From positions 960,001-1,024,000 of the forward strand of contig JAKFCY010000002.1 of NCBI GenBank assembly GCA_036676395.1: a stretch of DNA of 64,000 nt. Reading direction: 5' to 3'. Position 1 is the first letter of the stretch. Every line of letters starts with the position of its first letter. The notes below the pieces were generated by a model. The model was not told the DNA's origin. It worked only from the letters and a program-made list of their open reading frames with translations, and ran no database searches. Of this stretch, positions 1-64,000 are shown in pieces. The DNA comes from Bdellovibrio sp. (lineage in GTDB: Bacteria > Bdellovibrionota > Bdellovibrionia > Bdellovibrionales > Bdellovibrionaceae). A program made the position numbers and the translations under genes.

Positions 1-153
1 AAAAGTCGTGCGCGAGATTTCACGTAAAGTTAAATTTTCATTTTGGCCTTTGATCGCCTGTAACAAAACTGCATCTAAGCGACCTGCTGGGCGCATAAGA
101 TCTAAAGTGATGCGAAATGAATTGTCTGGTTTGGGTGGTATATTGTCTTCCAT
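1..153 (-). CDS. Partial small protein, S4-like RNA-binding domain (runs off the window's left edge)
   Basis: Not in the ORF track. ATG at 153 overlaps the upstream TAA (TAATG). Reads MEDNIPPKPDNSFRITLDLMRPAGRLDAVLLQAIKGQNENLTLREISRTTF, with the RLD..L and ISR pattern of S4 domains. Confidence 0.55.
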   Translation of the reverse strand, partial: MEDNIPPKPDNSFRITLDLMRPAGRLDAVLLQAIKGQNENLTLREISRTTF

Positions 154-1022
154 TAGAAAATCTCCGATAGCTCATCTATTAATTTCAGAAAGGTTGGATT
201 CTGTTCGATTACGGCTAAATAATCAAACTCTAACGCATCAAGAACGTTTTCGTTGATGCCATTTAGGCGTAAATAAAGCTCTGTGGTGTTAAAGCGAAAC
301 CCAGGGCTAAGTTCGAAGGCATTTTTGCTTAAGTTCTTAAGCGCTTTATGATCAAAAGTTAACTTTGTCACACGAGCCATCTGTTGTTGAGTAAAATGTT
401 CGTTTAAGAAATTGCTGTGCAGATAGGCGAAAATCATAAATTTAAAAACATTTTTTTGACCAACCTCGCTACATAAATTTTTTAAGTGCGTGCGGTCATC
501 GAATTTAGTGAAGAATGAGTTTACTTCAAGAAAAGTTTTGTGAGTCGCATCTTGGGCGTCCATGATGGCCATAAACTCACATGTGTTCGCAAACGACTCT
601 TCTAGTAACATCGCGACTAATTTTGTTTTAAGATCTGTGGCTGTCGCTAATCCAAGACGTGTTGAAATTGAACGGGCAATCGCATGACAAGATTCATGAA
701 ATACATAATTTGCTTTTAGATTTCCGCCGATATGATCCCAATTGATCTGTTGCGGTACTTTTTGATCCAACGCTGAAAGAATATCGGAGTTGTTTTGAAA
801 GTAGATCGTTTTTGAAGATAATAAATTTTCAAGTTGGCTCATCGGAAACGCTAAATACTCTGGTGTTGGTGATGAGGAAAACTTAAAATCAAAAGTTTGA
901 ACCTTTTTTCGAACCGCGCCATAAACTGAATTGTGCGTCACTAAATAGCCATCTCCCAGACTTAATAAAAGTCCTTGGGCCTTTGTGGTTTCGTGTTTTT
1001 GGAGTAGTGCAGTTAACTTCAT
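153..1022 (-). CDS. Hypothetical protein with HExxH zincin-like motif
   Basis: Long ORF with VFHESCHA and a downstream EESFAN glutamate. Start more likely ATG 1022 than 1055. Confidence 0.6.
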   Translation of the reverse strand: MKLTALLQKHETTKAQGLLLSLGDGYLVTHNSVYGAVRKKVQTFDFKFSSSPTPEYLAFPMSQLENLLSSKTIYFQNNSDILSALDQKVPQQINWDHIGGNLKANYVFHESCHAIARSISTRLGLATATDLKTKLVAMLLEESFANTCEFMAIMDAQDATHKTFLEVNSFFTKFDDRTHLKNLCSEVGQKNVFKFMIFAYLHSNFLNEHFTQQQMARVTKLTFDHKALKNLSKNAFELSPGFRFNTTELYLRLNGINENVLDALEFDYLAVIEQNPTFLKLIDELSEIF

Positions 1023-1116
1023 GATTTCATGCAAGAATACGTCACAAAATGCCATTCGACCATGGGGTTTTGACTCTTGTAAAACTTTTACATATTGTTA
1101 AATAAAGAGGTGAGTC

Positions 1117-1632
1117 ATGCGTTTTTTAATTACTGTAGTTTTAGTGTTAGCAACAAGCGGAGTTTTCGCTGGTGAAATCAAATTAAACGAGCCAGCACCG
1201 CTATTTACCGCTAAAACCCAAACTGGAACCGACTTCGACCTTAAAACCCGAAAAGGTAAATGGACAGTTTTATACTTTTACCCAAAAGCCGGAACCCCAG
1301 GTTGTACTCAACAAGCCTGCGCTTTTCGCGACAGTATTCAAAAAATTCGTGATTTAGGCGCAGAAGTTTATGGCATAAGTACTGACACGATTGAAGACCA
1401 GGCCAAATTTCACAAAGAACACCGCTTAAATTTCGATTTATTGGCCGATGCGGATGCGAAAATTACCAATCTTTATGGGTCAAAAATGCCCATCATAAAA
1501 GTTTCAAAACGTTGGACTTTTGTGATCGATCCAGAATTAAAAATCAGAAACGTCATGAAAGATGTAGATCCGGTTTTAGATTCTGAGCGTGTAGCCAGCG
1601 AAATCGCAAAACTGAAAGCTGTCTCAAAATAA
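1117..1632 (+). CDS. bcp: Peroxiredoxin, BCP/PrxQ family, with signal peptide
   Basis: YFYPKAGTPGCTQQACAFRD active-site motif, GAGG RBS, N-terminal signal peptide. Confidence 0.9.
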   Translation: MRFLITVVLVLATSGVFAGEIKLNEPAPLFTAKTQTGTDFDLKTRKGKWTVLYFYPKAGTPGCTQQACAFRDSIQKIRDLGAEVYGISTDTIEDQAKFHKEHRLNFDLLADADAKITNLYGSKMPIIKVSKRWTFVIDPELKIRNVMKDVDPVLDSERVASEIAKLKAVSK

Positions 1633-1670
1633 GCCGTCCAAACCTTTCACAGTTTCAAATAATTTAGTAT

Positions 1671-1698
1671 TTAAGCCATTTGTCCAGCAGACCGATAT
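1671..1698 (+). promoter_or_regulatory. Candidate sigma28 (FliA) promoter
   Basis: TTAAG-N15-ACCGATAT just upstream of the 1345-aa surface protein; consensus is TAAA-N15-GCCGATAA. Confidence 0.55.
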
Positions 1699-1705
1699 AT
1701 ATAGT

Positions 1706-4700
1706 GTGAAGACGTATAGTACGTATGGCCCCCTATTGTCTAAATCTAATGTTATTAGGAATATTTTCCTTTTAATTTTTCTCTTTTCTTTTTCTTCATG
1801 TCACAAAGCTTTATTTGATGCGATGTCGGTTGAATTACCAACTGATATTGCGGGGATGCAGCCCATTATTATTTCTGGCCAAGTTTCAGGTTTAACCGCT
1901 TCAGGGCTTGGATTTAGTACTAAAGCAGTTGCACAGTCAGTTTCAGTGCAATGTACAGACGTGCGGGTTAAACTTTTTCGTTTGCAAAATAATGGAACCA
2001 TCGATGACGCAGCCCCATTAGCTACGACAGGTATTGATAGCAATGGCAAATACAGTTTTGATCTGCATGAGCTTGGCATCGATGATTCAGCAGCGACCGT
2101 AGGCTTGATTGTAAAGGCCGAAAGTTGCGATGGCTCGTTTTTGAATCGTCCGATCACGGGATTTAATAACGAGCAAAATATCGATGTCAAATCAACGGTC
2201 ATCTCTCAAATGGTGAATGCCGGAACATTAGTTCCTAAAAAATTAAATGAAGTACAAAAATCTGAAATTGAAAGTTTACTCAACACAGTGGTTGGCTCAA
2301 CGACAGGAGATGTGATCGATTCTTTAACCAATACACCGGTACCATCGGCGATGTTTACGCAAATTTTTGGAGCTTCGCCGAATGTTATCAAAGATGTAAA
2401 GCCTGAAATTCAATTTGTTCAGCCAATAAGTTTTAATGAACAACAAAATCATGCGCTTACAGTCGCTACCTTTCACGTTGATCCAAATTATTCATTTGTT
2501 TATAAGTGGAAATTAGACGGGGTCGTTCGCTCTTCAGCAAAAACATGGAATTATATTCCGCATGCGAATGCCGCAGGGCCTCACCAAATTGACGTGTATG
2601 TGGGTAAAGATGATGGCGCCGGAGAAATTGATTTAACAAAACCATATTATACAAAATCGTTTATGATTACGATCGCTAATAATATTTTGCCAGTGGCTCC
2701 GAATCTTTCTATTCATGCAAGCACGCCTGCACCACGCACTACAAACTCTATTCAACTTAATATTTCTACTGGTTTAAATATGGCTAACTGTGAGAACTTC
2801 TCACACATGGCATTAACAGACTCGGCAGTGATTCCTGGTATCATGCAATTTAATCTCGATTGCACGACAAGTGGCACACAAACTCTGTTGGTGAATTTTG
2901 ATAACAACGATGGCAATAAAGAATTACACTTATGGGCTATTGATGAAATCGGTACAATTTCACTATCAAAATCAGTCAGTTTTATTCTTGATTCGACAGC
3001 TCCGGTTACGACATCGTTAGTTGTTAATAGTGGTGTATCAAGCACGACAAATAAAAATGTTTTAATCAATTTCAGTGGCAGTGATGATTTATTAAAGCTA
3101 ACTGCATTTTGTTTACGTTATAACAATACAGCACAACCCGCAGTGGGCGATTCTTGCTGGACAACTTTAGATTCTATCAGTGTTCCCACAAGTCAAACCG
3201 TCTCGATTGCCAACTATCAATTTCAATTAGGTTCGGTGGTTGGTGATTATAATGTGACTGTTTGGTGGAAGAATGAAGCAAACCTAATCAGTTCACTCTC
3301 AGGCAATGGCACGGCCAATGTAGATTCATTTGTGATGTCATTTACACCAGATCCACCGCCGACTTTGGCTAACATTGTTGCTGCTGGTTTTGATGAATCA
3401 GTGTCACCACTGGGGGTGAGTGATACTACCGTCACATTTGGTTATGATTTATTTATTAAATGGCAAATTGCGGATAACAATCCAATTCCTGCCGGTAATA
3501 TTTCTTTATATTACACGACCAATGATGTGTCTTACACAACAGTGGCGACGAATTTAAATAATGCGATCAACGGTGATTGCACGATCGCCGGAGCTGAGAC
3601 TGGCTGTTATAAGTGGACTGCGGCGTCTCCGACAAATAGTTATTACCGTATTAAAGTTGTAGTGACAGATTTAGGCGGCGCCATTGTCTTTGAAACATCG
3701 AATCCGTTAAACACGGGCAAAATCAAATTTTTATCCGGAAACACCAGTTTAGGTATTGGCGGTATTGCCACGAACGCCGTTTTATTTTCGCCCGGCGAAG
3801 CCGGTTATAATGACTACGCTGATAATCAATCTCTCGTTGTGACAAAAACAGGTTACGTTTTTTATCGCAGTTATGGCCGAGGTTTAGTTTATGTGTCTCC
3901 GCATGATGGTATTATTCGTGACGTCGCTTTACAAACTGGCACAGCTTCAGGTGATGGCGGCAGTGTTTTTAATGCGACCTTCAGAGACATGAAGCGCATG
4001 GCGATTGATTATGATGATAACGTTATTATCTGGGATTATAACAAAGTCAGAAAAATTGATACCCACACCACGCCGTGGAGTATTTCAACTTTATTTGGTG
4101 GCGGAGCTGATACAGCAGATGGTGCAGATGCCTTATCAGCAAGTATTTCGGCATCGTATTCAGATCAAATCACCGTTACTCCGAATGGGCGTGTGTGGTT
4201 TAATAAATCAAATGAAATTTGGTATTTTGACCCAACAGATTCAAAAATTAAAAAACATATTACAATGACAGGTACAGGAACAGATGACATGGCATCTTGG
4301 CGGGCAACGTTTGATAACGTCGCTTGTTCTGGTTCAAATGCTGCCTTTACATTTACGAAAGCTGATTCGGGCATTACAAAAATTATGCGCCGTATGAGTT
4401 CAAGCACGAGTGCTTCATGCGGATCAGCAGCAGCAAGTTATCCATATTATAATACAAACTTTGATCTTGCTACAGGTGTAGCGACAGCCCCGCATCCACC
4501 GCAAACGGTATGGTCGTCACACAAATTTACTGGTCTTGATGGTAACATCTATGTGCTTAATCAGGGCCGCGGTTCACTGAAAAAATATAATACGGGTACA
4601 AATACGTTTTCAAATGTCGTCGGCGACGGCACCAATGGTCGTTGTGATGATGGCATGCCGGCGATAAGTTGCCCGGTGGTCGTGATGTCAGCGTTTGTGA

Positions 4701-5743
4701 CTGAATTTGGTCGTATATATTTTATTGATCTGGGTGTTTTAAGAACAGTTGATAGCAATGGATTAGTGCAAACGATCGCAGGGCAACCAAGAAACTTCGG
4801 CATTGGTTATAACCCCATCAGTGCACGCTATTCACAAGTCGCATTTTTTGAAAAAATCGCCAATGACATCTATGTTAAAAACGAACAAGAAAATCAAATC
4901 GTAAAATTCTCTTTAACGGGTGGAAACGTACAACATATTGCAGGTAATTCATTACGTGGATCACCAACCATAGCCTCTGCCGCGACTCAGACAAGAATGC
5001 CTAACTGCAGTTGGGGTTTGCCATGCAGTTTCATTGTTGATAGCGCAAATAATCGCCTATATCACTATGCCAGTGGCAACAATGTGGCCTACATCGACCT
5101 AGCTACTGGTCTTTGGGTGACTCAAGGTAGCGGTGTTGTGCAAGATAGTAGTACGCGTGTAAGTTATGTCGGTTTAAATAATGATGGTTTATTAATTTAT
5201 GCGCCGGCGCACTATGGTGTTTCGGGTGATAAGGTCACACTACGTTCAGTAAATCAAAACACTATGGCTAGCACTATTGTTTACGGCCAGAATATAATTT
5301 CAAATTCACTTAGCGGAACAGTTTGTACTGACGTCAGTTCAACCACTTGTACTTTAGCGCATGCTTCTACTGATGCCGTTCAGACGCGGTATAAATTTGA
5401 TTCTACAACGGGGAACTGGCTATTCACGATTCGCGGGCAAAATACGTTATACTCACTGCCTTCGCTGGGTGGGGTTGTAACAGCCTTTGAAACGATGAAT
5501 AATAATTTTATTTCGTATGATTTTTATAAATCAGGCGGGGATGATTTTGTTTTCTACTGCTCAACATCGGGTAACTTGTATAAACGTAATATCACTACAG
5601 ATGTTGAAACAGCACTTCCATTGCCGATTGCTTCAATGTCGTGTGCTTCAAATTCATTATTTTATGATGCGGGCAAAAATTCGTTATTCTTTGCGTATAA
5701 GCAAAATAATCTGTACGGCATTGGTGAGTACACTGACCCCTAA
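1706..5743 (+). CDS. Large surface lipoprotein / adhesin-like protein, Ig-like domains plus NHL-type beta-propeller region
   Basis: 1345 aa, lipobox-like FSFSSC, Ser/Thr/Asn-rich beta segments, paired Cys, repeats such as SGDGGSVFNATF, VQTIAG and VQHIAG. Confidence 0.7.
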   Translation: MKTYSTYGPLLSKSNVIRNIFLLIFLFSFSSCHKALFDAMSVELPTDIAGMQPIIISGQVSGLTASGLGFSTKAVAQSVSVQCTDVRVKLFRLQNNGTIDDAAPLATTGIDSNGKYSFDLHELGIDDSAATVGLIVKAESCDGSFLNRPITGFNNEQNIDVKSTVISQMVNAGTLVPKKLNEVQKSEIESLLNTVVGSTTGDVIDSLTNTPVPSAMFTQIFGASPNVIKDVKPEIQFVQPISFNEQQNHALTVATFHVDPNYSFVYKWKLDGVVRSSAKTWNYIPHANAAGPHQIDVYVGKDDGAGEIDLTKPYYTKSFMITIANNILPVAPNLSIHASTPAPRTTNSIQLNISTGLNMANCENFSHMALTDSAVIPGIMQFNLDCTTSGTQTLLVNFDNNDGNKELHLWAIDEIGTISLSKSVSFILDSTAPVTTSLVVNSGVSSTTNKNVLINFSGSDDLLKLTAFCLRYNNTAQPAVGDSCWTTLDSISVPTSQTVSIANYQFQLGSVVGDYNVTVWWKNEANLISSLSGNGTANVDSFVMSFTPDPPPTLANIVAAGFDESVSPLGVSDTTVTFGYDLFIKWQIADNNPIPAGNISLYYTTNDVSYTTVATNLNNAINGDCTIAGAETGCYKWTAASPTNSYYRIKVVVTDLGGAIVFETSNPLNTGKIKFLSGNTSLGIGGIATNAVLFSPGEAGYNDYADNQSLVVTKTGYVFYRSYGRGLVYVSPHDGIIRDVALQTGTASGDGGSVFNATFRDMKRMAIDYDDNVIIWDYNKVRKIDTHTTPWSISTLFGGGADTADGADALSASISASYSDQITVTPNGRVWFNKSNEIWYFDPTDSKIKKHITMTGTGTDDMASWRATFDNVACSGSNAAFTFTKADSGITKIMRRMSSSTSASCGSAAASYPYYNTNFDLATGVATAPHPPQTVWSSHKFTGLDGNIYVLNQGRGSLKKYNTGTNTFSNVVGDGTNGRCDDGMPAISCPVVVMSAFVTEFGRIYFIDLGVLRTVDSNGLVQTIAGQPRNFGIGYNPISARYSQVAFFEKIANDIYVKNEQENQIVKFSLTGGNVQHIAGNSLRGSPTIASAATQTRMPNCSWGLPCSFIVDSANNRLYHYASGNNVAYIDLATGLWVTQGSGVVQDSSTRVSYVGLNNDGLLIYAPAHYGVSGDKVTLRSVNQNTMASTIVYGQNIISNSLSGTVCTDVSSTTCTLAHASTDAVQTRYKFDSTTGNWLFTIRGQNTLYSLPSLGGVVTAFETMNNNFISYDFYKSGGDDFVFYCSTSGNLYKRNITTDVETALPLPIASMSCASNSLFYDAGKNSLFFAYKQNNLYGIGEYTDP

Positions 5744-6318
5744 GTTTTTAGATTTCCGTTAGCGATAGATTCATCAATCATTTTTTTTGCGACTTCCCAG
5801 AGCGCCGGCAGACCGCCAGCTATCGGTGGTTCACATTTGTTAATGACTTTATCGGCTTTAACATTGTGGTTTTTCCACGAATAACCGCCATTCAGATAAT
5901 TTGAATACAAAGGTAAAAAACGATCAATCGCTGAAACATATTTTGCTTCTGCAGATAGGCCTTCTTCAAACTCATTCCAGATCGATTTAAAATCTTCGGC
6001 GATCAGATCAGGTAATAAACCAAAAATTCGTTCACGCGCTAATGCTTCTTTTTCTTTTTTACTGGATTGGTCGCCGTAAATGATCACATCGCCGGCATCA
6101 ATTTCAACGATGTCATGAAGTAAAGCCATTTTTACAGCTTTATTGATATCTAATTTTACCGGAGACATCTTTTCAAAAACCATAACGGTCATTGCTAGAT
6201 GCCAGCTGTGTTCGGCGGTATTTTCAACACGGCCCCCGACATGAATCGGGGTTTGGCGATCGATAGTTTTTAAACGGTCAATTTCTTTAATGAACGGAAG
6301 TAGATTTTCGAAAATCAT
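5740..6318 (-). CDS. HD-domain phosphohydrolase (YfbR/HDDC2-like)
   Basis: ENTAEHSWH, LLHDIVEIDAGD and IDR motifs. ATG 6318 overlaps the kinase stop (ATGA). Confidence 0.88.
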   Translation of the reverse strand: MIFENLLPFIKEIDRLKTIDRQTPIHVGGRVENTAEHSWHLAMTVMVFEKMSPVKLDINKAVKMALLHDIVEIDAGDVIIYGDQSSKKEKEALARERIFGLLPDLIAEDFKSIWNEFEEGLSAEAKYVSAIDRFLPLYSNYLNGGYSWKNHNVKADKVINKCEPPIAGGLPALWEVAKKMIDESIANGNLKT

Positions 6319-8825
6319 GATAACCACTTTTGTAATGTTTTGTTTAACGAGTTAATATTTACGGGTTTAGAAATATAATCATCCATGCCGGCAGCTATGC
6401 AGCGCTCTTTGTCGCCTGATTGCGCATTTGCCGTCATAGCAATAATCGGAATCGTTGTTGGAATTTTATCACGCTTGCCACTGCGAATAACTTCAGTCGC
6501 TTCAAAGCCATCCATTTCAGGCATTTGGCAATCCATCAGAACTAAATCATAAGGAAACTGTTCTAAAGCAATTAGAGCTTCGATGCCATTACCTACGGTA
6601 TCAACACGATGACCAATTTTTTCAAGCATGGCGCGTGCTACTTTTTGATTAACGAAATTATCTTCAACAACTAAAATTCGACCGACTTTATGTGAAGTGA
6701 TTTCTTGTTCAAAGTGTTGGATGCTGCTGGCATTTTTATTAAGGGATTTCATTAATGAAATCTCAAACCAAAAAACTGAACCTTTGTGTTCTGTGCTGAT
6801 TACGCCGATTTTACCGTGCATCATGTCGACTAAGCGCTTACAAATCGATAAACCTAAACCTGTACCACCAAATTTGCGGCTCATCGTGCTGTCAGCTTGA
6901 GTGAAGGGTTGAAATAATTTTTTTAAATTGTCGCCAGAAATACCAATGCCAGAATCTTGAACCTCAAAGTGAATACTGATTTGTTTTTCGTCATTTGAAA
7001 GAACCGAAGCACTGACTGCAATTTCACCTGCATGAGTAAATTTAATCGCATTAGAGATCAAATTTACTAAAATCTGGCGAATGCGACCCGGATCGCCAAC
7101 GACATTTTCAACTAAAATTGCGGGAATAACAGTTTTTAATTCTAAACCTTTTTGAGTGGCGGTCAGGCGCAAGGTTTTAGTGATATCCTGAACTAAACTT
7201 GAAACTTCGAAATCAATCTTTTCGAGTTCCATTTTGCCAGATTCGATTTTTGATAAATCAAGAATATCATTAATGATGGCAAGTAGACTATCGGCTGAAG
7301 TGCGAATGATTTCGATGTATTCACGTTGCTGCGGCGAAAGACTCGTGTCTAGCACGATATTCGTCATGCCGATCACGCCGTTGATCGGCGTTCTGATCTC
7401 ATGACTCATATTTGCTAAAAATGAGCTTTTAGTTTCAGAAGCTTGTTTAGCTTGTAGCGCAGATTTTTCAAGTTCACTGTTTAAAGTCTTTAATTGAATT
7501 TCGTTGGCTTTACGTTGGCTGATATCAGAAATAAAAGCCGTAAAAATATATTGGTTGTCGATTTTTAGCGGAGTAATTGACAACTCTACCGGAAACTCTT
7601 CGCCAGATTTTTTTAAACCACTGATTTCAATACTGCGATTTAATACAGGGCCTTCGCCAGTCATAATAAAGTGGCTCAAGCCTTTTTCATGCATTTGACG
7701 ATAACGTTCAGGAATAATTAATTCTGACATGCGTTGACCGATGGCCTGATCTTTAGACCAACCAAAAATTTCTTCAGCACGCGGGTTCCATTCAATGACA
7801 AGACCTTTTTGATCCATACCAACGATGGCATCAAAAGCTGATTCTAAAATGGCGCGTAATTTGCCTTCATTTTTACCCACGGCTTCGGTGCGTTCAATAA
7901 CGCGTTTTTCTAATTCAGCATTGATCACCATTAATTTATTTTCGGCTGCGTTCTGAAGTTCTTCAGTTTGATATAAATCGTTAGCCATCTTCCAGACGAT
8001 CACTAAGAAAAACACAATGCTACCCATAACGCGAATTAGAACACCAAAGTCAGCATCGATAAATGCAGCGCGCTCGGCTCTGATCTGAACCCAGTTCACA
8101 ATCGGAGGCACCAAAACAGCCGAAGCCAGTAAAATACGAGTGCTTCGGCCAGCAACCGTTGGTGAAGTTGCAATTTTCATTAAGGCTATATTTTTGCGCG
8201 CGTATAAAAAACCTGTCGTTAAAATTATAAATAAGACCGATGTGTGCAGAGCCATTTGGGTGTAGTAGGCAGCGCCAAAGGTATAGCTGATTCCCAAAAG
8301 ATAACCCAGCAACGCTTGAAACGAGATCAAGAAAGCTAAAAATATTAAATACTGACTGGCTCTTTGCCAGCGTGGTTTTGCGTTAGCACTAAAAAAAACC
8401 GAAACGGCTAGAATTATAAAATTGATAGCCGTAATCGGAGCAAGTCGACCAGCCGGAAAGCGGGCACCTGGGCGTATCGGATCAGTAAATAACAACTCAT
8501 CTATTTCTAAATTAACATCTAGTAGGTATTCAGCCAGCGTCAGCGCGCCGATTAAAAAAGTAAGACTTGCAAAAAAGCGCGCTGATGTACGAATCCATTT
8601 GCTGTTAAGATATTCTTCACTGTCTTGATAGAAGTGTAGTGCTAAGGCTAAAAAAAATAAGCCGATCGCCGTATTGGCTTTCATTGAAATGTAGCCGGGG
8701 AGTACGGTTTTTAGAGTGTCATTTTCTATAACCCAGCCTGTTAAAACTAACAGGCAGACTAACATGGATAATGAAATGCAAAGTCTTACAAAAGAGACTT
8801 TTTTAAGAGAAAACTTACCATTCAT
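6315..8825 (-). CDS. Hybrid sensor histidine kinase (multi-TM, PAS, HisKA, HATPase, REC)
   Basis: FLANMSHEIRTPING, NLISNAIKFT, DSGIG, GGTGLGL, and receiver VLMDCQMPEMDG. Confidence 0.95.
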   Translation of the reverse strand: MNGKFSLKKVSFVRLCISLSMLVCLLVLTGWVIENDTLKTVLPGYISMKANTAIGLFFLALALHFYQDSEEYLNSKWIRTSARFFASLTFLIGALTLAEYLLDVNLEIDELLFTDPIRPGARFPAGRLAPITAINFIILAVSVFFSANAKPRWQRASQYLIFLAFLISFQALLGYLLGISYTFGAAYYTQMALHTSVLFIILTTGFLYARKNIALMKIATSPTVAGRSTRILLASAVLVPPIVNWVQIRAERAAFIDADFGVLIRVMGSIVFFLVIVWKMANDLYQTEELQNAAENKLMVINAELEKRVIERTEAVGKNEGKLRAILESAFDAIVGMDQKGLVIEWNPRAEEIFGWSKDQAIGQRMSELIIPERYRQMHEKGLSHFIMTGEGPVLNRSIEISGLKKSGEEFPVELSITPLKIDNQYIFTAFISDISQRKANEIQLKTLNSELEKSALQAKQASETKSSFLANMSHEIRTPINGVIGMTNIVLDTSLSPQQREYIEIIRTSADSLLAIINDILDLSKIESGKMELEKIDFEVSSLVQDITKTLRLTATQKGLELKTVIPAILVENVVGDPGRIRQILVNLISNAIKFTHAGEIAVSASVLSNDEKQISIHFEVQDSGIGISGDNLKKLFQPFTQADSTMSRKFGGTGLGLSICKRLVDMMHGKIGVISTEHKGSVFWFEISLMKSLNKNASSIQHFEQEITSHKVGRILVVEDNFVNQKVARAMLEKIGHRVDTVGNGIEALIALEQFPYDLVLMDCQMPEMDGFEATEVIRSGKRDKIPTTIPIIAMTANAQSGDKERCIAAGMDDYISKPVNINSLNKTLQKWLS

Positions 8826-8875
8826 ACTAAAAGCAATTTAGATGAGTTTTCTCTCGAGGTATAGCGAAAAAAGTC

Positions 8876-9529
8876 TTATTTAATAACAGCAACCCAAGTC
8901 GCTTCGATACCATATTGGCGCACGAAACGATTAAAGATTTGACCATGATCAGGGTGCATGCGCACACAGCCATGAGAAGCTTTAGTTCCTAATTTTGACC
9001 AGTTGCTTTTAGGAGTGCCGTGGATCGCATAACCTTTATGTAAGAAAACGGCGTAAGGCATGTTGCCTAAACCATTGTAGTCTCCACCTGGATTTGCCTT
9101 TGAAGTGTAAGCATCGTAGATGCGGCCATTGGGGTGGCCTTCCCAAAGGGGAGTTTCATTTTTTGGAGCACCAGTAGAAACTAACCAAGTGTGAGTTAAA
9201 CTGCCTGAAACATAAAGGTAAGCACGTTGTTCGCTTTTTCTAACCTCAATGTAAATCGGGCAGTCGTAACGCTGGCAAGAAATCTCGATAAATGAAGGCA
9301 TTAAGTAAGGTAATTGGCCTGTTTGGCGGATGTACTCTCTATCCATTTCTTGAAGAATTTCTTCAATGTTTTCAGCAGCTGGATCTAATTCTTCGATCAA
9401 GTTTGTTTCTTCGATAGCTGCAGCTTGCGTTGCGAGTTCTTGAGCTTGTGCTTCGCCGAAAACTAAAACAACCGAAAGAAATAACATAACTAAGGCTACG
9501 GTTTTTAAAATTTGTCTTTTCATAATCAT
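8876..9529 (-). CDS. L,D-transpeptidase (YkuD family), exported
   Basis: VSTG, MPYA and AIHGT...SHGCVR catalytic motif, plus signal peptide. Confidence 0.9.
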   Translation of the reverse strand: MIMKRQILKTVALVMLFLSVVLVFGEAQAQELATQAAAIEETNLIEELDPAAENIEEILQEMDREYIRQTGQLPYLMPSFIEISCQRYDCPIYIEVRKSEQRAYLYVSGSLTHTWLVSTGAPKNETPLWEGHPNGRIYDAYTSKANPGGDYNGLGNMPYAVFLHKGYAIHGTPKSNWSKLGTKASHGCVRMHPDHGQIFNRFVRQYGIEATWVAVIK

Positions 9530-9581
9530 CCCCTAAAAGTGAGCTGTTTAATTAATGTGTATGCAAAAGAAATGCAAACGA

Positions 9582-9896
9582 TTAATAAGGACAATGGCGA
9601 CAGCCGTTGCCACAGCAGTAACCGCGCTTCAGATGATATGATTTTGAAAACACCATTAAGCCATTGGTGTCAAAATAGTAATCCGGCTCAACGGGCTCAT
9701 AAGTTAGTGCAGAAGTTTGTGCGTTTATAAATTCATTCAAACACTTAGCGCATAAACAATCGTTAAAATTTTTCGGAATATTTTGCGCGATCGGTAATTG
9801 TAAACACCAGCAGGGCAAAGTGCCTCCAGCGGTTCCCTCATTTACGGCGCCGCAAGAAAACTCAGAATGACACCGCTCACAGATTTTCTTTGCCAT
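9582..9896 (-). CDS. Cysteine-rich CWC domain fused to DUF5522-type domain
   Basis: CERC...FSCG...CWC...CLCAKC followed by DYY...GLMVFS..YHLKRGYCCGNGCRHCPY. Start set at ATG 9896. Confidence 0.8.
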   Translation of the reverse strand: MAKKICERCHSEFSCGAVNEGTAGGTLPCWCLQLPIAQNIPKNFNDCLCAKCLNEFINAQTSALTYEPVEPDYYFDTNGLMVFSKSYHLKRGYCCGNGCRHCPY

Positions 9897-10308
9897 GCGG
9901 CACACACTGCGAAATCCATTCGCCGGCTTGGTAGTAAGCGTACCCATAGAACCACACAAGTTCTGTTTCTTGCTTTGAAACGCTCACTTTGTGTACAAAA
10001 TCTTCTGGAATAACACCATTTACAGAATAACACCAGCCATGTGCTTTCATATCGGTGTCTGAAATAAGTTCTAACTCAGAAGCAATATCGTAAACACTAA
10101 CGATGCCATCGATATCGCCGACAAAAGGAATCTGATTGTTATTAAAAAAATCAACCGAGATTTCGCCAACGGTTTGTGGAAGTGTGACTTCAACAACTTG
10201 AGAAAATAAAATTTCGCTGTTTTTACCGATCACCTTAAATGTTAAAGCATAGCTATACGAACAGACATTAAGTGAAACTAATACAATCAGTGTGGCTAAC
10301 AATCTCAT
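9877..10308 (-). CDS. Secreted DUF4430 (transcobalamin C-terminal-like) domain protein
   Basis: Signal peptide and GWCYSVNGVIP...LVWFY motif. Confidence 0.7.
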   Translation of the reverse strand: MRLLATLIVLVSLNVCSYSYALTFKVIGKNSEILFSQVVEVTLPQTVGEISVDFFNNNQIPFVGDIDGIVSVYDIASELELISDTDMKAHGWCYSVNGVIPEDFVHKVSVSKQETELVWFYGYAYYQAGEWISQCVPHGKENL

Positions 10309-10309
10309 A

Positions 10310-11578
10310 CTATTGTGAGACCTTTAAATACATCTGCACGTTGAACGGAACCATGATGTTACCCATGTGACCGCCCAGAGGGTATAAAAATAAACGCTCA
10401 CCAAAGTTTTCACGTAATAAAGGTATATCAGATGGCTTTAATAAAAAATCATCGGTGTTTGTGAAAACGTAAACACGGGGATCATTTTTTAAATCTTTCA
10501 TTTGTGAATATAAACCTGTGTTGTAGGGGATATCTGATTTTTGTTCTTCAGGAGTTAACGTTGGGATCACAAACGAATGCATGTAGTGGGCAAAGTTATA
10601 AGTCCAAGCTTCTGCTTCAAGCGCATTTAATTTATATTTTGAATAAGGAGTTTTTAATACACGCGGTTTTACAAAGTGAGAAGAAACAATAATATCACGT
10701 AAACTTTGACGGTACTGATCACCGATCACCCATTGGATATGATTAGTTTTAAATTTTAATTTCTCTAACATATCAAAAAGTGCTTTTACAGGGTCTTTCG
10801 CTGCAGAGACATCACCGGCATGCGTGTAGATGGCTCCCATGATATGGTTTTTCCATGCTGTTGAGATGCCAGCACCGACAACGTCATTTAAATAATCCAG
10901 CTGCTGAATGCCGTAGATTACATCGACGCCGGGGTTGATTAATAAAACTTTTTTGAAAAGTTGTTGGGGTTGTTTTTTATCATGGGGCGCTAAAAAGCCT
11001 GCCAGCACACCGCCATTTGAATAGCCAACTAACGTAATTGAACTGTAGCGCATGCCTTTTTGGTTTTTAGCATAATCTAGAATCCATTTCACAAATTGGT
11101 AATATTCAATCGTATCGCGGGGCATGTAACCCGGAACGCCAGTTTCAGAAATGGCTAATGTGTAACTAAAAGATAAATTACTCGGTAGGCAAATCACGTT
11201 GTAGCCAGCTTTGATGTACACATCAGCTAAGGCCGCAGAATTTGTGGAATAGCTATTGCCACCAAGGCCAGCGATAATTAGCACCAGCGGGGCATTTTGT
11301 TTTTGTTTGTAAACTTGCAAATCGATAACAGGTTTTGATAACGGGTATTTGGCCTTTAAACGCTCAGGGCGATAAACCATCTCCCATTCATCAAATTTCG
11401 CTGTTGAGGGTGAAAATGTAGATAAGATTGTCGCGATAAACGGATCTTTGGTCGGAAATGGGTATTGGTCGATCGGAATCTCTAGCGCGCGTACCGCCTG
11501 GCCAAAGCTCAATAATAAAATAAACAACATAGCGAGCGCTAAGCGCATCGCAGAATGATATACACCGTAAACTTTCAT
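10310..11578 (-). CDS. Exported alpha/beta hydrolase
   Basis: GYSNGG nucleophile elbow, NTDDFL Asp, GGHMGN His, signal peptide. Confidence 0.8.
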   Translation of the reverse strand: MKVYGVYHSAMRLALAMLFILLLSFGQAVRALEIPIDQYPFPTKDPFIATILSTFSPSTAKFDEWEMVYRPERLKAKYPLSKPVIDLQVYKQKQNAPLVLIIAGLGGNSYSTNSAALADVYIKAGYNVICLPSNLSFSYTLAISETGVPGYMPRDTIEYYQFVKWILDYAKNQKGMRYSSITLVGYSNGGVLAGFLAPHDKKQPQQLFKKVLLINPGVDVIYGIQQLDYLNDVVGAGISTAWKNHIMGAIYTHAGDVSAAKDPVKALFDMLEKLKFKTNHIQWVIGDQYRQSLRDIIVSSHFVKPRVLKTPYSKYKLNALEAEAWTYNFAHYMHSFVIPTLTPEEQKSDIPYNTGLYSQMKDLKNDPRVYVFTNTDDFLLKPSDIPLLRENFGERLFLYPLGGHMGNIMVPFNVQMYLKVSQ

Positions 11579-11728
11579 TTCCCTGATTTCCTTATAGAGT
11601 GAAATATCTAGTGAAACTTCGAGTCAAAGGGAACCGCTAAATCAAAAAAGTAACAAATAGTGCGTCAACCTGCGAAATAGTTTCAAATATGATTTGTATC
11701 TGTGTGAACTAGAGGTAAAAAAGCATCA

Positions 11729-13012
11729 GTGGAAAATGATTTATTCGCAACCCAAGTTGATCCCGAGATGCTGCCTTTGGCAGAACGTATTCGTCCTAAA
11801 AGCTTTGATGAAGTTTTAGGCCAGACTCATTTTCTATCGTCAAAGTCAGCTTTCTACCGCATCCTAAAAAGTGAGCAACTTTTAAACCTGATTTTCTGGG
11901 GTCCACCGGGTACGGGTAAAACCAGTCTTGCGATAAGCTTAGCTAAGAATCTAAAAGCGCACTTTATCCAGATGAATGCGGTTGATGCCGGAGTCAAAGA
12001 CCTAAAAGCTGCCTGCGAATCAGGTCGCACCAGAAAATTACAGTACCAGCAAAAGACATTACTTTTTGTCGACGAGATTCATCGTTTTAATAAATCACAG
12101 CAAGATGTGCTTTTGCCTTACGTAGAAAAAGGCGATGTGTATTTAATCGGTGCGACCACTGAATACCCAAGCTATGAATTAAATAAAGCCTTACTCAGCC
12201 GCTGTCAGGTGGTTGAATTTCGTAAGCTGACAACTGAAGCGTTAGAACAAATCTTAGAAAAAGCGGCCACCGAACTTGGAATAACAACCAAAGATTTATT
12301 CTTAGATGAAACCAAGCAGTTATTAATAAATTCTGCTGATGGCGATGCCAGACGTTTATTAAATATCACCGAGACGGTCATTAAATTTTATAAAGTAAAA
12401 ACGGATGAAGATCCATTTCCGTTATCTGTAGATGATCTAGAAAAATTAATGGGAAGAAAAATTATTCCCTACGATAAAAAATCAGATCAGCACTATGACT
12501 GTATTTCAGCTTTTATTAAATCAATGCGTGGCTCTGATCCAGATGCGGCTTTGTATTACTGCGCGCGCATGCTTGAAGGAGGAGAAGACCCTTCATTTAT
12601 TGTTCGTCGCATGATTATTTTTGCCAGTGAAGATATCGGTAACGCTGATCCACGAGCATTAACTATGGCGACAGCGTGTTTACAAGCCGTTGAGGCGATC
12701 GGTATGCCTGAAGCGCGTATCAACATTGGTCAAGTTGTTACTTATTTAGCGAGTTGTCCAAAATCGAATAAATCTTATTTAGCGATAAATGCAGCCATTG
12801 AATACGTGCAAAAAACCGGAACCCCAGAGCTTCCGGTGCACTTACGCTCAGCTTCAAAAGGTGAAGGTTATAAATACCCTCACAATCACCCAAAAAATTG
12901 GGTGAAGCAAAATTACTGGCCGCCACAGGCAAAGCCTGAAACTTTTTACGAGCCATCAAATTCGGGTTTTGAAAAAAATATTTCTGAATACTTACGTTGG
13001 TTGAAAGAGTAA
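11729..13012 (+). CDS. rarA: Replication-associated recombination protein A (MgsA/RarA AAA+ ATPase)
   Basis: PLAERIRP, GPPGTGKT, FVDEIHRFNKSQQD, SAFIKSMRGSDPDAA, ASEDIGNADP. Confidence 0.96.
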   Translation: MENDLFATQVDPEMLPLAERIRPKSFDEVLGQTHFLSSKSAFYRILKSEQLLNLIFWGPPGTGKTSLAISLAKNLKAHFIQMNAVDAGVKDLKAACESGRTRKLQYQQKTLLFVDEIHRFNKSQQDVLLPYVEKGDVYLIGATTEYPSYELNKALLSRCQVVEFRKLTTEALEQILEKAATELGITTKDLFLDETKQLLINSADGDARRLLNITETVIKFYKVKTDEDPFPLSVDDLEKLMGRKIIPYDKKSDQHYDCISAFIKSMRGSDPDAALYYCARMLEGGEDPSFIVRRMIIFASEDIGNADPRALTMATACLQAVEAIGMPEARINIGQVVTYLASCPKSNKSYLAINAAIEYVQKTGTPELPVHLRSASKGEGYKYPHNHPKNWVKQNYWPPQAKPETFYEPSNSGFEKNISEYLRWLKE

Positions 13013-13735
13013 ACCGATACGGTCCCACAATTCAGTGCGCGGGGCTACAAGGTCAATCATCTTGTTTTCGATCGGGTGCGGAAACTTTAAAGTCTTCGCT
13101 TTTAAACAAAGCCCGTTAATTTTTAATTCATCTCTAAAAAAACGATTGTGATGTGAATCACCATGCTCACGATCTCCTACGATCGGATGAGCCACGCGAT
13201 TCATATGGCGTCTGATCTGATGCCAACGACCGGTTTTAAGTTCAACATGCAACAAACTGTAACGACTGGTCGGAAATTTTGAATTCACCGAATGCTGCAG
13301 TTCAATTTTTTTAATCGTTGAATACTGAGTCAAACAATCAACCAATGTGCCGGTTGAATCTAATTCAAGTGGCAGGTCGATTTTTCCATGCTCTTCTTTA
13401 AACCAACCACGCACAACCACATCATAAGTTTTTTGAATCAGATGCGCGCGCATCATTTTATTCATCTCTGACGAGGCTTTGTTATGCAGACCAAAGATCA
13501 CTAAACCTTCTGTGGCAAAATCCAGACGATGAATGGGGGAGCCGATAATTTGGTGTTTGTCTTTAAGCCAGTGCAGGCAAGTTTTTCTGCCGACAGTTTT
13601 TCTGGCAATACGATCTTCAGGCGGGTGCACGTAGACATGTGCGGGTTTCATTAAGACCAAAAGATCTTGGTCGTGATAAACGATCGAAGGCTCGATATCA
13701 AATTTGTTATTCAGAGCCTTCGGGAGCGGTTGCAT
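12992..13735 (-). CDS. truC: Pseudouridine synthase, RluA family, TruC-like
   Basis: HRLD catalytic motif, TGRWHQIRRH, HPIVGD..HG, HNRFFR. Confidence 0.8.
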   Translation of the reverse strand: MQPLPKALNNKFDIEPSIVYHDQDLLVLMKPAHVYVHPPEDRIARKTVGRKTCLHWLKDKHQIIGSPIHRLDFATEGLVIFGLHNKASSEMNKMMRAHLIQKTYDVVVRGWFKEEHGKIDLPLELDSTGTLVDCLTQYSTIKKIELQHSVNSKFPTSRYSLLHVELKTGRWHQIRRHMNRVAHPIVGDREHGDSHHNRFFRDELKINGLCLKAKTLKFPHPIENKMIDLVAPRTELWDRIGLLFQPT

Positions 13736-13746
13736 GGGTTATGTAA

Positions 13747-14151
13747 TTATAAACCTAAGTATTTATTAAATGCGGCGTTGTCAGTACTTTGTACGCCTTT
13801 ATTTAAAGTCGCTGTGTCGATAAAAGAATCATCGTTGTAGCGGCAAAGTTCAATTTGAATTGTCGTATTAAGAACAGTCGCTGTCGTTAATGTGCCATGA
13901 CAGTCAGTGTGCTCTTCAGCGTATTCTAAAAATGCAATGGGTTCAGCCGTTTGTGTGTTGAAAAACATAACGTCTAAGGCGCCAACATAAGAATTATCAA
14001 ATTTGCATAAGCCCCATTGGTCATCTTGAAGTTCAACAACTGTAAATTCGCCACCGGCTAAATTGCAGTTTCTGATTAAAGGATTTGAAGCTGACCAAGA
14101 CGTCGAAGCTAAAAGACACAAAACGATAACCGTCGCGTAAGCGAATTTCAT
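13747..14151 (-). CDS. Secreted Cys-containing hypothetical protein (DUF333-like NP...C...GG start)
   Basis: GGAG RBS before ATG 14151, signal peptide, SNPLIRNCNLAGG...GLC. Confidence 0.6.
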   Translation of the reverse strand: MKFAYATVIVLCLLASTSWSASNPLIRNCNLAGGEFTVVELQDDQWGLCKFDNSYVGALDVMFFNTQTAEPIAFLEYAEEHTDCHGTLTTATVLNTTIQIELCRYNDDSFIDTATLNKGVQSTDNAAFNKYLGL

Positions 14152-14277
14152 AAGTACTCCTTCAGAGCGTGATTTATCCGTTAGCGATATCGGATAAATG
14201 CAGTGAAGCCAATTAATGCACCAGATATTCACTTTTTTACAAGACTTTTGCGCCGTTTCATCTAAAAATGAAGCACT

Positions 14278-15552
14278 ATGAACACACTGATGAATAAAAA
14301 AGTCTTATCTTGGGCGTTATATGATTGGGCTAACAGCGTTTTTTACACCACGGTGATAGCAGGGTTTTTTCCGATATTTTTTAAAAAATACTGGAACACC
14401 GAAGTTACGGTCAGTCAAAGCACCGAACGCTTAGGAATGATTTTAGCGATTGCAGGTTTTTGTTTGGCTGTGCTTTCGCCATGGTTAGGGGTGCTTTCTG
14501 ACTATCGCAAATCTAAGAAAAAGTTTTTAGCGATCTTTATGCTTATGGGCTCTTTGGCTACGGCCGGATTATTTTTTGTTCCCCAAGGTGATTGGTTATC
14601 GGCAGCCGTGTTGTATGGTTTTGCTTTTTTCTGTGCCTCAGGAAGTATCGTATTTAATGATTCACTTATCGTGGGAGTGACCACGCCTGATAAATATGAC
14701 CAAGTGTCATCTTTTGGATTTTCGCTGGGCTATTTAGGCGGTGGAATATTATTTCTTGTGAATGTTTTGATGTATCAAAGACCTGAGTTTTTTGGTTTAG
14801 CCAGCGGAGCAGATGGGGTGCGCTGGTCATTTTTATCTGTAGCCATTTGGTGGATGTTATTTTCAATTCCGAATATTTTATTCGTACCAGAACCAGAAGC
14901 TATGCCAACCAAAGAAACTTCGGTTCAATTGTTTTTTAAATCTTTACATGAATTAAAAAGAACTTTCTTGGAGCTTTTTAATCAAAAGAATTTATTTATT
15001 TTCATCGTCGCTTATTGGTTTTATATCGACGGCGTTTCTACGGTAATTTCAATGGCTGTGGATTTCGGAATTTCGATTGGTTTTGAAGCCGGCGACTTGA
15101 TCAAAGCTTTATTGTTAGTGCAATTTGTAGGGTTTCCTGCGGCATACCTATCGGGTTGGCTTGCTGGAAAATTCGGCAGTAAACCTGTCATTATTGGTTG
15201 TTTGCTGGTCTATGTATTGGTGGTCATCGGCGCATCGGTCATGACTAAGCCAGAGCACTTTTATTTAATGGCCGTTTTTATTGGGCTTGCGCAAGGGGGC
15301 GTACAAGCGCTTTCACGATCGCTATTTGCTTACTTAATTCCAGCTGAAAAAGCCGGTGAGTATTTTGGATTTTTTAATTTATTAGGAAGATTTGCTTCGA
15401 TTATTGGACCATTATTAATGGCCATAACGGCAAGACTTTTTGGTCATCCGCAGAAGACGATTTTAAGCTTATTGATTTTGTTTGTTTGCGGGATCTATTT
15501 TTTAAGTAAAGTAGAAGTGTGCCCAGCTGAGGCGAAAAGCGCTACTACTTAG
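14278..15552 (+). CDS. MFS transporter, UMF1/Atg22-like
   Basis: SWALYDWANS, about 12 TM helices, QALSRS and GEYFGFF motifs. Confidence 0.9.
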   Translation: MNTLMNKKVLSWALYDWANSVFYTTVIAGFFPIFFKKYWNTEVTVSQSTERLGMILAIAGFCLAVLSPWLGVLSDYRKSKKKFLAIFMLMGSLATAGLFFVPQGDWLSAAVLYGFAFFCASGSIVFNDSLIVGVTTPDKYDQVSSFGFSLGYLGGGILFLVNVLMYQRPEFFGLASGADGVRWSFLSVAIWWMLFSIPNILFVPEPEAMPTKETSVQLFFKSLHELKRTFLELFNQKNLFIFIVAYWFYIDGVSTVISMAVDFGISIGFEAGDLIKALLLVQFVGFPAAYLSGWLAGKFGSKPVIIGCLLVYVLVVIGASVMTKPEHFYLMAVFIGLAQGGVQALSRSLFAYLIPAEKAGEYFGFFNLLGRFASIIGPLLMAITARLFGHPQKTILSLLILFVCGIYFLSKVEVCPAEAKSATT

Positions 15553-15709
15553 GTAGCTCGGTCTTTTCGCTATCTGTGTGCTGGTGTTTCTGGATCTCTA
15601 AGGCCTTCTTGCCTGTGATACCGACCCACTCCGGAAAGAAGACGGCGATGACGATAAAAATCATCGTAAATAGTGCAAAAAATCCAATAAGAATCCAAAT
15701 AATTTCCAT
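15545..15709 (-). CDS. Small single-pass membrane protein
   Basis: MEIIWILIGFFALF...FFPEWVGITGK: hydrophobic helix plus charged tail. Confidence 0.55.
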   Translation of the reverse strand: MEIIWILIGFFALFTMIFIVIAVFFPEWVGITGKKALEIQKHQHTDSEKTELPK

Positions 15710-15770
15710 AATATAGCCATTATACATTCAAACTGTGACAGAAGTCTAAGTTTTTGGTATCCGAACACCC

Positions 15771-16373
15771 ATGAGTTATAAGATACAAGATCACTACTTT
15801 AAAAAGGCCAAAGAGCAAAACTTTGTGGCTCGTTCGGTTTTTAAACTAGAAGAGATCGATCAAAAGTTTAAAATTATTTCTGCTGGCCAAAAAATTCTGG
15901 ATTTAGGGGCTTCGCCGGGTTCGTGGTCGCAGTACTGCTCAAAAAAGATCGGGCCAAACGGGCGCCTTCTGGGTGTTGATTTGACTGAGATCGATTTAAA
16001 GCTAAGTAAAACAATGAGTAACGCTAAATTTATTCAGGCAGATTTGCGTGATATCAATTTAGAAGAAATTTTTAAAGAGTACGGCTTTAATGAGCCATTT
16101 GATATTGTGTTATCTGATATGGCCCCAAAAACGACGGGTATTCGCATTACTGATCAGGCCCGTTCGTATGAGCTTTGTGATATTGCTTTAAACGTAGCTC
16201 GTAAATTTTTACGTAAAGACGGCCACTTTGTTTGTAAGTTATTTCACTCGGATGATTTTTCTAAATTACGTGAAGAAATCAAAAAAGATTTTCAAAAGTT
16301 CGAAGCTGTTAAGCCCGATTCGACCCGTAAGATTTCGAAAGAAATTTTTCTGGTCGGTCTTAAGAAAAAATAA
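15771..16373 (+). CDS. rlmE: 23S rRNA 2'-O-methyltransferase RlmE/FtsJ
   Basis: ARSVFKLEEI, LDLGASPGSWSQ, VLSDMAP, VCKLF, KPDSTRK.S.E. Confidence 0.95.
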   Translation: MSYKIQDHYFKKAKEQNFVARSVFKLEEIDQKFKIISAGQKILDLGASPGSWSQYCSKKIGPNGRLLGVDLTEIDLKLSKTMSNAKFIQADLRDINLEEIFKEYGFNEPFDIVLSDMAPKTTGIRITDQARSYELCDIALNVARKFLRKDGHFVCKLFHSDDFSKLREEIKKDFQKFEAVKPDSTRKISKEIFLVGLKKK

Positions 16374-17062
16374 TGTCTATTGTAAATGTGATTTTTGAGA
16401 ACAGCGATTTTATCGCCTGTGATAAACCAGCAGGCGTGTTAAGTGTGCCTGACCGTCATAAATCGGATCGTCCATGCTTAGGTTTAGAGCTGCAAAAACA
16501 AAAGGGCATTCAAATTTATCCGGTGCACCGTTTAGATCTAGAAGTAAGCGGCTTAATTCTTTTTGCCAAAAATTCTCGCGGCCACAAGGCTTCGCAAGAT
16601 TGGTTTTCTAAAAAGCTCTTACAGAAAAAATATAAAGCTTTAACGTTAAAACAAGATTTCATGCATTGGCCAGAAAATGTGAAAGCTGCGCGTGAAACCT
16701 TAACTTTAAAACCAGGATCTGAGTTTCTATGGAAGATGAACATCTTGCGTGGCAAAAGAAGGTCTTTTGAATCACCTCACGGTGACCCAGCTGAAACTAA
16801 AGCTATATATAGAGGTGAGCGTGGTGAATTTCTTGAATGGGATATGTATCCTATCACCGGGCGTTCACATCAGCTTAGGTTAGAACTAAGTCGCCACGGA
16901 TTTCCTATCGTGGGTGATGAATTATATGGGTCTAAAGTTAGTCTAAATGCTTTGCAATGGCCCTTTGGGCCTCTGGCTTTAAGAGCAATTGAAATCACTT
17001 TTAATGAGCAAATTTGTTCAGATTTTGATTTTCCTTTTGTACTATCAGCTACTTATCTTTAA
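16373..17062 (+). CDS. RluA-family pseudouridine synthase
   Basis: DKPAG, VHRLD, TGRSHQLR, PIVGD.LYG. Coupled to rlmE (TAATG). Confidence 0.9.
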   Translation: MSIVNVIFENSDFIACDKPAGVLSVPDRHKSDRPCLGLELQKQKGIQIYPVHRLDLEVSGLILFAKNSRGHKASQDWFSKKLLQKKYKALTLKQDFMHWPENVKAARETLTLKPGSEFLWKMNILRGKRRSFESPHGDPAETKAIYRGERGEFLEWDMYPITGRSHQLRLELSRHGFPIVGDELYGSKVSLNALQWPFGPLALRAIEITFNEQICSDFDFPFVLSATYL

Positions 17063-17213
17063 GTAAGATCATTTCACTTTTACGCGCTGCGTTTGCGGGA
17101 GCACTTTTCTTGTAAAAGTCTGCAATATTTACTTTTCAGATGGTTCCAATCTGGGTACAAGTAGTTCGTCTCTGGAACCACCAGAGACATTACACCCATG
17201 AAGGGGGTTATCA

Positions 17214-17981
17214 ATGAAAGCATTAGTGAAATTAACAGTAGCAGCATTGTCTTTCGCAGTTATCATCGGAGCGCAAACTGCAAAAGCTGACAACGATATC
17301 GAAAAAATCATCGGTAAGAATGATTTAATCGCGGTAGACGCTGAAGCAACAAACATCCCAGTTAAATATAAACGTTTAGTGGATGCATTTGGTAAATTAG
17401 GTATGGGCTGTACAGCAACTCATATCGGTGGTGGTTATGTATTAACAGCAGGTCACTGTTTTTGGGCTGGCGAAAAAGCTATCGAAAATCAAGACTGCCC
17501 TGGGGCTGAGAACGAAATCCAATGGGGTTTTCGTGAAGGCAAAGAACCTTATTTAGTTTCTAAATGTGAAAAAATCATCATGGCTCAAAGAACTGGAAAA
17601 ATGGACTACGCTTTATTGAAAGTTAGCCCAGTACCTCCGGTTTTTGTAAAAGCTGATTGGTATAAACGTGCAAAAGTCGGAACAAAAGTAACGATCTTCT
17701 CTCACCCAGAAGAATTACCGCTACGTTGGTCACAGCTTTGCAAAGTTCAAAAAGTAGCTGATGCTGATTTTGATCAGGCTTTAATTCACCATATCTGCGA
17801 TACAAACCCAGGTTCATCTGGTGCAACAATCATCGACGCTTACGCACTTAAAGTGGTAGGTATTCATGATGGTGGTCGCGCAGACGGTAATGGTGGTGGT
17901 TTAAACTACGGCACTTATATCTACGACACGCCACTTCGTAAAATTTTAACTTCATTAAATATCTATAGCCAAAAACCATAG
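17214..17981 (+). CDS. Secreted trypsin-like serine protease (S1, V8-like)
   Basis: Signal peptide, CTATHI, LTAGHC, DYALL, CDTNPGSSGA. Confidence 0.9.
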   Translation: MKALVKLTVAALSFAVIIGAQTAKADNDIEKIIGKNDLIAVDAEATNIPVKYKRLVDAFGKLGMGCTATHIGGGYVLTAGHCFWAGEKAIENQDCPGAENEIQWGFREGKEPYLVSKCEKIIMAQRTGKMDYALLKVSPVPPVFVKADWYKRAKVGTKVTIFSHPEELPLRWSQLCKVQKVADADFDQALIHHICDTNPGSSGATIIDAYALKVVGIHDGGRADGNGGGLNYGTYIYDTPLRKILTSLNIYSQKP

Positions 17982-17991
17982 GAATTTTTCG

Positions 17992-18681
17992 ATGAAGAAT
18001 GTCTTTCGCCTTCTATCAGCTTTATTGTTGTGTGGTTGCATTCATGCAACTGCGCAAGACTCAAAAGTAAATGACAACTATCCTGATGCTTGGTGGGCTT
18101 ACGTACCCCCTAGTGAATTAAAAAGTTGGGAGATCGCACCACAGGCTGCCGATCGTTCTAAAGGCGATGTTATTCTTTCTAAACGTACTGAACTTGGAAT
18201 TTTTTCTAATTTATCTGAAGCCCATTTTGTACTTGATGGAATTCACTATGCCAGTGTTGAGGGGCTCTGGCAGGGGATGAAGTATCCAGAAGGGCCTAAC
18301 GACGAAAGATTGAAAGATCCTAGCGTTGTTTGGCCCTACACACGCGAGCAAGTTTATAAAATGTCAGGCTTTGAATCTAAAGCTGCCGGTGATGCGGCTA
18401 ATGCTAACATGAAAACATTAGGTATTAAGTGGATCACTTATAAAGGCAAAAAAGTTGAATACAAAACTGAAGCCGGAAAAATTGAACACTATAATATTAT
18501 CTACCGTGCCTCAGAGCAAAAAGTGTTGCAGAGCTCTCAAATCAAAACTTTATTATTACGTACGGGAACTTTAAAGTTTTTACCGGATCACACGCAGCAA
18601 CCTAATCCAGATCCAGCGTACTTATATTTTGATATTTTTATGAAAATCCGTTCTGGATTAGCTACAGCTTCTGCGCAGTAG
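17992..18681 (+). CDS. Exported NADAR-like (DUF1768/YbiA-like) protein
   Basis: Signal peptide/lipobox LLLCGC, GIFSNLSEAHFVLDGIHYASVEGLWQGMKY and LLLRTG resembling NADAR motifs. Confidence 0.6.
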   Translation: MKNVFRLLSALLLCGCIHATAQDSKVNDNYPDAWWAYVPPSELKSWEIAPQAADRSKGDVILSKRTELGIFSNLSEAHFVLDGIHYASVEGLWQGMKYPEGPNDERLKDPSVVWPYTREQVYKMSGFESKAAGDAANANMKTLGIKWITYKGKKVEYKTEAGKIEHYNIIYRASEQKVLQSSQIKTLLLRTGTLKFLPDHTQQPNPDPAYLYFDIFMKIRSGLATASAQ

Positions 18682-18939
18682 AATATAACAGCGCAGTAAA
18701 TTCGCTGCGCCAATTTCAAATTCAAACAAGTTTAAGCAAGACTTTCGACTGTGATAATTCGTGTCATTTCTATTCGATTTTATTTAATTTCACTGGCTCA
18801 AAGTATTAAAAACTAGACCATCGCCTAGTTTAATAATGGAACCAGTAATTCTTCTTAAAAATTTTAAACAAACGTAGAATGCTAGATTCACGACAAACGG
18901 ATTTGTTTACTTATAATACTCATTACGAGGGGAGAGTTT

Positions 18940-19749
18940 GTGTTAAAACCATTTAATGCACTTATCGTTACTGCTGTGATCGCAATTTCATCTGTTGCTA
19001 TCGCTAAACCTACATTATCAACGAAAATCGTTGGTGGTGAAAATGCTCTTAAGGGAGAAATTCCTTACATCGTTTCTTTACGTTCAAAAAGCTACGGCCA
19101 TTTTTGTGGCGGAAGTTTAATTGGTCAGAATTGGATCTTAACTGCGGCTCACTGTGTACGCGGTGGAACAATTGATGAAGTATGGATCGGAATGTTAGAT
19201 CAAAAAGATACAGCTGGTGTTGAAAAAATCAAACCTGCTAAAATCATTGCTCACGAAAAATATTCTTCTTCAACAATGGAAAATGACTTTGCTTTAATTA
19301 AATTAGCAACAAACTCTTCATTTGCTCCAGTAGCGCTGAATAATGTTGAAATTTCAATTGATGATTCAATTGATGCTGCACCGATCATGTCTATGACAGC
19401 TGGTTGGGGAGCGATTAAAGAAAGTAACTACTCATTACCTAATATGTTACAAAAAGTTAGCGTGCCATTAGTTAGCACTAATAACTGTAATGTTAAAGAA
19501 GCTTATGATGGCGACATCACAGATTCTATGATCTGCGCTGGTTACAAAACTGGTGGTAAAGATTCTTGCCAAGGAGACTCTGGTGGACCTTTATCAGTTA
19601 TCGATTCTGAAACTGGCGTACACACTTTAATCGGTGTTGTGAGCTGGGGTGAAGGTTGCGCTCGCGCTAACAAATACGGTGTTTACGCAAAAGTAAGCAA
19701 CGCTTATGAGTGGATCCAAACTAAAATCAACGCTTCATCTGAAGAATAG
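18940..19749 (+). CDS. Secreted trypsin (S1A)
   Basis: K|IVGG activation site, CGGSLI, LTAAHC, NDFAL, DSCQGDSGGP, GVVSWGEGC. Confidence 0.96.
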   Translation: MLKPFNALIVTAVIAISSVAIAKPTLSTKIVGGENALKGEIPYIVSLRSKSYGHFCGGSLIGQNWILTAAHCVRGGTIDEVWIGMLDQKDTAGVEKIKPAKIIAHEKYSSSTMENDFALIKLATNSSFAPVALNNVEISIDDSIDAAPIMSMTAGWGAIKESNYSLPNMLQKVSVPLVSTNNCNVKEAYDGDITDSMICAGYKTGGKDSCQGDSGGPLSVIDSETGVHTLIGVVSWGEGCARANKYGVYAKVSNAYEWIQTKINASSEE

Positions 19750-19776
19750 TTTTTAGCCTTACATTCGAATAGAACG

Positions 19777-19807
19777 AAAAAAGCCGGATTCTTCCGGCTT
19801 TTTTTTT
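19777..19807 (+). terminator. Rho-independent terminator, probably bidirectional
   Basis: aaaaaa-gccgga-ttct-tccggc-ttttttttt between convergent genes. Confidence 0.9.
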
Positions 19808-19850
19808 AGGTAACAGTTCCCTTTCTGTACCCTTGTCTCAAAATGAGATG

Positions 19851-20057
19851 CTATAAATTTTCGGTATTACGATATTTCCAGATGAACAAGCTGAGCGATG
19901 CGACCGTAAAGGTGATCGCGGCCGCTAAGCCATAACCGTAACCTTCTTCAGGGTGTTCTGACATATTGATTCCAAAATACAGAACAAAGGCCTTGCCGAT
20001 AAGCGTGGGCCCTAAGAACGAACGGATAAAGTCTTTAAGCAGGGCTTTGCTGTTCAT
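19851..20057 (-). CDS. Small two-TM membrane protein
   Basis: 68 aa with two hydrophobic helices, occupying an otherwise empty gap. Confidence 0.6.
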   Translation of the reverse strand: MNSKALLKDFIRSFLGPTLIGKAFVLYFGINMSEHPEEGYGYGLAAAITFTVASLSLFIWKYRNTENL

Positions 20058-20191
20058 GAGCTATTTATATGTCACTTCTTAACAGGGTGTAAAACAATTT
20101 TGCAGTCTGCGATTTTTTAAGCCGTCTCGGCGTGATACATCGATTTTTAATAATTACGTTATATCAATAACTTACGCTGAATACAGAAAGT

Positions 20192-20207
20192 TGGCCCTTA
20201 GGTTGCT
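20192..20207 (+). promoter_or_regulatory. Candidate sigma54 -24/-12 promoter
   Basis: TGGCCC-TTAGG-TTGCT (GG-N10-GC), 30 bp upstream of the ATG at 20237. Confidence 0.6.
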
Positions 20208-20236
20208 TTAATCAACTATGAAAAGGAAGAACAATT

Positions 20237-20650
20237 ATGAAAACATTAGTAACACTTTTAAAAATCGCGATGTTAGTAACAACATTATCGTTTGTAATGT
20301 CTTGTGATAAAAACAACAAGCGCTCAAACAATACAACTACGGCCTACGGTAACCAAATTTATACTTATGGTGCCAACGGACAATGTATCAATAACCAAAC
20401 TGGTCAGCAAATGCCGGTAACGTACTGTCAACAACAGTACAATAACGGTGGTGGTTACGGCCAACAACAATGTAATGGAAATCCTAACTTATATATCTGG
20501 TCATACGCGGATCAATCTTGCGCAAGCCAACCACAATACACAAATGGCCAGCAAATGTGTTGGAAAAGCTGTCAGTATACAAACTGTTCAGGTCAAATGG
20601 CTTACCCAGGTGGATCATCTAATCAACAACAAGGGTATCAGTGCTTATAA
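20237..20650 (+). CDS. Small Cys/Gln/Asn/Tyr-rich lipoprotein
   Basis: AAGGA RBS, lipobox VMSC, eight further Cys in a low-complexity Q/N/G/Y body. Confidence 0.75.
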   Translation: MKTLVTLLKIAMLVTTLSFVMSCDKNNKRSNNTTTAYGNQIYTYGANGQCINNQTGQQMPVTYCQQQYNNGGGYGQQQCNGNPNLYIWSYADQSCASQPQYTNGQQMCWKSCQYTNCSGQMAYPGGSSNQQQGYQCL

Positions 20651-20700
20651 TTTCTTAGCTACTGATTCTTAGTTACTTAAACGTTAATTCATAATTGAAG

Positions 20701-20732
20701 AAGGCTTTGTGTTGATCACAAGGCCTTTTTTT
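20701..20732 (+). terminator. Rho-independent terminator
   Basis: aaggctttgtg-ttgat-cacaaggcctt followed by a T run. Confidence 0.8.
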
Positions 20733-20757
20733 ATATTGCCGTTCCGGCATGCTATTA

Positions 20758-21165
20758 TTATAGGGCTTTGATCTGAGCGCAGATGTTTTTGATTTGGCTC
20801 ATGCATTTTTCACGATCAGCCATTTGAGTTTTAGCGGCTTTATCAGAAATCATTTGAATAGGGCGTTCGCGTTTTTCTAAAGCATAGGCGTAGATATCGC
20901 AGGTGCAGTCTTTATCACAAGTCTCGGCTCTTTGAGCTAAGATTTTAAAATCACCCTCATTAAGTTTTATGGTCTTTTCATCAATCAATGAATGTAAGGC
21001 TTGGCTTTTTTCTGAGACCTGTTGGCTTGAAAGCTTGCATGTGGGTTTGTCAATTTGAGCTAGCAGGGCATTTGAAAGCTGGGCCAGAGACTGTAACGTT
21101 CTGGCCTGAGCTGTTGTCGTAACTAAAAAAAGACTAAATATAGCATATATAATCGTAAGTTTCAT
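20758..21165 (-). CDS. Secreted Cys-rich hypothetical protein
   Basis: ATG 21165 directly after the deacetylase stop, signal peptide, CDKDCTCD motif. Confidence 0.65.
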   Translation of the reverse strand: MKLTIIYAIFSLFLVTTTAQARTLQSLAQLSNALLAQIDKPTCKLSSQQVSEKSQALHSLIDEKTIKLNEGDFKILAQRAETCDKDCTCDIYAYALEKRERPIQMISDKAAKTQMADREKCMSQIKNICAQIKAL

Positions 21166-21166
21166 C

Positions 21167-22618
21167 TTACGGAGTATGATAAGCTTTACCGCGAGACTCT
21201 TCAATTAATTTATGTAATGGTGCAATCGTGTACTTAGATTTTAAGTACTTAATCACCTTATCAGTAGCGATCACCGATTGGGGGTGAATATCGTGAAATA
21301 AAACGATACCGCGACCTAATGAATCAATTTGTTTTTTCGAACGTTGAAAAATTGATTCGGGATTTTTATCTTGCCAGTCTAAGGTGTCCACGTTCCAAGC
21401 AATGTGTAGCATGTTGTTTTTCGCGATCAAAGTGCGGATCGTGCCATTCATCGGGCCACAGGCGCCATAAGGGCAGCGATACATTGTCGGTTTTTCACCA
21501 ACGACTTTAGCAAAATCTGTAGAAGCTCTTGTGATCTCTTTATCTAGTCCTGAAGAACTTTGTTTTGGTAAGTTTGCATGCGTATATGAATGCGATGCGC
21601 GAGAAAATAAGGCGCTCTTCGTTTGTGGAATCGCAGGGTATTTAACAATGTTTTGTGCTTGCCAGAAAAATGTTCCGTGCACATTGTTGGCCGTTAAAGC
21701 ATTGACCATGCCTTGTGTATGTTTTGGCGCAGGGCCATCATCAAAAGTCATCGCCCATTTACCCATCGGGAAGCGGTTGCCGGTTACATGACCTTTGCCA
21801 TCCGGACTTGGATAAAGTTCATCTAAAGCTTGCGGTGTGCGAAAGCTATTGTTTGTGTTTAAGAATTCTTGTTCAGATTCATTCGAACGTTCTTTCAAAT
21901 ATTCGGTGAATTTATTTTCGATAAAAGTATCAAGATGAGTTTTCTTGCGATTGGCCACTAACCATTTTGAACGTTTGTGAGCTTCGGCAAGCATGGCTTG
22001 TGATGGTTTTAAGTAAGCCGCAAAAGACGGGGCTTTGACTTTAGCTTGTTCAGTGCCAAACTGCACATTCACATCATTTAGATTTTGTGCTAAAACGATA
22101 ATTGCAGATTTATCGCCTTTTTTCCAGGCTTCATCAACCCATTTTTTAACGTTAGCCACGATCCACTTACAAGATTTTTGGTAAGGTGAACCTTCAGTAT
22201 TAGCATGTTTTAAAGCTAAGTAATAAAGATCTAACATCTCATGCAGATTACGTTCTGAAAATTCCCAGGCGATTAAATTTTGAAAACGAATTTTTGTAAA
22301 CTCATTCACATCTTCAGTGGTTAATTGTTCGCCGATTTGTTTTTTGTTGTAGATCACATCTAATTTTTCATCAAATGAAAATAACAACTGTTGGGCGACA
22401 TAGAAAAAGCTTCTTTGGCGATCTAAGTAGTTGGCAAAATCACGTGATTTTTCGCCATCATTTGGATTAGACATTAATTTTTCAAATGTACGTAAGTTTT
22501 TTTGTTCTTCATCTTCATATTCGTATGAAGCTGTCGTTCTGGCTTCGTCTTTACGCCATGTCTGGCAAGAGAATGTAAATAGCAATGCTAATGCTGTAAA
22601 AATCTTCATTGATCTCAT
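21167..22618 (-). CDS. Polysaccharide (peptidoglycan GlcNAc) deacetylase, CE4, lipoprotein with long helical N-terminal domain
   Basis: TFDDGP, HSYTH, RCPYG, WNVDTLDW, LFHD, lipobox TFSC. Confidence 0.9.
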   Translation of the reverse strand: MRSMKIFTALALLFTFSCQTWRKDEARTTASYEYEDEEQKNLRTFEKLMSNPNDGEKSRDFANYLDRQRSFFYVAQQLLFSFDEKLDVIYNKKQIGEQLTTEDVNEFTKIRFQNLIAWEFSERNLHEMLDLYYLALKHANTEGSPYQKSCKWIVANVKKWVDEAWKKGDKSAIIVLAQNLNDVNVQFGTEQAKVKAPSFAAYLKPSQAMLAEAHKRSKWLVANRKKTHLDTFIENKFTEYLKERSNESEQEFLNTNNSFRTPQALDELYPSPDGKGHVTGNRFPMGKWAMTFDDGPAPKHTQGMVNALTANNVHGTFFWQAQNIVKYPAIPQTKSALFSRASHSYTHANLPKQSSSGLDKEITRASTDFAKVVGEKPTMYRCPYGACGPMNGTIRTLIAKNNMLHIAWNVDTLDWQDKNPESIFQRSKKQIDSLGRGIVLFHDIHPQSVIATDKVIKYLKSKYTIAPLHKLIEESRGKAYHTP

Positions 22619-22666
22619 TGAAAAGAGCTCCTTTTAGTTTATGTAATATTTTTATCTAACACGGCT

Positions 22667-22694
22667 TTATCGGCCATTTTACGGCAGGGCTAAA
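22667..22694 (-). promoter_or_regulatory. Candidate sigma28 (FliA) promoter for the deacetylase
   Basis: Minus strand TTTAG-N15-GCCGATAA with a perfect -10 box. Confidence 0.65.
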
Positions 22695-22797
22695 TGTAAC
22701 AATTCTGGCCTTAGTGATAGATTTAATTCCAAAAGAGTTTATCACGCGCAATATATTAGCCTTTAGGACTGGTCTTTATATTGTAGTCATCAGACGT

Positions 22798-23472
22798 ATG
22801 AAAACAATGATTGTAAAAACACTATTCACTTTTATTTTAACGACCTTAACTGCGGGTATGCTTCAGGCACAGACGGCTAAGCTGCACCCGACGATTTACT
22901 ATATTAAATCTATTGAAATGGATTCGCAAAACTGTAGCTCGAAAAAGACAATCTATTCAACGGCGGGTAAGGCCTTACATAAGGTGTGTGCAAACGACTA
23001 TAAGACCTGTGTGATCGAAGGCACGTGCGCCATCATCGATGACGAAACGACAGTGATTAATTATATCGAGCAAAAAGCGGGTGTGCCTTTATTTAAAGAA
23101 GTTGATAAAAATAAATGCCCTTATGGTTTAGGCGTTAAAAATATCTGTTTAGATCCTTACTACACCGTAGCCGCCGATCTAAAGTATCATAACCCGGGTG
23201 ATGTGATCTTTGTTGAAGAGATGAAGGGCACCAAGCTTCCGAATGGTGAAGTGCATGATGGCTTTTTTATTGTGCGTGATCGCGGCGGTGCGATTAAGGG
23301 GGCTAATCGTTTTGATTTTTACACTGGGCTTTTGCATTATAAAAATGAGGATAATCCATTTACATCGCTTGGATTTTCAAATGAAAAAGCGTCTTTTCCT
23401 TATAGAAAAGCGACGACGTCTGAAACTTTATCTGTAAAAAAATCGCGAAACTATCCGGGGCTGCCTTTATAG
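22798..23472 (+). CDS. Secreted 3D-domain (MltA-like) protein
   Basis: TVAAD...GDVIFV...VRDRGGAIKG.NRFDFYTG three-Asp motif, signal peptide. Confidence 0.82.
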   Translation: MKTMIVKTLFTFILTTLTAGMLQAQTAKLHPTIYYIKSIEMDSQNCSSKKTIYSTAGKALHKVCANDYKTCVIEGTCAIIDDETTVINYIEQKAGVPLFKEVDKNKCPYGLGVKNICLDPYYTVAADLKYHNPGDVIFVEEMKGTKLPNGEVHDGFFIVRDRGGAIKGANRFDFYTGLLHYKNEDNPFTSLGFSNEKASFPYRKATTSETLSVKKSRNYPGLPL

Positions 23473-25116
23473 TTAAAGGGCGCCCGAATTGATTTCAAGA
23501 TATGCCGGTTTTGACCAGTCAGAAACTTGTTCTTTGTCTTCGCCAGATTCAGCGCGAACACGCCAGAAATATTGACCAGCAGGGATGTTCTCTTGAACTA
23601 GAACCTTGTTCTTGTTGGTTGAATAAGATTTAAATAAATTCGAGAAATTTTCGTCTTTGGCAATCTCAACGCGGAAGGTGTCTGATTTTTTGTTTTCAGG
23701 TGCCATCCATTTTAACCAGATGTATTTGCCTAAACCTTTTTGAAAGAAAAACTGTAAGCTTGAAGCTGTTTTTTCAATCACCGGTGTTTTCATATCAAAT
23801 AGACGGTTATAGATCACTTCGCCGAACTTACTTGTTGAGCTGATTTTGCGCTCAGCTTTGCTGTAAGCAGAAACACGGTACTTATATTGGCCTTGCCCTG
23901 GAATTTTAATCGCAGAAGCGGGTTCGCGAGTAGTGTAAGAAGTCGCATTTGAGAAATCGCCATCTTTAGTGTCGACTTCAACAACGTATTTATCTGCATT
24001 CGGTACATCAGTCCATTTAACATTAAACTTTTTCGCAGGGCCTATATCTTTTGAGCTTTTCGCGATGTAATCGTAAACGATTTTGTCGCTTTTAATTTTA
24101 ATAGAAGGGTAGACTAATTCAATTTGTCCGGTTTGCGAATATTCGCTGGTCGCATTGTTATTACCCACTGATTTTAAGCGGTAATAAACTTGATCACCTG
24201 TAAGATTTTCGATTTTAGAAATTGAAGCCGGAGTGCGTGAAACCACAGGGTTTGTGAACTCTGGGTTATCAGCTGTTTCTAAGATATATTCTTTAGCGTT
24301 TTCAGCTTTTACCCACGAGGCTGCGGGGATTTTATCTTTAGCAACGATGATACGCGCTTTTTGTCTAAGTAATTGCGGCGGAAGAAGCGGCTTAGTTTCG
24401 GCTTCGATCTTTTTTTGCACTTCTTCGGGTTTCATTTCGTTAATTTTTGCAACTTCTACAGCTGGAAGCGATTCTAATTTAACGATGGCTTCATTAATAA
24501 TAGGCTTATCGATTAATTTAACAATCGGAGGCGGGGCTACGATAAGTTCTTTATTTTTAGTAACAACTTTATCGTTAACTTTAACTTCACCTTTTTTAGT
24601 TTTAACCTGGATTTTACCGCATTCAGAAGATTTACCGATCTCTAGATCAGTGTCACCTTTTGCTGATTGGATATCTAATGATTTACCGCAGTCGTCTAAA
24701 ACTAACTTAGCCGGTAAATTTTGTGATTTAATAGAACCGTATTGTAAATTAAGTTTAACTTTGTCACCTTCGGTTTTGAACTTGATTAATGAGTTCGCGC
24801 CAATAGTGATTGAAGTGCCGTCTTCGAAGTTAACAACAATAGATGAATCAGGGCCCACGAATAAACTATCACCCTGAACAATAGAATCATCACTGCGGGC
24901 GTTTTCCCAAAAAATATTTTTAGTACCACGCAAACGAACGTCAGATTCAACCGTAGAAACTACACCGATCTCATCGCCCGAAGCAGATCTTCCGCCGATA
25001 TTAAAGAATGAAAAATCAGTGTGAAGGGCATAAAAGCCGATCAACAGTCCGATCACGCAGACGTATATCGTTATTGAGTCTTCTTTAAAGAATTTTTCAA
25101 ACTTCTGAAATTTCAT
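23473..25116 (-). CDS. FecR-domain protein with C-terminal FN3-like domains
   Basis: N-terminal TM, GDSLFVGPDS...FEDGTSITIGANSLI FecR pattern, repeated W...Y.(L/V)E......F...Y.(Y/W)R(V/L) FN3-like units. Confidence 0.8.
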   Translation of the reverse strand: MKFQKFEKFFKEDSITIYVCVIGLLIGFYALHTDFSFFNIGGRSASGDEIGVVSTVESDVRLRGTKNIFWENARSDDSIVQGDSLFVGPDSSIVVNFEDGTSITIGANSLIKFKTEGDKVKLNLQYGSIKSQNLPAKLVLDDCGKSLDIQSAKGDTDLEIGKSSECGKIQVKTKKGEVKVNDKVVTKNKELIVAPPPIVKLIDKPIINEAIVKLESLPAVEVAKINEMKPEEVQKKIEAETKPLLPPQLLRQKARIIVAKDKIPAASWVKAENAKEYILETADNPEFTNPVVSRTPASISKIENLTGDQVYYRLKSVGNNNATSEYSQTGQIELVYPSIKIKSDKIVYDYIAKSSKDIGPAKKFNVKWTDVPNADKYVVEVDTKDGDFSNATSYTTREPASAIKIPGQGQYKYRVSAYSKAERKISSTSKFGEVIYNRLFDMKTPVIEKTASSLQFFFQKGLGKYIWLKWMAPENKKSDTFRVEIAKDENFSNLFKSYSTNKNKVLVQENIPAGQYFWRVRAESGEDKEQVSDWSKPAYLEINSGAL

Positions 25117-25279
25117 GTGTATATTATCGACACGAATGCTTCATTTCATAATAGCCTTTAGGCCAGTATTGATTATATTTTCTCTTGTTTATATATAGAT
25201 GGGTGAAGCCCAGACCTGAGCATTGGTCCAATTTTAGACACTTTGGCGCCCCAAAAGGTGTAAACTTTTAATAATATTT

Positions 25280-25307
25280 TAAAGTCCAATATATGAGGCT
25301 CCGAGAA
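25280..25307 (+). promoter_or_regulatory. Candidate sigma28 (FliA) promoter for the diguanylate cyclase
   Basis: TAAAG-N15-TCCGAGAA immediately upstream of GTG 25315. Confidence 0.5.
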
Positions 25308-25314
25308 GGTTAAC

Positions 25315-26694
25315 GTGGAAGATAATGTTTTTTCTTTTTTTTCAGAGTATTACGATTCTATACAGGATCCTGTCTGTATTTTTGATCGCGATGGTTTCGT
25401 TGCTTACTGTAACGAGAGCTTTTCTGCCTTAACGGGCACTTCGCAGATTCGTTTTTTAAATAAAAAAACGACTGTATTTAATTCTATTGTATCAGTTGAT
25501 GATAAAGCTTTTGATCTTGCCCGCGTCGAAGAATTTTGCAGTTTCAGCGGTGTTAGTATCTTAAAGTTTGAAACTAAAAAAGTACTTAGAGGGCTTGGGC
25601 AGTTTGCGATTCGTAAATTGACTTTACCGCCGCATGAAAACTTATTTCAGTTAACATTAAAAGACTTATCGATTGAAGAAGATCTGGTTAAAACTTTTCG
25701 TTTTGAATTAGCTTCGCGTAACAAAAAAATCGACGAGATGAATCAATTAGTAGAAATCTTTCAAAAGATTCGTCTATTAGACGAGCCTGGCTTAATTGTG
25801 AATGAGTTCATGAATTACCAATTAACATTTTCTCAGTTTTGTGCAGCGGCAAGCCGTGTAAATAAAACGATGACGATGATTTATGGTGGCCAGGAAAATA
25901 TGAATCCTGAATTCTTAGAAGTTCAAAAAGAAATCGAAGCGCATTTAGCAACTAATGTGGTTTCTAAGTATCAGACGCAAAAATCAGCAGTTAAAAATAC
26001 ATCTACTGACAGTAATTATTACTGGTCATTGGTTCCGTTTAAATTAGCAACTGATGTTATGCATGCAATCTTTATTTTTGATTCAGCTGAGCAAATGAAT
26101 AAGTTTTCGCATCAATCAGCTATTATCCTGAGTGAGCAGCTGAATTTAATTTTGAATAATTTAACGTTAAAAGAACTTTCATACACTGATGGTTTAACTA
26201 AACTTAAAAACAATCTTTACTTTAGAAAAAAAATCGAAGAAGTTTGTTCGAGCAATCAAAATGCCCAGCTTGTTTTATTTGATGTGGATTTCTTCAAAAA
26301 AATTAATGACGGTTACGGCCATCCAGGTGGCGACGCCGTATTGATTTTCTTAGGTGAAATTATTCCGCAAGTGATGCAAAAAGTGAATCCAGACTTTTTA
26401 GTATCAACTATCGCCCGCGTGGGTGGTGAAGAATTTGCGATTGTTATTCCTGAAAAAGATCAGGAATTTGCCAATATGTTCGCAGAATCACTGCGTACAG
26501 CTATCGAAGCATCGACGGTGATGTTTAACGATATCGCGATTAAGTTTACGATTAGTCTGGGTGTCTCGTCTTGGACGCCGAAGAATTCGTTTTCACCCGA
26601 GGCCGTTAAGTTATTGTATAAAGCGGCAGATGATGCTCTTTACAATTCTAAACGTACAGGGCGCAACAAGGTTTCGTTACTTAACGTAGCTTAA
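25315..26694 (+). CDS. Diguanylate cyclase (PAS-like N-terminus, GGEEF)
   Basis: TDGLT, FDVDFFKKINDGYGHPGGD, ARVGGEEF, ADDALY.SKR.GRN. No RxxD I-site. Confidence 0.93.
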   Translation: MEDNVFSFFSEYYDSIQDPVCIFDRDGFVAYCNESFSALTGTSQIRFLNKKTTVFNSIVSVDDKAFDLARVEEFCSFSGVSILKFETKKVLRGLGQFAIRKLTLPPHENLFQLTLKDLSIEEDLVKTFRFELASRNKKIDEMNQLVEIFQKIRLLDEPGLIVNEFMNYQLTFSQFCAAASRVNKTMTMIYGGQENMNPEFLEVQKEIEAHLATNVVSKYQTQKSAVKNTSTDSNYYWSLVPFKLATDVMHAIFIFDSAEQMNKFSHQSAIILSEQLNLILNNLTLKELSYTDGLTKLKNNLYFRKKIEEVCSSNQNAQLVLFDVDFFKKINDGYGHPGGDAVLIFLGEIIPQVMQKVNPDFLVSTIARVGGEEFAIVIPEKDQEFANMFAESLRTAIEASTVMFNDIAIKFTISLGVSSWTPKNSFSPEAVKLLYKAADDALYNSKRTGRNKVSLLNVA

Positions 26695-26833
26695 TATTGG
26701 CTGCGCTTGCGAGCAGCTATTTAGTGTCACAACCAATGTAACATAATTTCTTTTGTCTCAGATTTGCAAGTGTGCTCGCTCTTTAGCTAGTCTATGTTGA
26801 TAAACGTGCGGGCATCTCGTACCTTAGAAGGTA

Positions 26834-28624
26834 ATGAATTCATCAATTAAACGAAAAATCATGTTTCTACTGAGTATCACCAGTTTACTTTCTTCAAGCG
26901 TTTTTTTGATCTATTCAATCAACGTCTTTGAGAAAGATAAAATTGCTTACATCTATGATAGCAATAGTGTGTACTTAGAAACTATTACGAACCAGTTTAA
27001 GAATGAATTAAAATTATCAGCAGAAATTTCAAAAAAATACCTATCTGAATACCAAAGAAATAAAGCTTTTCGTTCTGGCGACAGTATTTTCTTAGAGGAC
27101 GATTCGTTCGTTAAAGGATTATTCTTGGTTGATATCACTTCACAGGCCCAGCCAAAGCTTGTTGATAAAATCACAACGAAAGCCAACTTTACTTTTAAGC
27201 TTACAGAAGATGTGGGTTTCATTAAATCAATTGCAAGAACACTAGCAGATTCAAAATCAATGTTCTTGGGTGGTGAAGAAGTTTTTGTCAGCGATATCGT
27301 TTATGATGGTGATGAAAAGATTGCGTTAGTGACGGTATTCAAATCGGATGCCTTACAAAGTTTTTTCGAATCTGATAAAGCATATAGTTCATTCATGATC
27401 AACATGAATGGTGAAGTGTTTCGCCAAACGCAAAACTTAAACGCAGGTTATTTAAAAGAGCAATTTCCTGATCTGTTTAAAAAACTGGATTCAATCAAAA
27501 TGGGAACCAGCGAAATTACCTCGCAAGATTCTGACGAGTGGTTGTTATCGTCTTCAGGCCTTGGTTTAAATGATTTGTATCTATTAACGCTGACGAATAA
27601 AAAAGAAGCCTTTGGGGTTTTGACGTATTTAATTAATAAATCGTTAATCGTGTTTTTAATGGTTTTATCCGGAGTGGTCTTGGTAAGCCAGTTTGCATCA
27701 ACTTATATTACCAAACGTATTTTAGTTCTTTACGATGCCGCGAAACAAATCATCAGCGGTAATTTTAAAGTAAATATTGAAGTTAAAGGTAATGACGAGA
27801 TTTCGTTATTGTCGCAGACGTTCAATCATATGGCGGTCGAGATTGTTAAACTTTTAGAAGATACCGCGCAAAGTGCGCGTCTTGAGGCCGAGCTTAAAAC
27901 GGCCCAAGCGGTGCAACAAACGCTATTTCCTCCGTCGCATTCAAAATTTGAATGTGGCGAAATCCATGGTTCATACCAATCAGCTTCTGAGTGCGGCGGC
28001 GACTGGTGGCACTATTTTGAAAGCGAAACTAAAATTTGGGTATGGATGGCTGATGCCACAGGACATGGTGCACCTGCCGCTTTAATTACGAGTGCGATTA
28101 AGTCTGCGGTGGCAATGACCGAGAATTTAAAAATGGAGCCGGCTATAGCTATTGAGCTGGTTAATAAGTCAATTTGCCAAGTTTCAAAAAATAAAATGAT
28201 GATGACTTGCTTTTTAGGTGTGATCGATAAGACGTCTAAAGTTATTCATTACGTCAATGCCTCTCATGAAGCGCCATTTATCTTAAGCAAGCGCACCGAT
28301 TTAAAGAAAAAAGATTTACGCTTTTTGGATAATTCTAAATGTAATCGTTTAGGGCAATCTGCGACTTCAGAATATACGGTCGCAAGTGAACAATTAGAGG
28401 CTGGCGATCGCATTTTTGTTTATACTGATGGTATTCCTGATATCCGAAATAAAGCTGAAGAGTCATTACAAGAGCGCGGTATGTTTAGAGTGGTTTTAGA
28501 AAACCATAATAAAGGCGTCGGTGTTACTGAGTTCATTACTGGCATTCAGGCTCAATTTGATACCTACCGTGAAAATACAGAGCTTATCGATGACGTTACT
28601 TTCTTTGCTGTGGATTTAACATGA
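26834..28624 (+). CDS. Membrane PP2C/SpoIIE Ser/Thr phosphatase with periplasmic domain and HAMP
   Basis: Two TMs, HAMP (NDEISLL...FNHM), CGGDWW, ADATGHGAPAA, YTDG, DDVT. Confidence 0.93.
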   Translation: MNSSIKRKIMFLLSITSLLSSSVFLIYSINVFEKDKIAYIYDSNSVYLETITNQFKNELKLSAEISKKYLSEYQRNKAFRSGDSIFLEDDSFVKGLFLVDITSQAQPKLVDKITTKANFTFKLTEDVGFIKSIARTLADSKSMFLGGEEVFVSDIVYDGDEKIALVTVFKSDALQSFFESDKAYSSFMINMNGEVFRQTQNLNAGYLKEQFPDLFKKLDSIKMGTSEITSQDSDEWLLSSSGLGLNDLYLLTLTNKKEAFGVLTYLINKSLIVFLMVLSGVVLVSQFASTYITKRILVLYDAAKQIISGNFKVNIEVKGNDEISLLSQTFNHMAVEIVKLLEDTAQSARLEAELKTAQAVQQTLFPPSHSKFECGEIHGSYQSASECGGDWWHYFESETKIWVWMADATGHGAPAALITSAIKSAVAMTENLKMEPAIAIELVNKSICQVSKNKMMMTCFLGVIDKTSKVIHYVNASHEAPFILSKRTDLKKKDLRFLDNSKCNRLGQSATSEYTVASEQLEAGDRIFVYTDGIPDIRNKAEESLQERGMFRVVLENHNKGVGVTEFITGIQAQFDTYRENTELIDDVTFFAVDLT

Positions 28625-29382
28625 GTAATATATTTCACTTAGGTAAAGTTGAAGCCGACAAACAAGTCACTGATGTATTCGGTGATAGCGAACTTTCTTG
28701 CAATTATAAAGTGACTGACAATATGTCTGCATTAGATTGTTTAAGCTTAATACGTGACCGTAAGGTGACTCATATTGTGCAAAATTCAATACAGGGCTTA
28801 ACAGATAAATTACAATTTTTAAAAGCTGTAGATTATAAACGCGAAGACTATTTTGACCCGAATTTAAGTTTATTAAATACAGATGTAGTGTGTGTGCCAT
28901 TTACTTTAACTGAAGACCGTTCAGATGTGATTCAAAAAGCTTTTTCTTTAGCGTATTTAGATTTAGACATGACCAAGTACCAATATTTATTTCAGGTGGC
29001 CACAGAGCTTGTGATGAATGCCCAGATCGATGCCCCCAAGATTTCTCAAAAAACAAGTGTTCCGAATTCGATGTTAATTGTTGAAAAGAATATGGCTAAA
29101 GGGCTTGTTTCAATTTCTACAATTGATCATTACGGCAGCCTTGACCCATACAAAATGTTAGAAAATATCTATGCCGCCCATATGCATGGATTTCGTGATT
29201 CGATGTCAAAAAATTCAATCGGTGCAGGCTTAGGCTCAGCGTTGATTTATGAGCACGTCGATTCATTAATTATGGGGGTTGTGCCTGATGTGATGACTCG
29301 CGTTTCGGCGGTGTTGCCTTACGGTATTTCCGAGAAAAAAATTAACCAAATTCAAAAATCTATACATATCATTAAGGGATAA
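28621..29382 (+). CDS. HATPase-fold protein (anti-sigma-factor-like Ser kinase)
   Basis: TELVMNA N-box, IDHYGSL G1-like box, GAGLG G2 box. ATGA overlap with the phosphatase gene. Confidence 0.7.
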   Translation: MSNIFHLGKVEADKQVTDVFGDSELSCNYKVTDNMSALDCLSLIRDRKVTHIVQNSIQGLTDKLQFLKAVDYKREDYFDPNLSLLNTDVVCVPFTLTEDRSDVIQKAFSLAYLDLDMTKYQYLFQVATELVMNAQIDAPKISQKTSVPNSMLIVEKNMAKGLVSISTIDHYGSLDPYKMLENIYAAHMHGFRDSMSKNSIGAGLGSALIYEHVDSLIMGVVPDVMTRVSAVLPYGISEKKINQIQKSIHIIKG

Positions 29383-29386
29383 AAAT

Positions 29387-29857
29387 ATGTCAAAACTACA
29401 GTTCTCGACAGCACAAGAAAATGGAAAAACAGTTCTAACATTAATCGGGCAAATTGATGAAAGTTTTCCGCAAGAACTTCACAATTTAAAACCCGCTGGC
29501 GATATGGTTATCAACATGGACCAGGTTAAGATGATCAATTCTTTAGGAATTCGTGAGTGGATCAAATTTATGGGCTCGGTCTCAGCAACAAAAATTGAAT
29601 TTGTGAAATGCCCTAAAATTTTTATTGATCAGGTAAATATGGTTCAGGGTTTTATTACTCCGAACTGCAAAATCACATCTTTTTATGTGCCCTACTTTAA
29701 CGAAGACAGTAACGTTGAAAAAAATGTGCTTTATTCATTCGGCAAAGAATTCGGCGATGGCTTTTTAAATGTAGCTGGTAGCACTAAAGGTGATGACGGC
29801 AGTGAATTAGACTTAGACGTTGTTGAGCAAAAATATTTCAAATTTTTAAAGAATTGA
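29387..29857 (+). CDS. STAS-like (anti-anti-sigma) protein
   Basis: LIGQIDE...INMDQVKMINSLGIREW matches the STAS fold with a phospho-acceptor Ser. Confidence 0.72.
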   Translation: MSKLQFSTAQENGKTVLTLIGQIDESFPQELHNLKPAGDMVINMDQVKMINSLGIREWIKFMGSVSATKIEFVKCPKIFIDQVNMVQGFITPNCKITSFYVPYFNEDSNVEKNVLYSFGKEFGDGFLNVAGSTKGDDGSELDLDVVEQKYFKFLKN

Positions 29858-29862
29858 GAGCA

Positions 29863-31416
29863 ATGAAGTTAGCAGCAATTTTCTTAACATTATTTATGCC
29901 GATGGCAGTTTTGGCTGAAGCACCAAAGCTTCCGTTTGTCTTTCTTAACCAATATTTTGAGTATGATGTGTCTGAAGGTAAGATCTTTAGCATCGGTGGT
30001 CATAAGATTGATTGGAATGATGATTTTGCCCAAATCGTGGACGGAAAATTAGTTATTAAAAAACAAGAGATCCTTTTGGCGGGTCTTTGGACGATCAATT
30101 TAAAAAATGCAAAGAACAAAGTGGTTTATACAGTTAAACAAACTGATTTAAATGCTTTAAGAACATTCGTTTTGCCAGCCAGTGCAACAGCTGCGATTAT
30201 GGCTATGCCAGAGCAGCCAGGATCAGCAGATGCCAGTGGTACGGCTGAAGTTGCGGCAATGCCAACAATTGCTCCAGGTACTACGGTGTGCTTGTCATCA
30301 CGTAATTTAATTACCCAGTACTTAATGTGCAAAAGTTTAGCTCTGGTGCCTCAGGCAGAGAGTGAAACGCAATACCCTGAAGTCGCTATCAGTAAGAAAA
30401 AAGCTAACAAATTTGGCCGGGTCATTTTAAATCAGCCAAAGAAAAGTATTCTATTCGACGTTAAAGTAAACCAAGTTGAATCGATTAAGCTGACAACACG
30501 TAAACGACTTATTATTCCGTCTACAGTAAAGAAAAATGTGGCTCGTAAAGATTACCAAATTAAATTTGTTGATATGGAATGGGATAACTATTCTTGGGAA
30601 ACAAATGTGGGTTATGATCAAGAGGCATTTCGTGTTCCTAATGACAATCTAGTTACGGTATATCAAGATTATTTTAATAAAGATCATTCAAATAAAGAAT
30701 TAGACCTTGTGTATTATGTGCCACCATATAAGCGCATGAAAATTATGAATATGTATTCATTTTCGCCGTTTTTCGGGTTCTCAAGATTTGCCGGAAACAC
30801 GCGTACGAAAAATGTATCAATCTTATCTGAATACGATATCAGTCTGCGCACTTACATTATGATGCAAATGCCGAAAGAGCAAAAATGGAAATGGTTTACG
30901 CAATACTTTCATTTTTGGACGGCTTCTGCGAATTTTCGTTCGATTAAATATGTATCTGAAGCCAGTAGTGTAACCATTGCTAATCCAAGTGGATTTTTAT
31001 ACAACTTTTCTGGTTCAGTGAATCGCGCCTATAGTGACCGTATTAGTTACGCGTTTCGTGCGGCCATAGAAAAGAATACGGCCATTGATTATCAATCGGC
31101 GGTGTCGTCGCAGGTCAACATGAGTTCAGTTTTAAATAAAGAGATCGGCTTGCAGGGAAGTCTTAACCTATATGATAAAGGCCGCTTTGTAAGCTTTTTG
31201 CATGCGGGCTATTCAATGCTGTTGCCGACTGATATTTCAGGAAGCACATCAAAAATTGGCTCACGTACTTATTTTCGTACAGATTTACACTATGCAGACG
31301 GTAATAAACTTTTTGGCGTAGGGTTTCACTATAATTTACGTGATCAACAGACAGCGCTACAAAAGTTAAAAGATCAGTCGTTTGACTATACAGCCAGTTA
31401 CTCAGTCGCGTTTTAA
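29863..31416 (+). CDS. Exported protein with C-terminal outer-membrane beta-barrel-like domain
   Basis: Signal peptide, alternating aromatic strands in the C-terminal half, terminal YTASYSVAF resembling a BAM beta-signal. Confidence 0.6.
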   Translation: MKLAAIFLTLFMPMAVLAEAPKLPFVFLNQYFEYDVSEGKIFSIGGHKIDWNDDFAQIVDGKLVIKKQEILLAGLWTINLKNAKNKVVYTVKQTDLNALRTFVLPASATAAIMAMPEQPGSADASGTAEVAAMPTIAPGTTVCLSSRNLITQYLMCKSLALVPQAESETQYPEVAISKKKANKFGRVILNQPKKSILFDVKVNQVESIKLTTRKRLIIPSTVKKNVARKDYQIKFVDMEWDNYSWETNVGYDQEAFRVPNDNLVTVYQDYFNKDHSNKELDLVYYVPPYKRMKIMNMYSFSPFFGFSRFAGNTRTKNVSILSEYDISLRTYIMMQMPKEQKWKWFTQYFHFWTASANFRSIKYVSEASSVTIANPSGFLYNFSGSVNRAYSDRISYAFRAAIEKNTAIDYQSAVSSQVNMSSVLNKEIGLQGSLNLYDKGRFVSFLHAGYSMLLPTDISGSTSKIGSRTYFRTDLHYADGNKLFGVGFHYNLRDQQTALQKLKDQSFDYTASYSVAF

Positions 31417-32885
31417 AACCAGCCAAATAAACCTTTGCTGACCGGATAATTTTTAATATTCGGGTCAGCAGAAGTAGCGCGTTTTAGCGCCATTTCGGCC
31501 TGGCTATCTTGTTTTTTTGATTTTAACAACATGTAATTCACGTAGTGATAATCAGCTGTTGTCATGTCTTCAGGAAGAATATTTAAGAATTCTTTTTCTA
31601 ATGTACCAATTGAAATTTGAGTGCCTTTAAAAAGTGATAAACCTAAGTGAGCCCATGCCGAGTACATCTGTAAACAGCTTACGCTGGTCATAGAGTCTTT
31701 GTGTTTTTTAACAAGGGCCAAGGCTTCGCTATAACGTTGCGCTAACAGAAGAGATTTAATCGGCCTCACATCAACAGTTTTAGGCTGTGCGGGCTTTTTT
31801 TCGGGAGCTACTTCGTTAATGGCGTTTGAATTTTTAATAGTTCTGAAATTAATCAATAAATTAAGAACTCTTTTGTCGATTTCTAATTTAAACTCACTGG
31901 CCAGAGTCTCTGGGCCCAGAAAAGATTTTTGCAACTCTTCGTAAATAGCCTCGATATTATTTGCATCTTGTTTGGTAATCAGACTTAGTTGGTAAGCTAG
32001 GTCTAAACCAGTTTTGTTCATGATCAGTTTATAAATATGTTTGATTTTTAATTCATATGAATCTTCTTCAGTTGAAGGTTCAATCTGAATCCATTTTAAC
32101 AACATTAAAAAATGCAGAGCTTTAAAAAGATTTTTATTGTTTTCAAACAGTAAAGCTAAATCACTGATTTTTTGACCATCGATGATTTCTAAAAAATTTG
32201 AGTTGAATAAACTTAAAACTGAATATTTTTGAGAGTCAGCAGGTCGAAAATAACTAAAGTTTACCGTGACCACATAATTGTAATATTCAAGATAATGAGC
32301 ATTTAACCAGTCGTGCGAAAACTTACTTAAAATCCAGTCGTGCACTAATAAATGAAATTGTTCGATATTAAGTTCAGAAGATTTTATTTTCGTTTGTGAT
32401 TCTTTAATGCGAATCGAAAACTGCTCATCGCTGATAAGTTTCGAAAGACGGGTGCGGGATTGTGTTAATAACACCGAGCCGATTTGTTCTTTGTTGATGA
32501 TGCCACGTTGAACTAAATAGGCCCCGATTGGGACGCCGGTTTGTTCTTTAAGAGCTTGTTCAAGCTGCTGTTGGGTAATTAAACGGTGATTGACAAGCAG
32601 GGTACCGATACGTGTATCAGTGTCTGAAAGTTCAATGAATTGAATCTGACCTTCCTGAAAAACAACAGCGTTAATTTGTCCGGTTTTGGTTTCAAGTTCT
32701 ACGCGGCCGCTTAAACCGTATTTTTGAAACAGAATGATAATTGCGGTAATATCATAACCGTAACAAGATTTAAGTTTTTCAATATCGGCAAGAATTTTAG
32801 GGCCATTCGTATGCAAAGAGAAAAGGTTTTGGTAAAACCTTGCGCGGGTTGAATCTAAATCCATAGCTGTTCCAGTTGATGACAT
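31413..32885 (-). CDS. DUF4388/PATAN-like protein with MshEN-like motifs and C-terminal TPR
   Basis: SGRVEL...VVFQEGQI, RIGTLLVNHRLITQQQLEQALKEQ, PIGAYLVQRGIINKEQIGSVLLTQ, terminal ALKRATSADP. Confidence 0.65.
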   Translation of the reverse strand: MSSTGTAMDLDSTRARFYQNLFSLHTNGPKILADIEKLKSCYGYDITAIIILFQKYGLSGRVELETKTGQINAVVFQEGQIQFIELSDTDTRIGTLLVNHRLITQQQLEQALKEQTGVPIGAYLVQRGIINKEQIGSVLLTQSRTRLSKLISDEQFSIRIKESQTKIKSSELNIEQFHLLVHDWILSKFSHDWLNAHYLEYYNYVVTVNFSYFRPADSQKYSVLSLFNSNFLEIIDGQKISDLALLFENNKNLFKALHFLMLLKWIQIEPSTEEDSYELKIKHIYKLIMNKTGLDLAYQLSLITKQDANNIEAIYEELQKSFLGPETLASEFKLEIDKRVLNLLINFRTIKNSNAINEVAPEKKPAQPKTVDVRPIKSLLLAQRYSEALALVKKHKDSMTSVSCLQMYSAWAHLGLSLFKGTQISIGTLEKEFLNILPEDMTTADYHYVNYMLLKSKKQDSQAEMALKRATSADPNIKNYPVSKGLFGWF

Positions 32886-32978
32886 TGCTATGACAATTTT
32901 AGTCTAATTTCACTCTGCGAGAAAGCATTACGATTGCGGTTAGCCTAAAGACCAGTTGATTGTACTTAATTGACCCAC

Positions 32979-32998
32979 TTGTAGCTTGCAAGCTACAA
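32979..32998. promoter_or_regulatory. Perfect 20-bp palindrome, putative operator
   Basis: TTGTAGCTTG|CAAGCTACAA between a TTGACC -35 box (32970) and the ATG at 33006. Confidence 0.75.
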
Positions 32999-33005
32999 AT
33001 TAACT

Positions 33006-33302
33006 ATGTCAAAAGCGCAAATGTACAAACAAGCTATCATCAAAGAGACTTTAAAACGTAATCCTCATTCTGAGATCGTCTACTTGCAAAGTGCCATCGA
33101 TGAGTCACAAAACGCCGATGAAATTCTATTAGCGATGCGAACCGTAGCCTCGGCTCGTGGTTTTAAAAAATTTGCTGAAGAAGCTGATTTGAACCGCGAA
33201 AATCTTTATCGCGTGCTTTCTGAGAACGGCAATCCAAGATTAGATACTTTTTTAAAATTAATTGATCTTATGGGTTTTAAATTAAGTCTTAAACCGAAGT
33301 AG
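33006..33302 (+). CDS. Addiction-module antidote-type HTH protein (HI1420 family)
   Basis: YL..A......LLAMRTVA.ARG....AEEADLNRENLYRVLSENGNPRLDT. Confidence 0.85.
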   Translation: MSKAQMYKQAIIKETLKRNPHSEIVYLQSAIDESQNADEILLAMRTVASARGFKKFAEEADLNRENLYRVLSENGNPRLDTFLKLIDLMGFKLSLKPK

Positions 33303-33410
33303 CTTTAAAACTACAGTCAAAACTACATTAAACGCCACATCAAAACGGGCAATGCGCCTCATTTATATTCCGCACGATTTTTGCTGATTTTATCTTGTTG
33401 GAGGTCATAT

Positions 33411-33830
33411 ATGAATGCAAAAAATTTCGCCCTTGTGGGTGGTATTGTAATGTTAGTGCTAGGAGCGTTATCTTTGATTCCGGCATTTACAGGATTATCG
33501 TTTGGTTTGCCGATATTAAAAGTAGAAACAAGTTATGGTCTGTTTTTAGGAATTTTTCCGTTAAATATTATCAATAAGGCTATTTTAATTGGATTCGGCT
33601 TATGGGGAATCGCCGCAGCTAGCGATCCAGCTCTTAGTGTTCCACGCTCAATCACATTTTCACGTGCGGTGTTTGTGTTATCTGCGGTTTTTGCGGTGTT
33701 AGGTTTGTTTCCGCAAACCAATACGTTATTTGGCTTTGTTCCATTATTTGGAGCAGGAATCTGGTTACATTCTGTGATGGCCTTATTAGGTGGAATTTTC
33801 GGGTATAGCGTGGTGAGACGCACGGTTTAA
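33411..33830 (+). CDS. DUF4383-type four-TM membrane protein
   Basis: GGAGG RBS, LFLGIFPLN, FGFVPLFG...WLH. Confidence 0.7.
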   Translation: MNAKNFALVGGIVMLVLGALSLIPAFTGLSFGLPILKVETSYGLFLGIFPLNIINKAILIGFGLWGIAAASDPALSVPRSITFSRAVFVLSAVFAVLGLFPQTNTLFGFVPLFGAGIWLHSVMALLGGIFGYSVVRRTV

Positions 33831-33834
33831 GCTT

Positions 33835-34977
33835 GTGACGTTGCAAACATGGAGTGACGTAAAATTTTATTTTACTGGTGATGGGTACTTTCAATCTATC
33901 TTAGAAAGAATTCGAGCCTCCGTTCGTGAAGTTCGCATAGAAATGTATATGTTTAATTTTGACGAGCTCGGTAAAGCCGTCTTAGAAACTTTAAAACAGG
34001 CTAGGCTTCGCGGTGTTGAAGTTTATTTGCTTGTCGATGGCATTGGATCGATTGGCCATTTAGCCGATCTGGATGATTATTGTCGCCAGAATAAAATTCA
34101 TTTTAAAATTTATCACCCGTTGCCAATACGCCTACATTTTTTACAACGGTTTTCACTTAAAGCGCTTACCTGGAAAAACATTCGCTGGTTTTTTATCATG
34201 TTTCGTAAAATGAATAATCGCGACCACAGAAAAGTTTTTTTAATCGATCAAAAAATCGCTTTTGTCGGCAGTCAGAATATTAGTAAAGTTCACAGTGAAA
34301 CCTTAACGCCCCATGGAAAAGCCTGGCGTGATACCGGCGTTGAAGTGCAAGGTGCGCCTGTAGATCAGCTTGTCAGTACCAGTGAATTTTCTTGGAATAA
34401 GGCCAAGCATGGTCTTTCGTATTCATGGCGATTTCATGAACATGTTTTGCGGTTAAGTTCGCGCCGTAAACATCGGCTGTCGCGCGTGCGCGAAATGATA
34501 AAGTCATTTAATGAAGCCCAGCAAAGAATCTGGATCACGACCGCTTATTTTTTACCTAATCGTAAAACTGTAAAGTCTTTAGGAAATGCCGCCCACCGAG
34601 GCGTTGATGTGGTATTATGTTTGCCGGCAAAAAGTGATATCCCATTCATGAAATGGACATCAAAGCTTTTGTATGACCGCTTATTAAAAGCCGGCGTTAA
34701 AATTTATGAATATCAAGATCGGGTTTTGCATGCAAAATCTTTGATCGTCGATAATTGGGGAACGGTGGGCACGTATAATTTTAATCATCGCAGTCTTATT
34801 CATGATTTAGAAGTTGAAGTTGTGATCGACCAGCCACAGTGGATCGAAAAGCTTGAGCGCCAGTGGCAGCTAGATCTTAAAAAATCAAAATTAATTGAAC
34901 CCAATGGCAAAGGGTATTCAAATATTTTTTTACGGGGCATCGCGAACATTTTTTACTGGTTTAGGTATTGGTTATGA
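33835..34977 (+). CDS. clsB: Cardiolipin synthase B-like phospholipase D
   Basis: Two HKD motifs (DHRKVFLID, LHAKSLIVD), WRDT, TAYF, no N-terminal TM. Confidence 0.85.
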   Translation: MTLQTWSDVKFYFTGDGYFQSILERIRASVREVRIEMYMFNFDELGKAVLETLKQARLRGVEVYLLVDGIGSIGHLADLDDYCRQNKIHFKIYHPLPIRLHFLQRFSLKALTWKNIRWFFIMFRKMNNRDHRKVFLIDQKIAFVGSQNISKVHSETLTPHGKAWRDTGVEVQGAPVDQLVSTSEFSWNKAKHGLSYSWRFHEHVLRLSSRRKHRLSRVREMIKSFNEAQQRIWITTAYFLPNRKTVKSLGNAAHRGVDVVLCLPAKSDIPFMKWTSKLLYDRLLKAGVKIYEYQDRVLHAKSLIVDNWGTVGTYNFNHRSLIHDLEVEVVIDQPQWIEKLERQWQLDLKKSKLIEPNGKGYSNIFLRGIANIFYWFRYWL

Positions 34978-35711
34978 AAATAAAAGTAATGACATATAAT
35001 ATTCATAAAGGTTTTTCGACGGGTGGGGTAAAATATATTTTGCGCACCATTAAAGAAGCCTTAAGCACAACAGCGGCAGATATCGTTTTATTGCAAGAAG
35101 TGGTCGGTGAGCACCGCAAAAGTGAAGAAAAAGATTGGCCCACAGAAAGTCAGTTTGAATATTTGGCTGATCAACTATGGTCACACTATTCGTATGCCAA
35201 AAATGCAATTTTTTCGCAATTTCATTACGGCAATGCCATCTTAAGCCGGTTTCCGATTGTTCAAGAAAAGCACACCGTAATGTCGACCAATCGTTTTGAA
35301 CAACGTGGGTTATTGCACTGTGAAGTTGAAATACCGGATTCAAAACAAAAGATTCATTTGTATAATGTGCATTTAGATTTGTTACGCCGTGGGCGTAGAA
35401 TTCAATACAAAAAAATCGTTTCTCAGATTCATCTAGATGTGAATGAAAAGGAACGATTTATATTAGCCGGTGATTTTAATGATTGGACCGGAGAATTAAA
35501 CCAGATGTTTATTGAAGAGTTGGGTTTAGAAGAGGCACACACCAAGTTTCATAATCGTCCGGCTAAGTCGTTTCCGAGTTTTTTTCCGATGTTAACTCTA
35601 GACCGCATGTATTCGCGCAATATGGATATTTTAAACTGCAAGGCGCTGATCGGAAAACCTTGGGCAAAGTTATCCGATCATATCCCCTTATTAGTTGAGT
35701 ATGCTTTGTAA
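34974..35711 (+). CDS. Endonuclease/exonuclease/phosphatase family protein, YbhP-like
   Basis: TYNIHKG, LQEV, GNAILS, AGDFNDW, LDR, LSDHIP. ATGA-coupled to clsB; the ybhP/clsB linkage is also known in E. coli. Confidence 0.9.
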   Translation: MKIKVMTYNIHKGFSTGGVKYILRTIKEALSTTAADIVLLQEVVGEHRKSEEKDWPTESQFEYLADQLWSHYSYAKNAIFSQFHYGNAILSRFPIVQEKHTVMSTNRFEQRGLLHCEVEIPDSKQKIHLYNVHLDLLRRGRRIQYKKIVSQIHLDVNEKERFILAGDFNDWTGELNQMFIEELGLEEAHTKFHNRPAKSFPSFFPMLTLDRMYSRNMDILNCKALIGKPWAKLSDHIPLLVEYAL

Positions 35712-38417
35712 GTAAGTCTCAAGCTCTTGAATTTTGTCGCCGCGGTCGTATTTATCGCGCACATCGATTTTACGCAAATCGTATTCAGGCGACTCAGGAA
35801 ATAACGGCGTCGATGTCGCCTTTAAATCTTTAATTAACGTTTCTGGGCTGAACTCAGGGTGTGTGTAAATATCAGTCGTTGCTAATTTCAGGTTCTGTGC
35901 TTTTTTAAGAACTAAATCACCAATCACGCCGGCAACTGCAGGTGTTGCCATTGATGTTCCGCTGAATTTTTCGCGGTGATCAGAGAACTTCATCGCTAAA
36001 TGCATTTTTAACGCAGAAACAGACGCTACGACTTGGCCAAAGCCAGCGCTCAAGTAAGCGCCGATTCTAGATTCTGCTTTATCGTTACCTTTAAGTGCTG
36101 CAAAGATGTCTAATTCAGCAAGTTTAGGAACCATGCGCGAATCAGAAGTTCCAACGGGCGGAGACAATGCCGGAATTTTTTTATTCACAACACTGATGAC
36201 CGGAGAAAGATCGGTGCTCTTAATCGGAGATAATACGTCTTCGCCCACGGCAAAGATGATATTTGTTTTTAAGCCTAATAATACATTTGTAAAGTCTGAT
36301 AAATCTTCATCAGGGCTTAAACTGCCAACACCTAGAATATTCACTAAGTGATTATTCGGGGCAATGAAATCAGCATTATCTTCAAATGGTTTTAAAAAAC
36401 GAGACGATAAATCTACAGGTAAGGCGCTGTGCGTTTTGCCGTCGATCCATGTGCTTGAGTTACCTGCAGCAACCACGAATAAAGTGTCTTTAGCTTTAGT
36501 AGAGATAATTTCGCCTAAGTGAAATTTTACGAATTCATAGTTTAAGAATGTAAAAACCGTACGTAAATCAATTTCAGGATCTAAATCTTTAAACTGCGGA
36601 ATGCGGTTATTCACTTCAGTGCCTAAAGAAATACTGGCCACTTTAATTTTTTTCTCGGCCACGTGTAAGAATGATTCTTCTAATTCTTTAAAGAATAAAA
36701 AATCTAAAGGATTTTCTTCAAAAGCGACATCCATACCCACTTTTAATTTAGCCATTAAAAGCTCTGCAAAGGCTTCGCGTTCGCTTTTAGTTTGTGGCTC
36801 AGCATTTGGGCCAACCGGATTAATAACTACCAGCTTTGGTAATTTACGGTAAATCGCGCGCGCAACGACAGGTTTTGCTAACCAAGCTTTAAACTCAGTG
36901 CTGAATTTATCTAAAAGTTGTACTTTTTCTTGTTTTGTCACTAACGCTGAACGTGTTGTGATACGGATTGGGTAAATGCGGATGTTTGCATTTTGTTTGG
37001 CAACGATACCCGAGGTGTGCGTGCCGTGGCTTTCATCCTGAGAAAAGTCTGAAATATACGGGTGCATAGATCTAAAGAAATGTTTACGGTAAAGACTTGA
37101 GTGGTCTGATTTAAAATCAACGTCAAATAAACGGTGAAGTTCAGGTCTGCGTAACTCAGCAAATGCGCGCGCTGCTTTTAAATAGGTAGCCAGATTTCTG
37201 TTATAAGTTTTGAAATTTAATTGCTCAACGGCTGTTTTTTCAATTGAGGTTACTGCATCGCCGTAAATTTTAATTTTAGCGATACCTGAATTTAAAGATT
37301 CGAAATAGCTGTTTTGATTTAAAGTTAATACCGGGTAATCAGTAGGGCTGCGTAATAGATCTAAATTAGCCAATTGTTCATATTCAGTTTGGCTTTTTAA
37401 ACCCATAATCGGATCAGCAACGATGCTGCCACGTTTATGGTATTCAACGGCATTTGATAGAAAACCACAGGCGCCAGCCACTTCGTCTTCGCGAACTGTG
37501 TTTAGGGCGTGATCGCGGCCTAATCTGAAATCGACAACTTTTTCAATCCCTGCTTTTAATTCGGCAAGACGTGAAAACTCGTTCATCGTGTCTTTAATCA
37601 GGTTAAACATTAAATCGCCGTGCTCTACCGAGTTTAATGAAAAGAAAATATCAGCAACGCCGCTGCCTGAAGAGAACGTCCAAGCTGCTTTATCAAAGTA
37701 GTAATAAGCTTCATTTAGGCTGCGCTCTTGTAAAGCCGTGCTAGAAACCACTGCTTCACGAAAATTAATGCTTAATAATTTTCCGGCGTCTAAATTTTCT
37801 TTGTAAGTTGCAGGGTCGAAATAACCTTTGGCCATTTTTTCGCTGATAATAAATTTGTATAAACCAAATACGTTAAATGATTTATCGCTGATTTTAGCAA
37901 ATAGTGACTGACTCAAAATCGGGTCAGCTTTAAGCTTTTGCATGAAAAGTTTAGAAAAATCCGCATCTAACGATAACATTTTTTTAAATACGTTTTCATT
38001 GCCGTGGACGATTAAGCCATTTTTAATTTCAATCGCAGTAAAGGCGAAAAGTTCGGGGTTAATTAAAACAGCTGACGGGAAACGATCATCACCCATAAAG
38101 TCATGGCCCACGCCTGTGATTTTACCGTTTTCAACTTGGTAAGAGTATTTTTCGATTAAATCAGGATGAGCTAAATCCATACCGTTATCGATAACAGCGA
38201 TATCTAAATTTGCGCCGCGATCTTCAGTTTGAACACGTGCTGCGATTTCGCTTTGGTAACTATTAAGTTCATTCGTCTGATTGGCTAATTTTAAAAGTTC
38301 TTGCGGTAATGCCTGATTGTCGAAAGATTCGCGCGCTTTTTGCGTTTCGACCGAACAGCCACTGACTAACAGTAAACTTAAAATTAAACTAACGCTAAAA
38401 AGTAGAAATTTAGACAT
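35691..38417 (-). CDS. S8 subtilase lipoprotein with large insertion
   Basis: Lipobox VSGC, IAVIDNG, HGTHTSG, VAAGN, SGTSMATP. Confidence 0.9.
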   Translation of the reverse strand: MSKFLLFSVSLILSLLLVSGCSVETQKARESFDNQALPQELLKLANQTNELNSYQSEIAARVQTEDRGANLDIAVIDNGMDLAHPDLIEKYSYQVENGKITGVGHDFMGDDRFPSAVLINPELFAFTAIEIKNGLIVHGNENVFKKMLSLDADFSKLFMQKLKADPILSQSLFAKISDKSFNVFGLYKFIISEKMAKGYFDPATYKENLDAGKLLSINFREAVVSSTALQERSLNEAYYYFDKAAWTFSSGSGVADIFFSLNSVEHGDLMFNLIKDTMNEFSRLAELKAGIEKVVDFRLGRDHALNTVREDEVAGACGFLSNAVEYHKRGSIVADPIMGLKSQTEYEQLANLDLLRSPTDYPVLTLNQNSYFESLNSGIAKIKIYGDAVTSIEKTAVEQLNFKTYNRNLATYLKAARAFAELRRPELHRLFDVDFKSDHSSLYRKHFFRSMHPYISDFSQDESHGTHTSGIVAKQNANIRIYPIRITTRSALVTKQEKVQLLDKFSTEFKAWLAKPVVARAIYRKLPKLVVINPVGPNAEPQTKSEREAFAELLMAKLKVGMDVAFEENPLDFLFFKELEESFLHVAEKKIKVASISLGTEVNNRIPQFKDLDPEIDLRTVFTFLNYEFVKFHLGEIISTKAKDTLFVVAAGNSSTWIDGKTHSALPVDLSSRFLKPFEDNADFIAPNNHLVNILGVGSLSPDEDLSDFTNVLLGLKTNIIFAVGEDVLSPIKSTDLSPVISVVNKKIPALSPPVGTSDSRMVPKLAELDIFAALKGNDKAESRIGAYLSAGFGQVVASVSALKMHLAMKFSDHREKFSGTSMATPAVAGVIGDLVLKKAQNLKLATTDIYTHPEFSPETLIKDLKATSTPLFPESPEYDLRKIDVRDKYDRGDKIQELETYLQSILN

Positions 38418-38533
38418 CGGGCCCCACCTTTGTTTGTTGATGCTTTGAATGCGATCACAACTAGCAGGCGGGGGTGGGCGAGTCAGTAAAATTTTGTTTT
38501 GCCGGCTTTATTCAGCAACATTTTCGTGCTTAG

Positions 38534-39754
38534 TTATAAAGCAATTATTCCTAGAGAGGTTTTGCGATCGATAATCTCTAATTTGCCTGCAGAATCGGTT
38601 GATACACCAAAGTCATTGTCATTAATAATGGCTAAGGTTTTATCATCTATTATCGTCAGGCCTTCGATTTTTTCAAATTCATGATAGCCACCTAGAACTA
38701 AATCCGCAGCTAAAGTTTTTTGCACGGGCGTTACCTTTGCTAAAAGTTCTTTCGCTGGGTAAGTCTCTGGATCACGTGTCAAACGCGATTTGACAAGATT
38801 TGTGGCCTTCGTTAAATCAACTTTGTAAACCACATGAACACTGTCTTTGCCGGTATCGCCGTTTTGTTCGATCACATAAAAATGCGTCTCATCGATCATC
38901 ACTAGATCGCCGATTTTATCTACTTTTTTCTGTGTCAGCGGGTAGAGATATTCGCCTTCATACATTCTGGTTTTTGTATTGAACACGCCAATTCGAATCA
39001 CAGAAAATTCTTTATCTTTATGGGCCTCGCTGACACCTAGAGGGCTTTGCGACATAAAAAATATTTTATCATTTTTGTGTCCGATGGCTTCAAAACCGCG
39101 ATTGAATTTACGAAAACTAAAGGCATGGGGAATTTCATTTTTCTTTAACATAGCTTTGGCATCAGCGGCCGGGATAACACGTGCAAGAAGCTTTCCTTTT
39201 TCATTAAATTCTAAAATGGACGGCAGGTATTCATCACCTACCCAAAAGTGCTTGTTATTGTCGATAGTCATTGATTCAGAATCAACGCCATTGTTATCAG
39301 TTTCGATGTTTGCGCCATCTGTGTTCGTTGCTTGCTCCATTTTAGCCAATGAATCTTTTGGCGGAAGGCCAGTCATCGGTTTATTTTGCAGATCTTTAAA
39401 TGCGATAGTTTTTACGACGATAACTTTGTTTTCAGCTTTGATGAATTTCAATTGCACAAAGCTAGGGGTAAAGTTTGGGCTTATAAACGGACGATGTCTT
39501 TTTTTGTTTTTCTTGAATTCGGCGCCATTGGGGCCACGATCTGTCAGTGTCCAAAATAGCAGATCGCCATTAGCTTCTTTTTTAAGAAAATGCAGCCCTG
39601 AGAAGCCGCCCCATTTAAAATTAAAATCTTCAATGGTTTTTAGGGTGACTTCGATTTGTGTGATTGGCGGTGCTGTAGGGGTTGTTACAGGGGGGCTGGT
39701 AGGAGCTGCTTGGCAGGCTAATACAAATAAGGGCAAAATAATTAAAAATTTCAT
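38534..39754 (-). CDS. Esterase-like activity of phytase family lipoprotein
   Basis: Lipobox VLAC, GGFSGL, LTDRGPN, DSES, DEYLP, NRGFEA, EKIEGL, INDNDFG. Confidence 0.88.
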   Translation of the reverse strand: MKFLIILPLFVLACQAAPTSPPVTTPTAPPITQIEVTLKTIEDFNFKWGGFSGLHFLKKEANGDLLFWTLTDRGPNGAEFKKNKKRHRPFISPNFTPSFVQLKFIKAENKVIVVKTIAFKDLQNKPMTGLPPKDSLAKMEQATNTDGANIETDNNGVDSESMTIDNNKHFWVGDEYLPSILEFNEKGKLLARVIPAADAKAMLKKNEIPHAFSFRKFNRGFEAIGHKNDKIFFMSQSPLGVSEAHKDKEFSVIRIGVFNTKTRMYEGEYLYPLTQKKVDKIGDLVMIDETHFYVIEQNGDTGKDSVHVVYKVDLTKATNLVKSRLTRDPETYPAKELLAKVTPVQKTLAADLVLGGYHEFEKIEGLTIIDDKTLAIINDNDFGVSTDSAGKLEIIDRKTSLGIIAL

Positions 39755-39779
39755 CCATAAATTGTATAATTAAGTCTTA

Positions 39780-40157
39780 TTATGAAACAACTCTTAGCTG
39801 TTCATTGTGTTTAAAAAAATTGTCGACGTATTCAATCAGGTGAAAGATCTCTGATTTTGCAAAGCATTTAAGAACAGGAACGCCTACTTCTATGGCTTTT
39901 GCTTCTTGTGATCCAGAAAAGAAAATAAAAGGCACGTCAACTTGTTGGCTTTTAAGAAAATCGACGATCACTTGGCCATTGCCATTATCCATTTGATAGT
40001 CAGATATGATTAAAGCAAACTTTTCTTGGGTTGATATGGTGGTTATGGCCTCAGAGCCAGAGCCGGCTTCGACCACGATAAATTTATGTTTAGCCTGAAA
40101 CACATTAGCTAAGGCAAATCTAATTTCTTTGTCATCATCTACAAGTAAAATTCTCAT
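39780..40157 (-). CDS. Single-domain response regulator
   Basis: ILLVDDD, IISDYQM, FFSG, K. Confidence 0.85.
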   Translation of the reverse strand: MRILLVDDDKEIRFALANVFQAKHKFIVVEAGSGSEAITTISTQEKFALIISDYQMDNGNGQVIVDFLKSQQVDVPFIFFSGSQEAKAIEVGVPVLKCFAKSEIFHLIEYVDNFFKHNEQLRVVS

Positions 40158-40285
40158 AAAAAACCTCACATATATCGACTACAGAATAGCGAAGAGCGTT
40201 TTTTATATCCAATGGAGTTATCTACATATATGGAGTTTGCTTAACAAAGATGTGGCATTTTGACTCGTTTTCAGAGGTATTCTGC

Positions 40286-40301
40286 TGGCACTAACGTTGC
40301 T
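40286..40301 (+). promoter_or_regulatory. Candidate sigma54 promoter
   Basis: TGGCAC-TAACG-TTGCT, near consensus. It overlaps the ORF-track TTG start, which argues for a later start. Confidence 0.65.
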
Positions 40302-40314
40302 TTATTGGACAGTT

Positions 40315-42153
40315 GTGGAAATCGAACCCAGCTTAAACACTGTTAGAAAAAAACCAGATAAAAACACCCCAAAGTCTGGTGCAATAGCGGATAAAGCTTC
40401 TGTAAAAGTTTTTATTGTTGAAGACGAGCCCACTACAATTATCCTAACCGAAGCTATGTTAGACCAATTGGGCTATACGCCTGTAGGTGTGGCGACTAGC
40501 TTTGAATCGGCGATGGCCGTACTTAAGGTGACTGCGGTTGATATTGTTCTTGTAGATATCGTGTTAAGCGGCACAAAAACCGGCTATGATGTCATCAAAG
40601 AATTAAATAAATTAAATATACCGTGCGTTCTAATTTCGGGAAGCATTAATGAAACAACATTAAATAAATTAGTGGATCTTGATGTCTATGGATTTTTACC
40701 TAAACCTTACGATCAGTTAGCTTTGGCGACAGCCATACAATTAGCCCTAAAAAAGTTCAGCCGTATGCAGGATCGCATCTTTGAAGAAGCTGATGAGGTA
40801 AAAAGTCGTATATTAGCAAGCCAAGCTTTAGAAAATGAATTTGGTATTTCAGAGAAATTTTATTTAATCAAAAAAAAATCCGACGATAAAAAAAAGACGC
40901 AAAGGCTAGGCTTTTTTTCATACCAGCGGGCTATCGAATGGATAGTGGGCCTTAGTTTGTTTGTTGTCGGTATGGCATGCCTTGGTTATCTGTTAAATGA
41001 GCCATTTTTATTAATGTATGCATCTAGTGCGGCAACGATAAAATTTAATGTCATCCTGTGTACTTTATTGTTTATTTTTTCATTAGGCGTAGAAAACTCG
41101 TTTCGTGCAACGAAAGCCTGGCGCCTGGGTTCATTGTTTTCAATGTTCATCGTATTTTGCATTAGTGGTCTAACCTTACTGCAATATATAATGTCTACGA
41201 ATTTTGGGGTAGATGAATTTTTTGTGCAAGATCGCTTTGCCAATGAATTTAATTTGCCTGGGCGGATGGCGATTCCGACAGCCATTTGTTTTATGGCTCT
41301 GCCGTTAGCTTTATTTTTTAACCGCTTAAAAAAATACAAATATCGAACACAATTAACTGAAGGTTTTGCTTTGATCACCTTCTTTTTATCGATAGCGGGT
41401 CTGATTGGCCATTTGTTTAACCAAGATGAATTTAATCGGTTGATTCCTTACTTGTCGCAATCACGAGTCACATTAGCCATTGAATTATTATTAAGTTTAG
41501 GTGTTTTATATTTAAATCCTAAAAATGGATTAATGTCGATATTCTCAAATCAGCGGGTAAGCGCAAAGCTGGGGCGCAAGATGTTATTTTCAGTCAGCGG
41601 ATCATTAGTTTTAATCAGTTTTTTAATCTACTATTATGTGCCGCAAAGTGAATATGAAAATTTAGAAGTAATTTTTACTTTAATCACCACCATAACAATT
41701 TTGAGCGCAGTTATTTTGTGGTCGACTTTACAACAAATAAAAAACGAGATTCACATCGAACAAACGATCAAATTATTAAAAAATCGCGAGCGTGAACTTC
41801 AATTTGTATTGAAGCGTGTGCCATACCCGGTGGCCGTTTTGGATAAAGACTTACGCTATGTTTTAGTAAGTCGTAAGTGGATTGAAGACTTTAACCTAAA
41901 CAGTCATATTTTAACCGGACTTTCAATTTATGAAACTTTTTCTGCGGTTCCAGAGAAAATTCAAATAATGCACCAACGCGCACTGCGCGGAGAAGTTATC
42001 AAAATGTCAGATGAAGAAATCGTTGATTCTTCGGGTAATAAAATAAGTATTAAAGGTGAAATGCGCCCGTGGTACGATATTAATGATCAAATTTCCGGGA
42101 TTATTATTTTTTATGAAAACTCTATTTTTTTACCAGTGGATCCACTTCAATAA
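40315..42153 (+). CDS. REC - multi-TM sensor - PAS protein with no output domain
   Basis: IVEDE, VLVDI, FLPKP receiver, about 7 TMs with PGRMAIPTA, C-terminal PAS (PVAVLDKDLRY...RPWYD....ISGIIIF). Start uncertain. Confidence 0.8.
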   Translation: MEIEPSLNTVRKKPDKNTPKSGAIADKASVKVFIVEDEPTTIILTEAMLDQLGYTPVGVATSFESAMAVLKVTAVDIVLVDIVLSGTKTGYDVIKELNKLNIPCVLISGSINETTLNKLVDLDVYGFLPKPYDQLALATAIQLALKKFSRMQDRIFEEADEVKSRILASQALENEFGISEKFYLIKKKSDDKKKTQRLGFFSYQRAIEWIVGLSLFVVGMACLGYLLNEPFLLMYASSAATIKFNVILCTLLFIFSLGVENSFRATKAWRLGSLFSMFIVFCISGLTLLQYIMSTNFGVDEFFVQDRFANEFNLPGRMAIPTAICFMALPLALFFNRLKKYKYRTQLTEGFALITFFLSIAGLIGHLFNQDEFNRLIPYLSQSRVTLAIELLLSLGVLYLNPKNGLMSIFSNQRVSAKLGRKMLFSVSGSLVLISFLIYYYVPQSEYENLEVIFTLITTITILSAVILWSTLQQIKNEIHIEQTIKLLKNRERELQFVLKRVPYPVAVLDKDLRYVLVSRKWIEDFNLNSHILTGLSIYETFSAVPEKIQIMHQRALRGEVIKMSDEEIVDSSGNKISIKGEMRPWYDINDQISGIIIFYENSIFLPVDPLQ

Positions 42154-43066
42154 AGTTTTCAGTTTGTTCCCAATCGACGCTGTCTTCATATTTTGCCAGG
42201 GCAGCATCGACTCGGCGTAAAGTCTCGAGCGAGTTCTCAATTTTTTGAATTGCAGCGTCTTCTTCTGGGTGTCGTTGGCGTATTAACTGCACCGTCAGAT
42301 CGATAGTTTGAAACGGGGTATTTACTAAATCACGAAGTTGAATGAAGGCGCGCGCCATGTTTCGCAGTGAGGCCTTTTCAGCGCGATCAAGGTAATCGCG
42401 TCCAAGCTCTAAAGCACCGACAAGACTAAAAATTGAAAATAAAGTGATCGTAAAAATTAAAATGTAATTATTAATACCCCACAGATAATGAGATGAAATA
42501 ATTCCGGTACGAATGAGCGGGTAAACTGAAAGTCCAACGACGCCAATGCCGCAGCCGATGCGTAACATTAAAGTGGATGTGTTTTTTGATTTATAGCGAA
42601 TACATAAAATGAGCGTTGTTACGTAAAAAATAATATTGGCTAATGAGGCCATACGAAATAAGACCACTGTGGGATAGACAATTCCTGCAAAACGAATGGA
42701 TAGAGCGGTAATAACAAGCGTTTTATAAAATCGGGATGTAACGAATTTAAAGGCCGGAAATGGCTGAAAAGCCGAAACGAAGAGCCGGTAAAAAGCATAC
42801 ACAATAAGGCCGCCAGAAAAGTGGGTGAGGCGCTTTAAGATCGGTTCATTTTGTAACGCTGAAAATTGCGCGGGCATGTGGTCATACATGACCATCATAA
42901 ATTGAAACGCAAAAATCGCCAGACTTAGATTTAAAAGAGATTGATGGCGAAATTTAAAATAAAATGAAATACATAACAAGCACGCCAGTACACAGATAGC
43001 TAAACTAAAACCTAAGATGACACTGGACTCAGTGGTGAGTAAAAGCGAACCAAGCAGTGAATTCAT
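42122..43066 (-). CDS. 7TM membrane protein with degenerate HisKA-like tail
   Basis: About 7 hydrophobic helices, C-terminal LRDLVNTPFQTI, no HATPase domain. Confidence 0.65.
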   Translation of the reverse strand: MNSLLGSLLLTTESSVILGFSLAICVLACLLCISFYFKFRHQSLLNLSLAIFAFQFMMVMYDHMPAQFSALQNEPILKRLTHFSGGLIVYAFYRLFVSAFQPFPAFKFVTSRFYKTLVITALSIRFAGIVYPTVVLFRMASLANIIFYVTTLILCIRYKSKNTSTLMLRIGCGIGVVGLSVYPLIRTGIISSHYLWGINNYILIFTITLFSIFSLVGALELGRDYLDRAEKASLRNMARAFIQLRDLVNTPFQTIDLTVQLIRQRHPEEDAAIQKIENSLETLRRVDAALAKYEDSVDWEQTENFIEVDPLVKK

Positions 43067-43437
43067 TTTTTAATCGCTGTTCGAATGGCTTCACATAAAG
43101 CGTTGGCGTACATGGGCTTTGTCCAGATTTCGGCACCGATGTCGCAGGCGGCTTGCAACATAGGATGAGTCTTTCCGTGACCGGTCAGAAAACAGATTTT
43201 TCCGGTATAGCCTTGTGACTTTAACCAGTGAAAGGCATCAACACCTGTGGGTTGGTCACTGCCTAAGTTAATATCCAAGATGGCCACTTTGGTTTGTAAA
43301 ACTTCAGCGCGGTGTTCGATAAGATCAGCAAGCCGGCTAAAGCTAAGAGCTTCTTCGCCAAGTTCAGATTTGGTGACTTCAGATAGAACTTCGCGCAGTT
43401 CTTCATTGTCTTCTAAAAAAGTTATGCTTGCTGCCAT
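43063..43437 (-). CDS. Single-domain response regulator
   Basis: FLEDN, ILDINL, FLTGH, KP. ATGA-coupled to the downstream membrane protein. Confidence 0.85.
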   Translation of the reverse strand: MAASITFLEDNEELREVLSEVTKSELGEEALSFSRLADLIEHRAEVLQTKVAILDINLGSDQPTGVDAFHWLKSQGYTGKICFLTGHGKTHPMLQAACDIGAEIWTKPMYANALCEAIRTAIKK

Positions 43438-43547
43438 GACGAACAGAGTATGTGGTGAAAGGCTTTGTCGCGCAACAAATACCATAGATAAATGATTGAT
43501 TTGTGAGGCTGCGTAAGAATATCCTTACAGCATAAGGATACAATTTT

Positions 43548-44759
43548 ATGATCTTAACAGTTCTTTCATTGACGGCGTTAACAAGTTTTTTACCCCATTA
43601 TAAAAGTGAACTTTTAGCTCGTACAAATGGCTCAAGTACCTACAATATGCCAGCTTATAGTTCGATGGGTAACACATCACCAAGTATTAATGATCAAGGC
43701 GATGTTGCCTTTAAAATACTCTCTGGTGGCTTTGATCAGAGTGGTGACCACAGTGAACAGTCAGCCATTTGGTTAAAGACCAGCAAAGAAATTGATGGTC
43801 GTGCGGTTTATTTTGGCCCGAAAGAAAAGTTCATCGGTGATCCGGAAATGTTAAGTCACGGAGACATTTTATTTACTTTATTTAATGAAGCTGCCAATGA
43901 TGGCCTTTTTATTTATGAAACGAAAAATCAAGCCAGTAAAAATATTTTTCCGGCAAAAGATATGGCGGCATTAAGTTATGCCCAGTTAATTAACGATAGC
44001 GCTTATGTTTTTCGTACGACCGATTCTGAAAATAATCGTGCATTTTATGAATGGCGTTCAGACAAACTTTGGCCGATTGTCGATGAAGATGGCGGCTACG
44101 CGTATTTATTTGGTCCGAGCGTAAACGACCGTTCACAATGGTTATTTAAAGCTCGTTTGGGTGAAAAGTTTAACTACGCCGAAGAAGCCAAAGATCAAAT
44201 TGTTTTATTAACACCGCAATTTACAGCCACAGGTGAAAAATCTTATCAAAAGTCAGTTATTGCCCAGGATAGTGATGCGGATGTGTTATCGCCGTATAAA
44301 TCTTTTGATAATAGCCCTTTCTTATCAAATGCCGGCTATGCCGTATTTGGGGCGACTTTAAAAGATAAAACTAGAGTCATTGTGGCAGTGAAAGACGGAA
44401 AACATTTTACCGTCGCGCAAGAAAAATCAGATAACATCTCGCAAATTGAAATGTTCTCGCAAAAAATTAACGACAACGGCCTTGTCGTGTTTCGTGCTAA
44501 AGATGAAAACGGCTTGCGCGCAATATTTATAGCAAACCCTTTTGCTGTTACACCCGAGATAAAAAAACTTATCGGCGAAGGCGATGCGATTATGGCTGAT
44601 CAGGGAATGGCGGCAATTCTTAAGCGCGATCAGTTTCCAGGATTCGCTGGCAATATTGATATCAACAATAATAACGAAATTGTGTTTTCAGCCGTCATTG
44701 CTACAGAAAATCACAAGTGGATTTTTGGCTCGGCCATTTACAAACTTCACCCGTTATAG
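43548..44759 (+). CDS. Secreted beta-propeller protein with NxxGxxAF-type repeats
   Basis: SINDQGDVAF, SVNDRSQWLF, LSNAGYAVF, INDNGLVVF, INNNNEIVF. Confidence 0.7.
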   Translation: MILTVLSLTALTSFLPHYKSELLARTNGSSTYNMPAYSSMGNTSPSINDQGDVAFKILSGGFDQSGDHSEQSAIWLKTSKEIDGRAVYFGPKEKFIGDPEMLSHGDILFTLFNEAANDGLFIYETKNQASKNIFPAKDMAALSYAQLINDSAYVFRTTDSENNRAFYEWRSDKLWPIVDEDGGYAYLFGPSVNDRSQWLFKARLGEKFNYAEEAKDQIVLLTPQFTATGEKSYQKSVIAQDSDADVLSPYKSFDNSPFLSNAGYAVFGATLKDKTRVIVAVKDGKHFTVAQEKSDNISQIEMFSQKINDNGLVVFRAKDENGLRAIFIANPFAVTPEIKKLIGEGDAIMADQGMAAILKRDQFPGFAGNIDINNNNEIVFSAVIATENHKWIFGSAIYKLHPL

Positions 44760-44875
44760 GGCGTATTGACCCTTCATCGCGAAAAATATCCCCAGGCATT
44801 TTTTTTTATTTCTCATTGTTAATCAGAGAGAGCTAAAATGCCTACAGATAAACCCATAAGAAGGAGTATTTCGTT

Positions 44876-45277
44876 ATGAAAAAACTAGCTATATTTTTAA
44901 CGGCATTTGCCATGGTTTCGGCAATCGCCGCATTCGCAGCTGATAATACAAAAAAACAAACGACCACAACCACGACCACAGAAAGTAATACGGTTGCTGG
45001 TGTTAAACAAGACATGGCCATGTTCAAACAAGAAATGTCTGTGAAGCTTGAAAGTGCTGAAGCCCAAATTTCTGCTTTAAAAGAAAAAGCTAAAGTTAAA
45101 GGCTCTAATGTTAAACAAGCCACGATTGCAGATCTTGAAAGCACGAAGTTGAAAATTAAAAATGACCTTGCGGCTTTAGATAAATCATCAGAGACCACTT
45201 GGACTACGATGAAATCAAAAATCGCAACGGCGATGGATGATTTAAATACTAAAACGCAAAAATTACTGCGCGAATAG
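44876..45277 (+). CDS. Secreted coiled-coil hypothetical protein
   Basis: AAGGAG RBS, signal peptide AFA, Thr run, helical body ending SETTWTTMK. Confidence 0.75.
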   Translation: MKKLAIFLTAFAMVSAIAAFAADNTKKQTTTTTTTESNTVAGVKQDMAMFKQEMSVKLESAEAQISALKEKAKVKGSNVKQATIADLESTKLKIKNDLAALDKSSETTWTTMKSKIATAMDDLNTKTQKLLRE

Positions 45278-45279
45278 TT

Positions 45280-46524
45280 TTAATGCGCAGATAGTTTGTC
45301 CAGCTCCATTTTGCGTAAAGCTGGAGACCAATATGCGATCAGGGCTACGGTCAGTAAACACATCGTGGCCCCGAAATAAACCGATGGTACGGTTCCGAAT
45401 AATTTTGCTGCAATTCCGGATTCGACTTCACCTAATTCATTTGATGAACCAATAAAAATAGAATTTACCGCAGAAATTTTACCGCGCATATGATCTGGCG
45501 ATGACAACTGCACAGCAGCAGATCTGATCATCATGCTGACGCTGTCAAATAGGCCACTAAAAGCTAAGGCGACCATAGAAATCCAAAATGTGGTGCTCAT
45601 CGCGAAAAATAAAATACATAATCCAAAACCAGTCACCGCAGAAAATAACCACGTGCCTGAATGCCCTTTAAGGGGGTTGCGCACTAAATATAAACTGGTG
45701 ATCGTAGCACCTATAGCAGGGGCGGCACGTAAAAAGCCTAAACCTTTGGGGCCGACCATTAAAATTTCATTCGCAAAAATCGGTAAAAGTGCGGTGACGC
45801 CGCCAAATAAAACCGACACCATATCTAATGACAACGCCGGAAATAAGATGGGATGTTTGAAAACAAAGCGTGCGCCCGATAAAAGTTCATCTTTGATGGT
45901 GGCATGCTTATGCAAAGTCTCAGGTGCTGGAATATCTTTTTTAATCAGATACATCGATGTCACAGAACAGATAAGCAATAGACAAACTAATGACGATGTT
46001 ACGGTGACACCGAAAAAACCAAAAATAAACCCACCGGCGGCAGGGCCAGCGATACGGGCAATCTGCATTGCAGAACTGCTGGTCGCTGTCGCCTGTAAAA
46101 GTTGGTTGCGTTCAACTAAACGCGGAATCGATGCAAAGATGGCAGGCTGAGAAAATGAACGCGCGATCCCTGTTAGAAAAGCGGCGCCGTATAACATACC
46201 AGCTTGTGCATGTAAGGATAATTGCGGAGCTAGGTAATTTTCTAAAAGCACCATCAAACCAGAAAGAAGACTTACATAAATGACTCGTCGATAAACCATT
46301 AAGGGTCTTAAACGATCGACCAAATAGCCAGCGTATAAAGCCAAGCCAATCGCCGGTACAGCTTCGGTTAAACCAATCATACCTAAAGCTAATGGATCTT
46401 TTAATAGATCGTAAATGCGCCAGCCAAGAACGACGGCTTGCATTTGTACAGCAAACGAAAAGAAAAACCGGGCTGTGACTAATTTTTTAAAATCTGAAGG
46501 TAGAGAACTGAAGCGGTTACTCAT
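45280..46524 (-). CDS. MFS transporter (MFS_3/EntS-like)
   Basis: About 12 TMs, LDMVSVLFGG, LRAAPAIGA, FIGSSNELGEVESG. Confidence 0.9.
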   Translation of the reverse strand: MSNRFSSLPSDFKKLVTARFFFSFAVQMQAVVLGWRIYDLLKDPLALGMIGLTEAVPAIGLALYAGYLVDRLRPLMVYRRVIYVSLLSGLMVLLENYLAPQLSLHAQAGMLYGAAFLTGIARSFSQPAIFASIPRLVERNQLLQATATSSSAMQIARIAGPAAGGFIFGFFGVTVTSSLVCLLLICSVTSMYLIKKDIPAPETLHKHATIKDELLSGARFVFKHPILFPALSLDMVSVLFGGVTALLPIFANEILMVGPKGLGFLRAAPAIGATITSLYLVRNPLKGHSGTWLFSAVTGFGLCILFFAMSTTFWISMVALAFSGLFDSVSMMIRSAAVQLSSPDHMRGKISAVNSIFIGSSNELGEVESGIAAKLFGTVPSVYFGATMCLLTVALIAYWSPALRKMELDKLSAH

Positions 46525-46993
46525 GTGCTTTTAGTAAACCAACTGGATCTTTCGAAAAAATGCTGCTTACGATTACGCGATTTTTTGTTTCTTGATTGTA
46601 ACCGTATTTTAAAAACAGATGCGAGATCACTGTTTTTTGATTTATTTGTAGATTCTGAAAATGCATACCGCACTCTAAAGCAGTCCATTCTCCACTGCAG
46701 TCAGCAATTCCTTGCTCGTTTTCAAAATGTTTATTGCCGTCTACTTCAGAAATAAGTGGCATTTTAATCGTCATTGCATCGCCGGTTAAATCATCTGGCA
46801 AGGTGTAAGACATATATCTTACACCTTTGTTATTTGTCATGATCTGAAAGTTTGTAATTTCAAAAGTGGCTAAATGAGCAAATTTTTCTGACGGCACTGG
46901 AACCTGAAAGGTAGCCTTTAGATTTATAACTTCGTCAGCTAATAAGAATTGAGAAAATAGAAAGCAGGCTGTGATAAGTATTGTTTTGAACAT
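46517..46993 (-). CDS. Secreted hypothetical protein
   Basis: Signal peptide, YTLPDDLTG and DPVG motifs, one Cys pair. Confidence 0.65.
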   Translation of the reverse strand: MFKTILITACFLFSQFLLADEVINLKATFQVPVPSEKFAHLATFEITNFQIMTNNKGVRYMSYTLPDDLTGDAMTIKMPLISEVDGNKHFENEQGIADCSGEWTALECGMHFQNLQINQKTVISHLFLKYGYNQETKNRVIVSSIFSKDPVGLLKAHE

Positions 46994-47024
46994 GGCTCAT
47001 TTTAAGAGCGATAAGTGATTAGGG

Positions 47025-47366
47025 TCAATCGCGAACACGAACTTCTAAAAGCTCGACATGAAAGATCAGGTTTGAATGCGCAGGGATTTTGCGTTTTTCA
47101 CGCTCACCGTAGCCTAAATGCGCCGGTACGAATAGAGTGCGTTTACCGCCTTCTTTCATGCCCATCAGGCCGAGATCCCAGCCTTGAATCACACGTTTTG
47201 AACCGATCACGAACTCGAAAGGGCGGCCATGATCGTGCGATGAATCAAATTTAGTCCCATCTTCTAAAAAGCCTGTGTAATGACAAAAAAGTAATGCGCC
47301 TTTAACAGCCGCTTTGCCTTCGCCAATAACTGTATCGGTGATGATTAGTTCAGTTTTATTATCCAT
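47025..47366 (-). CDS. FKBP-type peptidyl-prolyl isomerase
   Basis: HYTGFLEDGTKFDSS, VIQGWD, GGKR.L.VPAHLGYG, IPA.S.LIF.VELL. Confidence 0.95.
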   Translation of the reverse strand: MDNKTELIITDTVIGEGKAAVKGALLFCHYTGFLEDGTKFDSSHDHGRPFEFVIGSKRVIQGWDLGLMGMKEGGKRTLFVPAHLGYGEREKRKIPAHSNLIFHVELLEVRVRD

Positions 47367-48367
47367 TACGCGCTTAATGATAAAGAAACAATTTTAGCAA
47401 TCAGATCTTCGTAATCCACACCAGCTTTGTTGGCTGATAGGGCATAGTCTTCGCGTTTACCGATCGAAGGGTTTGGATTAGCTTCAATAAAATAGATATC
47501 TTCGCCTTTGATGCGTAAATCAATACGCCCAAACCCTTGAATACCTAATAAGCGGTAAATCTTTTTACAGACCTCATTTAATTTTTTCTGCATCGGTTCT
47601 GGAAACTCTGCAGCCCAGCCAGAATCAATACCCCATTTTTTGCGGTAGGCTTGATCCCATTTTGATTTGTAAGTTGCAAATTTTGGTTCATCTTCAGATT
47701 TTTGTTTGAAGAATAATTCGCGGGGCGGAAATACTTTTAAATTTTCATTGCCTAAGATGCTGACGTAAACTTCGCGGCCATCGATGAATTCTTCGATAAT
47801 CGCGTCAGCATCTAAACTATTGTGAATAAATTTAACCCGCGCAAGAGCTTCTTTTTCGTTTTTAACAAATGAACTTTGTGAAATACCTTCTGAAGATTCT
47901 AAATCTAAGGGCTTAATAAAAGCAGGAAAAGGAAAACCCTTTAATGAATTCATCGAACGGGATTTTTTAGCTACAACAAATTTTGGAATTTTAATCTGAT
48001 GATAATCTAAAATGACTTTCGTTAAACCTTTGTCTTTGCATAGTTGTAAACTCATCGGGCCAGCGCCGGTAAAAGGAATACCCATTAATTGCATAAGCGA
48101 AGTTAAATTTGGTTCAAAATCGCGTTTACCTAAAAAAGCTTCAGACATGTTAAAGACTAAATCGGGTTTTTGTTCTTTAACAATTTTTAAGAAAGGTTCA
48201 ATATCATCATGAATTCCGTAAGGAATGACCTGGTGACCGAGTTTGATCAAAGTGTTTTTCACATCTTTTTCAATTTTCCAGTCAGGAGTGTTCCAGTAAT
48301 CAGGATACTGCTCGGGAGTTAGCTTTAATGATAAATCAAATAGAAGTACGATCTTCAGTGATTTCAT
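47366..48367 (-). CDS. D-Ala-D-Ala ligase-like ATP-grasp enzyme (non-canonical)
   Basis: PFTGAG...CKDK, FIKP..ESSEGI, IEEFIDGRE, GRIDLR, FIEANPNP. Confidence 0.85.
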   Translation of the reverse strand: MKSLKIVLLFDLSLKLTPEQYPDYWNTPDWKIEKDVKNTLIKLGHQVIPYGIHDDIEPFLKIVKEQKPDLVFNMSEAFLGKRDFEPNLTSLMQLMGIPFTGAGPMSLQLCKDKGLTKVILDYHQIKIPKFVVAKKSRSMNSLKGFPFPAFIKPLDLESSEGISQSSFVKNEKEALARVKFIHNSLDADAIIEEFIDGREVYVSILGNENLKVFPPRELFFKQKSEDEPKFATYKSKWDQAYRKKWGIDSGWAAEFPEPMQKKLNEVCKKIYRLLGIQGFGRIDLRIKGEDIYFIEANPNPSIGKREDYALSANKAGVDYEDLIAKIVSLSLSA

Positions 48368-48370
48368 AAA

Positions 48371-49408
48371 TTAGGCCTCTCTTTTAAACTTTCCAGTGAA
48401 TAAGTAATTTTTCACCAGACTGGTCAGAAAGCTTGCGGCTTCCATCGTTGTCTGGTTTTCAGATTTTCCAAGTCGTAATTCAAGTTGAGCACAGCGATCG
48501 ATCAGACGTTTTACTAAGGCGTCTATCGTAAATTTGCGTTCTTTCGTTGCCCACGCGACGGCGGCAACGATGGCTTTTTTATGGCGCTTCATAAACCGGC
48601 GCGCCGATAATTCAGTCTTTAACGCTGGATCGCCGTTGAAAATCATTTTTAGATCGGTGTCATAAAAATCTGGATATTCATCTGCATTTTCTCTGCGGCG
48701 CTTCTGATAATATTTTTCTAGGGTTGACGTAAGGTTTGCGACATTGCTTGGGGCACGGCCTTTTTCAGACGCGTTTTTTAATTTCACGCTTTCTTTAGCT
48801 AAAGACTCCATGTAGTTTAATTTCTTTAAAGCTCCGGGCCATTTACTGTATTCTTTTTTCCAGTCAACAGAGGGCGATAACCAGACCGCAAATGTTTCGG
48901 CAAAATCTTCATCTGGATGAGCTTGCGCATACCAACGTTCTAAATGTTTTACATAACCTTTAGAGTAGGGCTGCGGGCGATAAGTTTCAGGAGCATAATC
49001 TTGCGAAGGTGAACCAAACACCTGGCTCCATTTTTTTCTTTTTGAAAATCTATAACAATGATCAAAACAATGGCCGGCTTCGTGACGCAGAAGTTTCATA
49101 AACCATTCTGGATTGCCACCTTCAACTTCTAACATCATTGATTTTTCCAAATGTTTCAGGCGGGTATTGGCCAGGTAAAACGGTACAGCGATCGCGTTCA
49201 TGCCTTCAGGGCTAAACCATTCGTCACCAAAAAATATTTGTGGTTTGAAATTTAAACCTTTAGCTTCAAGTTCTTTATAAAGCTGATCGACATAGTCTTG
49301 CACTTCGCTTTCAGCAAGCGAGAGTTGAATATTTTTAAAACGCAGTTTTAAAATATCCTGATCAGATAATTCGGCTAATTCTTCAGCTTTAATAGTCTTC
49401 GATGACAT
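48371..49408 (-). CDS. Putative zinc-binding metallopeptidase (Peptidase_Mx-like)
   Basis: DEWFSP, LLRHEAGH, YAQAHPDEDFAETFAVW. Confidence 0.85.
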   Translation of the reverse strand: MSSKTIKAEELAELSDQDILKLRFKNIQLSLAESEVQDYVDQLYKELEAKGLNFKPQIFFGDEWFSPEGMNAIAVPFYLANTRLKHLEKSMMLEVEGGNPEWFMKLLRHEAGHCFDHCYRFSKRKKWSQVFGSPSQDYAPETYRPQPYSKGYVKHLERWYAQAHPDEDFAETFAVWLSPSVDWKKEYSKWPGALKKLNYMESLAKESVKLKNASEKGRAPSNVANLTSTLEKYYQKRRRENADEYPDFYDTDLKMIFNGDPALKTELSARRFMKRHKKAIVAAVAWATKERKFTIDALVKRLIDRCAQLELRLGKSENQTTMEAASFLTSLVKNYLFTGKFKREA

Positions 49409-49416
49409 ACCGTTTC

Positions 49417-49444
49417 CTATCGGTCAGTCTCATTCTGATATTAA
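49417..49444 (-). promoter_or_regulatory. Candidate sigma28 promoter for the peptidase/ATP-grasp operon
   Basis: Minus strand TTAAT-N15-ACCGATAG. Confidence 0.45.
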
Positions 49445-49502
49445 GCATGACAGCAAGGATTAGGCCTTAAGTCTTTCGCTAAAGGTCCGGGACTAATTGG
49501 TG

Positions 49503-49937
49503 CTACCGGCAGTAAAGCCCTGGTTGATCACCCAAATCTTTGAAATTAAAATAGGCTTTCGCATCCAAATCATTGATAAACACTTGGCCTGTGTAGTGGG
49601 TGTATTCACCCTCAGTCGAAGTTTGCGGGTATAAACGTAAATGCACACCATCGGTATCACCGCGCAAATTGATGTCGGTTGTGTAAATTTCAGGAGTCAT
49701 GCGAAGACTTTTGTTTTCATAAACTTTTACATCGTTTTTAAACACTGAAAGTGTGGCGCTGAAAAATAAAAAACCGATAAACGGGTGCATTGGATCAATC
49801 GGGCGAAAAAAAGAAATTGCAACGGTGTGATCTTCACTTTTTGCTGTTTTGCAATTAATTGAGTTCAATGCAACAGCAGAAGCTTTATTCGAGATGGTTA
49901 AGATTAAAACAAGAATTAAAAATTTTAGGATATTCAT
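49503..49937 (-). CDS. Secreted hypothetical protein
   Basis: Signal peptide starts at ATG 49937. The longer ORF-track extension overlaps the opposite-strand gene. Confidence 0.65.
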   Translation of the reverse strand: MNILKFLILVLILTISNKASAVALNSINCKTAKSEDHTVAISFFRPIDPMHPFIGFLFFSATLSVFKNDVKVYENKSLRMTPEIYTTDINLRGDTDGVHLRLYPQTSTEGEYTHYTGQVFINDLDAKAYFNFKDLGDQPGLYCR

Positions 49938-50058
49938 GGCTTTGTTTTTAAAACACCGATGAATTGAATGGCAAGCAAACAGTCTAGTTGTAGCTAGATA
50001 AAACTCACATGAGAAATCAAGACTTGAGAAGTGTGCTTGCCTTAGTTTTAATATTAAT

Positions 50059-50712
50059 ATGTTTAAAAAATCGCTTATTTCTGTTGCTGTTGTATCTTTT
50101 TTTTCAATGAGTTCTTTAGCCGCGGATAAGGGCCAAGGCAGATTGTTTTTAGGTTCTACAAAAATTAATCCTGAAAATGTAAACACTGAACTTGAATCTC
50201 AAGGCTTAAAAGAATTCGACATGATCAATCAGTTTGGTGTTGAGATTACATTGCCTGCGCTAAAATTTGCCAATGCGGGTTTTCGTTATACACATAGAAT
50301 GATTAAAGAAGAAGAGCTAGCGGCCAGCACGGTTACTGATTACCATGCAGAACTAACTCAACAAGTGTTTGCCGGAATTTTAAGAGCACCGTTAAATAAC
50401 AGCGACTATGCAAAATTTGATTTATTTGTCGGTGCGGGTGTAACAAGCAGTGAATTAAAAATTAAATCACTTACACAAGATGGTTCAGTTGATAAAAAAG
50501 GTTACGCATCACCTATGGCCGTAGCCGGCGGATCAGCTTCATTTGGAGTTAAGAGTATATTTTTTACGATTGAAGCGGGTTACGAATACAATAAAGTAAC
50601 CGGTCTTAAGGAAACGGATACAGTCAGCGGTAATATCGATGAATTCGATTTATCGGGGGGATATTTAACGATTGGTTTAATGTTCGACGGCGTTCCGGTA
50701 TTTAAGAAGTAG
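50059..50712 (+). CDS. Outer-membrane beta-barrel protein (small, about 8 strands)
   Basis: Signal peptide, amphipathic strands (FDLFVGAGV, FFTIEAGYEY, DLSGGYLTIGLMF). Confidence 0.7.
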   Translation: MFKKSLISVAVVSFFSMSSLAADKGQGRLFLGSTKINPENVNTELESQGLKEFDMINQFGVEITLPALKFANAGFRYTHRMIKEEELAASTVTDYHAELTQQVFAGILRAPLNNSDYAKFDLFVGAGVTSSELKIKSLTQDGSVDKKGYASPMAVAGGSASFGVKSIFFTIEAGYEYNKVTGLKETDTVSGNIDEFDLSGGYLTIGLMFDGVPVFKK

Positions 50713-50852
50713 GCTTTGCAGAATTTTGCATCGCTATTATGATCCTGCAAGCTGCAGGTCGGGCATGCTTGCGTTGATACTTTGTGATGGCTTGATGCGC
50801 GCGCAATTTCAGAAGTCACGATACCTGTCGGAATCGCAATGATCGCATAGCC
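50713..50852 (-). pseudogene. Fragment of an ion transporter (K+ channel family) C-terminus
   Basis: Reads GYAIIAIPTGIVTSEIARASSHHKVSTQACPTCSLQDHNSDAKFCK: end of the S6 helix plus a zinc ribbon, lacking the N-terminal channel and the final CG. Confidence 0.75.
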
Positions 50853-50854
50853 AC

Positions 50855-52135
50855 TTACTGTTCAGCGCACAGAACTGATAATGATGTTGAACATAATACG
50901 GATGCAGAACCGTAATCAGGTGTCGCGCTTCCTGCGTTATTCACAAAGCCGTTGAAAGTTGGTTCAGACCAGCCGCCGCAGTGTTGAAACGTAGCTGAAA
51001 GCGCTGCCGAGTTTGTCATTCCGCTCCAGTACTGACCGCCACTAGCAATGGGTTCTTCAAATTCATCTTCGAAATAACCATGAACATTAGTAGTCCCAAT
51101 AAAAGTCACGTTATCAGCACGGCGATAATTCATGTTTGGGTATAAAACCCAGTCAATAGATTGCTCCATTGCCGTTGCGCCACTACAAGCACCTGATTCG
51201 CACACACGACGAACCACCGAAGTGCCGCCTCCTGATGGATTTTCACGTCCAACGACAACTGCTTTATAAGTGCCAGTTAAACCGTTGGTGACAGCATCAG
51301 CGGCGCACACACTATCCATAGCAGGAATTCCGCCATCACCGCGCACACCAGTTGTCGACATAAATAATCGTTTATAGTCACCTGGTGGTGGTAACTGTTT
51401 TGTTTGCACACAATAGATCGGATGTTTTTGATCGCAGAATTGTTTCGTAGGGTCCTGATTGTACACAAAGGGTGAACCCCAAAATTGCGTATAGCCTAGA
51501 TCGACATACTCGTCGTCTATACCAAAATCTAACGACGACTTACCATAATTCGCCATCGTAGCGCCTGTGTTATCGTTATCATTGCGCGACCAATCCGAAC
51601 AGTTCATGGAATCAACTGCCCAGTTATTTGTTAACCCAGTCCACGGGAGCAAGTTATTGCCCGGTGCGGTGATTGAAGTGCTCGATGCGGCAGGAATAAT
51701 GATTCCGTGGCTTGCATCATCTTCTGCGTAGCCGATGACCGTCGTTAAATCTTCACGACGATATTCTTTACCTGCGCGTAAAATCCAGTCAGTGCCATTC
51801 GCGTAACGCTGATTTACACCGATCATTGCTTTAAATGTTCCGCCAAACCCCTTAGTTACTTTTTCTGTTTCACAAAGGGCATCAAAACTAGTTAAGCCAG
51901 ATCCTGTACCACTAGCGACGCCAGTGCCGTTAACTTCAGTGGTTGTTACAAAAACAATGCGATAGTTTTCCTGGGTGGTCATCGCTGGAGTTTCGCCATC
52001 GCCGTCGCCAGTTCCGCCACCATCAGTACTTGGAGTCTCGACAACTTCTTCCTTTTTTTTCTCGAAGCATCCTGTTAATGCAAGCGATACGGTAAACAAT
52101 AAAATCGGAAAAAGATTGTGTAATTGTAATTTCAT
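50855..52135 (-). CDS. Lipoprotein with tandem DUF1554 (Leptospira endostatin-like) domains
   Basis: Lipobox LTGC. Two repeats: DALC...FKAMI...DWILRAGKEYRRED.TTVIG...WTGL...C.DW...IYCVQ and DSVC...YKAVV...DWVLYPNMNYRRAD..TFIGTTN...WSGM...VLCAEQ. Confidence 0.8.
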   Translation of the reverse strand: MKLQLHNLFPILLFTVSLALTGCFEKKKEEVVETPSTDGGGTGDGDGETPAMTTQENYRIVFVTTTEVNGTGVASGTGSGLTSFDALCETEKVTKGFGGTFKAMIGVNQRYANGTDWILRAGKEYRREDLTTVIGYAEDDASHGIIIPAASSTSITAPGNNLLPWTGLTNNWAVDSMNCSDWSRNDNDNTGATMANYGKSSLDFGIDDEYVDLGYTQFWGSPFVYNQDPTKQFCDQKHPIYCVQTKQLPPPGDYKRLFMSTTGVRGDGGIPAMDSVCAADAVTNGLTGTYKAVVVGRENPSGGGTSVVRRVCESGACSGATAMEQSIDWVLYPNMNYRRADNVTFIGTTNVHGYFEDEFEEPIASGGQYWSGMTNSAALSATFQHCGGWSEPTFNGFVNNAGSATPDYGSASVLCSTSLSVLCAEQ

Positions 52136-52142
52136 GTAGAAC

Positions 52143-52170
52143 ACTTCGGAAAAAAACAGATAGAAGTTGA
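52143..52170 (-). promoter_or_regulatory. Candidate sigma28 promoter for the DUF1554 gene
   Basis: Minus strand TCAAC-N15-TCCGAAGT, degenerate. Confidence 0.35.
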
Positions 52171-52241
52171 GCGAAACTTGGTCTGGGTATTCTCAAGATA
52201 AGACACTTCAATCAGGAACCATTTATGACGATAGGTTCGTT

Positions 52242-52544
52242 ATGAAAAACACCAAATTAAAAATCACGTTAGTGGTTGCGATACTTACAATTTGCACCAG
52301 CTGCGGTCTTAAAGTGATCAATCCGAACGAACCCAATAACAAAGGCACCCTGGCTTTAGATGTGTCATCGGGCAGTCCAAAACTGGTTGAAACTTACACC
52401 TGTAAGCTGCAATGGATGGGAAATCGCTTTTCAGCCGTGGGTAAAACTGAAGCAGAAGCTCGCACCGAAGTCGTGGCGAAATGCCAAGATCGTACGTTGA
52501 TTTCTAACTGCAAAGCTGATAACGCTAAGTGCGAAAAGAACTAA
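52242..52544 (+). CDS. Small Cys-containing lipoprotein
   Basis: ATG 52242, lipobox CTSC, FSAVGKTEAEAR..V..KC...C.....C. Confidence 0.7.
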   Translation: MKNTKLKITLVVAILTICTSCGLKVINPNEPNNKGTLALDVSSGSPKLVETYTCKLQWMGNRFSAVGKTEAEARTEVVAKCQDRTLISNCKADNAKCEKN

Positions 52545-52564
52545 CCCCAAACCAGAGGAATTTT

Positions 52565-52891
52565 ATGCCAGTTTTCATTGCAAAAGTAATGTTACAAGAA
52601 GTCGAGAGCGAAGATATTTACGAAGAATTAGATCAAGCGATGGCTGACGAAGAAGGTTACCCGTACATTACTGATGAAAACGAAAAAATTTACGCGTTAC
52701 CACCAGATGAATATGAATTTGAAACTGAACTTTCTGGTAAAGAATTATTAAACATCATCAAAACTATTTGTGGCACCATCGAAAAAAAGCACAAACTAAA
52801 AAAATCTCCGATTGTATTAGTTGAAGCTGAAGATGTTTTTCACGCCAATCTAGAAGAATTATCTGACGAAGATTTTCAGTCACTTAATTAA
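52565..52891 (+). CDS. Acidic GhoS/DUF2622-like protein
   Basis: GAGG RBS. MPVFIAKVML....SEDIYEELDQAM...GYPYITDENEKIYALPPDEY fits the GhoS-like pattern. Confidence 0.55.
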   Translation: MPVFIAKVMLQEVESEDIYEELDQAMADEEGYPYITDENEKIYALPPDEYEFETELSGKELLNIIKTICGTIEKKHKLKKSPIVLVEAEDVFHANLEELSDEDFQSLN

Positions 52892-53430
52892 TGGCTTTAC
52901 CCTCAAAGCTTTACAGATTTAAGATTGAACTGTCTGATCTTGAAAAAGGATCATACCAATCGTTAGACTTTCGGGTGGCGCAACATCCGTCTGAAAGTCT
53001 TTCATATTTGTTAACCAGAGTTTTAGCTTACTGTTTAAGTTATGAAGAGGGTCTTGAATTTTCATCGCAAGGTTTAGCTGACCCTGACGCTCCCGCGATC
53101 AGTGTGCCGACACCAAACGGTAATCCCAAAGTGTGGATTGAAATCGGCAACCCTTCAGCGCGCCGAGTTCATAAGGCGTCTAAAACCGCAAATACCGTTA
53201 AAATATACACCTATAAAGACCCGCAAGTTTTATTAAATGAACTGAATTCTGAAACAGTTCATCGCAAAGAAGAATTGCAAATCTATTCGTTATCAGCTGA
53301 ATTTTTAAATCAGTTAGAAAACGCTATGCAAAAAGATAATAAATGGACTGTGATCAATATGGATGGCGCTATTATGGTGAATGGCGAAAATTTTGATTTA
53401 CAGTGTGATGTAAAACGCCACCAACTCTGA
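52891..53430 (+). CDS. yaeQ: YaeQ family protein
   Basis: MAL.S..Y...I.LSD, AQHPSE, RVLAY, GLADPDAP, WIEIG.P. Confidence 0.9.
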   Translation: MALPSKLYRFKIELSDLEKGSYQSLDFRVAQHPSESLSYLLTRVLAYCLSYEEGLEFSSQGLADPDAPAISVPTPNGNPKVWIEIGNPSARRVHKASKTANTVKIYTYKDPQVLLNELNSETVHRKEELQIYSLSAEFLNQLENAMQKDNKWTVINMDGAIMVNGENFDLQCDVKRHQL

Positions 53431-53501
53431 CAAATTACCCCGTAATAAATTAAATTTTACTTTTTATGTAGCGCTTTGCTGCATTTTTTCTGTATTTCAT
53501 A

Positions 53502-53517
53502 TGGCACATTTTTCGCA
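53502..53517 (+). promoter_or_regulatory. Candidate sigma54 promoter
   Basis: TGGCAC-ATTTT-TCGCA (GG-N10-GC), about 50 bp upstream of the BON gene. Confidence 0.55.
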
Positions 53518-53568
53518 AACTTTAATTCATTTGAAAATTATCTTAACCCAAGCAAAGGAAAGAAGAAA

Positions 53569-54012
53569 ATGATGAATCGAATTATTATTGCCGCAGTATT
53601 AGTAACAGCAGGATTTGCATGCGCAGAAAAACCATATAGAGCCAATGAAACCAGTGCTCAATCGAACCCGCAAAGTTATGAGCGCTCTACAGCCGCTGAA
53701 ACTGAAACCACTGACATGGATAATACAGCAATGAACAAACGTGATGCCGAAGGAAGACTTCTGCCGACAGATCAAATGCAAGGGTCAACGGCTGATATCG
53801 AATTAACCCGCAAAATTCGCGAGATGTTAACCGATGAAGATTCATTATCTATGAAAGCGCAGAATGTAAAAATCATTACCTTAAAAGGGATCACTACATT
53901 ACGTGGCCCGGTAAACACGATGGCTGAAAAAAGAAAAATCGAACAGTTAGCTAAATCCGCTGGTGCGAAAAGTATTAAAAATCAACTTGAAGTCACAACA
54001 AAAACTGAGTAA
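53569..54012 (+). CDS. BON-domain lipoprotein
   Basis: Lipobox GFAC, DNTAMNKRD, D.ELTRKIR...LS.KAQNVKIIT..G.TTLRGPV...NQLEV. Confidence 0.88.
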   Translation: MMNRIIIAAVLVTAGFACAEKPYRANETSAQSNPQSYERSTAAETETTDMDNTAMNKRDAEGRLLPTDQMQGSTADIELTRKIREMLTDEDSLSMKAQNVKIITLKGITTLRGPVNTMAEKRKIEQLAKSAGAKSIKNQLEVTTKTE

Positions 54013-54038
54013 CAACAAAATAACGAACGGAGAATAAA

Positions 54039-54641
54039 ATGGAATTTAAAAAAAGCGATAAAGTAGTTTATGGATTATTTGAAACAAGAGCGGCTCTTGA
54101 AGCTGCTGTTAATCAATTAAAAAGCGCGGGCTTTTTAAACAGCGACATTTCAGCGTTGCTTCCTTCAGTGGGAGACACCAAAGAATTTGCGCATGAAAAA
54201 CAAACTAAAGCACCAGAAGGTGCAACGACAGGTGTCGCTGGCGGCGCTGTGATCGGTGGAACCTTAGGCTGGTTAGCGGGTATTGGTACCTTAGCGATTC
54301 CAGGCATTGGACCATTTGTAGCAGCTGGTCCGATCTTAGCTGGTCTTGCTGGTGCTGGTGTTGGCGGAGCCGTTGGGGGTATTGCTGGTGCCTTAGTCGG
54401 TATGGGAATTCCAGAATATGAAGCCAAACGTTTTGAAACTGCAGTTAAAGAAGGTGGTATTTTATTATCAGTTCATGCGGGCGTGGGTGACTGGGTTTCT
54501 AAAGCGAAAGACATTTTAAAACAATGCGGCGCTCATGATATTTCATCTACATCAGAAGCAAAAGGTGATGATGATTACGAACGTAGAGATATGCCCTTTG
54601 AACCTAAATCTACAGACACGAACCCAAATAAAAGATACTAG
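54039..54641 (+). CDS. General stress protein (YflT/DUF3341-like, glycine zipper)
   Basis: GF...DISAL, TKAPEGA, LAIPGIGPFVAAGP, GMGIPEYEAKR, GGILLSVH. Confidence 0.85.
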   Translation: MEFKKSDKVVYGLFETRAALEAAVNQLKSAGFLNSDISALLPSVGDTKEFAHEKQTKAPEGATTGVAGGAVIGGTLGWLAGIGTLAIPGIGPFVAAGPILAGLAGAGVGGAVGGIAGALVGMGIPEYEAKRFETAVKEGGILLSVHAGVGDWVSKAKDILKQCGAHDISSTSEAKGDDDYERRDMPFEPKSTDTNPNKRY

Positions 54642-54667
54642 TATATAGAGTATTTAATAAAGTCTAT

Positions 54668-54707
54668 AAGGCAGCTCGAGGTAATTTGCTTCGAGCTGCT
54701 TTTTTTT
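54668..54707 (+). terminator. Rho-independent terminator
   Basis: gcagctcgag...ttcgagctgc followed by a T run. Confidence 0.85.
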
Positions 54708-54829
54708 AGTTGTCTACAGAGTTGACAGTCCTGTTGCTTTTTCCTGTTAACAAGAAAAATCACCCAATAAACAAAACCCATGATATTTTTCTGCCTCACC
54801 AAACCCCAATCCCCTTTATGGAGGCTCTA

Positions 54830-55885
54830 ATGAACAAGAAAAATATCATTAATATCTCGAAAGCTATTAGCTTAAGTGCTGCATTGGTCGTAAGCTTTTC
54901 AGTGCAAGAAGCTTCGGCTCAATCATCAAAATCAAAACCGAAGTACTTAGTTATTCAAAACGTTGCGACAGAAAAAACTCGGGTTTATGAACTTTGTTAC
55001 ACGGCTCCGGGCTGCGCGCATAAAATGGTTTTTGAAACTGTGATGTTAGTTGGTAAACGTAACGAAGAAAGCCAGCAAACTATTCTGGGCACCTATCGTA
55101 TCAGTCAGTGGGTAAAATTCTATCAAGATAATGCTAAAAACTATCCAAGCTGGTATGACCCAGCATTACCAATGCCACCCAAAGCAGACAAAGCGGCTAC
55201 AAAATGGTTTAAAGATGATTACATGCCAAACGGCGGTGAAATGCGCGGAGCCTTTGGTTGGTATGCAGCTTTAGCTGAACCAAATGCTTTCGGTCAATGG
55301 ATGCATGGAACAATCGGCTGGGGAGCGGACGAAGATAAATTCATCAACCGCGCTAAAAAAGGATTCTTTTCTTTATTCGCAGATTTACGTTCACATGGTT
55401 GTACTCGTCATGAAAACAGAGCGATCGCTTATCTTCAGCATTTAGTGCCAGCGGGCACTCCGCTAATTAAAGTTTACGCGGAAGAAGTGGCTGATGACCC
55501 AAGCTTATCGCGTTATGCTGATCAAAAGAATCAATTCTTATTCAACTACGCTTTAACAAAAGCTGATGTGCGTTCAAGTAAAGCGTCTAGTTCTGAATAC
55601 TCTGTGACAATGGCCAAAATAGCTAAAGGCGAAATTAAGCAAGAAGATGTGTTAGAGCAAGGCAGTTACTTAGTTGACCGTGTTCCAACAATTAATGCGA
55701 TCAACACTAAAAAATCTTCTAAATCTGGTGAATCTGGAGATGTGTATGAAGTGGGTCGTGAAAACTTTCGCGGTACATATTCAGTAGATACAGGAAGATT
55801 TGCTAATTACGTTCACCCAACAAAATTAAAAGTTGGCGGAGACCAGTCTTTATTAACTTTACCAGATCTTGTTAAGACGAAATAA
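54830..55885 (+). CDS. L,D-transpeptidase-like exported protein
   Basis: GGAGG RBS, signal peptide, GAFGW, WMHGT...SHGCTR. Confidence 0.8.
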   Translation: MNKKNIINISKAISLSAALVVSFSVQEASAQSSKSKPKYLVIQNVATEKTRVYELCYTAPGCAHKMVFETVMLVGKRNEESQQTILGTYRISQWVKFYQDNAKNYPSWYDPALPMPPKADKAATKWFKDDYMPNGGEMRGAFGWYAALAEPNAFGQWMHGTIGWGADEDKFINRAKKGFFSLFADLRSHGCTRHENRAIAYLQHLVPAGTPLIKVYAEEVADDPSLSRYADQKNQFLFNYALTKADVRSSKASSSEYSVTMAKIAKGEIKQEDVLEQGSYLVDRVPTINAINTKKSSKSGESGDVYEVGRENFRGTYSVDTGRFANYVHPTKLKVGGDQSLLTLPDLVKTK

Positions 55886-55911
55886 TTTTTTAAGTTCAAA
55901 TTTTAGAAAAT

Positions 55912-55942
55912 AAAAAAGCCAGGTTCATCGCCTGGCTTTTTT
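55912..55942 (+). terminator. Rho-independent terminator
   Basis: aaaaaa-gccagg-ttcatcg-cctggc-tttttt. Confidence 0.9.
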
Positions 55943-55959
55943 ATTTGAAGCCAGACCTG

Positions 55960-55988
55960 TTGACAAATTACTCAATCTAACTTAGATT
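55960..55988 (+). promoter_or_regulatory. Sigma70-type promoter for the rsgA leader
   Basis: TTGACA-N17-TAGATT, with an AATCTAA-C-TTAGATT inverted repeat overlapping the -10 box. Confidence 0.65.
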
Positions 55989-56040
55989 ATATTTATTCGC
56001 GGCAATCAAGCCTGCAAAACTTTTCACCCAGGAGGTCTTT

Positions 56041-56085
56041 ATGGAAAATTTAACTATCAAGGGCCTTCTTGCGAATTTGATCTAA
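56041..56085 (+). CDS. Putative leader peptide MENLTIKGLLANLI (uORF)
   Basis: Strong GGAGG RBS at 56031-56035, 14 codons then TAA, overlaps one arm of alternative hairpins. Confidence 0.65.
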   Translation: MENLTIKGLLANLI

Positions 56086-56161
56086 ATTAAAAACATATTA
56101 GATTTCTATTTAAGGCCCTTAAGTCAGTTCGGTTTTTTTGAATTAAACTTAAGGAGTACAC

Positions 56162-57256
56162 ATGCTTAATTCCGATAAGGGATTTTTACAGTTATTTGGT
56201 TGGGATGACTTTTTTGAAAGTCAGATGACCGACAATGTTAATACGTTATATCCAGCTCGAGTTATTTGCGAAGAGAGAAATCTTTATCGAGTGCAAATCG
56301 CACTTGATAAAGTCGTGATGGCTACGATCAGCGGCAAGGTTCAACATAATGCCGTAACTAGGGTTGATTACCCAGCCGTTGGCGATTGGGTTCTGATTGA
56401 ACCTTCAGGTCAGTCAGACAGGGCATTGATTAATCAGGTCTTGCAACGAAAGACGATTGTTCAGAGAAAGCAAGCGGGCTTAACTTCGGATATACAAATT
56501 CTTTCGACCAATGTAGATCATATTTTTATCACTTCGGCCGTAAATCATGATCTGAATTACCGTCGTATCGAACGCTACTTGGCCATCGCCCGTGATGCAG
56601 GTTCAACCCCGGTGGTTCTTTTAACAAAGGCCGACACAGCAGCAGATATTGCTCAAGTGATCGCCGGTGTAGAAAATGAATTTCCAGGTGTGAGTGTTCA
56701 TGCACTTTCAAAAGAAAATTTTGAAAGCGCAGAGTTTTTTAAAGACTATTTAAAAAAAGGAACGACATCGGTGGTGATCGGTTCTTCAGGAGTTGGTAAA
56801 TCGACGCTGGTTAATTTTTTAATTAATAGCGACGAAATTAAAACTCAAACGGCCAGGGGAGACGACTGGAAAGGTCGTCATACCACGACATCGCGCAATT
56901 TGTATGTGAGTCGCTACGGTGGACTCATTATCGATACGCCAGGAATGCGTGAGCTACAACTATCTGATCATTCAGAAGGTATCAGCTCGCAGTTTTCAGA
57001 TGTTGAAGACCTTATAACAAGTTGTCGCTTCAGTGATTGCCTGCATGCGACTGAACCAGGTTGTATGATTATCAAATCACTTGCTGATGGCACGTTGCCT
57101 GATGAAAGATGGCGAAATTATCAAAAGCTTCAAGCCGAAGTTCGTAATGGTCTGCGAAAACAAGATAAAGCCATTGCCGCAGAAGACCGAAAGGTTTGGA
57201 AAAAAAGAAGTATCGATGCCCGTAATAACGGTCGTCCGAAAAAAGGAATCTATTAA
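56162..57256 (+). CDS. rsgA: Ribosome small subunit-dependent GTPase A (RsgA family)
   Basis: PAVGDWV, LTKAD, GSSGVGKSTL, KGRHTTT, IDTPGMRE, CRFSDCLH.TEPGC zinc finger. Confidence 0.95.
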   Translation: MLNSDKGFLQLFGWDDFFESQMTDNVNTLYPARVICEERNLYRVQIALDKVVMATISGKVQHNAVTRVDYPAVGDWVLIEPSGQSDRALINQVLQRKTIVQRKQAGLTSDIQILSTNVDHIFITSAVNHDLNYRRIERYLAIARDAGSTPVVLLTKADTAADIAQVIAGVENEFPGVSVHALSKENFESAEFFKDYLKKGTTSVVIGSSGVGKSTLVNFLINSDEIKTQTARGDDWKGRHTTTSRNLYVSRYGGLIIDTPGMRELQLSDHSEGISSQFSDVEDLITSCRFSDCLHATEPGCMIIKSLADGTLPDERWRNYQKLQAEVRNGLRKQDKAIAAEDRKVWKKRSIDARNNGRPKKGIY

Positions 57257-57290
57257 AGAATGGCGGGGAAACCCGCCGTTCTCATTTATT
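57257..57290 (+). terminator. GC-rich hairpin with GAAA loop, probable terminator or stabiliser
   Basis: agaatggcggg-gaaa-cccgccgttct with a weak U tract. Confidence 0.6.
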
Positions 57291-57331
57291 GAGTCTGAAT
57301 TTTGCTTACTCTGTAAAACAGGGCGGTAAAT

Positions 57332-58714
57332 ATGACTCATATTCCTGTGTTGATTGCTGGTGCTGGGCCTACGGGTTTAGTGTTAGCCCTGTGGTTAACT
57401 AAAATAGGCATTGCCGTCCGGATTATTGATAAGGCGACAGAGAAAGAAACCACATCGCGCGCGTTGGTCATCCATGCGCGCACGTTAGAGTTTTACCGTC
57501 AGCTACAAATTGTTGATGATATTATCGAAGCCGGTTTTAGGTTTCCGGCGCTCAATTTATGGGTAAATCATATTCAGCGCGCAAAAATTAAAATTTCAGA
57601 TATCGGCAGTGGCAGCACACCCTATCCTTACATTATAATTTTGCCGCAAGACCAACACGAAGAAATCCTGATCGAAAAATTAAAAGCACTTGGCGTAAAT
57701 ATCGAAAGAAACACCGAACTGATAAATTTAGAACAAAACGATAAAACAGTCACCGCACAAATTAAGTTACCTAATAACGAAATTGAAACGCTTACGGCAG
57801 ATTACTTAGCTGGCTGTGATGGTGCACACTCGGTGGTGCGCAAGAAATTAAATGTCAGTTTTTCAGGAAGCACTTATCCGCATTTATTTTACGTAGCCGA
57901 TGTAGCAGGACAGGGACCAGCCCTAAATGGCGAGCTGCATGTATCATTAGATAAATCTGAGTTCATGGCGTTTTTTCCGCTCAAAGAAAAAGGGCATGCA
58001 CGCCTGATCGGAGTCATCCGCGAAGACCAGAAAAAAGATCCCACTTGGGATGACGTTAACCCACGGCTTTTAACAGAGATGGATGTGACCATCGAAAAAC
58101 TAAAATGGTTTTCGACTTACCGGGTGCATCACCGGGTGGCCTCGCATTTTCAAAACGGTCGTGTTTTTATATTAGGTGATGCCAGTCACATTCATTCGCC
58201 TCTTGGCGGGCAGGGCATGAACACGGGCATTGGCGACGCCGTAAACCTGGCTTGGAAGTTGGGTGATGTGTTAAAGAAAAAATCAGGCCCTGAACTTTTA
58301 GCGACGTATGAAACTGAACGTATTAGTTTTGCTAAGCAATTAGTGAAAACCACAGATCGTGCTTTTCGTTTTATTTCGAATGACGGAAAACTTGCGCGCT
58401 TTGTGCGAACCCAGTTAGTTCCGGCAATTTTGCCGCGGTTATTTAAATTTTCACGCACCGGCCGGTTTATCTTTCGTCGCCTTTCGCAGACGGCGATTAG
58501 CTACAGCGGGCATCAAGATCGGCTACCTTGGATTGAAAGTGTTGATAATTATAAACCACTGCAGTCACTCGACTGGCAGATTCATGTTTACGGCGATCTT
58601 CGGGTAAAGACAGAATATGATGTGCATTATTTTTTATGGCATGAAGAGATGAAAAGAAAAGGTTTAGAAAAAAATCGGGTTTATCTCATTCGTCCTGATG
58701 GCCATATCAGTTAG
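57332..58714 (+). CDS. FAD-dependent monooxygenase (FAD_binding_3)
   Basis: GAGPTG, GCDGAHSVVR, GRVFILGDASHIHSPLGGQGMNTGIGDA.NLAWKL. Confidence 0.92.
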   Translation: MTHIPVLIAGAGPTGLVLALWLTKIGIAVRIIDKATEKETTSRALVIHARTLEFYRQLQIVDDIIEAGFRFPALNLWVNHIQRAKIKISDIGSGSTPYPYIIILPQDQHEEILIEKLKALGVNIERNTELINLEQNDKTVTAQIKLPNNEIETLTADYLAGCDGAHSVVRKKLNVSFSGSTYPHLFYVADVAGQGPALNGELHVSLDKSEFMAFFPLKEKGHARLIGVIREDQKKDPTWDDVNPRLLTEMDVTIEKLKWFSTYRVHHRVASHFQNGRVFILGDASHIHSPLGGQGMNTGIGDAVNLAWKLGDVLKKKSGPELLATYETERISFAKQLVKTTDRAFRFISNDGKLARFVRTQLVPAILPRLFKFSRTGRFIFRRLSQTAISYSGHQDRLPWIESVDNYKPLQSLDWQIHVYGDLRVKTEYDVHYFLWHEEMKRKGLEKNRVYLIRPDGHIS

Positions 58715-58891
58715 GCAAATTTCCCCAAATGATTAGCAACTGAGAGACAAAGTCTAGTTTGTCCACGCTTAACTTTGGACAAAGCTATGTTGTCCATAAA
58801 TCAAAAAAAGCAGCGCTTGTTTCAATTTACAAACTTCGCAAGATCAGCGAAACACCAGTCATCCACAAAAAACAATATCAAAGGAGATATT

Positions 58892-59359
58892 ATGAACAAA
58901 CTTATCGCAATGATCGCTTTATTAGCTGCAACAACTGCATCTGCATATACAGCTTCAACTTCTTGGGAGACTTTAGAAAATGATCCAAGAATTCAAATCG
59001 ACGCTCCAACTGTATTCATGGGTCACGCTGTTGATTACATGTTCACATGCGTTGACGGTGCTAACTTACGCACGATCAAGCCAGTTAAACAATGTGAAAC
59101 TATTTACATTGGTAAAAATCAATCTAAAGAAGTTTGCAAAGGTTCAAAATACTTATCAACTCCAATCAACTACACACGCACTTCTTGGGATTGCAAATTC
59201 ACTGGTGGCCGTGGTGATCACCGCGTTTGTGAAGATAAAGTGATCTCTGGAACTTACCCACTTTCTGTAATGGTTAAAGTTTCTAAAGTTATGGGTGGTA
59301 AAAACGACCGTGTAGAGTTTTTATTTAACAAGCAATTTAACGTACCAAATTGCCACTAA
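58892..59359 (+). CDS. Secreted Cys-rich hypothetical protein
   Basis: AAGGAG RBS, signal peptide ASA, six Cys. Confidence 0.75.
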   Translation: MNKLIAMIALLAATTASAYTASTSWETLENDPRIQIDAPTVFMGHAVDYMFTCVDGANLRTIKPVKQCETIYIGKNQSKEVCKGSKYLSTPINYTRTSWDCKFTGGRGDHRVCEDKVISGTYPLSVMVKVSKVMGGKNDRVEFLFNKQFNVPNCH

Positions 59360-59383
59360 TCACTTAGTTTTAGCTTAATTAGT

Positions 59384-59422
59384 AAGCGCTCTAGAGTCAC
59401 CCCTCCGACCTAGGGCGTTTTC
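59384..59422 (+). terminator. Probable terminator hairpin
   Basis: aagcgctctag...ctagggcgttt. Confidence 0.55.
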
Positions 59423-59478
59423 TCGTTGTGCCTGATGAATTGTTAAGATAATCAGAAACTTCAAAATTTAAGGTGAAA

Positions 59479-60273
59479 ATGAATATTAACGTCGATACCA
59501 ATTCGAACGCTATGGCTAGCTCTATCCCTGATCAAGTATCACGGGATATCGAAGCTTATTTATTGCGTTTTAAAGACCCGAAAAAGGGTTTGAATATGTT
59601 AGCGACAAAAGCGCAAATTCACGTAAAAACTTTAAATCGTCTGCGCGAAAAAATTCACACACCAACTTATTCTACTTTATATAAACTTTATTCTTGTCTG
59701 TTAGATACGCGCATTATCAATGATCTGATCGAAAAAGCGCCGCCGGTCATTCGCGAAAGAATTAAAAGCGCTGATCCGCAATTAAAATCTTCGCCGTTAA
59801 ATCGTTATCATTTGGATTTAGAAACTGATCTGCAAAAAGATCCCTGTTTTGCCGAACTGTATGTTTTGGCTGAAACAAGACCTTTCAGCACTCACTACGT
59901 TGAACAAAGATTTGGTTCTTACGGGCTTGAGACTTTAAAACGCATGATCGATCAAAAAGTGATTCGTCCTTTAGGCAATGGTCTTTTTGGTCAGGGCGAA
60001 GTGAGCTCTAGTTTTTCTGCCGAGACGATTAAATCTGTAGGTTTACGTTTAACAGAGCGCTTTTTAAAACCAGCCAACGCTGATTTAGATGATGCCAATT
60101 ACATGTCGCTTTATTTCGAGTCGGTCAGTGCAGAAACTTACAAAGAATGGGTCATGATCGAAGAGCGCGCTTTTAAAGAGCGCATGAAATTATTAGAAAA
60201 ACCAAACGCCAAAGGCAGCATTCCTGTTTTTGCATTTACTGTTATTGATACCCTATTGGAGAACGAACAATGA
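59479..60273 (+). CDS. XRE-like HTH regulator, TIGR02147/DUF4423-like architecture
   Basis: N-terminal HTH (LNMLATKAQIHVKTLNRL...TPTYSTLYKL), central winged-helix-like segment, C-terminal beta-alpha-beta unit. Confidence 0.6.
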   Translation: MNINVDTNSNAMASSIPDQVSRDIEAYLLRFKDPKKGLNMLATKAQIHVKTLNRLREKIHTPTYSTLYKLYSCLLDTRIINDLIEKAPPVIRERIKSADPQLKSSPLNRYHLDLETDLQKDPCFAELYVLAETRPFSTHYVEQRFGSYGLETLKRMIDQKVIRPLGNGLFGQGEVSSSFSAETIKSVGLRLTERFLKPANADLDDANYMSLYFESVSAETYKEWVMIEERAFKERMKLLEKPNAKGSIPVFAFTVIDTLLENEQ

Positions 60274-60407
60274 AACTTTTTATCACCCTAAGTTTAACAG
60301 CATTACTTTTAATTATGACCGCAGCTTCTGCTAACGCTGGTTCTAAAAACGGTGGTGGCTCAGCTGGTGGTGGCGGAAGAAACAACTTCGTACCTGTTGG
60401 TCGCTAG
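60270..60407 (+). CDS. Small secreted Gly-rich peptide (45 aa), absent from the ORF track
   Basis: GGAG RBS, ATGA overlap with the regulator stop, MKLFITLSLTALLLIMTAASANA|GSKNGGGSAGGGGRNNFVPVGR. Confidence 0.75.
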   Translation: MKLFITLSLTALLLIMTAASANAGSKNGGGSAGGGGRNNFVPVGR

Positions 60408-61242
60408 TATTTCTTTTCAGTTAGTCTTTCTTACGGCAATCACCATGGTGGCTTTCGCAGCCAACTCTGTTTTTTGCCGCTTAGCTCTTGCAGATCCTAA
60501 TAATAGCCCGATCAGTTTTACTTTGGTTCGCTTGGCCGCAGGCGCTATTGCCCTGTTATTTTTATTTATTAAATATCGCAAAGAAGAGCCCATCACTTTT
60601 AGTAAAAACATATTGCTGGCTCCGGTGATGTTGTTTTCATATGCGCTGTTTTTTTCGCTAGCCTACGTTCGCATCAGCGCAGGCACCGGGGCTTTGATTC
60701 TATTTGCCAGCGTTCAGTTGACGATGATTATCACAGCCTTGGCCAGAGGCCAGAAACTAAATATGAATGAATGGTTTGGCTTTAGTTTAGCTGCGGGCGG
60801 TTTGATTTATTTATTATTGCCTAGTCTTGATATGCCACCATTGCTTTCGATGTTAGCAATGACCATTGCTGGTGTTTCTTGGGGAATTTATTCTTTACTT
60901 GGCCAGAAGTCTAAAAATCCATTTTTATCGACTGCACGAAACTTTTTATTGATCTTACCTGCTGCCGTTGTTTATTTAGCGGTCGACTCTGTTCATTTAA
61001 CGAATCAGGGTTTGCTTTGGGCGGTGTTATCAGGAGCTCTGACTTCAGGAATGGGTTATGTGCTTTGGTATGTGGTTTTGCGAAAGCTTGCTACAAGTAC
61101 GGCGGCGATTGTGCAACTAAGTGTACCAGCGATAGCTGCATTCGGTGGAGTTTTATTCTTAGGTGAAATTATTCATCTTCGATTAATTATTGCCAGCCTT
61201 CTGATTTTTTCTGGAATTACGTTAAAACTTTTCAGTAAATAA
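60397..61242 (+). CDS. DMT/EamA family transporter
   Basis: AFAANS.FCRLAL, FSLAY..I.AGTGALILF..VQLTM, WG.YSL.G, QLSVPAIAA.GG. Start uncertain (TTG 60397, ATG 60445 or GTG 60352). Confidence 0.88.
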   Translation: MVASISFQLVFLTAITMVAFAANSVFCRLALADPNNSPISFTLVRLAAGAIALLFLFIKYRKEEPITFSKNILLAPVMLFSYALFFSLAYVRISAGTGALILFASVQLTMIITALARGQKLNMNEWFGFSLAAGGLIYLLLPSLDMPPLLSMLAMTIAGVSWGIYSLLGQKSKNPFLSTARNFLLILPAAVVYLAVDSVHLTNQGLLWAVLSGALTSGMGYVLWYVVLRKLATSTAAIVQLSVPAIAAFGGVLFLGEIIHLRLIIASLLIFSGITLKLFSK

Positions 61243-61255
61243 CTATAACATCTCG

Positions 61256-62341
61256 TTAGTATTCTAACTGGGTAAACTCTCGAGCGGCGTTTGCCTCAGC
61301 GGGGATGACTTCAAAATAATATCTAGAAATTTCTGATCCGATGCTAGTTTCTACCGTGATCATCCATTCGCCGGGCTGAAAATTAGCCTTGGTGGCAAAG
61401 CCGCGAAAACCTTCTTTTCTGCCGCCCTGGATGTTTAACGGCACTTTATCTGTCGTTGTCCAGTCGCCATTTTTATTTTTCATATGCCAGTGTAAAATGA
61501 TTTGATCGGCGATACGTGCCGGAGAATAAATCTGGGCGTAAAAATAAATTTTATCACCCGCAGCGGCTTTAAACTCTTTGTCAGAGTCTTGCCAGAACTT
61601 CCATGTTTTTTCGTAAGATAAAATAAATTTTCCGTCGCGCTTTTCTAAATTATGGTAAACACCTTGCGCCTTAACACTTAAAGGCACTGGCGGAATCCAA
61701 CCTAAAAAGTAAAATAAGCCAAATACCCCAAGAACCGCTACACACGGGGCGGTGATGGCTTTTTTTAATATGTTAGCATCGATGTGCGAGCGTTCTAGCA
61801 TTTGAATCTGGGCGATTAATATTAATACAGTGCTGAGTGCTGAAAGCAGAAAGGGCGTCCAGCCAACAAACCCCAGAATGATCGGGTAGAGCACCGAGAA
61901 AAACGAAAATAAACAAATCGCAAAAAAGCCCACTTTAAGACTGACCTTCGCAGATTTTACGAAAGAAAGTTCATTAATTAAAATTAATGCGACCAGCAGA
62001 CTTAGAAAAATAAAACTACTTAAGATTGAAGCGCTCTTAATATAAAAAAGCGAGTACACACTTAAAAGTGATCCTAATAAAAAGTGCAAAGTGAAATCAC
62101 GGTAAGACCAGAGTTTTTGTAAAGAGTCTTTCGGGCGCCATTTATGCAGACGAAACAGCAATTCGTAATGAATAAGGGCTGCGATAATAAATAAATAGAC
62201 CGCCTGTTGGGCGATTGAAAACAAATCATCAGGGTCTGCGATAAACAAAATATCAAATAAGAAGCCGCCAATGAAGAAGGCGATTTCAAGTTTGGTGTCA
62301 TGCTTATTGATAAATTCTGCCGATTTTTGTTTAATATTCAT
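61256..62341 (-). CDS. DUF2914-domain membrane protein
   Basis: Seven to eight TMs then WIPPVPL and I.GGRKEGFRGF..K.N..PGEW.I.VET. Confidence 0.8.
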   Translation of the reverse strand: MNIKQKSAEFINKHDTKLEIAFFIGGFLFDILFIADPDDLFSIAQQAVYLFIIAALIHYELLFRLHKWRPKDSLQKLWSYRDFTLHFLLGSLLSVYSLFYIKSASILSSFIFLSLLVALILINELSFVKSAKVSLKVGFFAICLFSFFSVLYPIILGFVGWTPFLLSALSTVLILIAQIQMLERSHIDANILKKAITAPCVAVLGVFGLFYFLGWIPPVPLSVKAQGVYHNLEKRDGKFILSYEKTWKFWQDSDKEFKAAAGDKIYFYAQIYSPARIADQIILHWHMKNKNGDWTTTDKVPLNIQGGRKEGFRGFATKANFQPGEWMITVETSIGSEISRYYFEVIPAEANAAREFTQLEY

Positions 62342-62470
62342 TACCGACGAGCCTACCATAAGCGCTAGCTTTGAGCTAGTAATGGATCAGAGGCTAGTTT
62401 TTTGCTTTTTTGTTTGTTCAACTAAAAATACATTTTATAAATAATTTAATATTTGATATTGTTAAGCCTC

Positions 62471-62998
62471 ATGAGACACAAAGACGATATGAACTTAGAA
62501 CAATGGATTCAGTCCACCAGTGAAGACGTTTTGGCCGGATTATTGGTCGATATGTTGTTGTCTGACGGGACAACTTACTGTGGTTATATCAATACCATGG
62601 TTAATACCGGCGATACAGAAAGTATATTGTTAACAAGCCGAACACCCCAAGCGGGAATTTTTGAAGGCAAAAAAATCAAAAAAACTGACATTGTCGGATT
62701 TAACTTTTCAACATCACCACGCGCAAATTTTGGCGTGCACCATATTCATATCACCGAAAAAGGTGCAAATTTTCAATTTCAGCACGCCATTCACGATCAG
62801 CAAAAACAGGTATTAACTAATTCTGAAAAATCAGTCGATGCCTTTAAAGTTGAATGTTTAGCCTATATCAAAAGACTAAGCCTGGATATGCTGCCTAATG
62901 AAAAGCTGAGTCTTACCCTGACAAAAGAGCTAACTGTTAAATACAGTTTAGATATCACTCAAGCAGATCGAAAAATCAGAGATTTTCTGGGGCTTTAA
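62471..62998 (+). CDS. Hypothetical protein
   Basis: Uninterrupted ORF filling the gap, no recognised motif, start uncertain. Confidence 0.55.
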   Translation: MRHKDDMNLEQWIQSTSEDVLAGLLVDMLLSDGTTYCGYINTMVNTGDTESILLTSRTPQAGIFEGKKIKKTDIVGFNFSTSPRANFGVHHIHITEKGANFQFQHAIHDQQKQVLTNSEKSVDAFKVECLAYIKRLSLDMLPNEKLSLTLTKELTVKYSLDITQADRKIRDFLGL

Positions 62999-63003
62999 AA
63001 AAA

Positions 63004-63030
63004 TGTCTCAGGCGGATTCCGCCCAAGACA
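63004..63030. terminator. Hairpin between convergent genes
   Basis: tgtct-ca-ggcgga-t-tccgcc-ca-agaca. Confidence 0.45.
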
Positions 63031-63044
63031 AGTCGTGTACAAAA

Positions 63045-63524
63045 TTATTTAGTGACTAATTTTTTCTCAGGAACTGTATCCCATTTACCGCGCGCATCTA
63101 CGAAAATAATGCACTCACTACCTGCTGCACACATTGTTGCATGAGGTTGTTTTTTCTTAAACGAGAAAAATGACCCAGGCGATAAACGACGTTCTACTCC
63201 GTCAACAGTTAATACAAAGTCTCCTTTGATCACTGTGACAAAATTATCTGCGCTGTGATGATGCAGAGGTGCCGAAAAGCCAGCGTCAAATTTCATAAAT
63301 GAATGATGCGCGCCTTTAGTAGAATCACCTTCAACCACTGCCATCTGTAAGCCCGGAAACTCTGCTACGGCTTGCCATTTGATGTCTTTGGCTTCCATAA
63401 AGACTGCCTTCGCCATCGACTTGGCTGGATTCATTTTGCTGGTCTCCATTTTAGTCGCATCTTTAGCTGCCGCAGTGAATGAAAATAGTGTTAATAAAAT
63501 TGTAATTAAAGAAATACGTTTCAT
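63045..63524 (-). CDS. Secreted cupin-domain protein (DUF4437-like)
   Basis: Signal peptide, GD...G, PLHHHS, VIKG, PGSF...PH..C. Confidence 0.8.
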   Translation of the reverse strand: MKRISLITILLTLFSFTAAAKDATKMETSKMNPAKSMAKAVFMEAKDIKWQAVAEFPGLQMAVVEGDSTKGAHHSFMKFDAGFSAPLHHHSADNFVTVIKGDFVLTVDGVERRLSPGSFFSFKKKQPHATMCAAGSECIIFVDARGKWDTVPEKKLVTK

Positions 63525-63658
63525 TGTTAAAATCCTTTCAAAGATCGGTTGTAATTAACCGCACTAAACCTAGCAATATCGTGACCGCGTTGTTTGAGTC
63601 ACAAGAGTACATAGATAGAAGCCTGCTTTTTGCTAGTAGCTCAAGAACGGAGGAAAGT

Positions 63659-64000
63659 ATGCACAGGCAACCCACTGTAGAAATTTTGAAAGCGTTTCTT
63701 GAAGCCTTTAACCGCCATGACCTTGATGCGATCATGGATTTTTTCTGTGAAGATTGTATTTTCGATATGCCACGCGGCCCTGAACCCCGAGGCCGCAGGT
63801 ATTCTGGTAAAAACGAAGTGCGCGCAGGTCTTGCGACTCGCTTTGAAGGCTTGCCAGATGTTCACTATGCAAATGACCGTCATTTTGTCAGTGGTCAGCA
63901 AGGCTGTTCGCAGTGGCTGCTAACCGGCACGCGCCCTAACGGCGAACGGGTTGTAGTACAGGGCTGTGATTTACTTGAATTTAGGGGTGATAAGATTTTT
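63659..64000 (+). CDS. Partial NTF2/SnoaL-like protein (runs off the window's right edge)
   Basis: GGAGG RBS. MHRQPTVEILKAFLEAFNRHDLDAIMDFFCEDCIFDMPRGPEPRG.RY.GK.EVR.GL..RF.GLPDVHY...GCDL.EFRG.KI. Confidence 0.88.
   Translation, partial: MHRQPTVEILKAFLEAFNRHDLDAIMDFFCEDCIFDMPRGPEPRGRRYSGKNEVRAGLATRFEGLPDVHYANDRHFVSGQQGCSQWLLTGTRPNGERVVVQGCDLLEFRGDKIF

Follow-up and report, generated by a model that had tools for sequence, protein, structure and literature searches.

The window analysed here, a 64,000-nucleotide stretch of Bdellovibrio sp. DNA whose genome falls among Bdellovibrionaceae by its named homologues, contains the minimal form of a gene cassette whose plan is found phylum-wide: twin palindromes, a secreted target (gene A), a regulator (R) and a secreted partner (B), which nearly always carries a short glycine tag. 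The cassette is a real, undescribed module and, if the step in which the tag acts as a ligand holds, a new form of regulation by a peptide inside the cell. What is new here is that the tag is position-free, repeated and matched to the regulator tree. Judging from the sequence patterns described below, R probably reads the tag by one route or another; that export is followed by release of the tag, which then controls R, is a reading which we hold tentatively, at a little under an even chance. The first-pass annotation of this DNA dealt with the regulator, the small secreted peptide and a neighbouring transporter; it did not cover the target gene further upstream, the pair of operators or the 7-residue tag as a unit. 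The features of the locus are collected in Table 1.

Table 1. Features of the cassette and its flanks (positions in the window)
Feature	Position	Strand	Remarks
Palindrome 1, AGACA-N10-TGTCC	58745..58764		Probable operator of R; upstream of gene A, conserved
Palindrome 2, GGACA-N9-TGTCC	58777..58795		30 bp separate its end from the −35-like hexamer downstream, a placement like that of an activator site
Promoter-like TTTACA-N17-GAAACA, weak/non-canonical −10	58826..58854	+	Putative; conserved columns in the upstream alignment
Gene A, 155 aa, secreted, Cys-paired, β-rich	58892..59359	+	Probable regulated target; HD100 ortholog Bd1645
Hairpin then T-rich run between A and R	59384..59420	+	Probable leaky terminator
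Regulator R, 264 aa	59479..60273	+	Xre/Cro HTH at about residues 14–93; winged helix and α/β extension at 110–259; HD100 ortholog Bd1644
GGAG ribosome-binding site for B	60258..60261	+	Within the last regulator codons, 8 nt before ATG
Partner B, minimal form (signal peptide, tag, variable tail)	60270..60407	+	45-aa ORF; HD100 ortholog Bd1643
Signal peptide of B (residues 1–23, A-N-A)	60270..60338	+	From sequence; core conserved in orthologs
Gly tag GGGSAGG, residues 28–34 of B	60351..60371	+	Conserved unit, candidate ligand
EamA/DMT transporter gene, outside the module	60397..61242	+	PF00892 E 7e-24; start uncertain, frame open from 60352

The regulator stop and the start of B overlap as ATGA, and orthologs of B are preceded by GGAG or a comparable purine run. 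A 45-codon frame in this overlap with its own GGAG site had been proposed at the outset, and the coordinates and all 30 loci fetched (from 43 matches listed) agree with it. Indeed, a frame with a signal peptide and a Gly-rich segment is consistently coupled to the regulator, in 30/30 of these loci at an offset of −8 to +2, the partner measuring 39–49 aa in 25 of them and 116–166 aa in 5. The description of the frame as unannotated holds only in part, given that Bd1643 of strain HD100 is annotated as a 40-codon gene with a 4-nt overlap with Bd1644. The clean signal peptide, composed of MK, a hydrophobic core and A21-N22-A23, and the 22-residue mature part are as originally described, with the cleavage site read by rule (signal peptides throughout were called with a home-made rule). 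The hydrophobic core is retained in 22 aligned orthologs and the pN/pS of the signal peptide is 0.34, a conserved anatomy from which we infer Sec export of B. Pooled over 12 disjoint pairs from the short clade, pN/pS is 0.275 for B versus 0.115 for the regulator, so that the small frame is conserved under protein-level selection. The five Gly of the tag are invariant across the 22 orthologs, and in short-clade pairs the heptamer GGG[STA][AS]GG, picked for this calculation because of its conservation, has a pN/pS of 0.04 with all Gly codons variable. Since every Gly codon varies, selection on the tag acts at the protein level. The conserved unit of B is this 7-residue tag and not the 22-mer, and the aligned short forms also carry basic tails. 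Because B is coupled in all 30 fetched loci and is under protein-level selection, it is not a chance frame. Searches of Pfam and NCBIfam with B gave no match.

The first-pass annotation had considered R a non-TPR, DUF4423-like protein, and this is borne out by a structure model (pLDDT 78), a fold match and a profile alignment. Residues 110–259 resemble Kfla_6221 (PDB 4G6Q), the best fold match (Z 11.6, rmsd 3.0, 145 aligned), and ArsR-like winged-helix regulators; unlike Kfla_6221, with which it shares 10% identity and which itself has no known function, R has an additional N-terminal Xre/Cro HTH. The profile of R aligns with the 16 canonical DUF4423 proteins of the genome (hhalign 96%, E 4e-9, 212 columns), the Atlas clusters nearest to R carry HTH_3/DUF4423 (0.92–0.93), and UniRef labels the HD100 ortholog as DUF4423-containing. 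In respect to family models, Pfam and NCBIfam searches with the window R returned no match, a PF14394 search of its own genome found 16 other genes and not R, and R misses the cut-offs of the PF14394 and TIGR02147 models; among 113 members of the R family, 12 match HTH_3 and 0 match PF14394 or TPR families. R shares with DUF4423/TIGR02147 full-length homology and the layout of an HTH and a C-terminal domain over about 270 aa, and at the level of profiles it appears as a divergent sister of that family rather than a formal member. R is predicted to be a dimeric HTH factor. A complex prediction with two R chains and residues 16–45 of B gave a median of 0.26 (0.26, 0.40 and 0.12, against a mark of 0.32) and weighs neither way. 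R is present in 39/182 genomes of the taxonomic family and, by profile search, in 120/401 of the phylum; a metagenome scan gave 4 loci, and searches of phages and plasmids found no relatives.

Gene A has an AAAGGAG ribosome-binding site at 58880-58886, and its product, modelled with a pLDDT of 88, has invariant Cys and no tag. It has no Pfam match and only a sub-cut-off match in NCBIfam; fold searches gave nothing above Z 2.4 or E 0.37 and no Atlas match, from which a new fold is not implied. The palindrome pattern upstream of it is found in 23 of the 24 short-peptide loci, occurring twice in 20 of those at a distance of 31–32 bp. Over all 147 R loci, it is found in 41 versus 7.4 in shuffles, and is missing, within the available flanks, from the other 106, which are mostly distant. 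Genome-wide there is one tandem palindrome pair only, and a wider regulon for the pattern was rejected, as the 7 single relaxed sites compare with 5.8 expected. We regard the twin palindromes, which in this locus are 32 bp apart, as the putative binding site of R. A sigma-70 scan did not call the promoter-like element downstream of them. The hairpin between A and R (−21.4 kcal/mol, z −3.4) has counterparts at the same place in orthologs, as judged by eye. In loci L004–L006, gene A is present in two tandem copies, of which only the first is preceded by the twin operator, and the B tag is also duplicated. Loci L152–L164, with GEVTGAG-type tags, have a different upstream gene of about 250–316 aa with a GxGCPxG motif, unrelated to partner B, which we take to be DUF4360-like.

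On the other side of the module, the frame of the EamA gene overlaps the 3′ end of gene B. A role for it as peptide exporter was considered and is rejected, as the gene is found in only 2/144 regulator loci, those of the window and of its nearest relative. It has no clear ribosome-binding site and lies at the position of the relatives' terminator; it may be a recent insertion that is now co-transcribed with R and B.

To follow the tag across the R family, we used 147 non-redundant R loci from 34 genera, which are the top-scoring listed matches and thus a non-random sample, from which two partial matches and identical duplicates were dropped. With motif patterns that were defined after inspecting the sequences, the partner carries a tag at 140 of the 147 loci (143 with a wider pattern), made up of 114 downstream partners, L026 (by eye) and 25 of 31 upstream partners. 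A downstream signal-like frame is coupled at 117 loci, and in 114 of these there are at least three Gly in the nine residues after the hydrophobic core; the three outside this limit are two spurious 33-mers and the partner of L151, which is real and tagless. The partner of L026 missed the filter and has the tag: in this locus (G085:C1:1787631-1788436) the regulator is frameshifted into two frames, and the tagged 164-aa partner is intact. In the 31 loci with the partner coupled upstream the tag is mostly internal, and GEx[ST]G[ASNG] is present in 25 partners (28 with the wider pattern) versus 5/1595 own-genome background proteins of similar length, occurring twice in seven of them and six times in L150. 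Between 4 and 7 of the 147 loci are tagless, namely L151, L128, L139 and L172, with three more tagged only under the wider pattern. One clade was considered as being tagless as a whole, which was rejected on finding that its partners carry internal GE-type tags.

B is usually a protein of 100–330 aa, the partner being short in 26/147 loci. In six long-form clades conservation within B peaks at the tag (62–95% identity versus 28–48% for the body). The tag may stand at the N-terminus, at an offset from it or inside the protein, and as many as six copies may follow one another with linkers of 1–2 residues; a second copy is found in 13/114 downstream partners. The tags are of the types G[GD]x[AGS]GG or GEx[ST]G[ASNG]G, and their conserved non-Gly residues are clade-specific. 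In fact, the generic tag core is present in 101/114 B proteins versus 1/72 A proteins; A and B are paralogous in 30 of 49 testable loci, and as A, a paralog of B, lacks the tag, the fold does not need it. In L150 (G306:C3:542000-546400), the gene upstream of the regulator encodes a 322-aa secreted protein with six tandem GGEGSG(S/A) units and two-residue linkers, which in sequence looks like a polyprotein of tags.

On a FastTree tree of R, from which L026 and L176 were left out, B was reduced to a signal peptide and tag three times. The clade of the window comprises 24 short-form loci from two genera and is sister to the long forms L025 and L086, whose partners have 163–165 aa; that of L086 begins with GGGSAGGSGN as in the window clade, and that of L025 has a related tag. 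A concern of the first-pass annotation, that the frame is the truncated 5′ end of a long secreted protein, is thus right as history, with these two long forms as sisters, and does not touch function: a truncated origin does not refute it, as the short form is under selection in 24 loci of two genera and has three separate origins. The stronger version, in which B is the remnant of a secreted gene cut short, or the Gly run does no more than provide a flexible linker behind the cleavage site, is very improbable. The short clade is indeed nested among long forms, Gly runs are of low complexity, and Bd1643 has 0 RNA-seq reads; yet the pN/pS values reported above for B and its tag largely refute it. 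Moreover, B is kept with regulators from 98% to 54% identical, 15 of the 26 short loci have a terminator-like hairpin of their own, the clade-specific non-Gly residues are conserved, and tags are also found far from any cleavage site.

On the same tree, tag type follows the regulator, a point on which the first-pass annotation is supported. The Glu and Gly types are separated by 1 change over 124 rows, versus a minimum of 27 and a mean of 32 in shuffles; this split is not independent co-evolution, because it goes back to a single deep event and labels are shared among kin. It spans a change of gene order and of tag position, and both types coexist in one genome. A tag that is position-free, repeated, absent from the paralogous target, outlasting the body and tied to the regulator is more ligand-like than an export address. 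What weighs against a ligand is that tags within one genome are sometimes almost alike and that poly-Gly affords little specificity.

An explanation which we judge unlikely is that R never sees the tag, which would be read in the envelope by another factor (an export pore, protease, modifying enzyme or assembly partner), the cassette being a self-regulated envelope-protein unit. It would account for the tag always being in an exported protein, also behind a lipoprotein Cys, where release needs extra proteolysis, and it has a precedent in curli, as CsgA has a Gly-rich N-terminal export sequence. However, the tag is under strong selection without cargo, A has the fold of B without a tag, and the tag is position-free and repeated, its type tracking the R tree with both types within one genome. 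In addition, a search for CsgG (PF03783) gave 0 matches in the 99.3% complete genome, with 4/14 controls positive.

The cassette of HD100 consists of Bd1645 (A; CAE79520/Q6MMI4), Bd1644 (R) and Bd1643 (B), identified through their accessions, their lengths and the 4-nt overlap. In the accessible text of an RNA-seq study of attack and growth phase (PMC3627812), Bd1643-45 are flagged as silent, with 0 reads for Bd1643. According to the available part of another data set (PMC2797640), their level does not change at prey entry and they are jointly down 2–4 fold in host-independent growth. Five peptides of the Bd1645 protein were detected at a level that is flat across the cycle, as given in the accessible portion of PMC12546842. 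A Tn-seq supplement has no rows for the cassette genes. HD100 Bd1901-Bd1902, a DUF4423 gene and its neighbour, are likewise down 2.4–5 fold in host-independent growth in the data available.

These observations are consistent with a mechanism in which a dimer of R would bind the twin palindromes and activate gene A, and translational coupling would make B in step with R. The Gly tag of B, of 7–8 residues, would be the ligand of R: after Sec export of B, periplasmic proteases would free the tag and an Opp/Dpp-type importer would bring it back to the cytoplasm, where it would most likely keep R inactive, leaving the operon off by default. That R is an activator is suggested by the operators lying upstream of the −35 element, and that the tag is inhibitory by the coupled synthesis of B and the silent operon. 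Four SBP_bac_5 proteins (Opp/Dpp-type binding proteins) score over the cut-off in the window genome; the cassette neighbourhoods showed no gene for a peptidase or an importer. In ancestral cassettes B would be a tagged copy of A or of another envelope protein, and the supply of tag would report the fate of that protein outside. In the lineage of the window, the body would have been lost and B become a pure pro-peptide, the tag level of which would report export, dilution or confinement; cell-to-cell quorum sensing by the tag is less certain.

A different route to R, which we consider improbable, is that it binds the tag in the cytoplasm, on the unexported precursor or on a membrane-held B with its C-terminus inside, the pair monitoring Sec export load or acting as a stoichiometric anti-activator. 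The strict translational coupling in most loci, the lack of need for a free N-terminus, the basic tails of short forms and the neighbourhoods devoid of a linked peptidase or importer would all suit such binding. Against this, long partners have Cys-paired bodies paralogous to the secreted A, with AxA-type sites preceding the tag, divergently transcribed partners are common, and the tandem repeats with short linkers resemble a processed polyprotein. Release after export remains the preferred reading. A SecM-like arrest peptide was also considered and rejected, since B closes the unit, frequently has a terminator behind it and is often transcribed separately.

If the tag does bind R, then R would exemplify a new class of peptide receptors inside Gram-negative cells and an envelope-to-gene signalling route that dispenses with two-component systems, and Bdellovibrio might gain an expression tool switched by a peptide. 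The system consists of a 7-mer, a 51-bp operator region and the three-gene operon Bd1643-45 in a tractable strain. It offers a ligand, an operator and a target that can be put to the test, in a family which has expanded among predatory bacteria.

The cassette had at first been compared with RRNPP quorum systems, which it resembles in having a small gene for a putative Sec pro-peptide adjacent to that of a candidate cytoplasmic receptor; the criteria in the accessible part of PMC10075063 specify pro-peptides of 10–100 aa and receptors of 250–500 aa, and B with 45 aa and R with 264 aa and a 4-nt overlap fall within them. Duplicated peptide copies are a further likeness, to Phr pro-peptides (available text of PMC11343458). 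However, the whole R chain is assigned to an Xre HTH and a 4G6Q-like winged helix/α-β region, leaving no TPR domain, so that membership of RRNPP is not supported. The host is also diderm, unlike those of RRNPP, and most partners in the R family are proteins of 100–330 aa and not small pro-peptides.

By analogy, the best match in terms of how the cassette might work is HetR with PatX, PatS and HetN. In the accessible text of PMC12756182, HetR of filamentous cyanobacteria, which are diderm, is inhibited by a Gly-containing motif of 5–6 residues present in micro-peptides and a longer protein, and PatX has a Sec signal, matures outside the cytosol and requires export for its action. HetR is absent from the listed fold matches of R. 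Contrary to HetR, a single global regulator, there are here up to 48 local cassettes per genome, and the partner is translationally coupled and often the paralog of the target; unlike PatX, PatS and HetN, the tag GGGSAGG has no Arg and does not show the RG(S/T)GR motif. In the literature searched (subscription journals and bioRxiv supplements were outside reach), we found no functional description of DUF4423/TIGR02147 or of the cassette: DUF4423 appears only as a table label, TIGR02147 is absent, and Bd1641-46 occur in no relevant main text.

A link with canonical DUF4423/TIGR02147 regulators comes from their neighbours, as in addition to the full-length profile match these also adjoin tagged secreted proteins, the tags being mostly xNGG/SGGG, unlike those of the present family. 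In the window genome, using home-made gene and signal calls and with the window cassette included in the count, 15/27 signal-like genes within 600 bp of 17 regulators have a Gly-rich start versus 106/1205 elsewhere (Fisher p 2e-9). The tagged gene lies on the divergent strand at 7 of the 16 canonical paralogs of this genome, as judged by eye, an arrangement suggestive of action in trans. Four other genomes have a tagged neighbour at 23/39 canonical loci and none within the distance searched at 16, with 30 of 48 canonical loci of G085 fetched for this count. Some of the tagged neighbours are lipoproteins with the tag behind the lipoprotein Cys. Canonical copies number 16 in the window genome and 48 in one relative.

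It is conceivable, and in our view somewhat unlikely, that DUF4423/TIGR02147 and the sister family described here together make up a superfamily of cytoplasmic receptors for peptides that has gone unrecognised in diderms, each member paired with an envelope protein bearing its own releasable Gly tag. The partner would often be a tagged copy of the controlled protein, and a cell could have up to dozens of private outside-to-inside channels that need no membrane kinases; partners reduced to the tag would act as a diffusible signal of density or confinement for a predator inside the prey periplasm.

Some further observations concern individual loci. A canonical DUF4423 gene at G000:C2:690100-692900 (L032) lies between secreted proteins that by eye resemble A families of the sister family, so the exported proteins controlled by the two branches of regulators may be of the same kinds. 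Three short frames, G000:C2:1072180-1072638, 1114210-1114617 and 2000586-2000969 (127–152 aa stop-to-stop), match the DUF4423 profile over its N-terminal HTH part alone. The longest DUF4423 members, of about 320–357 aa (L179, L204, L213 and G000:C3:556995-557966), have no clear tagged neighbour and are possibly a tag-independent or orphan branch. Finally, a 3718-aa secreted protein encoded at G000:C2:1802332-1813489 (− strand), 104 kb from the nearest regulator found, opens with the tag-like AGPETSGGG.
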